A stretch of 64,000 nucleotides of DNA, from assembly GCF_044704955.1 (NCBI RefSeq), contig NC_091989.1, positions 40,300,001 through 40,364,000 on the forward strand. The letters run 5' to 3'. Shown one piece after another: positions 1 through 64,000 of the stretch. The position numbers and the translations under genes were made by a program. How positions within the stretch are numbered: position 1 is the first letter of the stretch; the number at the start of each line of letters is the position of its first letter. Source of the stretch: Pristiophorus japonicus. Lineage: Eukaryota. The notes beneath the pieces are model-generated. The model had not been told where the DNA came from, made no database searches, and was given only the letters and a program-made list of their open reading frames with translations.

Positions 1-339
1 TGCACACCAGCTTTCCACAAGCAACCACTCCTCTCTCTCTCTCTGCCCTGCGCATGTGCAGATGACCCCTGAACTCCTGAATCGTGGGAAAAGTTAATCA
101 CAAAAACAAAACCACACATGCGCAGAATGGCCGTTGCTATGTACGCTGGCTTTGCACAATGGAATAAATCGCTGACGCACATTTCACATTGCTATGGCTA
201 ATGCCCAAATTAAAAAATGGAAACTAGCGGGGTTTAAAATGGGTGCTATTCCGGCTATCCCAAAATATAATATTATCACCAACGCCAGAAATGTCGCCCA
301 TTTTTGGGCGATATAGACCACAATGCAAAATCTAGCCCC
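1..339. mobile_element. Right end of a Harbinger-type MITE (left end outside window)
   Basis: Ends in GCAAAATCTAGCCCC (revcomp GGGGCTAGATTTTGC), similar to the GGGCTARAATTTCC TIR of the Harbinger element at 26935-31053; contains TGCGCATGTGCA motifs like the other MITEs here. Confidence 0.5.
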
Positions 340-745
340 AAGTGCAGCAGAGCTAACCGTCGAACATTTGCTCAACAGAAACAATGTCACAACAGCTGGT
401 GTGAAGTATATTGTGGCTCACGAACTTGGAAAGATTTTAAAGGAAGCTGTTGCATATTTTTCATTGTCCATCAGAGTAGCCAAGGAGAGAACTGGTTGAC
501 AACCCACACAATGGTGAAGACACATTGAGAGAGAGAGAGGAGATTTTACTTACAGTAAAAATCTTATATTTTGCATTATATGTTTTATTATTTTGCAATA
601 TGGTATTACAATGGTGGTTTGAAATTATGACCACAACTCTTAGTTGTAAATACAACACTTGATAGAATATCTAATTGTAATTTACTCAGATTTGAATGTA
701 TTAAATAAGTCTACATGATTATTTAAGGTCTCTGAACCCACTAGT

Positions 746-1034
746 GCCAGCCATGGCTCAGTGGGTAGCATACTTGCCTCTGGGTCAGAAGATTGTGGGT
801 TCAAGTTCCACTGCAGCAACTTGAGCACATAAATCTAAGTTGACACTCTAGTTCAGTACTGAGGGAGTGCTGCTCTGTCGGAGGTGCCGCCTTTCGGATG
901 AGACGTTAAACCGAGGTCCCATCTGCTCTCTGCTCTCTCAGGTGGACATAAAAGATCCCATGGAACTATTTCGCGAAGAGCAGGGGAGTTATCCCCGGTG
1001 TCCTGGCCCATAGTTAGCCCTCAATCAACATAAC
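746..1034 (+). mobile_element. Deu-domain tRNA-derived SINE (SacSINE1/AmnSINE1-like), 5' part, cut by the Gypsy LTR
   Basis: A-box TGGCTCAGTGGG, B-box GGTTCAAGTTCC, then Deu-domain-like GAGGGAGTGCTGC..GTCGGAGGTGCC..TTTCGGATGAGACGTTAAACCGAGG..CTCTCAGGTGGAC.TAAAAGATCCCATGG; the same sequence recurs at 46280 and 59870. Confidence 0.8.
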
Positions 1035-1237
1035 GGTCATGTATGTACATTCTGTTTGTAGCCACCAGATGGCGTCATTGTTGGAGGCCACTAAGTAGCA
1101 CGCACATGGTGCTGCTCTGGTATAAAAGGCCAACCATTTTGAGAGTCAGGCACTTTGGGCCTGGATAAAGCAGAAGCAAGGTTGTAGCTTGCTTAGTTAA
1201 ACAGTACTTAGTTTGTACCTTTATTGCATACATAACA
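1035..1237 (+). repeat. 5' LTR of Gypsy retrotransposon
   Basis: Bounded by inverted termini gGTCATGTATG...CATACATAACA; TATAAAA at 1121-1127; immediately followed by a PBS and the gag ORF. Confidence 0.8.
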
Positions 1238-1239
1238 TT

Positions 1240-1252
1240 TGGTGACGAGAAT
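1240..1252 (+). promoter_or_regulatory. Primer-binding site, probably tRNA-Ser(GCU)
   Basis: TGGTGACGAGAAT just after the LTR end; 2 mismatches from TGGCGACGAGGAT, the complement of the tRNA-Ser(GCU) 3' end (recalled, not searched). Confidence 0.65.
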
Positions 1253-1266
1253 ACAAGAACCTTTGT

Positions 1267-2685
1267 TTGCAAAATGAGCAGATTGGATTTTTAGAGCGAT
1301 TCGTGGAGGGAGAAGATTGGGCAAACTTTGTGAGCTGTTGGAACCAGTACTTCGTGGCCAACAAAATGAAGGGGGTCGACGATGCAGATCGGCACCGAGA
1401 CATGTTCCTCACTGTGTGCAGTTCAAAGATCTACGGTCTGATAAAGAATCTACTCATGCCTAGTGATCCAACAGACAAAACGTACGAGGAGTTGTGTACA
1501 TTGGTACGGGAGCACCTCAAGCCAGACGACGGCATCATCATTTCAAGATACAGGTTTTATACACACTTTCGATCGGAGGGCCAGAGTGCGGCAGAATTCG
1601 TTGCCGACCTGAGACGTCTAGCGGGACCGTACAAGTTCGGGATGGTGTTGGCAGACATGCTGCGGGACTTCTTTGTTATCGGTATCAACCACGAGGTGAT
1701 CCTGTGCAAACATCTGGCGGTGGAGGAGTTGGATTTAAAAAGGGACATCCAGATCGCTCAATCATGTATGACGACGAACAGGAGTCTAAAGCAAATATCG
1801 GTGAAGAACCGAACCTCGGCAAGTACTGTAAATGCAATTAATTCGGCGTTCAGCAGAGCGGTACATGGCAGGGCCCATCCGACTGTTTTCGCGAAACCTG
1901 TGGCTGCCCAAAGTCCGCTAGCGGGAATGTATCCAACTTCTCCGTGTTGGCGTTGTGGGGGAAATCATCGGCATCAGCAGTGCCGATTTAAACAATATGG
2001 TTGCAAAGACTGTCTGAGAGTGGGGCATCTCCAGCACAAGTGTCGGCAGATGAGCAAGCGTGCTGCGACACACCACGTGGAGGATGAGAATCAGACTAGC
2101 GCAGATCTGGAGACGCAATCCGAGATGACAGAGGAAGAAGTGTATGGACTGTACTCCTTCATAACCAAGAGTAAACAAATTTTGATTAATGTGAAGTTTA
2201 ACGGGATACCGGTATCGATGGAACTGGACACGGGGGCGAGTCAATCGATCATGAACGAGAGGGCATTTAATAAGCTGTTGGATACTAAGACTGTGAGGCC
2301 CAGGCTGAGCCCTGTTAATGCCAAGCTGCACACGTACACCAAAGAACTGATAAAGGTGATTGGCAGTGCACAAATTAATATGTCATATAACGGTGCGGTT
2401 CACGAATTACCACTGTGGATTATTCCAGACAATGGCCCAATGCTGATCGGCAGGAGCTGGTTGGAGAAAATCAGACATAAAGACGTTGTCATTGGAGGAA
2501 GATACATGTGCCCAAGTATTGAGCAAGTTCCCCTCGCTGTTCAAATGAGGTATCGGCAACGTCACGGGAGCCAAGGTGCAGATCCACGTGGACTCAGATG
2601 TAAGATCCGTCCATCATCAAGCTCGGGCAGTGCCGTATATGAAGAGGGAGAAGGTCGAAATCGAACTGGACAGACTCCTGCGTGA
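1267..2685 (+). pseudogene. Gypsy gag + aspartic protease (frameshifted near 2480)
   Basis: Two zinc knuckles (CWRCGGNHRHQQC, CKDCLRVGHLQHKC) and protease active site ELDTGAS. Confidence 0.85.
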
Positions 2686-4570
2686 AGGGATCATATCACC
2701 GGTGGAATTTAATGAATGGGCCAGCCCCATTGTTCCTGTGCTGAAAAGTGATGGCACAGTCAGAATCTGTGGAGACAACAAGGCTACGATCAATAGATCA
2801 GTACCCGTTACCGAAGGCTGATGACTTGTTTGCGATGCTAGCCGGAGGGAAGTAATTCACAAAACTGGACTTGACGTCAGCCTATATGGCACAGGAGTTG
2901 GTCAAGACATCGAAGAGACTTACGTGCATTAACACGCACAAAGGACTGTTTATTTACCACAGGTGCCCATTTGGAATTCGCTCGGCTGCAGCAATATTCC
3001 AGAGGAATATGGAAAGTCTACTGAAGTCCGTTCCCAGAACTGTCGTGTTCCAAGATGACATCCTGATCACCGGTCATGATTCCAAGGAACATCTGAACAA
3101 CCTGGAAGAGGTTCTACTGCGTTTGGATAGAGTGGGACTCAGACTGAAACACTCGAAGTGCGTCTTCATGCACCAGAAGTCGAATTCCTCGGGAGGAAAA
3201 TTGCCGCTGATGGCATCAGACCTACTGACATGAAAACCAAAGCCATCAAGAATACACCCAAGCCGCAGAATGTGATGAAGCTGCATTCGTTCCTGGGTCT
3301 ACTCAACTCCTTTGGTAACTTCCTACCTAAGTTGAGCACCTTACTAGAATCACTGCACATGCCATTGAGACAAGGCGACAACTGGGTGTGGGACGCAGCG
3401 CAAGACAGAACTTTCACCAATCTGTTTTGCTTGAACAAGGTGCTGGTACATTATGACCCATGTAAACGTTTAGTTTTAGCCTGTGACGCATTGTCATATG
3501 GAATTGGTTGCATACTCCAACAAGCCAATGAGTCGGGGAAACTTCAATCTGTCAAGCATGCATCCAAAAGTTTGTCTAAAGCAGAAAGAACCTACAGCAT
3601 GGTAGAAAAAGAAGCTTTAGCTGTGTGTACGGTGTTAAAAAGATGCATCAATACCTGTTCAATCTGAGGTTCAAATTAGAGACTGATCACAAGCCGCTCA
3701 TTTCATTGTTTTCCACGTTATCAACACCAACGCTTCATCCCGCATCCAAAGGTGGGTGCTGACATTATCTGCCTATGATTATGTAATTCACCACAGACCT
3801 GGCACAGAAAACTGTGCCAATGCTTTGAGACGGTTGCTGTTGCCCGCAACGGAAGTGGAAGCGCTACAACCGGCGGATCTAATGTTAATCATGGAGGCTT
3901 TTGAGAGTGAAGGAACCCCTGTCACGGCTCAACAATTAAGACCTGGACCAGCCAGGACCCGATTTTATCGGTGGTAAAGGGTTGCATCCTCAAAGGGGAT
4001 TGGTCTGCCATGCCCAAGCAAATGTGCGAGGAGGCCAAACCGTACTTTCGTCGCAAGGACGAACTATCTATTCAAGCAGGTTGCATATTGTGGGGCAATC
4101 GCATTGTAATGCCCAAGAAAGGGAGAGAGAAGTTCATGCATGAGTTACACAGCACACATCCTGGTGTAGTGATGATGAAGGCCTTCGCCAGGTCCCATGT
4201 ATGGTGGCCAGGAATTGATTCTGAGCTGGAAGCATGCGTGCATCAGTGCAACACTTGCATGCAGCTCAGCAAAGCACTAGCGGAATCACCGCTGAGTCTG
4301 TGGTTGTGGCCATCCAAACCTTGGTCCAGGATCCATGTAGATTTTGCAGGCTCCTTCCTGGGCAAGATGTTTTTAGTGGTGATGGACGCTTATTCAAAGT
4401 GGATAGAATGCATAATCATGTCATGCAGCACATCCACGGCAACCAGAGAGAATCTCAATGTCATGTTCGCGACACATGGTTTGCCTGGCATAGTGGTAAG
4501 CGACAATGGGTTGTGCTTCACCAGTCAGGAGTTTCAGGAGTTTGCGAAACTTAATGGCACAAGAACATAA
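2576..4570 (+). pseudogene. Gypsy pol (RT, RNase H, integrase), fragmented by frameshifts and stops
   Basis: EWASPIVPVLKSDGTVRICGD, CPFGI, VFQDDILI (RT); LACDALSYGIG and ERTYSMVEKEALA (RNase H); HSTHPG..CVHQCNTC, RIHVDFAG, VSDNG (integrase). Confidence 0.9.
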
Positions 4571-7280
4571 GAACATAAGAATTAGGAACAGGAGTAGGCC
4601 ATCTAGCCCCTTGAGCCTGCTCCGCCATTCAACAAGATATTGGCTGATCTGGCCGTGGACTCAGCTCCCTGTAACCCTTAATTCCCTTATTGGTTAAAAA
4701 TCTATCTATCTGTGATTTGAATATATTCAATGAGCTAGCCTCAACTGCTTCCTTGGGCAGAGAATTCCACAGATTCACAACCCTCTGGGAGAAGAAATTG
4801 CTTCTCAACTTGGTTTTAAATTGGCTCCCCCGTATTTTGAGGCTGTGCCCCCTAGTTCTAGTCTCCCCGACCAGTGGAAACAACCTCTCTGCCTCTATCT
4901 TGTCTATCCCATTATTTTAAATGTGTCTATAAGATCACCCCTCATCCTTCTGAACACCAACGAGTAAAGACCTAGTCTACTCAATCTATCATCATAAGGC
5001 AACCCCCTCATCCCCGGAATCAGCCTAGTGAATCGTCTCTTTTCCCCCCTCCAAGGCTAGTATATCCTTCCTTAAGTAAGGTGACCAAAACTGCACGCAG
5101 TACTCCAGGTGTGGCCTCACCAATACCCTATACAGTTGCAGCAGGACCTCCCTGCTTTTGAACTCCATCCCTCTCGCAATGAAGGCCAACATTTCATTCG
5201 CCTTCCTGATTACCTGCTGCACCTGCAAACTAACTTTTTGGGATTCATGCACAAGGAGTTCCATTATTTGAAGGGGCTGCTCCTGAAATTCTGGCTGCAC
5301 TTCAGTCCCACTCTCCTGATCTTTGGGCACCCTGTGCGGAGGGGAGCGGGTAGGTCCGAGGGCCTCCTCGTAGGACTGCTCCTGGGCACGGCCAAGGGTG
5401 CCATCAGCCGGTCCAGGCAGCGGGCGGTCGAGGGGGTCGTTCAACCTGACTGCCTGCCTCTCTTCCGCTCTTACATCCGGTCCAGGGTGTCCTTGGAGAT
5501 GGAACACGCGGTGTCCACCGGTACGCTCGCGGCCTTCCGCGAGAGGTGGGCACCGGAGGGACTGGAGTGCATCATCACGCCCGGCAACCAAATTTTAATT
5601 TGATTTTATGTTTTAAAGTTTAATTTGTTTTAATTGCCAGTGCTTTTAGTGTCCCCCTTCCCTTTTATAGGGGGCACTGGGGAAAAAATGTGATTTTAGT
5701 GCCCAAAAAAAAAGAAAGAAAAACACAAAAAAAAAAGGAAAAAAAGGGGCCTTGTAAATGTTTGGTGTGTCATCCAGGTCGGGTGGCACGGTTTAATCTT
5801 TTGTTTTACAGATAAACTCCAAAAGAGTTTCATGCACAAGGACCCCCAGGTCCCTCTGCATGTTGTAATTTCTCCCCTTCAAATAATATTCCCTTTTACT
5901 GTTTTTTTTTCCCAAGGTGGATGACCTCACATTTTCCGACATTGTATTCCATCTGCCAAACCTTAGCCCATCCACTTAACCGATCTAAATCTCTTTGCAG
6001 CCTCTCTGTGTCCTCTACACAACCCGCTTTCCCACTAATCTTTGTGTCATCTGCAAATTTTGTTACACTACACTCTGTCCCCTCTTCCAGGTCATCTATG
6101 TATATTGTAAACAGTTGTGGTCCCAGCACCGATCCCTGTGGCACACCACTAACCACCGATTACCAACCCGAAAAGGACCCATTTATCCCAACTCTCTGCT
6201 TTCTGTTAGCCAGCCAATTCTCTATCCATGCTAATACATTTCCTCTGACTCCACGTACCTTTATCTTCTGCAGTAACCTTTTGTGTGGCACCTTATCGAA
6301 TGCCTTTTGGAAATCTAAATACACCACATCCATCGGTACACCTCTATCCACCATGCTCATTATATCCTCAAAGAATTCCAGTAAATTAGTTAAGCATGAT
6401 TTCCCCTTCATGAATCCATGTTGCATCTGCTTGATTGCACTATTCCTATCTAGATGTCCCGCTATTTCTTCTTTAATGATAGCATCAAGCATTTTCCCCA
6501 CTACAGATGTTAAACTAACCGGCCTATAGTTACCTGCCTTTTGTCTGCCCCAATTTTTAAACAGAGGCGTTACATTAGCTGCTTTCCAATCCACTGGTAC
6601 CTCCCCAGAGTCCAGAGAATTTTGGTAGATTATAACGAATGCATCTGCTAATATCCTAGGATGCATTTCATCAGGACTAGGGGACTTGTCTATCTTGAGT
6701 CCCATTAGCCTGTCCAGCACTACCCCCCTAGTGATAGTGATTATCTCAAGGTCCTCCCTTCCCATATTCCCGTGACCAGCAATTTTTGGCATGGTTTTTG
6801 TGTCTTGCACTGTGAAGACCGAAGCAAAATAATTATTTAAGGTCTCAGCCATTTCCACATTTCCCATTATTAAACCCCCCTTCTCATCTTCTAAGGGACC
6901 AACATTTACTTTAGTCACTCTTTTCCGTTTTATATATCGGTAAAAGCTTTTACTATCTGTTTTTATGTTTTGCGCAAGTTTACTTTCGTAATCTATCTTT
7001 CCTTTCTTTATTGCTTTCTTAGTCATTCTTTGCTGTCGTTTAAAATTTTCCCAATCTGCTAGTTTCCCACTAACTTGGCCACCTTATACGCATTGGTTTT
7101 TAATTTGATACTCTCCTTTATTTCCTTGGTTATCCACGGCTGGTTATCCCTTCTCTTACCGCCCTTCTTTTACATTGGAATATATTTTTGTTGAGCACTA
7201 TGAAAGAGCTCCTTAAAAGTCCTCTACTGTTCCTCAATTGTGCCACCATTTAGTCTGTGTTTCCAGTCTACTTTAGCCAA
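4561..7280 (-). mobile_element. CR1 LINE (family with TTCTTATG tail), 3' part of ORF2 RT; interrupted by Tx1 at 5258-5828
   Basis: Tail AAGAACATAAGAACATAAG at 4561; ORFs with GVPQGSVLGP, KFADDTK, YLDFQKAFDKVPH, NYRPVSLTS. Confidence 0.92.
5258..5828 (+). mobile_element. Tx1-clade LINE, 5'-truncated 3' end, 14-bp TSD TTCATGCACAAGGA
   Basis: Near-identical to 52497-53302; ORF2 C-terminus ends at 5603; TSD at 5244-5257 and 5829-5842 restores the host CR1. Confidence 0.85.
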
Positions 7281-7618
7281 GTGAGTTTGGTAAGTGAGTG
7301 AGTTCGGGCAAGCGGGGATGGCAGGTGCTGTTTTGTCTTGTTTTCCGACCAGTGCTGACACTAGAGCAGCTGATAAGGAGTGCGAGAGTAGGAGGCGGAG
7401 GCCCAGAGACCAGCCCAACCAGTTGCAGACAAAGATAGAGGGGTGCGAAATTGAGAAGTGACGTCACAGCCAAGCATGTACGTGGTTGGCTGTTCGACTG
7501 GTAGGTATAACTCTCTTTTAGACTGACTTTGAGATTGGTTTAATTGGCAGCCAACCAATAAGTAGCTGTTTGGTGTTTAAGTAAATTTTAGTAAGTAAAT
7601 TAATTTAAGGGTCAAGTC

Positions 7619-8545
7619 ATGGCAGGAGAGCTCGGACCCATGTCATGCTCCTCCTGTGCTATGTGGGATGTCCCTGACTACTATGTGTGCAGAAAGTGTG
7701 TCCAGCTGCAGCTCCTGACAGACCGCATGATGGCACTGGAGCTGCGGATGTACTCACTCTGGAGCATGCGCGATGCTGAGAATGTTGTTGACAGCACATT
7801 TAGTGAGTTGGTCACACCGCAGGTAAGGGTTAGGACAGATAGTGAATGGGTGACCAAGAGACAAGGCAAGAGCAGGAAGGTAGTGCAGGATTCCCCTGCG
7901 GTCAGCTCCCTCCAAAACAGATATACCGTTTTGGATACTGTTGGGGGAGATGACTTACCAGGGGAAGGCACCAGCAGCCAGGTTCATGGCACCATGGGAG
8001 GCTCTGCTGCACAGAAGGGTGGGAAAAAGAGTGGGAGAGCTATAGTGATAGGGGACTCGATTGTAAGGGGAGTAGATAGGAATTTCTGCGGCCACAACCG
8101 AGACTCCAGGATGGTATGTTGCCTCCCTGGTGCAAGGGTCAAGGATGTCTCGGAGCGGCTGCAGAGCATTCTGGAGTGGGAGGGTGAACAGCCAGTTGTT
8201 GTGGTACATGTAGGTACCAATGATATAGGTAAGAAGCGGGAAGAGGTCCTACAAGCTGAATTTAGGGAGCTAGGAGTTAAATTAAAAAGTAGGACCTCAA
8301 AGGCAGTAATCTCAGGATTGCTACCAGTGCCACGTGCTAATCAGAGTGGAGGGAGCAGGATAGTTAGAATAAATACGTGACTTGAGCAGTGGTACAAGAG
8401 GGAGGGATTCAAATTCCTGGGACATTGGAACCAGTTCTGGGGAAAGTGGGACCTGTACAAAAGGGACGGTCTGCACGTGGGCAGGACTGGAACTGATGTC
8501 CTAGGAGTAACATTTGCTAATGCAGTTCGGGAGTGTTTAAACTAA
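7619..8545 (+). pseudogene. CR1 ORF1p (Cys-rich zinc finger + SGNH esterase); premature TGA at 8378-8380
   Basis: CSSCAMW..CRKC; esterase blocks IVIGDSIVRG, CLPGARV, VHVGTND, and DGLH after the stop; the frame continues to TAA at 8543-8545. Confidence 0.88.
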
Positions 8546-8704
8546 TATGGCAGGGGGATGGGAACCTATGCAGCGAGATAGGGTGAAGTAATATGGAGTC
8601 AGAAACACATGGTAGAAAGGTAAAAAGCAATAGTGGAAGGCTGAGTAAACAAAGGCAAGAAACAAAAAGGGCCACACTACATCATAATTCTAAAGGGACA
8701 AAGG

Positions 8705-11507
8705 GTGTTAAAAAAAACAAGCCTGAAGGCTTTGTGTCTTAATGCAAGGAGTATCTGTAATAAGGTGGATGAATTAACTGTGCAAATAGATGTTAATAGA
8801 TATGATGTGATTGGGATTACAGAGACGTGGCTTCAGGATGATCAGGGCTGGGAACTCAACATCCATGGGTATTCAACATTCAGGAAGGATAGAATAAAAG
8901 GAAAAGGAAGTGGGGTAGCATTGCTGGTTAAAGAGGAGATTAATGCAATCGTTAGGAAGGACATTAGCTTGGATGATGTGGAATCTATATGGGTAGAGCT
9001 GCAGAACACCAAAGGGCAAAAAACGTTAGTGGGAGTTGTGTACAGACCTCCAAACAGTAGTAGTGATGTTGGGGAGGGCATCAAACAGGAAATTAGGGGT
9101 GCATGCAATAAAGGTGCAGCAGTTATCATGGGTGACTTTAATATGCACATAGATTGGGCTAACCAAACTGGAAGCAATATGGTGGAGGAGGATTTCTTGG
9201 AGTGCATAAGGGATGGTTTTCTCGACCAATATGTCGAGGAATCAACTAGGGGGGAGGCCATCTTAGACTGGATGTTGTGTAATGAGAGAGGATTAATTAG
9301 CAATCTCGTTGTGCGAGGCCCCTTGGGTAAGAGTGACCATAATATGGTGGAATTCTACATTAGGATGGAGAATGAAACAGTTAATTCAGAGACCATGGTC
9401 CAGAACTTAAAGAAGGGTAACTTTGAAGGTATGAGGCGTGAATTGGCTGGGATAGATTGGCGAATGGTACTTAAGGGGTTGACTATGGATGGGCAATGGC
9501 AGACATTTAGAGACTGCATGGATGAACTACAACAATTGTACATTCCTGTCTGGCGTAAAAATAAAAAGGGAAGGTGGCTCAACCGTGGCTATCAAGGGAA
9601 ATCAGGGATAGTATTAAAGCCAAGGAAGTGGCATACAAATTGGCCAGAAATAGCAGTGAACCTGGGGACTGGAAGAAATTTAGAACTCAGCAGAGGAGGA
9701 CAAATGGTTTGATTAGGGCAGGGAAAATAGAGTACGAGAGGAAGCTTGCAGGGAACATTAAGACGGACTGCAAAAGTTTCTACAGATATGTAAAGAGAAA
9801 AAGGTTAGTAAAGACAAACGTAGGTCCTCTGCAGTCAGAATCAGGGGAAGTCATAACGGGGAACAAAGAAATGGCAGACCAATTGAACAAGTACTTTGGT
9901 TCGGTATTCACTAAGGAGGACACAAACAACCTTCCGGATATAAAAGGGGTCAAAGGGTCTAGTAAGAAGGAAGAACTGAGGGAAATCCTTATTAGTCGGG
10001 AAATTGCATTGGGGAAATTGATGGGATTGAAGGCCGATAAATCCCCAGGGCCTGATGGACTTGAGGAGTATTTAAGGAGGTGGCCTTGGAAATAGCGGAT
10101 GCATTGACAGTCATTTTCCAACATTCCATAGACTCTGGATCAGTTCCTATGGAGTGGAGGGTAGCCAATGTAACCCCACTTTTTAAAAAAGGAGGGAGAG
10201 AGAAAACAGGGAATTATACATCGGTCAGCCTGACATCAGTAGTGGGTAAAATAATGGAATCAATTATTAAGGATGTCATAGCAGCGCATTTGGAAAGAGG
10301 TGACATGATAGGTCCAAGTCAGCATGGATTTGTGAAAGGGAAATCATGCTTGACAAATCTTCTGGAATTTTTTGAGGATGTTTCCAGTCGATTGGACAAG
10401 GGTGAACCAGTTGATGTGGTATATTTGGACTTTCAGAAGGCTTTCGACAAGGTCCCAAACAAGAGATTAATGTGCAAAGTTAAAGCACATGGGATTGGGG
10501 GTAGTGTGTTGATGTGGATTGAGAACTGGTTGTCAGACAGGAAGCAAAGAGTAGGAGTAAATGGGTACTTTTCAGAATGGCAGGCAGTGACTAGTGGGGT
10601 ACCGCAAGGTTCTGTGCTGGGGCCCCAGCTGTTTACATTGTACATTAATGATTTAGACGAGGGGATTAAATGTAGTATCTCCAAATTTGCAGATGACACT
10701 AAGTTGGGTGGCAGTGTGAGCTGCGAGGAGGATGCTATGAGGCTGCAGAGTGACTTGGATAGGTTAGGTGAGTGGGCAAATGCATGGCAGATGAAGTATA
10801 ATGTGGATAAATGTGAGGTTATCCACTTTGATGGTAAAAACAGAGAAACAGACTATTATCTGAATGGTGACAGATTAGGAAAAGGGGAGGTGCAACGAGA
10901 CCTGGGTGTCATGGTACATCAGTCATTGAAGGTTGACATGCAGGTACAGCAGGCGGTTAAGAAAGCAAATGGCATGTTGGCCTTCATAGTGAGGGGATTT
11001 GAGTACAGGGGCAGGGAGGTGTTACTACAGTTGTCCAGGGCCTTGATGAGGCCACACCTGAAGTATTGTGTACAGTTTTGGTCTCCTAACTTGAGGAAGG
11101 ACATTCTTGCTATTGAGGGAGTGCAGCGAAGGTTCACCAGACTGATTCCTGGGATGGCGGGACTGACATATCAAGAAAGACTGGATCAACTGGGCTTGTA
11201 TTCACTGGAGGTCAGAAGAATGAGAGGGGATCTCATAGAAACGTTTAAAATTCTGACGGGTTTAGACAAGTTAGATGCAGGAAGAATGTTCCCAATGTTG
11301 GGGAAGTCCAGAACCAGGGGTCACAGTCTAAGGATAAGGGGTAAGCCATTTAGGACCGAGATGAGGAGAAACTTCTTCACCCAGAGAGTGGTAAACCTGT
11401 GGAATTCTCTACCACAGAAAGATGTTGAAGCCAATTCATTAAATATATTCAAAAAGGAGTTAGATGTAGTCCTTACTACTAGGGGGATCAAGGGGTATGG
11501 TGAGTAA
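8705..11507 (+). pseudogene. CR1 ORF2p (APE endonuclease + reverse transcriptase), two frameshifts (~9570, ~10070)
   Basis: LNARSI, ITETWL, VYRPP, MGDFN, SDHN (EN); QHGF, DFQKAFD, GVPQGSVLGP, FADD (RT). Confidence 0.93.
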
Positions 11508-11622
11508 GCATGAATGGGGTACTGAAGTTGCATGTTCAGCCGTGAACTCATTGAATGGTGGTGCAGGCTAGAAGGGCCGAATGGCCTACTCCTGCACCTA
11601 TTTTCTATGTTTCTATGTTTCT

Positions 11623-12934
11623 AACTCTGCCCTCATCCCACTGTAGTCCCCTTTGTTTAAGCATAGTACGCTCGTTTGAGACACTACTTCCTCACCCTCA
11701 ATCTGTATTACAAATTCAACCATACTGTGATCACTCATTCCGAGAGGATCTTTTACTAGGAGATCGTTTATTATTCCTATCTCATTACACAGGACCAGAT
11801 CTAAGATAGCTTGCTCCTTTGTCGGTTCTGTAACATACTGTTCTGAAAAACAATCCCGTATGCATTCTATGAATTCCTCCTCCAGGCTACCCCGTGCGAT
11901 TTGATTTGACCAATCGATATGTAGGTTAAAATCCCCCATGATTACTGCCGTTCCTTTTTCACATGCCTCCATTATTCCCTTGATTATTGCCCGCCCCAAC
12001 GTGAAGTTATTATTTGGGGGCCTATAAACTACGCCCACCAGTGACTTTTTCCCCTTACTATCTCTAATCTCCACCCACAATGATTCAACATTTTGTTCAT
12101 TAGAGCCAATATCGTCTCTCACAACTGCCCTGATATCATCCTTTATTAACAGAGCTACTCCACCTCCTTCCCTTCTTGTCTATCTTTCCGAATTGTCAGA
12201 TACCCTGTATGTTTAATTCCCAGTCTTGGCCACCCTGCAACCACGTTTCTGTAATGGCCACCAAATCATACCCATTTGTAGTGATTTGTGCCGTCAACTC
12301 ATTTACTTTATTTCGAATGCTGCGTGCGTTTATGTAGAGTGTTTTAATATTAGTTTTTAAACCATGATTTTTAGTTTTGACCCCCTCCTGCAGCCCCTTT
12401 ATATTCATACATATTGTCTCTTCCTATCACCTTGTGGTTTGCACTTACCCCAGTACTACTCTGCTCTGTTGCCTCCTGCCTTTTGCATTCTTTCTTGGGG
12501 TCCTGTTCATCTGAGCTCTCACCCACTCTAACCAGCTCAGAGCCCTCTCCTGGGTTCCGAATACTCCTTGCATTGAGGCACCGAGCTTTCATGTTTGCCT
12601 TTTTATTACACTTTGACCCTTTAGAATTTTGTTGTACAGGGCCCTTTTTGTTTTTTGCCTTGGGTTTCTCTGCCCTCCAATTTTACTCATCTCCTTTCTG
12701 TCTTTTGCTTTTGTCTCCATTTTGTTTCCCTCTGTCTCCCTGCATTGGTTCCCATCCCCCTCCCATATTAGTTTAACTCCTCCCCAACAGCACTAGCAAA
12801 CACTCCCCCTAGGACATTGGTTCCGGTCCTGCCCAGGTGCAGACCGTCCGGTTTGTACTGGTTCCACCTCCCCCAGAACCGGTTTCAATGCCCCAGGAAT
12901 TTGAATCCCTCCTTGCTGCACCACTGCTCAAGCC
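11623..12934 (-). mobile_element. 5' continuation of the minus-strand CR1 (EN domain, inter-ORF region, ORF1 3' end)
   Basis: YINARSIRNK, ITETWLQ, VYRPP, MGDFN, SDH; 12770-12930 matches the ORF1 C-terminal segment (DGLHLG) at 8380-8545. Confidence 0.88.
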
Positions 12935-13212
12935 ATTTAGGACCGAGATGCGGAGGAACTTCTTCACCCAGAGAGTGGTGAACCTGTGGAATTCTCTACC
13001 ACAGAAAGTTGTTGAGGCCAATTCACTAAATATATTCAAAAAGGAGTTAGATGAGGTCCTTACTACTAGGGGGATCAAGGGGTATGGCGAGAAAGCAGGA
13101 ATGGGGTACTGAAGTTGAATGTTCAGCCATGAACTCATTGAATGGTGGTGCAGGCTCGAAGGGCCGAATGGCCTACTCCTGCACCTATTTTCTATGTTTT
13201 TATGTTTCTATG
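12929..13212 (+). mobile_element. CR1 3'-end fragment (TTTCTATG family)
   Basis: Near-identical to 11343-11622; joined to the minus-strand CR1 through microhomology AAGCCA. Confidence 0.88.
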
Positions 13213-15580
13213 ATACCTGCCACACCTATGCTCCATCTAACAGCAGCCCATCTGAGAGTTTCTGGAGTCTCACCCAAAGCAGATAAACATGGCCCGAGGG
13301 TGAAATGAATCAGTTTGATTGTTTGGATGCAGAATAAATTACATTTTGAAGTGACTGTAACTGAATGAGAAATATTTCTCAATATGAAGTTCCTTTACTT
13401 AAATACGTATCACATGGATTTGGATTGCAGTAACATCCAAGAAACAATTTGGTGGGATTTCAATCAAGCATTATTTCCTAATCTGAGTAATCTTATTGGT
13501 CCAGCTGTCTTTCATGCTTCATTTTTTAAAAGAGTCAGACTCTGGAGGTTTTGGAGGTCTTGACTTTCTAGGGCATGGTGCCTATGGTCTTTCCATTTTG
13601 GATTCTTGTGGTTCCAAAGAATTTAGCTTAGGTTACAACATTGTGAATGTATGCTCGTACTTTCCATTTTAATCAGAGGTAATCAGCAATGGTCTTTTAT
13701 GGTTTATTTGGCAGCGTAAAGATATTTGGATCATCCTTTTCTCATACTTGGGTCTGTGGACTATAAAGTTGGCATGTACGAAATGTGATCAGGCCCTGGA
13801 CAGAAGTGAGCCAGATTACCCGATGGGGAAGCCGGAAAATGGACCAAAACCAGGTACTATCAGAATTCTGTCCTGTGTTTTCCATTCTGCCATTCATTGG
13901 GGGAGAGGTGGATTTTCCATCCAACCCCCATCAAGAGGGCATATCTAAGGGAGTTCGTGGGTCATCCAAGAATTCCGACCTCTACTTCCTCTTTCGGCTT
14001 CAGGGGAACTCATGTCAGAGCTAATATGAGTCTCAGTGAAGGGCTCCAAACTTCTAGTACAGACAGGTGATCAATCTCGGGGTTGGGGACGGAGTGGGGG
14101 GGGCGGTCTCTGAAGCACGTTGGATTGGGCAATTTTTCAGGCATCACTGTCGGCCATCTAATATAGATGTTAGGCTCCTTCCTTATGTTCATGAAGGCCC
14201 CAGTGCCTGTTTTAGGAAATCTTCCTGAAATTGGGTCGCTCAGGTTTTCATGCTGTGGATGCAGCCTAGCAAACGATCATCAACAAAAGTAAGAACTTTC
14301 ACGTCAAGATAGTAGGAGCAGGAGTGACCCTCCCGGCTCCACTGCAGTCCTGAGGGCCTCAGTTGAGCTGCAATCGCCACCCTCCCATTCTCCTTCCCAC
14401 TCCCCTCCAGGATGGGTGAAAAAGTGGAGCGCTGCCTTTGGAGGCACGACAGTTGTGAACAGTTTGCCGCAATTATTAAAACAAGGATCGAGCCCAATTT
14501 CAAGCGAACTTCAGGATTCCCGTTTTGGATACATGAAGCATGTGTGTTGTCAGTTATGCACAGGTAAATGAGCCGTAACACATTTTTCTCCCAATATATT
14601 TTGTGTAAATGATTGCTGCTGAATAAGAAATTAAATAAATCCACAACCTATTCAATAGAGCCATTTTACTGAGTTAAAGCAGCTTAATTTTCAACTTTTT
14701 ATCAGCTGTCCCAGCTAGCACAACACAGCAGTGCACAGATGAACTGTGCCATGTATGTTCCCCGCTGTGATTGCCCCATGGAGTGAGTTCCTGATTAGAG
14801 ACCGTCTAGAGAAATGGATGCCATTCACCCATACAAAGCTAGTTTCAAGTTGACTGACAAAAATGAGTTATTTTATGTCAACTTTTGATTTAGTGACCAT
14901 TCGTTTAAATTCGGCCACAGTACATGAACCGACGGCAGCTCAGATTATTGTACCGAGCTTATATTGATGCAATGTTGCAATTTTTGTCAGTTAAAAGCTG
15001 TGGAGAGAAATCATTTAAACTTAAATCATGCTGTGCCAAACTAATGGGAGTGGGCACAGGAATGAAAAAGTGCTGACCGAGAGTTAGAAATTAAACTGAC
15101 TGACAGGCTATCATATGGAGAGGTGATGAGTGAGAGACAGGAATAATGTCAGTGGGATAGAAAGGACAAGCAACTATCTCAGTGACATATGAGAAGGCTG
15201 GTATGGCCGTGTGGGAATGATGAATGTGCATTTGTGCCATAACAGGAGACTCACATTAGGAATAATGAAAGAATCCAAAATGAGGAAAAAGTCAAGGTTC
15301 TCAGAATCCATATGCTACTATTGTGTTCTGTATAAACCGACTTTTTTTGTTTATTCAGTGAAAAAAATTAAACCTTATTTAATTAATGAAGCATCAATGA
15401 ATTAAATGCTGTTGGAAAAATGCAGAACGTACCAATCTTCTTACTCTGGAGTGGGGATGGAATGTGGGGGATGGAATGTGTAATTTATGTCACTGAAAAA
15501 TGATCATACACATTCTTTGCAAATGTTTAAAAATGATAGTAGCCAGTATTGACTAACCCCATTATAAGCTTCTTTGGATA

Positions 15581-16270
15581 ATAACAACAGCTTGCATTTA
15601 TCTAGTATCTTTAACATAGTAAAATGTTCGAAGGTGCTTCACAGGAGCATTATCAAACCAAATTTGACACTAAGTCACATAAGGAGATATTAGAACAGAT
15701 GACCAAAACCTTGGTCAAAGAGGTAGGTTTAAAGGAATGTCTTAAAGGAAGAGAGAGAGGCAGAGAGGTTTAGGGAGAGAATTCTAGCTTTGAGCCTAGG
15801 CAGCTGAAGGTGGAGCGATTAAAATCAGGGATGCGCAAGAGGTCAGAATAGGAGGAGAGCAGAGATCTCAAAGATTTGTCGGACTGGAGGAGATTACAGA
15901 GAGAGGGAGGGATGAGGGCATAGAGGGATTTGAAGACAAAGATCAGAATTTTAAAATTGAGGCATTGCCGGACTGGGAGCCAATGTAGGTCAGGGAGTTG
16001 GGTGGGTGAATGGGACTTGGTGCAAGTTAAGAAAATGGCAGTAGTTTTGGATGAGCTCAAGTATATGTAGGGTGGAAGATGGGAATCGGGCCAGGAGAGC
16101 ATTGGAATAGTCAAGTCTAAAGGTAACACAGGCATGGGTGATGGTTTCAGCAGCAGATGAGGGCTGAGGCAGGGGCAGAGTCGGGCGATGTTACGGAGGT
16201 GAACGTAGGTAGTCTTGGTGATGGAGTGGATATGTGGTTGGAAGCTAATCTCAAGCTCAAATACAACAAG
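15581..16270 (-). mobile_element. L2-clade LINE 3' fragment
   Basis: ORF 15770-16321 has L2-type C-terminal motifs (ITKTTYVHLRNIARL, LHWLPVRQCLNFKIL); tail ..ATAAATGCAAGCTGTTGTT. Confidence 0.75.
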
Positions 16271-18089
16271 GATTATAAATAGAAATCTACAGTGACACTG
16301 TAAGAAGCTTTTAGTATCCAAAGGTGTAGTATGCCATTTTTAAGAAATACTCTGCCTTTTTGCTGTTGTGAAGGATTAAGTGAATTGTTCGTCTTTCACT
16401 ATTAAACCAATTCAGCATTTCTCTAAAGTCTAAAGTTGATCTAAGCTGAAATAAAGTAAAACTTCACAAACAAATAAATATATTACTAATTAAATTTGTT
16501 TTAGAAATGTTTTCTCCACACAAACAATATGATGGCTATTCTATTTTATTCAATGTAAAGTATACAGTTAATAATTTTTAATCACAATTTAATAATAAGT
16601 AGTTATAGGTTGGACAACATTTTTCTATATATTATTGGGTGCTGTGGCTTGCTTACAATTCATTCCATGTTCATATGGAGTCTGGATGCTTTAAATATGT
16701 GAACCTGTGTCAGAAGTAAAATGACTGTAATATTGTTGGTCTACACACATCAGTTGCTATGTGAATGCACACACAGACTCTTCTGTAAATGGAATTATTA
16801 TTGCATGGGCAATATCTGGCATGTGGGGTGCACTTTTATGATAGCATTCACAGCTGTGAAGCTTCATTTAAGACATTCTGCAGTACAAAAAGGCTCTATC
16901 AGTGCAGAAATAAGTAGCACTGAGCACGATTATAAAACAAATGATATAAATGGACCCAGAGAATGATATAGGTAAGTGCTCTCTCTTAATGGCAGCAAGT
17001 ATTCCGGGCATTGCTTTGTGAGCCAAAGACTGAAGGGCCGGAATAAGTGCCCCTTGTCAGTTAGATGTGGAGCAATGGTTTCTAACAGTCAGAGGAATAT
17101 GATGGTCAGAACGGGTGTGAATCTGATGAAAATTTAGAACATTCTGTTGCTGGATTATAACAGGCTTGAAAACTGCTTAGAAGTGAAGCTGATTCTTATT
17201 CAAAGTGTAGAATGCACAGCGTTTACACTGGCAGTTTTGATTTCAGATCTGCCTGCATGCCAGTGTAAACAATACTTCACATTACTACTTCATGGCTTTG
17301 AAAGAAAATCTTTCCTTTTTACATCATGAGAGGCATGTATTTTGCAATTGGTGCAATGATGTGTAATTTTATATTATGGGATGGAAGTAGGTTGTAAAGT
17401 ACTTGGAAGCTGCTGGCATGTATTACTATAGGAGCGAACTTAGGCAGCTATTAGAGAGATGTGTGTCATCTCATATTGATGCAGAAGGCAAGCATAGTCC
17501 CCCCTGCTGTTTAACTACTTGGAATTGAACCTGTGCTGTGCCGGGTAACAGTAGGGTGCTTACTGGCAAAAGCATTGCAGAGGCACATGGCAATCAGTAT
17601 TAGTAACAAATGGGGAGGATGAACAAACAAGCTGTGCCAGTGATTTAAGTCATTGTTAGGGATGGTAGAAGAAATGCCCCGATGTTGGAAACATAGCATT
17701 TGCCAAGTAAATAAGGGCACACAGAAATAAGATAGATAACTGTAATTCATCAGCAAAAGAGACGTACTTTATTATTTCCAGTTTAATATATCAAAGGTAC
17801 AGAATATGAAATCATGGTAAATATTTATGAAAAAGCAATCAACAAGATTTCAAAAATCGGCAATAATCACAACAACTCAATCTTGCTGTGCTATCTGTTC
17901 TCCAACTACATTTCAACATAAATGATAACATCTCTACAAAATAAAATGTTATTACGACACTGTGGGGTAAACTGAGGTCAGATAGCTGATGAGCGGAGCA
18001 TGTCAGTGGTAGGCCCCATCCATTTTCAGGGCCAGGCAACATTAGCATTGGATTAGTGGATTGCAGGCTTTCACCAAGTGCCACAGTGC

Positions 18090-19927
18090 ATAGAAACATA
18101 GAAACATAAAAAATAGGTGCAGGAGTAGGCCATTCGGCCTTCGAGCCTGCACCACCATTCAATAAGAACATGGCTGATCATTCACCTCAGTTCCCCATTC
18201 CTGCTTCCTCTCCATACCCCTTGATCCCTTTAGCCGTAAGGGCCATATCTAACTCCCTCTTGAATATATCCAATGAACTGGCATCAATAAATTTCTGCGG
18301 CAGGGAATTCCACAGGTTAACAACACTCTGAGTGAAGAAGTTTCTCCTCATCTCAGTCCTAAATGGCTTACCTGTTATCCTAAGACTATGTCCCCTGGTT
18401 CTGGACTTCCCCAACATCGGGAACATTCTTCCTGCATCTAACCTGTCCAGTCCCATCAGAATTTTATATGTTTCGATGAGATCCCCTCTCATCCTTCTAA
18501 ATTTCAGTGGATATAGGCCCAGTCGATCCAGTCTCTCCTCATATGTCAGTCCTGCCATCACGGGAATCAGTCTGGTGAACCTTCGCTGCACTCCCTCAAT
18601 AGCAAGAATGTTCTTCCTCAGATTAGGAGACCAAAATTGAACACAATATTCCAAGTGAGGCCTCACTAAGGCCCTGTACAACTGCAGTAAGACCTCCCTG
18701 CTCCTATACCCAAATCCCCTAGCTATGAAGGCCAACATACCATTTGCCTTCTTCACCGCCTGCTGTACCTGCATGCCAACTCTCAATGACTGATGTACCA
18801 TGACACCCAGGTCTCGTTGCACCTCCCCTTTTCCTAATTTGCCGACATTCAGATAATATTCTGTCTTCGTGTTTTTGCCACCAAAGTGGATAACCTCACA
18901 TTTATCCACATTATACTGCATCTGCCATGCATTTGCCCACTCACCTAACCTGTCCAAATCACCCTGCAGCCTCTTAGCGTCCTCCCCACAGCTCACACCG
19001 CCAATCAGCTTAGTGTCATCTGCAAACTTAGAGATATTACACTCAATTACTTCATCTAAATCATTAATGTATATTGTAAAGAGCTGGGGTCCCAACACAG
19101 AGCCCTGTGGCACCCCACTAGTCACTGCCTGCTATTCTGAAAAGGATCCGTTTATCCCGACTCTCTGCTTCCTGTCTGCCAACCAGTTCTCTATCCACGT
19201 CAGTCCATTACCTCCAATACCATGTGCTTTAATTTTGCACACCAATTTCTTGTGTGGGACCTTGTCAAAGGTCTTTTGAAAGTCCAAATACACCACATCC
19301 ACTGGCTCTCCCTTGTCCACTCTACCAATTACATCCTCAAAAAATTCTAGAAGATTTGTCAAGCATGATTTCCCTTTCATAAATCCATGCTGACTTGGAC
19401 TGATCCTGTCACTGCTTTCCAAATGCGCTGCTATTTCATCTTTAATAATTGATTCCAACATTTTCCCCACTACTGACGTCAGGCTAACCGGTCTATCATT
19501 AACTGTTTTCTCTCTCCCTCCTTTCTTAAAAAGTGGTGTTACATTAGCTACCCTCCAGTCCATAGGAACTGATCCAGAGTCGATAGACTATTGGAAAATG
19601 ATCACCAATGCATCCACTATTTCTCGGGCCACTTCCTTAAGTACTCTGGGATGCAGACTATCAGGCCCCGGGGATTTATCAGCCTTCAATCCCATCAATT
19701 TCCCTCACACAATTTCCCACCTAATAAGGATTTCCTTCAGTTCCTCCTTCTCACTAGACCCTTGGTCCCCTAGTATTTCTGGAAGGTTATTTGTGTCTTC
19801 CTTCGTGAAGACAGAACCAAAGTATTTGTTCAACTGGTCCGCCATTTCTTTGTTCCCCATTATAAATTCACCTGAATCTGACTGCAAGGGACCCAAGTTT
19901 ATCTTCACTAATCTTTTTCTCTTCACA
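18090..19927 (-). mobile_element. CR1 LINE, 5'-truncated (TTTCTATG family)
   Basis: Tail CATAGAAACATAGAAAC at 18090; RT ORFs 18187-19125, 19132-19563 and 19705-19959 closely match 9574-11507. Confidence 0.92.
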
Positions 19928-20078
19928 GCCAGCCTCTGGGCTGGACCAAGGTAGGTCATGGGGGGTTTCTACCCTGGGCAGGAACAGTGTGGTAAGTCAC
20001 TCCCAACATATTGTGCGAGGCTTCAAAATCTATCCCTGCACATCATCGTTTTTTGGATGTATCTGCTGGATTCACCAA

Positions 20079-20157
20079 GCAGAATGGATAGCTAGCTGGG
20101 CAGAATGGATAGTTAGCTGGGCAGAATGGATAGCTAGCTGGAAGAATGGATAGCTAA
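20079..20157 (+). repeat. 21-bp tandem repeat (GCAGAATGGATAGCTAGCTGG) x~4 at the 5' end of a CR1 fragment
   Basis: Directly visible; the last unit runs into the CR1 RT segment encoding EWIAN.LQDRKQR. Confidence 0.85.
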
Positions 20158-20608
20158 TCGGCTTCAAGACAGAAAGCAGAGAATAGGGATAAAGGGTGGC
20201 TATTCACAGTGTCAGAAGGTGGGTAGTGGTGTTCCACAAGTATCAGTACTGGGACCACTGTTGTTCACAATTTATATTAACGATTTAGACTTTGGAATCA
20301 GAAACACAATTTCTAAATTTGCGGATGACACCAAATTGAGGGGGGGGGTGGGGATATTCAATACTGAGGAGGACTGCAACAAATTACAGGAGGACATTAA
20401 TAAACTTGCAGAATGGGCATATAATTGGCAAATGAAGTTCAACACAGATAGATGTGAGGTATTACATTTTGGTAGTAAGAATAGGTAGATCACTTATTAC
20501 TTGGAGGGTGCGAGTCGAGATGGGGTAGAGGAACAAAGGGGTCTCAGAGTATAAGTACACAAATCACTAAAAGTAGTGACACAGGTTAGCAAGGCCATAA
20601 CAAAAACA
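20079..20608 (+). mobile_element. Older CR1 RT fragment (same family as 48813-51031)
   Basis: GVPQVSVLGPLLFTIYINDLD, KFADDTK. Confidence 0.85.
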
Positions 20609-21508
20609 GGCACTGCACAGTCCTTGTGGAGACAAAGCCTGGTATTCACATTGAGGACACCCTCCATTGTGTTGTGTAGCACTACCACCGTGCTAAGTAG
20701 GATAGATTCAGAACTGGGCATCCCTGAGGCACTGTGGTCCAACAGCAGCAATAGCAGAATTGTATCGCACCACAATCTGTAACCTCATGGCCTGGCATGT
20801 CCCTCATTCTACTGTTACCATCAAACCAGGGGACTAATCCTGGTTCAATGAGGAGTGTAAAATCGCATGCCTGGAGCAGCACAAGGTGGACCTAAAAATG
20901 AGGTGCCAACCTGGTGAAGCTGCAACACAGGATTAGATGTATGATAAACATCGGAAATGGCATGCTATAGATAGAGCTAAATGATCCCAAAACCAATGGA
21001 TCAGATCAAAGCTCTGCAGTCCTGCCACATTCAGTCGTGAATGGTGGTGGACAATTAAACAACTAACGGGAGAAGTAGGCTCCATGAATATCCTCATCCT
21101 CCATGATGGTGGAGCCCAGCATATGAGTGCAAAAGAAAGGGCTGAAGCATTTGCAACCATCTTCAGCCAGAAGTGCCACGTGGACAATCCATGAGGTCCC
21201 CACCATCATAGCAGCCAGCCTTCAGTCAATTCGATTCAATCCATGTGATATCAAGAAATGGCTGAACGTACTAGATACAGCAAAGGCTATGGGCCCCGAC
21301 AACATCCTGACAACGTTCGTTCATCATCGCTGGGTCAAATTCCTGGAACTCACTCCCTAACAGCACTGTGAGAGTACCTTCAGCACACAGACTACAGCGG
21401 TTCAGGAAGGCAGTTCACCACTATCTTCTTAAGGGCAATTAGCGGGGGGGGAATAAATGATGGCCTTGCCAACAATGCCCACATCCCATGAATGAGTAAA
21501 AAAAAACT
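20609..21508 (+). mobile_element. Degenerate, internally deleted LINE of a separate CR1/L2-group family
   Basis: WFNEEC- and AKAMGPDNI-like remnants; 3' end CTTCTTAAGGGCAATTAG..AATAAATG.TGGCCTTGCC..GCCCACATCCCATGAATGA recurs at 41810, 47550, 40790(-) and 56250(-). Confidence 0.65.
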
Positions 21509-22023
21509 GATTGTGATCCATTTTAAGTGAACCTCTGTAGTGGACTTTAATGTTGTGTGTCCGTATATATGCAATATGTTTGTGTCTTTGTATACTCATA
21601 TTTGCTAATATAATAGTATTTAAACCAGATGATTAGAATTACTTCCAGTTTTCTAGAGAGGTTCTGAATTAGAATTAAAGTCTGATTTAATTTTACTACA
21701 TTCACATCCATTGTGGAACTGTAAATCACAAGTGATGTATAACGGGCAGATACATCAATATCGTCCATTTTACACTAATACCCAAAGTCAACATTAACCC
21801 CCTTATCTTTTTTTTAAAGATGCTTTACTTTGTTTTAAAGAATTGCTTTTTCTCATTGCTTATGAAGACACAGAAGTAAAAGTTGGATACTTCTGGAATG
21901 TACTGTGCAAGATATATTGTGGGAGTAACACTCAATTAGAATTGCATTGTGTGCTATAACAGATGTAATAGTGAGAAACTTCTGATGGGCAGGGTATGGT
22001 AACTAAAAATAAACACAACTTTA

Positions 22024-22820
22024 ATGGTATTGCTGCTCTTGACCTCCTTGATGGTAGAGGTCGCAGGGGAGGGAGCTCTAAAACTTACAGTATCAATGAA
22101 TCTTTTTCACACATTTCCTATGCATCACATCTCTCGCACTATACTTCTGCAGAACATTCTTTGCAGCTTTATCGTTATGATTACATCAAGTTCTTGGTCT
22201 CATGTAAAATTGGATGTTTAGTATCAGGAGTACATAGAGGCAAAACGTATGTGGCTAGATTTCCCTCATCCCACCAGAAGAGGTTCAGGTGGAACTTCTA
22301 CCCACCTCTCTGACCCTACCATGACCCCAACCCAACTTCCTGGAATGGGGCTCATTACCAATACAGGGTGAGCTCCTATCACAAGAGGGCTGCTGCTGGG
22401 GACAGAACTGCTGTGGTACTGCACTGGGACCACTGCTGCAGAAGAAGAAGAGGAGATCACCTACAAAGCTCAGGTCAGGAGTGTGATGGAATACTCTTGC
22501 CTGGATGAATGCAGCTCAATAACACTCAAGAAGCTCAATACATTCAGGACAAAATTTCCAAATTTAGCTCAGTATCAACTTGGCTCATTGATCAAACTCT
22601 TGTCTTTGAGTCAGAAGATTATGGGCTCAAGTTCCTCCAGGAAATTCCAGGTTTCTTTAATTAGTATTCCCCCACTGGATTCAATATCCACTCCCTCCAC
22701 TACTGTGGCTGCATGATAAACTATTTCAGTTGTGCTGCAGCAGCTCACTAAGCTTATTTTGAAAGCAGCTCCCTCCCCTGCGACCTCTACCATCAAGGAG
22801 GTCAAGAGCAGCAATACCAT
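22024..22820. repeat. Perfect 54-bp inverted repeat (22024-22077 / 22767-22820)
   Basis: ATGGTATTGCTGCTCTTGACCTCCTTGATGGTAGAGGTCGCAGGGGAGGGAGCT and its exact reverse complement; the ORF track shows the same peptides on both strands. Confidence 0.9.
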
Positions 22821-23045
22821 CGGGACACCACCACCTCCAAATTCCCCTCCAAGTCATGCACCATCCTGACTTGCACATATATTGTTGCTCCTTCACCATC
22901 ACTGGCTCAAAGTCCTGGAGTTCCCTACCTAACACCACCATGGGACCACCATCAGCATGAGAAGGGCCACCAGCACCAAGGCAAGTCGGGAGGGGTAATA
23001 AATGTGGCCTTGCTAGTGTCACCCATAACCCAAGAACAAATAAAA
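22455..23045 (+). mobile_element. Old CR1/L2-group LINE 3' fragment
   Basis: TYKAQVRSVMEYS-like RT C-terminal remnant; ends with the same AATAAATGTGGCCTTGC..CCCA tail. Confidence 0.6.
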
Positions 23046-23925
23046 CAAAGAGCAGAAAATCTGTTTTTAGTTTTATTGGTTGTGGGTTTATTGGCTCCCT
23101 CTCTATCAAATAGAACCATGGGAACAGGTGGATTAGGGCATTGATTTAACTTTTCATCCAAATGATCCTGCACAGTACTCCCTCAATGATGCTCTGAAAT
23201 GTCAGCCTAGATTATGTGCTGATAATAAAGAGGGTCGAGCCCACAATCTTCTGACTTAAAGACAAGAGTTCTACCAACGTGCCAGGGTGAGACTGAGGTA
23301 AATTTGGAAATTTATCTCATCGTAGTACAGTGAATTAGACGTGAAATCTAACTTGAGCACCGCCGCCATGTACACTCTGGATCTATATTGTTTCAATGGG
23401 TCTGACTAAGATCAAGTATTTAAAAATTGAAAACATAAGCCAAATTAAGTACAAAAAGAAGGCAAATGCAACAGAATATTGCAAAGGACAATGGCCCTGA
23501 ATATCTACAGGGATTGTCCTGATCTCCTGCAGCAACTTTGACACTTGGGCATTTGACAACATTTCTCTGAGTGTTCCAGTGATCTGCCACTGAATTTATG
23601 CCAGGAAATTGAGGCAACCCCTGCAGAAATTTACGGTTAATATACATTGCTATGAATCTATCTGGAGAATTCAATGAAGTAAAAAATAATTTCACATTTA
23701 ACAGGTGGATTTAGTTAAGGAATGAGGGAATTACAAAATATGTTTAAATTAAATTTTAAATCCGGCAATCCAGTTATTTTCTCTCCCTCTTTGGGTTGTA
23801 TGAACAAGAAAACATTCCCAGGATGCGAGCGTTTGCAGGTCCCAGACTACGGGGTCCTATATAACGATGTTCACTCCAAATAGAAATTCATTGTTAAATG
23901 CACTTTGTGATGTTTTGCAAATGTG

Positions 23926-24185
23926 ATAAGGTGGAGGAAGAGCATCCGGGAGGGCGTTGAGCACCTCAAGTCTCGTCGCCGAGAACATGCAGAAACCAAG
24001 CGCAGACAGTGGAAGGAGCGTGCGGCAAACCAAGTTCCCGACCCACCCTTTCCTTCAACCACTGTCTGTCCCACCTGTTACAGAGATTGTAATTCCCGCA
24101 TTAGACTGTACAGTCACCTGAGAACTCACTTTTAGAGTGGAAGCAAGTCTTCCTCGATGTTGAGGGACTGCCTATAATAATAAGG
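23926..24185 (+). mobile_element. RTE LINE 3' fragment
   Basis: WRKSIREGVEHL..VCPTCYRDCNSRIRLYSHLRTH and tail GTGGAAGCAAGTCTTCCTCGA..GAGGGACTGCCTAT, matching 50400-50645. Confidence 0.85.
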
Positions 24186-24501
24186 TGGTGTATAAATGAA
24201 AATATTTATTTGCTTCCCCAGTCTCTGCTAACTTTGTTCGATAACTAAACATGCCTAGGAGCAACCTGCAGTGACACAGATAGCAATATGCCCTGTGAAA
24301 AAAATCACTGCTCTTCCCGTTTCTTGATAGTACAGTTGCTTGCTGCATGGGCAATCAAAACCCACATCCTACAATTCTATGCCACAAGGCCTTAGCACAA
24401 CCAACTCATTGTAATGAAATAGAGATACTAGGATATAGAGAAGCTACTGTTAAGGGAAGTCATACAAGGTGGGATTGTCCTCTCTTTTTAAAAAAAACTA
24501 C

Positions 24502-25516
24502 GGCCCTGAAATCATGATCTGTCCGGGTGCATACGACTTGCGCACGGGCCCGTAGATGTCCTGCAGGTTCCGGGTTTATGTGTGCACTGCGCATGTGCTT
24601 AAACCCGGAACTTGTAATCGGTCACAATTTCTTCTGACAGATAGCACGTATCCCTGGGAGAAGGGCCTTCGTGGGCAGAGCCTGCTCAGTGAATGCACTT
24701 AAAACACCTAAAACCCTGTCCATTAAGGTCATTATTTTTACAACAAGAACAACATATTGTATTTATATAGCGTCTTTAACATAGTGAAACGTCCCAAGGT
24801 GCTTCACAGGAATATTCTGCGATAAAAATTTGACACCACACCGCATAAGTCGAAATTAGCGCAGGTGACCAAAAGTTTGGTCAAAGAGGTATGTTTTAAG
24901 GAGTGTCTTGAAGGAGGAAAGCGAGGTAGAGAGGTTCAGGCAGGGAGTTCCAGAGCTTGGGACCTAGGCAATAGAAGAAACAGCCACCATGGTTGAGCCG
25001 TGGAGGACAGAATTGGAGGAGCCTCGAAATCTCAGGGGTTTGTGAAGCTGGAGGAGATTACAGAGATAGGAAGGGACTTGAAAATAAGGATGAGAATTTT
25101 GAAATCGAATATGAATTTGAAATTTACCCCTATTAAAACATATATTAAAAAAATACTTTTTTTTGTCTAAAATATTTAATTAAATTCAATTTCAATTAAT
25201 TTTAAAGATGTGAAGTGTTTTTTTATTGATTAAAAGTGTTTTGTGGGGTATCCCCATTCACAGTAATGGCAGCTCTGGACAAATGGAATTCATCATTACT
25301 GTGTATGGGGATACGCCATTTTCATTGGTTGAACCGGCCCACGTGATCCCAGGCTGCGCATACACTCCTGGAATACGTGGGCCTCTGCACTGGGCTACGC
25401 ATCGAGGCCTTGGAACAGAAGTCTTCTTTCCTCCAGGACCACCAGGTACGTTCATAAATATTTTTGTGTTCGGAGGCATCCACCCGCAGGAAGCCTCCGA
25501 CCGCAATTTCAGGGCC
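24502..25516. mobile_element. Harbinger-type MITE, TIR GGCCCTGAAAT, TSD TAC; contains an L2 3' fragment
   Basis: Perfect 11-bp TIR; TAC on both sides (24499-24501, 25517-25519); homologous to 36046-36792 in the opposite orientation. Confidence 0.8.
24740..25110 (-). mobile_element. L2 LINE 3' fragment nested in the MITE
   Basis: Aligns with 15581-15960 (GGTGCTTCACAGGA, AAATTTGACAC, TGACCAAAA..TTGGTCAAAGAGGTA). Confidence 0.75.
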
Positions 25517-25609
25517 TACAATTTCTATCATTGACATGCCTGACTGGAAACATCCATGTGTCCAACAGCTTCAGTGACGCAATCATTAGTAATGATAGTA
25601 CCACAAGAG

Positions 25610-25740
25610 CATCATCATTATCATAGGCAGTCCCTCAAAATGAGGATGACTTATTTCCACGCCAAAATGTAGATATCGCAGTGTAGGCTGGCCGGTGCTG
25701 CCCCTGAGCCCTCGCCTCTTCTGGGCCCTGAACTCATGCC
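25610..25740 (-). mobile_element. Deleted copy of an RTE-tailed non-autonomous element
   Basis: (CAT)n-CATAGGCAGTCCCTC..GAGGATGACTT tail joined to sequence matching 54220-54280. Confidence 0.6.
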
Positions 25741-25777
25741 TGTTGTGACCAATGGTCAGCCACGTAAGCTGCATATA

Positions 25778-26416
25778 CAGTCGAACTTCACTATAACGAA
25801 CCCCAACGGGATCGGCAGAAACAATCGTTGTATCAGGATATTCATCATAGTATTGGTGATTTGCTGCATCAGAAAAATGAAGAAATGATCAATTTGATAT
25901 TTACCATCATTTTATTTGTTAACAAAATGAATCAGTTTTCTGTTATTCGGGCTTTTCTTAATTCATGCCGTTTCTATCTTGTTAACCAGTCCAAAAAGAT
26001 CCTCAGTTGCAGATTGTGGCTGTGGTTTTTTTTCTTTACGGTCCAGATTATTAATGATATGAAGTTTTTGTTTTCAGAGACAAAGACAATCTTTTACTCT
26101 CCATCTCCATGCATGTTGGCTGGCTGCAGTTGCCTCCTCACACTCGTTCCCTTGTTGCAGTTTGTGTGCAGGTGGTGGGCCGTCTGATCAGGCAACGAAT
26201 GCAGGTGCCATGTGGGGTTCGCAATACAATAGGTCATCTTTCAATTAGCCTCAGCTTGAACCCCATCATTGCATCTGGGTTGGTCCGGGTATACCTTGCT
26301 TCAACGTTCATTTTAGTGGGGCTGAATGCCATTGAGAAAAAAAAGGGTCTTGTCATTGGCATCGTTAAAACGGGGGATTTGTTATAAGTAGGGTTTGGTA
26401 AAGTGAAGTTATATTG
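25778..26416 (-). mobile_element. pogo/Tigger (Tc1/mariner) internal-deletion derivative, TA TSD
   Basis: TA|CAGTCGAACTTCACTATAACGAACCC ... GGGTTTGGTAAAGTGAAGTTATATTG|TA; minus strand has an MEMESKRLSLSLKTK HTH-start-like remnant. Confidence 0.65.
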
Positions 26417-27369
26417 TAATAAAGGCTCTGTTTGTGTTTCAATAAAGGACATTTTTGATAACACTGAGCTACTTATCTATTACCAGAATTAATTTGAACT
26501 GAATACTATCGAGTCTACTTCTTAAATATTTGAAGCCATCACTAAACAGGTTATGTGAGAGCAGAATCTGAATTCCGTGCTTCTTCATTAAAACCATTAT
26601 GACTGCACCAATTAAATATCTGGAGCTGGATTTCCGGTTCTGCTTGTTTCGGGGTGGTGATGGCGGCGGAGCGCCCAGGAAGAGTTTGCGCCTCAGTCTG
26701 CAAAGTTCATCAGCTGGGCCCTGAGTGTGGGGCGGAGTGCCAAGGGAGGCGTTACACATCTCTCTTGGGGCACTAGGCCGGCTGAGCAAGCGAAAATCCT
26801 GAGCTAAACAGCCGTCCTCTGATTGCTGTAAGAGAGGCCCTGGGGGCAAAAATTAAACCTGAAAAAGAAACACCAAAAACATTCCCTGTAAATAACTCAC
26901 GCTACCAAAACATAAATCGCGAAAAAAAAACAATGGGCTAAAATTTCCCCTTCGATCGCTGGCATCGGATCCTTAGTGGTATTCCAGCGGTTGCGTCTTT
27001 TTAACGGCCAGAATACCACTGGTGCGCGTTCCCACGGTTTTCCGGTCCTCGACGTCGGCGGTGGCAAAGCCTAGCGATAGCGGACTGGAGCGGGCGGCGA
27101 GAACGGGAGAAAAGTCGCCAATCTCCCTACCTTTAGTAAGGGAAGCAGAACCACTGCAGAAAACGGCCGGAAAATCTTCTCTGCGCATGCGCGGTCATTC
27201 TCCCGTGATTTCGGGGTCAAAGGTGACTCTGCACATGCGCAGAGAAGAGTAGGACAGCACTGGACATCTTGAAGCTGCAGAGGTTGGTGGAGGTTAGTGA
27301 GAGAGGAGCTGTGAGAGAATTTGTGAGGTGTTTTGAGGAGTATATTGATTATATTCAGTATATTTACAA

Positions 27370-27500
27370 TGATATCATAATATAAAATAAATAAGTAATA
27401 ATATAACTAGTAATAATTATAATAATAATAGATATTAAAATCTTAAAAAATAATAGTAATAATAATAATAAAATTCAAATATATATATATATATATATAT
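27370..27500. repeat. AT-rich low-complexity tract, (AAT)n and (AT)n
   Basis: Directly visible. Confidence 0.85.
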
Positions 27501-27519
27501 GTAAATAAATATCAAGAAA

Positions 27520-28975
27520 ATGCAAAATCAAGTCATGGAAGTGGAGAGGGCATTAGGTGGGACAAAAATGGCCACTCGTTTCTCGGAGGAAGCCCAGGAG
27601 TCATTGATGGACGAAGTGGAAACCCGTTGGAATCAGTTAACGCGGGGTGGGCGAGGGAAACCATCACCGTTTGTGTATCAGCGGTTATGGTGAGAGATCG
27701 CTGAGGCGGTGTCCTCCGTCGTGCCCATGATGCGGGGGCCGAACCAGTGCTGCAAATGGTGGAATTACATCGTTGGGTCTGCGAGAGTAAGTACTAACTT
27801 TTATCATGCACTGAATAATTACTCTTATGTAGTGCCACGTTTTATTATGTTGTAAAGCTTGGTGTCATTTTTATTTCCCATCATCGATCTCATTGTGTTA
27901 GTCCTCTGTATTTTCATGTTTTCATCATGCAACATTTGCATGCTAACAAAACTTAAATCGTGCACTCGTTGACAAAAAGACTGGGAGATGGTTAATTGGG
28001 GATGTGTACTTATATATGTGTATGTATATGTATGTATGTGTGTGTTTGGTTTTCGTAGCTGTCAAATTAGTTCACACATATTTTTTGTCACCTTTGCAGA
28101 AAAAACTAGCTGGCAATAGGGCGGAGCTCTGCAAAACGGGCGGGGATCCACCGAAGACTATTCCTCTGAAGGACCTCGAGGAACGCGCTGCAGCCCTGAC
28201 GGGAGCATATGATCGCACGTCACATGTGTTGGTGCCGAACCAGTTCTCCCAGAGGGTAAGTCTGCATAATGCCCGGACTGTACTGCGGTCATGTAATTCA
28301 ATCTTATGGCAATATAATGTAGAATGTAATGTAATGCTGGGAGCAAGAAATGTTGTTAGCTGTGACATGATTTTTTTGGTTGATCGCACTCTGCCACCTG
28401 GAAACCAAACTGTTTGGGACTGAAGTTTTGTTATGTCATGTACTTTCTCCATACATTGTGTATGATACTTTCATGTAATGATTCTCAGTAAAAATGTTTG
28501 TTCTCCACATAAGCCTGCGCAAAGTGAATTGCTCTGATGTTACCTCTGACCCCGGCCATCTCCTGTCGCCAACCATTAATGCTATGTTTTTACAGTTGCA
28601 CAGGTGGAGCCACCTGCCCCTCCCAGAGAGGAGTCATTGCAGGGAAGACCAAATGAAGAGATGATGGTGGAGGAGCTGGAGGAGAACACGAATCTACGGC
28701 GGCTGATCCACCAAAGTATGAACGCTGCGTGACATACTGGTCTGGACATGGTGGGACTGTCCAGGATTAGCATCGACTTGATTCGGGAGCTCCTCTAGGC
28801 CATTGCTGGGTTGTCCGAAAACATCGCGGCTTTAGCAGCCTGTCAATCAGGGGACATGGTGGAGCTGATTGCCACGGTGAGGGAGAACACCCAGACCACG
28901 AATGCCAGTGTTATGGGGCAATTGACGGTCGTGGGATATGGCACTACATCCCAAGGTGCCATATCACCAATGTGA
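27520..28975 (+). pseudogene. Spliced Harbinger Myb/SANT-like DNA-binding protein gene (NAIF1/MSANTD-like); exons ~27520-27786, 28100-28255, 28596-~28975
   Basis: Exon 1 MQNQVMEVER..ATRFSEEAQESLMDEVETRW..QRLW*EIAEAVSS..RGPNQCCKWWNYI..AR|GTAAGT; exon 2 after TTTGCAG: KKLAGNRAELCKTGGDPP..LKDLEER; exon 3 acidic then coiled-coil-like; in-frame stops. Confidence 0.78.
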
Positions 28976-31069
28976 CAGCACCTGATCATTGGGAGGAACC
29001 AGTTTCTTATGACTTTGAAGATGGGTCCTTAGCACCTCCATCTTCTCCAGAACCCCCAAACATAGCGCTGCCATTGTCGCCGCCCTCACCCCACCACCCA
29101 GCCTCAGCAGTCACGCTCAAGTTGGGAAAGGTGGCCATAGGTAGAATTATCAGAGGGTGCAGGGTCTTTTCAGTGGTGTTTATACTGTTGTTGATGTTGT
29201 TGTTGCTGCTATTTGTTATTCATAATGTTTTTTGTTGTCAAAATTTGTATTCATAAAAAATACATTATTTTATTACATTGGTAAAGTTTAATACAAATTT
29301 TCAAGTGTCATATAAAATTTTATTCAACTAAATCATTCTTGTACTGTGTCTCACTCACTTCTGTGAAGGGGAAAATATACCCAATTTGACAACTTTTAGG
29401 AAACGCAACTTTAAATGTGTGATTGACGGTGCCCCTTGTAAACGCGTACCTTAACTTGGATGACCCAGACCCAACTGACTGGGCTTTTCTTGAGTCTTGT
29501 GAACATCATGTAACTGGGTAAGCCACTCACAACGCAACAGCTCTACCAACCTGTGAGCATTCTCACAGGTGCATACATTACAGTTGTGATGTCTGCTACA
29601 GTTGAATAGCCCCACTACCACATTGACAAGCCACGTGAAGAATGGTTACTTGGATGTACACCTCGTGACTGACACCATTTTCTCCCCACACACCCCCACT
29701 ACCACCCCCTCAGGTCTCCTTGTACACCCTTCTCTCCCCCTCTCAGGTCACTCTAAGCACCAGTGTCTGACTCCCTTCTCCCACCTCCTCGCCCCCCCAC
29801 CCCAATCGCCTCAGGTCGTTCTGTACACACAGTGACTTGGATGAGGCCCCATTGCGTGGACACAACCCCTCCCCCCTCCGCGGCCCCGCTACAGCCAGCA
29901 TCAGTAAAGGGGAGGTGTGGGGGGAGAAAATTTCCCAGAAATAATTCATGTTCAGCAATGAATAACTCAGTGGGCATGACTCCAATGGCTTCTTCCTGAG
30001 TGTTGTTACATATGTTACAAAATCCATTTCCTGCCACCCACAAAATCAGCCCCTCAGCATGTTACACAGGTACTGGTCAGTTACTCCAGTCAAACAGACG
30101 TGAAACATCTGCAATCCAATTGGGTTTATTTTTTAAACAATGTTTTGATTGGGTGCGTCTGTTTTCTGTGGAACCAGAAATACACCAGACAGCATCGCTC
30201 AGCAAACACCCTGAGTTCAGTGTGTCTTTGAATTCACGGCAGCTAGCAAGACACGGCGAGGGAGAGGAGGTGGTGTTTGGGGGCAGGGGAGTGGTGGGAT
30301 GTGGCGTAAGATGCAGTAAATCAGCCACGGTTCTGACTCCTGACTCTGGTGGCAGTGTGGATGCGACAATGGCCTTCGTGCTCCTTGGCTGGGGTGGGGG
30401 AGGGGGTGGGGGGAATTGTGTGCCGGGGGGGTGTAAGGTGCAGTAAATCAGCCAAGGTTCTGACTCCTGACTCCATGGTTATGGATGTTGAGCAACGATA
30501 GGATCAAGCATGGCCAAGATGTCACTCCAATTGAAAGGCCTGCTTATATTAACTGGACTCACACACTGAAGTTCTGGCCCTAATGTATTGGCATCCGAGC
30601 ACTCAAAGAGAAGGTTTGCTGGAAAACCTAAAAACTTTTTTATAAATTGCATTGTGATTAATTTACACATCAGGAACACCAAATAAAAATAGCCATTGGG
30701 GTAATGTACCAGTGGGCATTTGGTGCCTGTTGCACTATACTATACGCCAACAAAGGTTTTCTTCATTAACATCGATCTTCTGGCCCACTGCAAAGCTGAA
30801 AAGAAAATGGGCCCAAGTCAGGTAAGTACTTCAGAAATAGGCGGTTTTGATTGGAGCGATAACGGGCAGTAGCGGGCCTTAAAAAAAACTTTTTTGTAGA
30901 AATTAGCGCTGGCAGGGAATTTTCCGCGACTTCTGGGCGTCCAAAGTGGGCGGGCACTTTGCAGCAACCGCCGGCGATAATCAGGAGGTGAAACAGGTAG
31001 TACAGGGCGGTAACTGGGCGTTAAATCGCCGATCGGAGGGGAAATTCTAGCCCAATCACAAGACACAGA

Positions 31070-31853
31070 CTGGGTGTTTTTGCGACTGGAAGGATGTTTC
31101 CAATGGGGTTCCGCAGGGCTCAGTACTAGGTCCCTTGCTTTTTGTGATATACTTCAATGATCTAGACTTCAATATATGGGGAATGATTAAGAAGTTTGCA
31201 GATGATACTAAAATCTGCTGTGTGGTTGATAATGAAGAAGAAAGCTGTGGACTGCAGGAAGATATCAATCAACTGGTCAGGTGGACAGAACAGTGGCAAA
31301 TGGAAATTAATCCAGAGAAGTGTGAGGTAATGCATTTTGGGAGGGCTAACAAGGAAAGGGAATACACATTAAATGGTAGGATACTGAGAAGTGTAGAGGA
31401 GCTAAGGGACCTTGGAGTGCATGTCCACAGATCCTTGCAAGTAGCAGGCCTGGTAGATAAGGTGGTTAAGAAGGCATACAGAATGCTTGCTTTTATTAGC
31501 TGAGGCACAGAATACAAGAGCAGAGGGGTGGGGGGGGTTATCCAGAATCGGGGGTCACAGTCTAGGGATGGGGGGTAGGCCATTTGGGACTGAGATGAGG
31601 AGGAGCTTCGCCCAGTGAGTGGTGAGCCTGTGGAATTCTCTGCCACAGAGAGTTGTTGAGGCTGATTCACTAAGTGTATTCGGGTGGGGAGTTGGATGTG
31701 ATCCTTGCTGCTGGGGGGATCGGGGGGTGTGGCGGGAGAGCAGGAGTGGGGTGCTGGGGTTGCATGTTCAGCCATGAACTCATTGAATGGCGGTGCAGAC
31801 TCGAAGGGCCGAATGGCCTACTCCTGCACCTATTTTCTATGTTTCTATGTTTC
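31070..31853 (+). mobile_element. Chimeric CR1 insertion: RT fragment of one family (31070-31525) fused to an A-to-G hypermutated 3' end of the TTTCTATG family (31541-31853)
   Basis: 5' part aligns to 56996-57450; 3' part aligns to 59380-59693 and 11307-11622 with about 30 A>G changes. Confidence 0.88.
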
Positions 31854-32974
31854 TTTTTACCTGAGGTCGACATTACTTACCTCTCTGCGGCCGCTACAGC
31901 CCGCTTTCACAGGCGGTCCCTGCAGGGCGCTCTACGGAGCACTAAGGGTCGGGCAGCAGCCAAAAATCAAGCCAGTGTCACAACCAGGGGCTTTGCACAC
32001 TGGCTCGCCTCTTCCGGATGGTAATGCTTAATGCTCCACACCCTGTCGAAACCAGCACCGAAAGTCTCGGTGAGGCGCTGGAAACTGGTCGCTCACCCCG
32101 AAGTGCTTACCACCGCCATTGTCACCCCTCCGGGGCACTAACAGGAGCAGCAAAAGCCCGAAAATACAGGTCCTGATATTTGAAAAGAGCTTGCAAATAA
32201 GTGACATTAAACGAACACTCCTGAAAAGAAATACACTGGATCTGAACAAAATCGATTCAGAAATATATATCTTATGCTGCCGTCAGTGATGGTGGAAGTA
32301 TAAAAACAGACAAACCTTTGTGAACAAAGCATAGCTGTTGAGCTGGTACGGGGAAGAGCAGTAGCCGACATTGTAAAATCGGAAATATGACACAGGTGAG
32401 TTAAACCAATCTGACATTTTAGCAGGATATTCCAATGAGGTGGCATATGGCAATTACACTGGGGCCCTGAAGACTACGGAAGCAGATGGAGTTTGAATAC
32501 AAGGAATCAGTTGGGGAGCATTGACCATGACACTGTTCTGTGCTATTAGTTTTATGGAATATTAATAAGCAAAATATAAATTATTACATTTACCTTCATA
32601 GTTCCAACTGGGGCACCATATGCATAGTCTTTTTTTTAAACCAGTCTGTTACACAGTTGAGATAGAGGATAAAAATCACGTGCCATCAGAACGTCTGACC
32701 ACCCCATTGACCCCACAATGATCCCATCCCGAATCTCAGGGAAGGAGCCATTTAAATAATAGAGGCAGACACCTGTAGTGCCACAACAAGGGTATCCACT
32801 CCACTGGAATATCGAAGCGACATCCCGCATGAAGATGAGCACTAGTTTCCTGCCGCACTAAAGACTGCAGGCAGTATGAAAAGTTTGGTAAAGGGACATT
32901 TATAAAAATATTAAAGTTTATAAATATATAATTTTTATAGTTATTCTGAGATTGATTACCATTTGCTTCCTCAA

Positions 32975-33398
32975 TGGTATGTTCACATGCCAGACACGAG
33001 ACTCCCAAAGCAAGCGCTCTACTCGGAACTCCTTCATGGCAAACAAGCCAAAGATAGGCAGAGGAAACATTACAAGGACACCCTCAAAGCCTCCCCGATA
33101 AAATGAAACATCCCCACTGACACCTGGGAGTCCCTGGCCAAAGACCGCCCTGGAGGAAGTGCATCCGGGAGGGCGCTGAGCACCTTGAGTCTCATCGCCG
33201 AGAGCGTGGAGAAAACAAGCGCAGGCAGGGGTAAGAGCGTGCGGCAAACCTGTCCCACCCTCCCCTTCCCTCAATGACTATCTGTCCCACCTGTGACAGG
33301 GACTGTGGTTCTTGTATTATACTGTTCAGCCACCCAAGGACTCATTTTAAGAGTGGAAGCAAGTCTTCCTCGATTCCGAGGGGCTGCCTATGATGATG
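32975..33398 (+). mobile_element. RTE LINE 3' fragment
   Basis: Matches 50225-50648; ends GGGCTGCCTATGATGATG. Confidence 0.85.
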
Positions 33399-33603
33399 GT
33401 ATTGCGACCCAGAATGGCACCTACACCTGTTCTTGGTGGTGGTAGGTTCCGCTGGGCCTATCGGGGCTCATCTGGCGTAGCCCAGGAACATCCCTAGACA
33501 GGCTGCAAACTGCTACCAGGATGCAAAGGGGGGCAGGCAAAAGAAGCCCAACCCTGCCTGACCAGAATTTTCTTCATCTTTGCGAATGAATCGTAAACCC
33601 TGT

Positions 33604-33770
33604 GGATTTTAACCAATAAGGGAATTAAGGGTTACGGGGAGCGGATGGGTAAATGGAGCTGAGTCCACGGCCAGATCAGCCATGATCTTGTTGAATGGCA
33701 GAGCAGGCTCGAGGGGCTAGATGGCCTACTCCTGTTTCTAATTCTTATGTTCTTATGTTATGTTCTTATG
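33604..33770 (+). mobile_element. Short CR1 3' end (TTCTTATG family)
   Basis: Reverse complement of 4561-4700; tail TTCTTATGTTCTTATGTT. Confidence 0.8.
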
Positions 33771-35039
33771 ATCCAGGTTCTAATCCAAAATCCAGATCCT
33801 CTGGCACAACTGGGCCTGAATTCCATGCCCCCACCTCCAGGAGTGTAATTCCAAGGCTAGAATGCCTTGTTCTGATATTTCACTATATACCCCAATTATT
33901 TTTAAGGATAGCACCTTATGATACAGCTGAATTCTCCTGGTAAGAATCAAGAGCTGCCCTACTAACTGAGTCAACTCGTAACGTGTATTTTTAGCAATTT
34001 GAAGCGCAGCTAAGTGATATTTCAGGCCTCTATAGAATGATTTTCTGTCAACTACAGGTAAATGTTGCTGCCAATGAACTTAATTTTGTGTGAGAGAAAC
34101 AGCTGCCTGCTTTATGGTACAATGCCAGCCCTACATAAGGGACTAGGTGATCTTGGAACCAGAGAATGCGAATAGGACTGTCTAACAAAGTGAAAAAGGC
34201 ATATTCATTAAAATAAGGAAAGAATATTGCAGAAAAAGCAGGAAGAATAAGACAACTGACGTGTAGCTTGAAGCATCACTGAAGCAGGAGGTAACAGAAA
34301 GCAGCTTAAAACTGATGGACTGTCTTTCAAGCAGGCAGATCACATTATATTAGTGAATGCCCTTGATTATTAATTAACTAGTCTTCTCCGCATATGTAGT
34401 CGACATAAAATACTGTTTGTACAGATAATTGCTTCATTTTGTGTAAGAAAAAAAAATAAAAATACCTGTTTTCTGATGTAAATGATGGAACTAAACAACA
34501 CAAGATTGTGGCTTAATGTATGATAAGAATGATGTAAATTGTGCTATTTGCATAAAACATATGCTTAATTAGCTTAAATCTTACGCTGAGAATATGGATT
34601 TAAGAGATAAAAAGGTAAAATTGTACATAGAATTAATTTTACATACAAAATGAGTGTGGCCATTTAACTGAGTACTGTGGAAGCAAGAGTATACCAAACA
34701 ACACACCATTTTAAAAGCAAAAAAGGTCCCTTTTTTCAATATACCCTACTCTATGTGAAGAAATGTATTATATCTCCCAGGTAATACTTTTAATACTTTT
34801 AATGTAACAGTTCCAAAGCCTGCTCTCAGTTATATTACAGCCCCCTAGAGAGATGTACAACTGGCAGGTCCAAATTATACAATCATTCATGTGCAGAGCT
34901 CTGCGCACCAGAGCTGAAATATTGGTTAATGTTAGGGACGAGCCAATGGGACAACCTTCACCAACATAAATACATTTGTTAAATCACCTGGGGATATCTT
35001 AAACTGTGCTCCACACTAGTTGCAGCTAAGGTGGAGCTA

Positions 35040-35258
35040 ATGTCCTGGCCAATATTTATGCCTCAATCAACATCACTAAAACAGATTATCTGGTCATTGT
35101 CACATTGCAGTTTGTGGGCGTTTGCTGAGCACAAATTGGCTGCCGCATTTCCTACACTAACAGTGACTGCATTTCAACAAAGTACCTCATTGATTGTAAA
35201 GCACTTTGGGACATCCTGAGGTCATGAAAAGCGCTATATAAATGTAAATCTTTCTTTT
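35040..35258 (+). mobile_element. Deu-SINE 3' half
   Basis: GTCCTGGCCAATATTTAT..CTCAATCAACATC..GCGCTATATAAATG..TCTTTC, as in 46480-46685. Confidence 0.75.
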
Positions 35259-36045
35259 ACATTGTTGAGGTGGTCTCACACCACTTTCGAAAATGCAAAG
35301 CACGTTAGGTTTGGTGACATCGTGGCAGAATTATACTGTCGATTTTGCATCATTGCAATGCCAAAATAATTTTGAAGCAACAGAAAATGTGAAGTTTAAC
35401 TGGTCCATTACTCTACACACTTATCAGAAATATGTTTTTTGTTGGAAAGCAGTAACACCTTTTAATTCTGAAATAAAAATAAATAAAACCAAATGCTGGA
35501 AAGCTGAAATCTGTTCAGTTGAAGGGCCCCACCTGAAACATTAACCTATGGGGTTAATTGTACCCTACCTTGCCGGGCGGGAAGCCCATGGAATCGGATG
35601 GAACTTCAATGGAGAGTAAAATTGGGAGGGTGCAAAACTAGCATTACACCCTAATTCGTCATAATTTTCTGCTTTTTTAATCTATTGGAACTTTGGTCAC
35701 TGACACCTTGGAGTAGATTTTTGTTTTTACCACCTACGCTTTAAGCATCGCCTAAAGAAGAATCTGGTGGGAAGGACAATCAGGTAGCTTCTGTTACCAG
35801 CATGCAATCCTCCTCACCAAATTTTCCTTCCTGCACTCTGCCCAGATGATGCTTAATGCCCAAGCAGTGAAGACATCTTAATCTCTCCCTCATGTTTAAG
35901 CTCTGTTGAAAACTATGCTTGAAGCTGACTGAAAAATGTGTATTTGTTAAATTAAAAAGTGTTATTGAGCGGCATCTGCTGTTGCATGTTTTCCTTATCC
36001 ATCCAACACCACCTACATGTGGTAAGGATACAAAGAAAGGACAAT

Positions 36046-36792
36046 GGCCCAGAAACTCCGGTCAGAGGCTTCCCGTCGGCGGATCCTTCCGTCCGCAAAC
36101 ATTTCTCCGAAAGTATCTGGTGGTCCTGGAGGTTCGGCGACTTGTGGTCCTGGCCCTCTATGTGAAGGCCTTCGTAGAGGCACACATATCCCAGGAGCAT
36201 ATGGGTTCCGTATGCATCAATGGGATCATGTGGGCCGGCCCAACTTATCAGAGTAGGGGGATCCCCATCCATACTTATGGGGATTCCGTATGTAGGGAAC
36301 TGTGATAAGTATAAACGGGAATACCCCCAAAACATAGAAACACTGAAAATAACTTTTTTTAAAACATCACATTTTCAATTTCATAAAAATTTAATTATTT
36401 AAAATAAAAATTTAATTTTTTGAAAAATAAATTTACATATTTTAAAGGGTTTAAAAATAAACTTACCTTATTTAACAGGATTTTAAATGTTTAAATTATT
36501 TTAAAAAATTATTTTTCAACATTTTAAAAGTCTTCTGCTGATAAAAACAGGTCTTATGCCTGCTTTTATCGATTGTAAGAATTTGAAGAACATTCGCTGG
36601 GCAGGAGTTGGGCAAATAGTCCAATTGTCCGCCCGCGGAGGCCCTTTACCTTCGCTTGTGTGCGACCTGTCAAGAGAATTTTTGAAAGATCGCATGCGCA
36701 TGTGCTTCACATACATAAACCCAGAGCTTGCGGGGACCCCACAGTCACTTGTGCGACTCGTCCACATCCGTGGGGAGCCCGATTTCAGAACC
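36046..36792. mobile_element. Harbinger-type MITE (same family as 24502-25516, inverted)
   Basis: Starts GGCCCAGAAACTCCGGTCAGAGGCTTCC, homologous to the reverse complement of 25516-25240; AT-rich centre; degenerate right TIR GATTTCAGAACC. Confidence 0.7.
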
Positions 36793-39479
36793 ATTGTAGA
36801 GCAGTCCTAAATTTACTGTGTGCAAATTGGCTGCTGCATTCCCTACATTGCAACAGCGACTTCACTTCAAAAGTGTAAAACATTTTGGGACGTCTTGAGG
36901 TTGTGAAAGATGCTATATAAATGCAAGTCTTTCTTTCTATCTTTAAGTAATGTAAATTCCATCCCAAAGGGATTATATTTTGAGCTAAATTATAGTACTA
37001 GCACAATTATTAAAAGAAGTAAAGGAAAGCTAATTGTTTATCCAGTGCTTATAAGTCCCCTTCCAACATGACGCTTTTGTTGGAACATTGCAATCATGCC
37101 AGTAGATGGTCGACTAAGGTTTTGTTCTTTTTTCACAGAAAATATTTTTTCAACATGTGGGGCAGTCAGTGTATGCTCTCATGAAACAACAGTAGTGTTG
37201 TCTTTTGTTTGCAGGGATCCATTAGTCACTAAAAAATATTTGACCTACTTTTGGTTTCTTTCTTTTCTCATCATAGAATTAGAACAATATCTTGGGAGAC
37301 TGATAACTTTGCCATTCACTGTATTTTATTACAGTTCATAACGTCTCGACTGATGTAATCTACGTTAAAATGATGAAAGCTTTTCAAACCAGAATTCTTA
37401 AAAACATAAATAAGCTTAGTTTTCAGGTGGTTTCATCATTTGCAGTCATTTTTCTGGCTGCAGTGTCTCCACTGGCGGGAGGTTGCAATAACAGCATGAC
37501 TCGTTTACATTGGACGTTCCACTGTAAATGTGGACATAGGAATTTATAATGGTAAAAGTTAATAGGAGGTGTACATAGATGCAAGATTGTCAATATAGAT
37601 TGTGACTTTAAATAAGCCCTTCAGAGGAAATCCTTTTCAGCTTATGAATCCAAAAACAATATAGGGGGAATGTTAACCCCTTGGTGATGTCATCAGATCC
37701 CGCTCTTCCTATTTAACCTGAGGCCTGAGCAAAGTAGCAGTTGTGTATTCACCCCCACCACCCATCACCCCATCCTGTCCTAAGGTCAAACCTGCTGGGA
37801 ACAACAAACAAGGACAAAAAAGGCCCAAAAAAGTAGATTTTTGATTTTTCTTTTGTGCTTCTCCAGATTGGTTCATCATTGCCTCGGGCTTCCCCCAGCC
37901 CCGCCCTTTAAAGGGCATTCCCCTGTTGGAGTCCCTCATGCCCCCCTGGGGACCGTTCCCACTGATACCCAACAGTGGTCTTCTGTTGCCCGAATTCCCG
38001 ATCCTTGCTCGTCGACAGGGGGTGGGGGAGAGGGGAGTGGTGTTTCTTGCCTTGTTAGGGTGGACTCCGATGATGCACATGTAACTGAGCTAAAATTTCT
38101 CCAGCCGTAGTATGCAAACTTGCTGTTCGCACCAACCACCACACTGCCCACCTCCCACTTCACCAATCTCACCTTGAGTTAAAATGGAGGCCCAAGAGTC
38201 AAACTGATAGAGCTCTGGGATTGCCAGTAGTAGTTGGCTCCCCTCATGTTCAGCAGAAACATCTATTTGCAAAGGCTTGCAGATGCGCTATTTTCATGTT
38301 TTGTCTTTTTTTTGTACTGCACATTTCCTCTTTGACCCTCTGCAGAGTCCAATGTTGGGATAACGCTAACCCAACTCATCCAGTGGGAAACTGAGTGATC
38401 CGATTGGCCACTTGTTTTACACGCCACCCAGATTTACTTAACATTGACATCTGATCGCATCACTTCCACCTGGCAGTGGGTTAAAATTGCCACCACTGAG
38501 CTTAAGTTGGGGAAAACTGCTCGTGGTAGTTGCAAACCAATCATTGGAAGGAGAGAACAAAGTGGGGCTGTGGCAGCTATCTTTGGCTTAGCTGTGGGCT
38601 CCAACTACCACTATTAATAGACATGGACATTTTTAAGATCTGGCAGGCACAAGCTTGTCTAAATCGAAAGCAAATGCAATGTCTGAGTTAATACTAAATG
38701 AAGGATTAAAGAAAGCCCTTTTCATCCTTATTCTTTCTTTAATTAAAAAAACCCAAAGTGCAGGACCAAGGCCTGAAATGCAAACACTACCAAGGTTCAA
38801 GAGAATGCAAGATGAAGTTTTCAAATCACTATGATTTATTAAATTATCCTAAGGAAATTAATTGGTGGAAGAGATAAAAGGAATGTTCTCCTACAGATGA
38901 GATTTCCTATGGTATAGTATTGCTTTAAACAGACAGTATCAAAAGATAAATGGCCAATGGCTTGATGTGGTGGATCTAAGTACAGGATGGGCCTGAGACT
39001 AAATTACACAAGTCTTACTCCCAGCAGTGAATGTACTTGTGGTTAGGATCAGTAAGCATCTAGAATGCTTGGAATGTGGGTCATGAAGTTGAGTTCCTTT
39101 TGATCTCGGTGGCCTAAATTGTTTAACTGCTTGTCGTGTGGAACTACTGTACTCATGCATTTTAGAAGACTGACCAATGTTTATAAAAGAGTAACATTTA
39201 TCACAACCCTGAAGCTGCACGAAATGCCAAAGCTGAATACGTAAGAGGAAAAGTTAACACATGCAAGAGGTACATCAGAAACAATGGATATTTGGTTAAC
39301 TACAGATGTATGCACTCTTGAATTGGCTTGGGGCCAGTATGTGCACATGCGCTTAAGTCACGAGTTATCAGACAAATTCAAAACCAAAAATGGATTTTAT
39401 ACATGGCTATAATTCACACATGATAAGTTTGTATAGTGTATACATTGCGTTATTTTCCATTCAGCAGCATTGAAAAAAA

Positions 39480-39836
39480 ATAAAGACTTGCATTTATATC
39501 ACACCTTTCATGACCTCAGGATATCCTAATGCACTTTACAATCAATAAAGTACTTTTGTTGTAATGTAGGATTAATGGCAGCCAATTTGTGCACAGCAAG
39601 CTCCCACAAACAGCAATTAAATAAACAACCAGATTAGCTATTGTAGCTGTTGGTTATGGGATAAATGTTGGCCTGGACATCGGGAGAACTCCCCTGCTCT
39701 TCTTATATTAGTGCTGTGGGATCTTTTACATCCATTTAAGAGGGCAGGCGGGACCTCTGAAAAATGTCACCTCCAACAGTGCAGCACTCCTTCAGTACTG
39801 TACTGAAGTGTCACCCTGGATTATGTGTTCAAGTCT
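39480..39836 (-). mobile_element. Deu-SINE, reverse orientation
   Basis: AAAGACTTGCATTTATA tail; GGGATCTTTTACATCCA..AGAGGGCAG..CACCTCCAACAGTGCAGCACTCC is the reverse complement of the Deu domain. Confidence 0.75.
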
Positions 39837-41547
39837 CATTGCATGACTGTACAAATGATGATACTGTTAATAATAAAGAGGTATAAGGATTGACATACTG
39901 ACATAACAGATTAATGGGATTCTGATTTTGCACAAAACTAGAGGAAAATAGTTTGTATGGTCTGAGATAATACACAGTATACAATAGTTTATACAGATAA
40001 AGCATATTGCACACCTCGCCCAGCATTTGTGTCATTACATGAATTTCTATTAATAAAAAGATCTCAATCCTAACATAAAAATTGAATGTACCAGCAGAAT
40101 GGGTTGTAGAGTACAATTTATTCAGGCCAACACAATGGTTCAGTGAGCTTCTGCAATAAGTAGTTGAATTCTACTCCCTAAGGTTGAAAGACTCACACAG
40201 AAATAAACACAACTCTGTGATCAAGTTGTCTTTACTTCAAAAAATAACATTTACCAGGAAGCAACAACAAAATCAATTCTCCCTCATGCTGGGCACAGTT
40301 TCTAAGGTGCCACTGGGCAGTGTCATCACAGATGGTATAGTCCTAATCGGGTCTTAGAAGCTATGTGACAGGGTTCTGGTAAAAGTAACCATTGCAGCAC
40401 TGTTAGCTACCACTGTGGAAGCCATCAATGTCCTTAGAAGTCTGCAGCAATCTCCCGGGCTCCAGGGTGTTCTGCAGCCATGAGGATCTTCCTGCATTAT
40501 ATTGCAGATGCGGGTACTGGATTCCTCCCATGTAACCATCATCTCCACCATTGCACGGAAATCATCTCCACTGCCTGCACATGAGATCGATGTTCTCTCA
40601 TCATAGCTTTTTTGAAGATTGGGTCCCTGAGATCTGGATCCCCAGGCTACTCAGTTGAGGGTAATTGCTTCTTCCCCTCCGTGGAGGAACGTCCCTCGCG
40701 CTCTCTTCCACACCCAGGTGATCATTCTCATTGGTGCTCTGTGATTCAACAAGTTTTAAAAAAATGTATTTGTTCCTGGGATGTGGCTTGCCAGCATTTA
40801 TTGCCCATCCCCAATTGCCCCTGAGAAGATGGTGGTAAGCCGCATTCTTAAACCGTTGCAGTCCGCGTGCTGAAGGTACTCCCATAATGTCTCACCTCTT
40901 GACTCCCCAAAGGTTTTGGAGAATTAGGAGATGAGACACCCATCGCTGAGTGACAACCCTTATGACTGCCTAACTAATTCTTGGTGAGTGGGTGTCCCTG
41001 TGCTGTGTTGGTGGGGACATGGCAGTAGTTGAATGTGCTTGGACAGTCAGCAAAGTGCCTGGCGTCTTCCTTCAAGGCATCCCTTATGATGTGAAAAACA
41101 GAAGAGCTTGTTGAACTGTATGCAGAATTATATTTTCCCTTGAAGAAATAGCAGGTGAGCACAAGGGCACTGCAATATTTTGATAAGATACAGGAAGCTG
41201 AAACTACATATGCTGAGCATTGCCCAGACTTTATCAATTTTCTCTTTCCAACTCAAGTCCAATCTTGCCCTCTCCTCTCGGCTCTCCTGTACATTTGCCT
41301 ATTAAATCTAACGCCTCCTCTTGCCCATGAACTCCAGTGGACCTTTTGTCATGCTATTGCGCATGATTCTTTTTCATTGGGAAAGAGAGAAAACAATAAT
41401 ACAAGGCCTGTGAATATCATAGAGACTGATCCCATTTTAATTTGTGCATGCCCTGATAAAAACAAGTGAAGGTGCCTGTTCCTTTAAATGAAGTATCCTT
41501 GAATACATGCAGAAGACCTTGTTTTATTAAATAAATCTGTAATAAAA

Positions 41548-41885
41548 AGCTAGTATCAGTAATGGTGACCATGAAACTATCAAATTATCGGAAAAACCCA
41601 CCTGGTTCACTAATGTCCTGTAGGGAAGGAAATCTGCCGTCCTTACCTGGTCTGGCCGATATGTGACTCCAGACCCAGAGTGATGTGGTTGGCTCTTAAC
41701 TGCCTTCTGAAATGGCCTGGCAAGCCACTCAGTTGTACCAAACTGCTACTCCAAAGACAGCACTGTGGGAGTATCTTCACCACAAGCTTCAAGAAGGTGG
41801 CTCACCGCCATAGGGCAATTAGGGATGGACAATAAATGCCAGCCTTGCCGGCGATGCCCACATCCCGTGAATTAATAAAAAAAAG
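41548..41885 (+). mobile_element. SINE-like repeat body ending in the CR1/L2-group LINE tail (second copy 56235-56458, minus)
   Basis: AGTAATGGTGACCATGAAACT..GGTTCACTAATGTCCT.TAGGGAAGGAAATCTGCCGTCCT is present reverse-complemented at 56360-56455. Confidence 0.6.
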
Positions 41886-42069
41886 ACAAAGTGAGATAAG
41901 AGAGTGGTCTTGAGTAAAGACTGTGCTTGAGTGTCTGGAGAGCCTTCCCTTTGGAGAAGTGAGTTTATCTGATGCCCAGGTGCTGAGAGAAAAAGAACAT
42001 GATAGGTAAAGAGGTGAGTGAAGATATGAGAGGTAGAGAATGTGCATTGTTACAAATGCCTTGAGTTAT

Positions 42070-42330
42070 CTTTGTCACCCTAGTGAGGTCATTGAAGCCC
42101 ATCCTGCACTTTGTGGCAGTTCTTGGGATGCTAGAGGTTGTGACGTCTGCCCCGCCACCTCCCTCCGGTCAGCCTAAACCATTCTCTTATGGGGCCTCTT
42201 GGGCGCAGTGCCCATCAGATAGTACCTCCTGGTCCTCAGTACTGCCAGCAACATCCACAATTGCATCTAAAATCTGGAGGTCCTTGCAGTGGCTTGCACA
42301 GCCAAGGCTGCTCCTTATGTCACCTTGTTG
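42070..42330 (-). pseudogene. Old Harbinger Myb/SANT exon remnant
   Basis: Minus strand gives ..SIPRTATKCRMGFNDLTRVTK, matching the RTxxQCRKKFNDL motif of Myb_DNA-bind_5-type proteins. Confidence 0.5.
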
Positions 42331-43806
42331 AAAACTGATGTTGCCCTTTAACTGGCTGCAGCCTTTGAAATGCAGCAGCAGAACTATATTTTCTTCCCTG
42401 GCCATGGCAATAAGCCAATTAAGAGCAGTTTTCTGGTTTCTGTACTGTCTTGCATGGCTAATGAGTGTTCTGGGAGAAAATGATGGCAGTTTAGTGGTGA
42501 TTCCACACTGGTCGATGTAAGAACTACCCCAACCACAAGCTTGCCAATGGGAGGGGAATCCAAGCCATGACCTTTTCCTAGACGTGTTTTTTTGCATGTA
42601 GCATGGGGGTGTAACCTAGAGTCAAATGATACCAACTTCCTGTCAAGACCTCCTACACAACCAAATGTTGTTGGTATAATATTCCTTTTGGGTTGATTTA
42701 TTCCATCCTGGGTGTCACGTTTCTGCACTAGTGAAAAATGCATTTATTGTAAGGGGTAAAGGAGTTCTACTTGTGCTGGTCAAGTTGCTCAACTGTGGGA
42801 ATCACAAAAGTGCTGTTACTGGATCTAATTATTCACTAAAGTTGACGGAGAATGGGCAGCACAGAGATTCTGAGAGAAAACTTCAACATTCCCACCTGCT
42901 TGTAAATGATTTGCTTCTGATAACAAATTCAGACTACCTCGAGCTAATTGAAGTTTCTTAATTCAAATTATTGGAGCATTTGAATTTAGATTTCACTTAA
43001 AAAGGTCACTGCGCAATTTTAATGCAGTTGCTCAATTCAATTTACTTGATAATTTGAATTGTCTGTGTGAGTGTGTGGGGGCGGGGTAGAGAACAAAATG
43101 TATTTGAAATAGTAGGAGTAGACTGTGGGTTTACTGGACAGCCAAAATACTAACGTTGAGTTTCTTCTCCTTCCTTTTCTGAGGACGTATGTCTGAAACA
43201 GCAGTGACATGAGATGGTACTTTTAGCTCTAAATTCATTAATAAAATCTTACAATATCTCACGTTATATTTTTTCTTTGATTTGACACTGTGATAATCAT
43301 TTTAATTATATTATGATATCCCTAATCACTATAAAGATTGGTGACATTTACAGATGGCATTGAATACAATGGACACATGGAGCTTGTTTTGTTTATGGTC
43401 CAGTCTATGGAAAATGGAAAATTCTGATCTCTCATTATTTTTGGATGCGGTACAGAAATATTACTGCAGTTTTCAGAGTGAGCAGAATAATGAAATACAG
43501 TCAAAGCAGTGTATTTGCCAGTCATTTGAACAATGAGGCACTATTAAACACCTCAAATTGTATATGTCTGCAAGGACTGTGTAAAAGCGTAGCAATATTT
43601 GAACATGGTTAAGGAAATGTTTTCATGATTTGGCATTCATTAGGTTTCAAGTTAAAGTCTAAAAATTAGGTATGTAACCGAGTTAAAATGACACTCTACA
43701 AATGAGGTTTTTCACATTTCAAAAATCTAGCATGAGTTGGTATAATATATTAGAACGCAACCCGTACATCTCTGAAAAGAAGCTTTAAACTAAATGGGGT
43801 GAATAT

Positions 43807-45007
43807 GGCCTGGAAATTCAGTCGCGCTGTGGCCATTTTACAGGTTATATCAGACGCCTAAGGGTCCAAAATGTGAGTGGTGTGCATATGCTTATCCACA
43901 CAGGAAGTGCACCATTGGCCATATTGACAGGCTCCTTGGTAGGTGTCCAGAGAAGTATTTAAAAGGATCATTATATTTACTTAAGGGTGATATGTTTATT
44001 GTAGGACCCTTCTGTGAAATTGGTTTGCTCCAGTGCCTGACTCATCATGTGATAAACCCGCCCAACAAACCATGGCACTAACAGATAGCAAGCACCCTGT
44101 GGGAGTGGTACTTAAAGAGCTCATCCACTCCATGCAGGTTAAGTGCCATCTTAGGCTGCTGATTAACCTTTGGGCATTTTGGGGGCAATTTTCTGTGATT
44201 ATTAACAGAATTCTGACTCCTGCTCCATGGTCAGCACTTTCTGTGGCTTTCAAGGTCATCATGGCCCTTAACATTTACGCAACAGACTCCTTCAATATGT
44301 GAAGTTTGGGGAAGTGCTGAGAGTAGGAGGAGGAGTGCTGCATTAGTGCTGAGAGTAGGAGGAGAAGGAGTTGTGAGAGGGAGGTGGAGAGAAGTGTGAT
44401 GCAGCGATTGTAGGAGAGGGAAAGGAAGCAGGGATGGGAAGTGTTGTGAGTAGTGTGACTGCAGGTGGTGCAGCAGTAAGGAGAGAATAGTTGAAGTGAG
44501 AGGTAAGATTTTTACAACTCTGGTGAGGTCATTGAACTTTTACCAGGTATTGCAGCTATGTCCTGGGAACTAAGCTTCTGGTGTTGACCTTTTCAGCGAC
44601 CTCTTCCCTGAAGTATTGCCTGGAGGTCTTTCTGGCCCCCGGCGGGTAACTGGATCTCCCTCCTCCTGCCCTGTGCCTGGAGCAGATCCTCTACCACTGC
44701 ATCAGAGGACCTGGGTGCCTTTTCTGGATCTCCTGCAACAATTTCTTCACTTGTGAAGTTCCCCTGCTGTCTGCAGCCAGAGTGCACCTCCACTTTAAGA
44801 CATGCTGGCTGCCTTTAAGTGGCGTCAGTAAAGCCCGATTTCCCGCCCCCTCTAACAGGTGTGCAGCCAATAAGCAGCGTATTTAGTGCTGGCTGTTTGC
44901 CTGACTCAGTATAATGTGCTGCTTGCTCAAATTTCACGTTTCTGGGCCCACATGAAAATGCATGGGCAACACACACCTCTTTTCAGGCACGATCGAATTT
45001 CTAGCCT
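43807..45007 (-). mobile_element. Degenerate Harbinger derivative with Myb/SANT exon remnant (44515-44745)
   Basis: Termini GGCCTGGAAATTC / GAATTTCTAGCC; minus strand KAPRSSDAVVEDLLQA..RRREI..KVNTRSLVPRT..FNDLTRVVK across frameshifts. Confidence 0.65.
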
Positions 45008-46276
45008 GATATCTCTCTGATATGCGTTCATGGCCCTGTAGGTTTTTTGGACAGACTCAGCTGAATTTCTAATGGTACAAATCCACAATGTTCATAATTC
45101 TGTTGTTATTGATTATAGTTCAGCAATCTCACTCAGAATGACTGTAAAGGACGGTGCACAGTATGAGGTAGATTATGAATGTTGCAACAGTTGTTGAGGT
45201 AGTGTATCATGAACACTGCTGTACTCCTACAATTCCTTACATTGTATTTGATGTTTACATTGGATGCAAAGTAAAATATGCTAGTCTTTGGCATGCATCA
45301 ATGTAATTGAGAAAAATATGCAGCAAGAAGAACTACAGAATAAAAGGAATAAGGGAATCCAAGGAACCCTAGATTCAGTACTCACTATGATCGCAAACTA
45401 GGATAACCCACAATTTTCAGCATGTCGCAAGAAAATAGCACAGTCAAATACTAAAATTCCATTATAAACCACAAGAGTGAAGCTAAAATGATTTGCCAAC
45501 ATCTCCTCAATCCTGCAATGTAATTGTTACTTCAGTGCACACCCCACTTAAGCATATCTAATAATTACTTACTTTCATTCATCATTTTTGTTTATTTACT
45601 AGCATGGAATGTATAAGGTGAGAAGTTACAGTGTGTTACATGTACTACATAAACTATTTGTGTTGTCATGTAGACTAATTGTGTGCATACTACAACACTT
45701 AGTTCCCCCTTCCTCGCCCCCTCCCAATTCAATGCTTCATTCAACATTCTACTTTTACCATATTTGTATGTTAGCTTGTTCCAAAGCTGCTAATTGCCAT
45801 TTAAGTGGATTTCCATCAAAATTCTTACACCTACTCCTTTGCAGGTATTTTGTTTGTAAAATGCTTATTGAAAATAGGCAAATACAATGTTAGACAGAGG
45901 CAGCTTTATTTGGAAAATCATTTAACAGCATCTAAGAGATTGTGAACTTGTTTGTGATTGCTTGACCAAAATTTTCACCATCAATTAAATTAGGCCTAGC
46001 ACGCTATCTGGTGAAAGAGATGCAGGAGGAGCAATAGCGGGAAGTCAGGGGGATAAGAGATCTCTGCAGGCATCCATACAGATCCCCAAGTACAGAATAC
46101 ACAAAGGAACACAGAACTACCTGCTCCTCACTGAGGAACAGTGACAGAGAGGCAGGAACAGATCTGTGCCATATGCTACAAGATGTTCTGCAGACACTCC
46201 TGGTCCTCCTGGCCTCACAAAGGAAAGTTTCTCAGTTATCTCTTGGGCCTGCTCGTCCTTCGCGACAGTTGCTGAC

Positions 46277-46875
46277 CAACTTGTGGGTTGTGGGTTCAAG
46301 ATCTATTCCAAATAGTTGAGCTCACAAATCTAGGCTGACACTCCAGTGCAGTGCTGAGGGAGTGCTGCACTGTCGGAGGTGCCGTCTTTGAGATGAGATG
46401 TTAAACCAAATCTGTTCTCTCAGGTGGACGTAAAAGAACCCATGGCACTATTTTAGAAAAGAACAAGGGAGTTATACCCGGTGTCCTGGCCAATATTTAT
46501 CCCTCAATCAACATAACAAAAACAAGTTATCTGGTCATTATCACATTGCTGTTTGTGGGAGCTTGCTGTGCGCAAATCGGCGGTTGCGTTTCCCACATTG
46601 CAACAGTGACTATACGTCAAATGTACTTATTTGGCTGTAAATCACTTTGAGACATCCGGTGGTCATGAAAGGCGCTATATAAATGGCTGGGGTGCAACGG
46701 CCACCAAATGTTAAAAAAATCCATGCACAGGCATCTTCCACCCTTCAGGATGTAGTTTGGGATCTGGAATATCATTGAAACACCTGTGAACTCATCTGCT
46801 TTCGGCGTGGAAGCAAGTCATCCTCGTTTCGAGGGACTGTCTATGATAATGATGATATATAAATCTTTCTTTCTT
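46277..46875 (+). mobile_element. Deu-SINE, nearly complete, with an RTE-tailed insertion in its tail
   Basis: B-box GGTTCAAG, full Deu domain, tail GGCGCTATATAAAT..CTTTCTTTC. Confidence 0.82.
46685..46855 (+). mobile_element. 5'-truncated RTE-tailed non-autonomous element, TSD TATATAAAT
   Basis: Reverse complement of 53930-54115; TSD at 46676-46684 and 46856-46864; ends CTATGATAATGATGA. Confidence 0.75.
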
Positions 46876-48085
46876 ACTTTCACCTGGTGTGAAATCCATG
46901 GCAGCTTCTCTACCCAGGCCCATGTTTAAATGTAATAGGACCCCAATTTAGACGGCTGCCTCAGCCACCTGCAGACCGTGCCGCTTATGATCGCAAGCGA
47001 TGGGAAAGGGGTGGATTCCAAGTGGACTTAACTGCCCACCCGCTCGGTTTCAACCAGTCAAGTAGGGTTAAATTTAATCCCAAAGAATATCTACCTATAA
47101 TGTCCAAAGATATACTGGTTTGCAACAGCCACTTCAAAAATTCTTTTTGGTCCTCAGTTTTGATCAAAAAAATTATATTGTGTGATTGTTTTATCATTTC
47201 AGCCCACTTCCACTGTGATTATTTCAGCACAGTATCCCACCTCCTTTTGATATAAAATAAGCAGTTAAACGTTTAGAGTTTCCATTTAGAAGGTTGCAAA
47301 CATGTGTAAGAGGTTGCAAGAACAAAGAGAGAGACAGGAAAACACCTTTAAAATGGGATGGACAGATAAATGTGTAACATGCATTCTCCCATTACTGGTG
47401 AGTGCTTAGATAATCATTTATCGCTTGCAATAGATATGACTTGCAATCAGATTGTAGGCTAAATCAAAAGTCTGATTAATAGCATTGCTCTTTGTTCATC
47501 ATGGTACAATACATGGACTGCAGTGGTTCAAGGCGGCGGCTCACCACCATCTTCTCAAGGGCAATTAGGAATGGGCAATAAATGCTGGCCTTGCCAGCGA
47601 CGCCCACATCCCATGAACGAATAAAAAAAATGTAATTTAAATTTTATTCTTAAATTGGCATTGGATTTACGAAACAGTGACAAACCCTTTCTCACATTAT
47701 TTGCAGACACACAGCACAATACCATAAATTGCATCAAAATCTCTCAGGGAGAAGAATGACACTTGGCTCTTCATAGTCTTCGCCATCCTGAGCCAAAAAA
47801 AGGTTTGTCAAACATTTTTGCATCAAAACTGTGCAAAATTCATAGAGCTATAGCATATGGTTTCTGAGTTGTAGCTGGGAACTAAGTTTTTAGTCTTGCT
47901 TGTGGGAATTTTTTTTTAAAATTAGGTGCAAATCTTTTTTTGATTTAATGCCAACAGCACCTCTGCCATTCTGCTCATGACTGTACACATGGAGATATTT
48001 ACTTTAATAACAGATGTCTATAAAAATGTACTAAAATATGTAACCACTTAGAGATTGAAATGGACTTATAGCACCTGAAAAATGA

Positions 48086-48663
48086 GGAGCCTGAAATTGC
48101 TTGCTGTTCCAGCAGGAGTCAAGCAGAGCAGCCACAAAATCTGGCAGGATTTGACACACTTGGCCTTGGCCTAAAGCTGTTTTCTGTAGCCTTGTTTGAG
48201 TGTAGAACTTTTGACCACCCCAAACAAGGCCACTGGCATGGAAGGGCCAGGCTGAAAGCAGGGACTCCCTATGCTGAGAATTGTTGAGTCCTCAGCCTAG
48301 AGGCATGTTGGATTATCCTCGGGAGAAGATTATCCTTGGCCTCAGAATCAAAGTTTATGGTGCTTACCTTGTTGGTTCAGACCAAGGATCATGGTCACAA
48401 CCCCCCAAGAGAAGGATTTTTTTCCCAATTTAAGTGCTGTTGCCATACAAAGGAGGCCATTGGGGGCAATACCTTTAAGGGAGAGGGGGCAGCCATTTCT
48501 AGGTCACATTTTGCCATTTCCTGGGGCAGTCAGGAACCTGACTGATACAATTCTAGTGGCACATGCATCCATGAGGTGAGCTTTCATTACCCCAGCGGGA
48601 TCAGAGCCAGAGTTCACCAGTGGACATATTTTTCAGGATCCCAGTCTAAGAAATTTCAGTTCC
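48086..48663. mobile_element. Possible degenerate Harbinger-type MITE
   Basis: Imperfect termini GGAGCCTGAAATT / AATTTCAGTTCC. Confidence 0.35.
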
Positions 48664-48812
48664 TAGCATGCCAAATGATAAAATGAGAGAGTTTTATAAC
48701 ATGGAGGTTGTTACTGACTTTAGAAATGAAGGAGAGACTGACTGGTGGCCGTCATACAGTCTGCAGGAATTATTGGCATGTAACCAAATTTGCTAAAGAG
48801 ATAACCTATCTA

Positions 48813-51031
48813 CAGCGGCAGAAGGTGGGTAGTGGTGTTCCACAAGGATTAGTACTGGGACCACTGTCATTCGCAATTTATATTAACGATTTAGACTCTG
48901 GAATCAAAACACAATTTCAAAATTTGCGGATGACACCAAATTGGGAGGTGGGTGCGCAGTCAACACTGAGGAGGACTGCAACAAATCACAGGAGGACATT
49001 AATAAACTTGTAGAATGGGCATATAATTGGTAAATGAAGTTGAACACAAATAAATGTGAGGTATTACATTTTGGTCGGAACAATAGGGAGGTCACTTATT
49101 ACTTGGTTGGCGCGAGTCTAGATGGGAAAGTTGTCGCTAGAGTCCTCCTCGATCGTCTTCTCCCCATGGCCGAGGAGCTCCTCCCAGAGTCGCAGTGTGG
49201 ATTTCGTCCCCTCCGGGGCACAACGGACATGATTTTTGCAGCACGACAGCTGCAGGAAAAATGCAGGGAACAGTGCCAGCCCTTATACATGGCCTTTTTC
49301 GACCTTACATAGGCCTTTGACACTGTCAACCGCGAGGGTCTATGGAGCGTCCTCCTCTGTTTCGGATGCCCCCAAAAGTATACTCCGCCTGCTCCACGAC
49401 GACATGCAGGCCGTGATCCTTACCAATGGATCCATCACAGATCCAATTCATGTCCGGACCGGGGTCAAGCAGGGCTGCATCATCGCCCCAACTTCTTCTC
49501 AATCTTCCTCGCTGCCATGCTCCACCTTACAGTTGTTAAGCCCCCTGCTGGAGTGGAGCTAAACTACAGAACCAGTGGGAAGCTGTTCAACCTTCGCCGT
49601 CTCCAGGCCAGGTCCAAGACCAACCTAACCTCTGTTGTCGAGCTACAGTATGTGGATGATGCCTGCATCTGTGCACACACAGAGGCTGAACTCCAGGACA
49701 TAGTTGACGTATTTACCGAGGCGTATGAAAGCATGGGCCTTATGCTAAACATTAGTAAGACAAAGGTCCTACACCAGCCTGTCCTCGACACACAGCACTG
49801 CCCCCCAAACATCAAGATCCACGTCGTGACCCTGGACAACGTGGACCACTTCCCCTATCTCGGGAGCCTCCTATCAACAAGAGCAGGCATTGATGATGAG
49901 ATCCAACACCGCCTCCACTGCGCCAGTGCAGCCTTTGGCCGCCTGAGAAAAAGAGTGTTTGAAGATCAGTCCCTCAAAACTGTCACCAAGTTCATGGTCT
50001 ACATGGCCACAGTAATACCCGCCCACCTGTATGGCTCAGAGACGTGGACCATGTACAGTAGACACCTCAAGTCGCTGGAGAAATACCACCAGCGATGTCT
50101 CCGCAAGATCCTGCAAATCCTCTGGGAGGACAGATGCACAAACATTAGCGTCCTCGTCCAGGCCAACATCCCCAGCATTGAAGCACTGACCACACTTGAT
50201 CAGCTCCGCAGGGTAGGCCACATAGTTCGCATGCCAGACATGAGACTCCCAAAGCAAGCGCTCTATTCAGAACTCGTCCACGGCAAACGAGACAAAGGCG
50301 GGCAGAGGAAACGTTACAAGGACACCCTCAAAGCTCCCTGATAAAGTGCAACATCCCCACTGACACCTGGGAATCCTTGGCCATAGACCGCCCTAAGTGG
50401 AGGAAGTGCATTCGGGAGGACGCTGAGTTCCTCGAGTATCGTCGCCGAGAGCATGCAGGAATCAAGCGCAGGCAGCGGAAAGAGCATACGGCAAACCAGG
50501 CTCCCTGCCCACCCTTTCTCTCAATGACTATCTGTCCAACCTGTGACAGAAACTGTGGTTCTCGTATTGGACTGTACAGCCACCTAAGAACTCATGCTAA
50601 TAGTGGAAGCAAATCTTCCTCGATCCCGAGGGATTGCCTATGATGATGGGGTAGAGGAACAAAGGGATCTTAGAGTACAAATACATAATTCACTAAAAGT
50701 TGCGCTACAGGTTAGCAAGGCCATAAAAAAGGCAAATCAAGCATTATTGCTCGAGATATAGAATTAAAAGGTAGGGAAGATATGCAAAACCTGTATCGAA
50801 CCTTGGTTAGACCACACAGTACAGTTCTGGTCGCCGTATTATAAAAAGGATTTGGAGGCACTGGAGAGGGTGCAGAGAAGATTTACAAGGATGATGCAGA
50901 AATGCAAGGGTATACATATCAGGAAAAGATGAAGAGACTAAGACTGAGGGGTGACCTAATAGAGTGGAGCATGGACTGGTTGGGCTAAATGACCAGTTTC
51001 TGTGCCGTATACCCTATGTAATCCTATGTAA
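48813..51031 (+). mobile_element. Old CR1 3' fragment split by an RTE insertion
   Basis: 48813-49126 and 50645-51031 rejoin collinearly with 20210-20608; tail CCCTATGTAATCCTATGTAA. Confidence 0.8.
49127..50644 (+). mobile_element. RTE-clade (BovB-like) LINE, 5'-truncated, frameshifted RT
   Basis: LLPESQCGFRPLRGTTDMIFAARQLQEKCREQ, GVKQGC, LQYVDD, HLYGSETW; (TGA)n tail; TSD/microhomology GATGGG at 49121-49126 and 50645-50650. Confidence 0.92.
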
Positions 51032-51138
51032 CTGGAAGCCAATACAATTGTTACCCTTCTGTAGTTAAAAAACAGATAAACATAACATTTCTTTCAAGCC
51101 AATCCAGTTTATAACAGACAGTTGTTGCAAAATCCATT

Positions 51139-51917
51139 GGGGGAGAAATTTCCCAGTGTTAACTCAGTTGGGGAGGGACCTCCTGTGCATGGTGTAGAAG
51201 TCCTGCCCTGGCTGTGAAATTGGGGCTACCGCCACACAGGAAGTGGAGCACAATGTGGTACACTGGGGCGTTATCTGGGGCGCTATTCAGGCGGGTTTGG
51301 CAGTGCTGATGCATTTCAATGTCCCTCCCCTTCCATTAAAGGGGAGGGCTGTCGCGCACTCTGCAGGGCCTCCGACAGCCCCCACTGGGCCACCAAGGCA
51401 GCGCAGTGGCATGGCTGCAGCCCGGCACCAAGACGGCGTGCCAGGCTGCATGATGACGGCCGGACCACGCCATGGACCATCAAGACGGGCCGACCAGTGA
51501 CTCAGACAAAACAACAAAATGCGTGGCGCAGCGCACTTGCCCTTTAAATTCTGCCCCACGAGCAAAGGTCGGCCCAGTGCGCGACTCGCGAGTCTGGCGC
51601 TGACACTGCTCACGGCAGCCTCATGGGGGCGCTGGCCAATTGCCGCCGCGGAGCAGAAAAGGGTCACCGCGGGGCGCAAAGGGGTCGCCCCACACAGCAA
51701 TGACATCATTGGCGGTTACACGGTGGCCCGGGGCGCTAACGGCGGGGCGGGGCGAGGCGAGGCGCCACTGTGCTAGCACCTTTGCTAACTCCTGTTCAAT
51801 TTCGCGGGTGCCGGTAGCTGCCTGCCCCCACCCCCCATGGGCAAAAACAGGTCCACGCCCCATTAGCACATCCCGGAGGTGCTAACGGGAGGCACACAAC
51901 AGGGAAATTTCACGCCC
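51139..51917. mobile_element. GC/CpG-rich Harbinger-type MITE
   Basis: Termini GGGGGAGAAATTTCCC / GGGAAATTTCACGCCC; CpG-rich interior. Confidence 0.65.
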
Positions 51918-52496
51918 GATATCATCGTTTAAAGTATGTTGCACTTGCTCATTATGTGCTTTGCCAAAAGCTTGTAGTTGTCATTGAAGGGCATTCTGAT
52001 GCATAGTGGCTTATGATATTACATTAGAATTTGTTTTATGACAGAACAGATAATATGCAAATATATTTTGATTGATGGAGAAATCAAAAATGATTGTGGC
52101 ATTATCCGAAAGTATAGTATTTTTGCTCAGGGATAGATGGAATACTGTTTAGTCATTGAAGTGAATTTGGGAGGAGTGAGGAAAAACACACCCAACAGGG
52201 CATCATTGCCTTCAGGTAAAATGAATCAAGATTACAACACTCTTTGCAAGACTGAAGCTATGAGGTGTGCTTATCATATTACATTGTAGGCAATACTGAA
52301 AGCAGTATGAATAGCATCAGAATGGAAAGGTGATCATACTCATAGTGATTTATAATGCTTAAGTTAAACTTAAGCTCCATTTTATAACAAATTTCAAACA
52401 AAATTACATGGAAATTCTACCTTATTGGCTGAAATCAAATTTGCTAATTATGATTTTCCTTACTAGCACATTTAACTGGTTTCATTCTTCTATTAA

Positions 52497-53302
52497 GTCC
52501 GGAGGAGGCGGGGGTCCCCGATGGAGGGCACTCTACGCAGGGGTCCTCCCACTATTCATCGGGGACTTGGCCTGGAGGGTGGTGCACGGAGCAGTGCCGT
52601 GCAACAAATTTTTAAGCCGGTTCACGGACTCCCAGGCCGCCTGCAATTTCTGCGGTCTGGAAGAGTCCGTGTTCCATGTTTTTACGGAATGCACAAGGTT
52701 GCAGCCCCTGTTTTATTATTTGAAGGGGCTGCTCCTGAAATTCTGGCTGCACTTCAGTCCCACTCTCCTGATCTTTGGGCACCCTGTGCGGAGGGGAGCG
52801 GGTAGGTCCGAAGGCCTCCTCGTAGGACTGCTCCTGGGCACGGCCAAGGGTGCCATCAGCCGGTCCAGGCAGCGGGCGGTCGAGGGGGTCGTTCAACCTG
52901 ACTGCCTGCCTCTCTTCCGCTCTTACATCCGGTCCAGGGTGTCCTTGGAGATGGAGCACGCGGTGTCCACCGGTACGCTCGTGGCCTTCCGCGAGAGGTG
53001 GGCACCGGAGGGACTGGAGTGCATCATCACGCCTGGCAACCAAATTTTAATTTGATTTTACGTTTTTAAGTTTAATTTGTTTTAATTGCCGGTGCTTTTA
53101 GTGTCCCCCTTCCCTTTTATAGGGGGCACTGGGGAAAATTGTGATTTTAGTGCCCAAAAAAAAACCAAAAAAAGAAAAACACAAAAAAAAACAAAAAAAA
53201 AAAAGGGGGGAAAAAAAAGGGCCTTGTAAATGTCTGGAGTGTCACCCAGGTCGGGTGGCACCGTTTAATGTTTTATGTTTTTGCAGGTGAACTCCAAAAA
53301 GA
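52497..53302 (+). mobile_element. Tx1-clade LINE, 5'-truncated, 18-bp TSD GTTTCATTCTTCTATTAA
   Basis: ORF2 C-terminal zf-RVT-type domain (DLAWRVVHGAVPCN..CNFCGLEESVFHVFTEC), uninterrupted to the stop at 53055; TSD at 52479-52496 and 53303-53320. Confidence 0.88.
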
Positions 53303-53825
53303 GTTTCATTCTTCTATTAAAAACTCTCCGTGCCAACTTTGATAAACAACTAGCTTTAGTCAAAAAGCCTCTTGCACTACTCAGCTACCTGTAGTACAAT
53401 TTGGGGGATAGCACAGACAAGTCATTGTCCTTGTATCTTCTCTAGAAAATGTACTCCCAGTTAGAGTTAAAAAGCTTAAATTTGGCAATCTCATCACTGC
53501 TTCCATTCACTATCCGGAGTCACAGCATTGCTGTCTCATCAAACTACAGTGATCTCACACACCTGCCACCTATTAATGGGGAAAGTGAGACACACCTAAT
53601 ACCTGTTAACTGGTTATTTGAACAAATTGGCTATGTGGAAGTGCATCTACAATTATTCATTCTCAATCAAGAGAGTGAACAAACTTGTATTGATATAATG
53701 TCCTCGGGACATTCCAGAGTACTTCAGAGGCAATGAATTACTTTTTGAAGCATAGTCACTATTGTTTTATTGGCATGCACAGTAGCCAGTTTGTGCACAG
53801 GCAGGCCCCATAAACAGCCAATGAG

Positions 53826-56080
53826 ATAAGAACATAAGAAATAGGAACAGGAGTAGGCCATTTGACCCCTCGAGCCTGTTCGCCATTTAATAAGATCATG
53901 GCTGATCTGATCATGGACTCAGTTCCATCATCATCATTATCATCATCATCATAGGCGATCCCTCGAATCGAGGATGACTTGCTTCCAAGCCAAAAAGGGA
54001 TGAGTTCACAGGTCTTTCAATGAAGGACCTAATAAACCAGGTCCTGAACTGCATGTTGAAGGGTGGAAAATGCCTGTGCGTGGATTTTTTTAACATGTGA
54101 TGGCCGTTGCACACCATTCATCACATGGGCTTGACAGAGATAGGTCTTGGTTCAGTGGCAAGGTTTAACCAAGATGACTGGAGACCAGCTCTGGTGCATG
54201 GACCTAGTGTGCACACATGTTGCAGTGTGGGCTGGCCCGTGATGTCTCTGGGCCCTCGCTTCTCCTGAGCCCGGATCACGTCGCTCCACGATCTCTCGCT
54301 GTACCAGCTCCCGACCTTGCTGCTCCTGCTGTACCTGCCCATGCTCCAATCACCGACCTGGGTTATGGTGATGTCCAATCCAGTCGTGCTCTTTATAGCT
54401 GTCGCTCTCCTGCACCAGCACGCATTGTACCTTGAAGTGGTATGCCTCCACATGCCGCTCCTTTGAAAGCCCCGACCTGGTGATGGTCCTTGTAGGTCAG
54501 GCCACTGCGTTGATTGCTGGGTCTGACCTCCGCACGCCGCTCCTTTCCACTCAGTTCCACTTCCCTGCCCACTCCTCATAACCCTTTATTCCCTTATCAC
54601 TCAAAAATCTGGCTATCTCCACCTTAAATATATTCAATGACCCAGCCTCCACAGTTCTCTGGGGCAGAGAATTCCACAGATTTACAACCCGCTGAGGGAA
54701 GAAATTCCTCCTCATCTCAGTTCTAAATGGGCGGCCCCTTATTCTGAGACTATGTCCCTAGTTCTCGTTTCCCCTATGAGTGGAAATATCCTTTCTGCAT
54801 CTACCTTGTCAAGCCCCCTCGTTATTTTATATGTTTCGATAAGATCACCTCTTATTCTTTTGAACTTCAATGTGTATAGGCCTAACCGACTCAATCTATC
54901 TTCATAAGTCAATGCTCTCATCTCCGCAATCAACTGAGTGCATCTTCTCTGAACAGTTTCCAATGCAAGTATATGCTTCCTTAAATACGGAGACCAAAAC
55001 TGTACACAGTACTCCAGGTGTGGCCTCACCAATACCCTGTACAGTTGTAGCAGGTCTTCTCTGCTTTTATACTCTATCCCGCTTGCAACAAAGGTCAACA
55101 TTCCATTTGCTTTCCTGATTACTTGCTGTATCTGCATACTAACTTTTTGTGTTTCATGCACAAGGACCCCCAGGTCCCTCTGTACTGAAGCACTTTGCAA
55201 TTTTTCTCCATTTAAATTATAATTTGCTTTTCTATTTTTTCTGTCAACGTGGATAACCTCACATTTTCCAACATTATACTCTATTTGCCAAATTTTTACC
55301 CATTCACTTAGCCTGTCTATATCCCTTTGCAGATTTTTTGTGTCCTTCTCACAATTTGCTTTCCCTCCCATCCTTGTATCATCAGCAAACTTGGCTACAT
55401 CACACTCGGTCCCTTCATCCAAGTCATTAATATAGATTGTAAATAGTTGAGGTCCCAGCACCAATCCCTGCGGCACCTCATTAGTCACTGTTTGTCAACC
55501 GGAAAATGACCCATTTATCCCAACTCTCTGGTTTCTATTAGTTAGCCATTCCTCAATCCATGCTAATATATTACCCCCAACCTCGTGAACTCTTATCTTG
55601 TGCAGTAACCTTTTATGTGGCACCTTATCAAATGCCTTCTGGAAATCCAAATACACCACATCCACTGGTTCCCCCTTATCCACCCTGCTCGTTACATCCT
55701 CAAAGAACTCCATCAAATTTGTCAAACATGATTTCCCTTTCATAAAACCATGCTGGCTCTGCTTTATTGAATTATGCTTTTCCAAATGTCCTGCTATTGC
55801 TTCCTTAATAATGGACTCCAGCATTTTCCCAATGACAGATGTTAGGTTAACTGGTCTATAGTTTCCTGCTTTCTGTCTGCCTCCTTTTTTAAATAGGGTC
55901 GTTACATTTGCGGTTTTCTAATCCGCTGGGACCTCCCCAGAATCCAGCGAATTTTGTAGATTACAAACAATGCATCCACTATCTCTGCAGCCACTTCTTT
56001 TAGGACCCTAGGATGCAAACCATTAGGTCCAGGGCACTGGTCCGTCTTTAGTCCCATTATTTTTCTGAGTACTACTTCTT
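53826..56080 (-). mobile_element. CR1 LINE, 5'-truncated (TTCTTATG tail), 3' UTR interrupted at 53928-54548
   Basis: Tail ATAAGAACATAAG; RT ORFs 54739-55488 and 55495-55824. Confidence 0.9.
53928..54548 (-). mobile_element. Non-coding element with an RTE-type 3' tail, 11-bp TSD ACTCAGTTCCA
   Basis: (CAT)n tail + GGCGATCCCTCGAATCGAGGATGACTTGCTTCCA (complement of the RTE 3' end); TSD at 53917-53927 and 54549-54559. Confidence 0.78.
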
Positions 56081-56459
56081 CGAAAATGATTCATTTTGGT
56101 GGTGTGGGTTGAGGGACCAATGTTGACCAATGCAGTAAAGGAATTTCCCTGATCTTTCTTGAATAGTGTCATGGAATAGTTATATTCACCCAAATACTCA
56201 GACTGAGCTTCAGTTCAATTGTTTAATGTTATTTAAAAATTTGTTCATGGATTGTGGGCATTGCTGGCAGGTCAGCATTTATTGCCCATCTCTAATTACG
56301 CTTGTGAACGTGGTGGTGTGGCTTGCTAGGCCATTTCAGTGGACAGTTAAGAGTCAAAGACTAGGTCAGGACGGCAGATTTCCTTCCCTAAAGGACAATA
56401 GTGAACCAGATGGGGTTTTACGACAATCCGAAAGTTTCATGGACACCATTACTGGTACA

Positions 56460-58018
56460 TAGTGAGAGAAGACGTTTTAAAGGGCTTAGCAGCTTTGAAA
56501 GTGGGTAAATCCCCAGGCCTGGATGAAATGTATCCCAGGCTGTTAAGAGAAGCAAAAGAGAAAATAGCAGTTCTTGTGCCTGAGGACTGGAGGACTACTA
56601 ATGTTGTACCTTTGTTTAAAAATGGAGAAAGGGATAGACCGAGTAATTACAGGCCAGTCAGCCTAACCTCGGTAATGGAAAAATTATTGAAAAAAATCCT
56701 GAGGGACCGGATAAATCTTCATTTGGAAAGACATGGATTAATCAAGGACAGTCAACATGGATTTGTCAAGGGAAGGTCATGTCTGACTAACTTGATTGAA
56801 TTTTTCGAGAAGGCAACCAGGAGGGTCAATGAGAGGAGTGCGTATAATGTAGTGTATATGGATTTTAGCAAAGCTATTGATAAGATTCCACATAGTAAAC
56901 TGGTCACGAAAGTAATAGCCCATGGGATCCAGGACAAAGTGGCAAGTTGGATCCAAAATTGGCTCAGAGGCAGGAAGCAAAGGGTAATGGTTGATGGGTG
57001 TTTTTGTGACTGGAAGGCTGTATCCAGTGGGGTTCTGCAGGGCTCAGTGCTGGGTCCCTTGCTTTTTGTGGTATATATCAACGACTTGGACTTAAATGTT
57101 GGGGATATGATTACGAAGTTTGCAGATGACACTAAAATAGACTGTGTGGTTGATAATGAAGATGAAAGCTGCGGACTGCAGGAAGATATCAATGTATTGG
57201 TCAGGTGGGCAGAACAATGGCAAATAGAATTAAATCTGAATAATTGTGAGGTAATGCATTTGGGGAGGTCTAACAAGGCAAGGGAATACACATTAAATGG
57301 TATGACACAGAACAGTGTAGAGGAACAATGGTTCCTTGGAGTGCAGGTCCACAGATCCCTGAAGGTAGCAGGCCAGGTAGATAAGGTGATTAAGAAGACA
57401 TATGGAAAACTTGCCTTTATAAGTGGAGGCATGGAATACAAGAGCAAGGAGGTTATGCTTGAACTGTTTAAAACACTGGTTAGGCTGCAGCTGGAGTACT
57501 GTGTACAATTCTGGTCACCACATTACAGGAAAGATGTGATTGCACTGGAAGTTGACTGGACTGGAGAGTTTTGGCTATGAGGAAAGATTGAAGATGCTGG
57601 GTCAGTTTTCTTTGGAACAGAGGAGGCTAAGGGGAGACCTGATTGAGGTGTATAAAATTATGAGGGGCCTGGATAGAGTGGATAGGAAGGACCTGTTTCC
57701 CTTGACAGAGGAGTCAACAACCAGGGGGCATAGATTTAAAGTAATTGGGGGGGACGTTTAGAGGAGATATGAGGGGCAATTTCTTCACCCCGAGGATGAT
57801 GGGGGTCTGGAAATCACTGCATGAAAGGATGGTAGAGGCAGAAACCCTCACCACATTTAAAAGATACTTGGATGTGCACTTACAGTGCCATAATCTGCAG
57901 GGCTATGGACCAAGAGGTGGAAAGTGGGATTAGGCTGATAGCTCTTGGTTGGCTGGAATGGACACGATGGACTGAAATGTCCTCCTTCCGTGCTGTAAAT
58001 TTCTATGATTCTATGATT
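56460..58018 (+). mobile_element. CR1 LINE, 5'-truncated (ATTCTATG tail)
   Basis: RT ORF 56462-57580 and downstream fragments; ends TTCTATGATTCTATGATTC, the classical CR1 octamer tail. Confidence 0.9.
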
Positions 58019-58823
58019 CCTATCATCCCAACTTTATACTGTACTGCAGCGGTAATTGGCAAGATTTCAGGAAAGTGTGTTATAGAAAAATGAAGGCTTT
58101 TGCAAAACACAGAAATATAGAGGGAAATAAGAGTAGACAAAGTGTTCAAATGCACAAGTAGAGAAATGTTCATTGCCAAAAAATGAGACTTCAACTGAAG
58201 CAACAGCAATCTTGCTTTAAGAAACAGTTCAGGTGTATTTATGCATTACAAGTCTATTTTATATGGGCAAAGTGTGTGATGAGGTGGAGCATTGCCCACA
58301 ATTGTGAAATTCTTCATGAGAACCGATTTACGTAAATGGTTTATTTAAAGTATGCTTGCACATGCCTGCAGCATGGCCTTCTTTTTTGTTCCCAGTTTGC
58401 CTCTTGGCAACGTGGGTATGCCGCAAATCAGTCAAGCGAAGTCAGGAGTACAATTTTCTGGCCCATGGCCTCCACCAGTTTCTATGTCACGAGAAGTAAG
58501 TCACAAAATTTAACTTCCTAGGTAAAGGATACAAGCATAATTGTAAGTATAAAAAGCTTTACATTTGGGCAAACATTTGTAATATTCCTTCGATAAAAGA
58601 TATCTTTTCCTTATAATAGCTTTAGGAGATGAAATGTCATGAGCGAAAGTGCATTCATTTTCTTCAGTGATTTTTATCAACGATTTGATGGATTGATTGT
58701 ATTATATTTAGTTCTTTAATACCAACATTTTTAATAATCAAGAAGTATTTGAGCTATGAAAACTTTGGAATGACTCAAGGCAATAAGGGTGAAGTGAATC
58801 TAATAATTTCTGATGATAAAGGC

Positions 58824-59693
58824 CACTTGGATAGGTTAGGTGAGTGGGCAAATGCGTGGCAGATGAAGTATAATGTGGATAAATGTGAGGTTATCCACTT
58901 TGGTGGTAAAAACAGAGAGACAGACTATTATCTGAATGGTGACAGATTAGGAAAAGGGGAGGTGCAAAGAGACCTGGGTGTCATGGTACATCAGTCATTG
59001 AAGGTTGGCATGCAGGTGCAGCAGGCGGTTAAGAAAGCAAATGGCATGTTGGCCTTCATAGCAAGGGGATTTGAGTACAGGGGCAGGGAGGTGTTGCTAC
59101 AGTTGTACAGGGCATTGGTGAGGCCACACCTGGAGTATTGTGTACAGTTTTGGTCTCCTAACCTGAGGAAGGACATTCTTGCTATTGAGGGAGTGCAGCG
59201 AAGGTTCACCAGACTGATTCCCGGGATGGCGGGACTGACCTATCAAGAAAGACTGGATCAACTGGGCTTGTATTCACTGGAGTTCAGAAGAATGAGAGGG
59301 GACCTCATAGAAACATTTAAAATTCTGACGGGGTTAGACAGGTTAGATGCAGGAAGAATGTTCCCAATGTTGGGGAAGTCCAGAACCAGAGGTCACAGTC
59401 TAAGGATAAGGGGTAAGCCATTTAGGACCGAGATGCGGAGGAACTTCTTCACCCAGAGAGTGGTGAACCTGTGGAATTCTCTACCACAGAAAGTTGTTGA
59501 GGCCAATTCACTAAATATATTCAAAAAGGAGTTAGATGTAGTCCTTACTACTAGGGGGAATCAAGGGGTATGGCGAGAAAGCAGGAATGGGGTACTAAAG
59601 TTGAATGTTCAGCCATGAACTCATTGAATGGCGGTGCAGGCTAGAAGGGCCGAATGGCCTACTCCTGCACCTATTTTCTATGTTTCTATGTTT
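58824..59693 (+). mobile_element. Young CR1 3' fragment (TTTCTATG family)
   Basis: Open RT C-terminal frame nearly identical to 10753-11622. Confidence 0.92.
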
Positions 59694-59869
59694 ATATTCA
59701 GTGTACTCCAAAGCCAAATGCAAAATCATGCTGGCATGTGCGTTACAATCCAGAATCATGGTTGCATAATTAGTTGACTCTGGGTGGTATGATTTGTGGA
59801 GCAGAACTATGCAAAAGCAACAATTAAATTAGAAGCCAAGTTGGTGTAATAATTGCGGGACAGCCGTCC

Positions 59870-60211
59870 TTGTACTGCGCTGCACTGTCGGAAGTGCTGT
59901 CTTTCCAACGAGATGTTAAATCGAGGCCCCGCCTGCTCTCTCAGGTGGATGTAAAAGATCCCATGACACTATTTCGAAGAAGAGCAGGGGATTGACAATT
60001 CCCCAGTGTCCTGGCCAATATTTATCCCTCAAACAACGTAACAAAAAAACAGAGTATCTGTTCATTATTACATTGCTGTTTGTGGGAGCTTTCTGTGTGC
60101 AATGTACAACAGTGTCTACACTCCAAAAGTACTTCATTGGCTGTAAAGCGCTTTGAGACATCCGGTGGTCGTGAAAGGCGCTATATAAATCCAAATCTTT
60201 CTTTCTTTCTT
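59870..60211 (+). mobile_element. Deu-SINE, 5'-truncated
   Basis: Deu domain and tail GAAAGGCGCTATATAAAT..CTTTCTTTCTTT. Confidence 0.8.
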
Positions 60212-63200
60212 ATCGCAAAATCCGGGCCAATAAGAACAACAGGCACGCAGAGTTTTAAATAGGAAGTGTAAGTTAGAATATTTAATTCAATGTAAAATCA
60301 TGTACATAAAGAGAGGGGAATAAAGTAAATTAAAATTCCAGCTCTACTAAAGCTCAGTACACCATCCAATCTCTTCCGGAAATCCAACAATACCACCATT
60401 AATTCAGCCACTAGGTATGTAAGAACACTCTAAGATGATGCCCCATCCAATTTTTCCTTGCTCCTTGTGGGTAGTTAGCCAGCCTCTCCGATGTGACTGA
60501 ATCATGTCTGAGATTGAGAATTCACCTTGTGGAAAATCACAATTGTAAACCAATATGCCGCCCTCTTAAATATTTAACGCATTTTCCACTACTTGACATA
60601 TATGATCAATAATCAGTAATGTAACAATTCAAACATTATTATTTAAAAAAAATTAGACATTAAACATTTTAAAGGTTAAAATGCTTCAATTGGACATTTC
60701 TGCCAACCATATTGACTTCTAATGCTTAGCGTTGATCTATTTTCCATCTCCATGCTAATCCACTAGGAGTGGAATTCCTCATATCCTGGACCAGCAACAT
60801 TGTTTACTTCACTAACAACACATGTACATTGACTATAATGCAATGTATGATGGCACAATGATGTTAGAATTGTCAATGTATGAACCAAAACCAAACCTGC
60901 CTGGAGATATATTGTAAATGTTTCAAGGTAAACGAGAACAAAGCAAAAAGGAATGTTTATTTTCTTCATTATGGTTTGCCACAGATTAGAAGAGGAGGAT
61001 TTTTATTGTACATTAGGCACTGGATTTCAGCCAATTCAGAATTGTCCCAGTTCACAACGTACAGCGTAACCAATACTGTACGCGCATATACACACATATA
61101 TACATGCATATAATTAAATATATAATTACATATATAATTTATATATTAAAATAGCACCTTTCACTACCTCAGGATACCCCAAAGTGCTTCATAGCCAATG
61201 AAGTACTTTTGAAATGTAGTCAATGTTGCAATGTAGGAATTGAACAGAACAGAGGTGGGGGAGCAATGCTTCAACTTAAAAAGGAGAGCAGTTTTCATGA
61301 TAAAGGCACTTAGCAACTTTTGGAAAACATGTAATGCAGTAATGTAAATACACGAAGATGCATCATCATATCATTAGGAAATGAGTGTGTTGTGATAAAA
61401 GTAACACATTTTTCTCCTAGCTCTTCATCCTTCTGAAAGGTACTTTCTAAACACTTCTTTATGAAAACTGTGCCTCTTTAAGTGAAGCAGCTGCTTCTCA
61501 ATTATTGGAGTAGAAATGGAGTGAGCAGATTTAAATGTGAAGTGAGATGGTATTGTTCAGGAGTATCACATTTATTAAAATGGGGGATCCAATTTCATTT
61601 GTCTATAAAAGAGAATCCTGTATATCACTGAACAGTATCTTTTTAAACATGAGGCGACAGGTAGTGAGGGGGTAACATGGCAAGGCCGGGGAGGCAGAGG
61701 TCCTGCCGAATTTAACGGTAGGACCTCATTATAATTTGACAGAACAAATTGACCGGATGGCTGGCTGCCAGTTGGGAAAACCAGCGGCAGGAGGCCGCAG
61801 CTAGGAACCCTTGGGGACAGTCCTCAGCAATCGTGATCATGGATCAAGCACCATCAGGGGGTGTTGGCAATCCTGGGGCAGGCATCAGTTGTGTTGAGGG
61901 GGGAGGTTTGGCTGATCGCAGCAAGGGCTAGAGAGAGGCCAGTATCGGCAGAAGGGAGGTCGAAGATTTGCTTGAAGGTTGGGGGGGGGGGGGTTGTGCA
62001 GAGGGGTGTCGGGGGGAACTTTCCTGCTCATCCTGGCCCACCTACCTTCTGGAGCCGATTGATCCCATCTCTATTTTGTTGCTGGGTTTCCAGAGCCCTG
62101 CAATTATCGTCATGGGGGTTAATATTGAGGCCATTGTTTCTCTCCACCACATCCACATTATACCATCTTATGGTAAAGCACCGGAGGGAGAAAAATTCCT
62201 CTGCACCCAAATGTGACAAAATCATTAACACATTTGTTATAAGTGGGATTCCAATTTTGTAATACATGGTACACAGAACCCTTTGAAGGTTGAAGTTCCT
62301 CTGCTGGCATCCTGGTGCAGAAATTCTTTGTGCAATAAATGTTGATCATTTTTAAAGCAATACAGGTGAAAACACTTGACTTTGTAGCCACCTTTGACGA
62401 TCTGTGTGAAGGTGAAAGATCTTTTTCCATTCAGTGGCATAGGATAAACTGAAGTACTCATGGTTTGAATTGAAACTGTCCAATTGTTTAGCTGGTCTTG
62501 GTTCTAATGTCTCCATTTGATATTGCAAAATCAAAATATTTAATCAGCATCTGTAGATTAAATTAAACACTAAAGGATATCACTTGTTTCCTTAACTTGA
62601 GGACTTGACATCTTCTTGTTCCTTGTCATTGCCCTCATCAAAGATAATTATAGTTTCAAAGATGGTTTAAAGGAACTTTATCAGGATGATTCATCTGGCT
62701 GGGATATTCTGACTATCATTATTTTTTACACCAAATTAGCTGCAGACTGTTCAGCTTTTATAAAATCTTTAGAACATCATTACCTCATGAAAAATATATG
62801 TAATGCAGGGACATCAGTGGATATCCCATTGTGTTTAATTTAATCGGAATAGCTTTAAATTTAAAATATTCAATGCAGAAGTCAGAACCAGAAATCAGCT
62901 AGCTAGTTGGATAATGCCAAAATTGGAACTATTCATTGTCGGTTGATATTGTAAGATATAAAATGAGCAAGAGCTTCAGCTCACCAGGTGTAGCTGATTG
63001 AATTATCACGTCTGCAAGCAGTAAAAGTCAAGGAATGTGAAGCAAATGACTAACAGATAGCAGAAGTTTTACGGAAAGCAATAGGAGGGGAATGTGAAAT
63101 AAGCATACCAGTTGGATTTTTTTTTAAAGGTAGTAAACATGATAGCCCTAGTATTCCTCTTTGAAGCATTTGGGATGTACTCAGTTCCCAGGCACTAGAA

Positions 63201-63403
63201 AAAGAGGCACTTACCAGAGATGCAGGACAAGAGCAAGTTTGGAGATGAGGCAGGAGGAGCATTCCCAGCTCTTATAATTCACTTTACCACCTCCACCCCG
63301 CCTGGCTGCGTCAGAAGGGTATTATTTTGGAGGTTCCTAAAGGCGTCAGGCATTGCATCTGAATCTTTATCAAATTGGAGATGTTGAGGGGACCAAGCAG
63401 TAA

Positions 63404-64000
63404 AACAGAAAACAGAACAGAAAACAGAGAGTAGGGGGATAAATGATTCTCTGGTTGGCAATCAGTAACTAGTGAGGTGCCGCAGGGATCAGTGCTGGGA
63501 CCCCAACTATTTACAATCTATATTAACAACTTGGAAGAAGGGACTGAGTGTGACGTAACCAAGTTTGCCGATGATACAAAGATGGGAGGAAAAGCAATGT
63601 GTGAGGAGGAAATACAAAATCTGCAAAAGGACATAGACAGGCTAAGTGAGCGGGCAAAAATTTGGCAGATGGAGTATAATGTTGGAAAGTGTGAGGTCAT
63701 GCACTTTGGCAGAAAAAAATCAAAGAGCAAGTTATTATTTAAATGGAGAAAGATTGCAAAGTGCTGCAGTACAGTGGGACCTGGGGATATTTGTGCATGA
63801 AACACAAGGTTAGTATGCAGGTCCAGCAAGTAATCAGGAAGGCCAATGGAATCTTGGCCTTTATTGCAAAGGGGATGGAGTATAAAAGCAAGGAAGTCTT
63901 GCTACAGTTGTACAGGGTATTGGTGAGGCCACACCTGGAATACTGCGTGCAGTTTTAGTTTCTATATTTATGAAAGGATATACTTGCTTTGGAGGTAGTT
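63404..64000 (+). mobile_element. CR1 RT fragment running off the window end
   Basis: PQGSVLGPQLFTIYIN, KFADDTK, RPHLEYCVQF; 12-bp duplication AACAGAAAACAG at its 5' end. Confidence 0.88.

Follow-up and report, generated by a model that had tools for sequence, protein, structure and literature searches.

The Hypermutated CR1 Copy

RNA editing is usually regarded as non-heritable, and one locus in the genome of Pristiophorus japonicus raises the question of whether it can be written back into germline DNA. The window, that is, the whole stretch of 64,000 nt that was analyzed (40300001-40364000 in a 5.92-Gb genome), contained many LINE fragments. An initial annotation had singled out one segment of a CR1-like element in which about 30 A>G changes stood against about five other differences, and had interpreted it as a LINE RNA edited by ADAR and returned to the germline.

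The copy was located at 31541..31853 on the plus strand. It was a 5′-truncated member of a CR1-like family, here named A, and comprised the last ~72 codons of ORF2, the 3′ UTR and a (TTTCTATG)n tail. It aligned to four sisters in the window at 77-85%: an unedited young one (59379..59693, plus strand, 99.3% to the family majority), an unedited older one (11307..11622, plus strand) and two others placed by alignment at 12932-13219 and 18405-18092. CR1/HER1 elements are marked by a 3′ stem-loop followed by an octamer tail in place of poly(A), and the name CR1 is presumed here from this tail and the C-terminal motif of ORF2. The 98-nt tail of the sister folded (z=-3.24), and a longer family-A copy, L142, encoded APE and RT domains (Exo_endo_phos and RVT_1).

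Against the sister at 59380, the segment 31541-31762 had 35 A>G changes among 72 A's and six other substitutions (3 C>T, 1 G>A, 1 C>A, 1 A>T and 0 T>C), in agreement with the excess first reported. The other three sisters gave A read as G at 36/74, 28/59 and 33/67 positions. With the column majority of the closest family-A subfamily as the reference, the hypermutated tract extended from 31550 to 31758 on the plus strand; 32 of its 69 A's were changed and 37 were retained, whereas none of 50 T's had become C (Fisher p=5e-10). The background in unedited copies was 22/1910. Other changes in the tract were 3 C>T, 2 A>T, 1 G>A, a 3-nt deletion and 1-nt insertions, and this single G>A was all that was found of the G>A clusters expected of APOBEC editing. 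The tract reached the ORF2 stop codon, which was lost, and the following 3′ UTR with its stem-loop and tail repeats (31759..31853, plus strand) was unedited, with 0/18 A's changed. No A>G skew was present in any of the 12 other CR1-like alignments within the window.

A's preceded by G, of which about two had been counted as changed and about 18 as untouched, were indeed spared: 3 of 20 were changed, vs. 29 of 50 with another 5′ neighbor (p=0.0013). The GCCAAT>GCTGAT site pointed out earlier was also present, with C>T at 31663 beside A>G at 31664 on the plus strand, as expected if A>G turned CpA into CpG and later decay turned CpG into TpG.

Hypermutated Copies Across the Genome

The window copy was one of dozens and not unique. 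By exact-pattern count, one 31-mer occurred 89,140 times in its unedited form and 89 times with four forced A>G changes, the window copy included; the same number of forced T>C, G>A and C>T changes gave 1, 0 and 0 copies. A second 32-mer was found 35,198 times unedited, seven times with three A>G and never with three T>C. When all 89 copies were aligned over their first 242 nt, they showed 1981 A>G, 44 T>C, 104 G>A and 116 C>T. Individual copies had between 6 and 46 A>G. They formed 36 clusters at 10% pattern distance, which may be nested and less than fully independent, and the window copy was a singleton among them.

The search patterns force sites of favored context, and these sites were left out of the neighbor rates of the 36 representatives. 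Editing was then found at 330/755 A's after A (0.44), 193/457 after T (0.42), 120/523 after C (0.23) and 133/763 after G (0.17). By triplet, GAT was edited at 4/122 sites and TAA at 58/93. This 5′ context, U/A > C > G, is the 5′-G depletion described for ADAR (PMC5625713; PMC8586724, from their available text). On the 3′ side the preference for G was weak (G 0.35, A 0.34, C 0.30, T 0.21); the available text of PMC5625713 gives G as the favored 3′ neighbor in amniotes and A in amphibians and invertebrates. Both the strand bias (32/69 vs. 0/50; 89:1:0:0) and the context bias claimed for this element proved strong. Site-wise edit rates of free and composite copies (see below) were correlated over 71 sites (rho=0.63), and the correlation of the window copy's sites with the site rates of the other copies was not significant (rho=0.17, p=0.16).

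Some tracts were long, namely 150 A>G vs. 2 T>C over 1.37 kb in L064, 154 vs. 3 in L066, 119 vs. 4 in L116 and 109 vs. 1 in L119, the last with a sharp 5′ edge. Tracts ended at element junctions, as both the B part of composites and the family-C piece in the window were unedited beside edited A. The lone T>C match (L128:1357-1626; G000:C2:151934506-151934775) was a 270-nt piece of CR1-A that lacked the tail. It bore 38 T>C and 8 A>G, and its mirrored context was mildly biased (G 7/15, T 9/13, A 14/17). It possibly represents the edited partner (antisense) strand, rarely captured by a route other than normal priming.

Three older free-A copies on three contigs (L124, L171 and L178) had a partly common A>G pattern, and L124 showed 116 A>G vs. 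18 T>C over 1.8 kb. Near-identical CR1-A copies were also seen in duplicated or tandem blocks (L012-L016 and L027-L029 on C7 at 227-237 Mb; L010, L018, L019 and L021 on C3 at 270.05 Mb).

Editing Near the 3′ End

In the last 95 nt, 33 representatives had 22 edits where 190 were expected, a profile that is biased by the search anchor at positions 33-63. The statement that these 95 nt are always spared was rejected: free copies were edited near the expected rate up to position 280 (26 observed vs. 35 expected at fragment positions 241-280), and L049, L066 and L098 were edited into the tail. Firm sparing was limited to the last ~55 nt, with 3 edits vs. 34 expected in free copies and 0 vs. 41 in composites. 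The sparing of the 3′ end, complete in the window copy and a tendency in the others, is in line with stringent recognition of the 3′ tail, as stated in the available text of PMC3747384.

A Composite Element Enriched in Edited Copies

Most of the sequences that matched the edited copy best adjoined the tail of a second LINE family, B, at one fixed junction. Family B was ~71% identical to A and had its own Exo_endo_phos and RVT_1 domains (L132). The composite consisted of a full family-B element plus a 336-nt family-A 3′ fragment (for example L071, L137 and L138); it was primed from the A tail, and its A fragment was a non-coding passenger. The B/A junction had 1,030 exact occurrences in the genome. 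Among the first 100 junction matches listed, 14 had G at an A site and 86 were unedited, and when 30 copies were chosen by the junction alone, two of the 28 aligned had at least 25 A>G and a third had 8.

Composites accounted for 56 of the 89 hypermutated copies (18 clusters) and free A copies for 23 (17 clusters), and 10 were truncated inside the fragment, the window copy included. The edited share was ~5% in composites vs. ~0.03-0.04% in the rest, a ~60- to 100-fold enrichment by clusters in which the denominators come from different patterns and exact matches only. The B part was clean in most edited composites, indicating that the tract begins at the B/A junction. Derivation of the window copy from a composite or from a free donor was considered and neither was assignable, because it had no diagnostic change in common with the other 88 copies. 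A common 5′ boundary of the composites was also rejected, being merely the truncation of L130 itself.

Other features of the composites were recorded. The 5′ end of family B in L133 (3271-4177) and L139 was an array of 24 tandem 38-bp units, possibly a monomer-type promoter. Upstream of the junction in L059, the 5′ part was apparently inverted, as in twin priming. Three A sites in the B 3′ UTR, 92, 80, and 79 nt before the junction, had G in roughly half the composites and varied even inside one edited family; CpG decay accounts for one of them, and recurrent site-selective editing may account for the others.

Subfamilies Founded by Edited Copies

Two edit patterns were recurrent and defined subfamilies of at least 20 and at least 24 composite copies, the latter merged by hand from sets of 16 and 8 copies. 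No 3′ flank was common among the 20 copies of the first subfamily, nor among the 15 tested of the 16 in the second (truncated L146 was omitted). Since the 3′ flanks were all different, the members were separate insertions; segmental duplicates made up 3 of 10 small pattern groups. Some members of the larger subfamily extended to the 5′ 38-bp tandem array, and the majority over six members gave a single open frame that ran for 1019 codons and encoded APE and RT domains. The full length and intact frame indicated that an edited, coding-intact copy went on jumping. Both subfamilies descend from edited masters.

L033 and L042 had the pattern of the larger subfamily together with 54 and 53 extra A>G in the B part, 49 of them common. 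Their 5′ ends were identical and their 3′ flanks different. Judged from their sequences, this looks like a second round of editing, after which the element, now truncated, moved again. As side observations, a second A>G cluster occupied the final 340-390 nt of B in L033, L042, L099 and L114, and L033 and L042 resembled a short non-autonomous element.

Proposed Mechanism

Strand-specific clusters, an ADAR-like context, long residence in methylated DNA (see below), recurrence and two subfamilies were all observed, and from them we infer the enzyme, the duplex and the timing. Hyper-edited CR1 RNA was very probably produced by ADAR and reverse-transcribed into germline DNA, as first suggested for the window copy. 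Sense CR1-A RNA would have paired with complementary CR1-A RNA in the germline or early embryo, the latter coming from an inverted neighbor in a read-through transcript or from an antisense transcript. Within the duplex, ADAR would have deaminated roughly every second A. The LINE RT, primed at the 3′ tail, would then have copied inosine as G and inserted the 313-nt cDNA.

Self-pairing into a long duplex was found neither in the fragment (z=+1.23, for the older sister 11307..11622) nor in the composite 3′ end (z=-0.2, longest helix 9 bp), so the duplex partner would have come from outside. The composites L129, L131, L132, L133, L135 and L139 had no internal inverted repeat, and the searches made found no donor locus or inverted partner. 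An outside partner is plausible, since near-identical copies lie on both strands in their tens of thousands and the L128 fragment was edited on the opposite strand. Six A_deamin loci were present in the genome.

The enrichment in composites may reflect a filter between coding and passenger sequence. Ordinary CR1-A copies are rarely edited, probably because edits in ORF2 disable the protein that acts on its own RNA, while a non-coding passenger would let edited RNAs jump freely and edited copies become masters. LINE proteins prefer their own RNA according to the available text on L1 (PMC3747384), and the same is assumed here for CR1; with this preference, editing of ORF2 would be self-limiting and that of the passenger would not. 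We lean slightly toward this filter as the explanation. Alternatively, the composite masters may by chance have had inverted A copies as neighbors.

A wider proposal is that in this germline ADAR hyper-edits CR1 RNA during retrotransposition, at a level of a few percent, and thereby restrains the LINE in an editing-dependent way, and that the composite escapes the filter, shows the true rate and founds subfamilies that are edited again. It is advanced tentatively, as slightly less likely than not. The available text of PMC5224506 counts against ADAR as the source of the edits, reporting no ADAR1 edits over >2.5 kb of human L1 RNA and an L1 restriction that is independent of editing.

Alternative Explanations

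Another adenosine deaminase is an unlikely source of the edits, whether an ADAD, an ADAT or some unknown enzyme that works on RNA or on the sense strand of DNA when displaced. The genome has six A_deamin loci, and sequence context names no enzyme; against this, the context fits the ADAR motif, and a process at the DNA level should cross element junctions, which the tracts do not. If ADAR had acted on the cDNA in an RNA:DNA hybrid, T>C would be left on the sense strand, for which 1 copy was observed vs. 89. ADADs are not known to be catalytically active in mammals.

Still less probable are bursts of polymerase error at insertion under an imbalance of the nucleotide pool, either by G opposite template T in second-strand synthesis or by C opposite A by the RT. 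Such bursts would confine the sense-strand A>G to the piece inserted, with no need for a dsRNA partner, and none was found. However, they do not predict the avoidance of 5′ G that separates GAT from TAA, they leave the strong enrichment in composites unexplained, and the B part was clean though it was copied in the same reaction as the edited A fragment.

Very improbable is an older G-rich subfamily, GC-biased conversion or transcription-linked asymmetry as the origin of the pattern. G-rich subfamilies with common patterns do exist. However, a G-rich parent of the window copy, which the initial annotation had itself raised as a challenge, did not emerge: its pattern was unique among the 89, the best other match reached 86%, the 89,140 copies of the 31-mer kept their A's, and the window copy had an unchanged tail and a lost ORF2 stop. 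In the families with shared patterns, the unedited form of the parent was the majority (86 of the first 100 junctions listed). GC bias should have produced T>C equally, and 0/50 were seen. The G-rich subfamilies are daughters of edited masters and not the parent of the window copy.

DNA runs X1 and X3 (Logan contigs) each contained one 64-nt piece corresponding to 31705-31768 with 0 differing letters; the two are one sample, maybe the assembly's own, and among the contigs listed none covered the whole tract. In 33 pattern representatives, C had become T 5′ of an edited A in 7/106 cases and 5′ of an unedited A in 2/356 (p=7e-4), and native CpG decay was 39/256. The decay of CpGs made by editing indicates that the G's have long resided in methylated DNA, and together with the short-read contigs it places them in old germline DNA, as had been supposed. 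A sequencing or polishing artefact has therefore almost no probability, even with a G-rich tract that short-read contigs cover only in part, since exact short-read pieces carry the G's, the edit-created CpGs have decayed, identical patterns recur at 20 and 15 loci whose 3′ flanks are unrelated, and the matches lie 47 forward and 42 reverse on the assembly, yet always on the sense strand of the element. Read depth of X5 and X6 (other samples, a small share) over 31697-31737 was considered as evidence of fixation and set aside, as no listed piece ties those reads to the locus.

Comparison with Known Systems

A close parallel to the write-back of ADAR-edited RNA proposed here is human L1 in cultured cells, where ADAR-edited RNA was written to DNA in 3/235 pseudogene insertions (PMC11702581, available text). 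In both systems A-to-I clusters were copied into DNA by a LINE RT. According to the same text, however, those edits were somatic and experimental and lay in inverted Alus of passenger mRNAs, whereas the edits described here lie in the LINE itself, are old and inherited, arose repeatedly and were amplified again. Nam et al. (2023; PMC10191854) was considered as a precedent for ADAR clusters in somatic L1 and rejected, since its main text mentions neither ADAR nor RNA editing.

A-to-G hypermutation of the avian retroviruses RAV-1 and ALV (Felder, 1994; Hajjar and Linial, 1995, as cited in the available text of PMC8586724) is similar in that ADAR-linked clusters were fixed by reverse transcription, but these are single exogenous LTR viruses and not germline non-LTR elements. 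APOBEC "DNA editing" of vertebrate retroelements (PMC4866542; PMC2873906, available text) likewise left strand-biased hypermutated copies in genomes and follows the same control logic. It differs, as described there, in giving G>A by cDNA deamination in LTR elements, in contrast to A>G with 5′-G avoidance and a G>A control of 0 here. PMC4866542 screened 123 genomes for G>A in LTR elements, and its available text does not mention ADAR; a class of A>G LINE copies may thus have been missed.

At the RNA level, chicken CR1 3′ fragments form dsRNA and are heavily edited at over 35,000 sites, and elephant shark brain had 200,171 hyper-editing sites with 5′-G depletion (PMC5625713). No write-back to DNA is reported in the available text of that study, whereas the edits found here are in DNA. 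Among the titles and abstract openings searched in openly accessible journals, neither germline-inherited A>G hypermutated LINE copies nor subfamilies founded by edited masters were found. The contribution of this genome lies in the scale with matched controls, the contrast of coding and non-coding sequence, and the edited masters.

Taken together, the dozens of LINE insertions with edits, the 89:1:0:0 controls and the subfamilies from edited masters amount to what would be a fossil record of germline ADAR activity. They make testable how frequently edited RNA returns to DNA and whether LINEs are restricted by editing, and the composite is a natural reporter for this because one and the same sequence codes for protein in family A and does not in the composite. 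If the proposal is true, RNA editing is a direct heritable source of LINE subfamily sequence.

Insertion Site and Neighboring Sequence

The edited copy was adjoined by a piece of another CR1-like family, C (31071..31540, plus strand), which covered an RT region with KFADD and was 85% identical to 56995-57446. The skew was absent from this piece, which had 9 A>G vs. 11 G>A against that sister. A G-rich 9-nt expansion was present at the C/A junction, and the remainder of the C element was absent downstream; its ordinary continuation was seen in loose ends at 31523 (Logan contigs). No target-site duplication of the window copy was found by eye. Together with the missing C remainder, this points to an insertion with deletion or a template-switch chimera.

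The C/A pair (31071-31853) lay between GC-rich, repeat-like flanks with 19-nt inverted arms at 30810-30828 and 31874-31892. Around the window copy, nothing beyond arms of 14-27 nt was found as an inverted partner, and its neighborhood says little about the donor. No Rfam match was obtained at 29000-35000. Elsewhere in the window, a perfect 54-nt inverted repeat was located at 22024-22077 and 22767-22820, with the arms ~690 nt apart, and a second inverted pair at 22552-22628 and 23237-23313.
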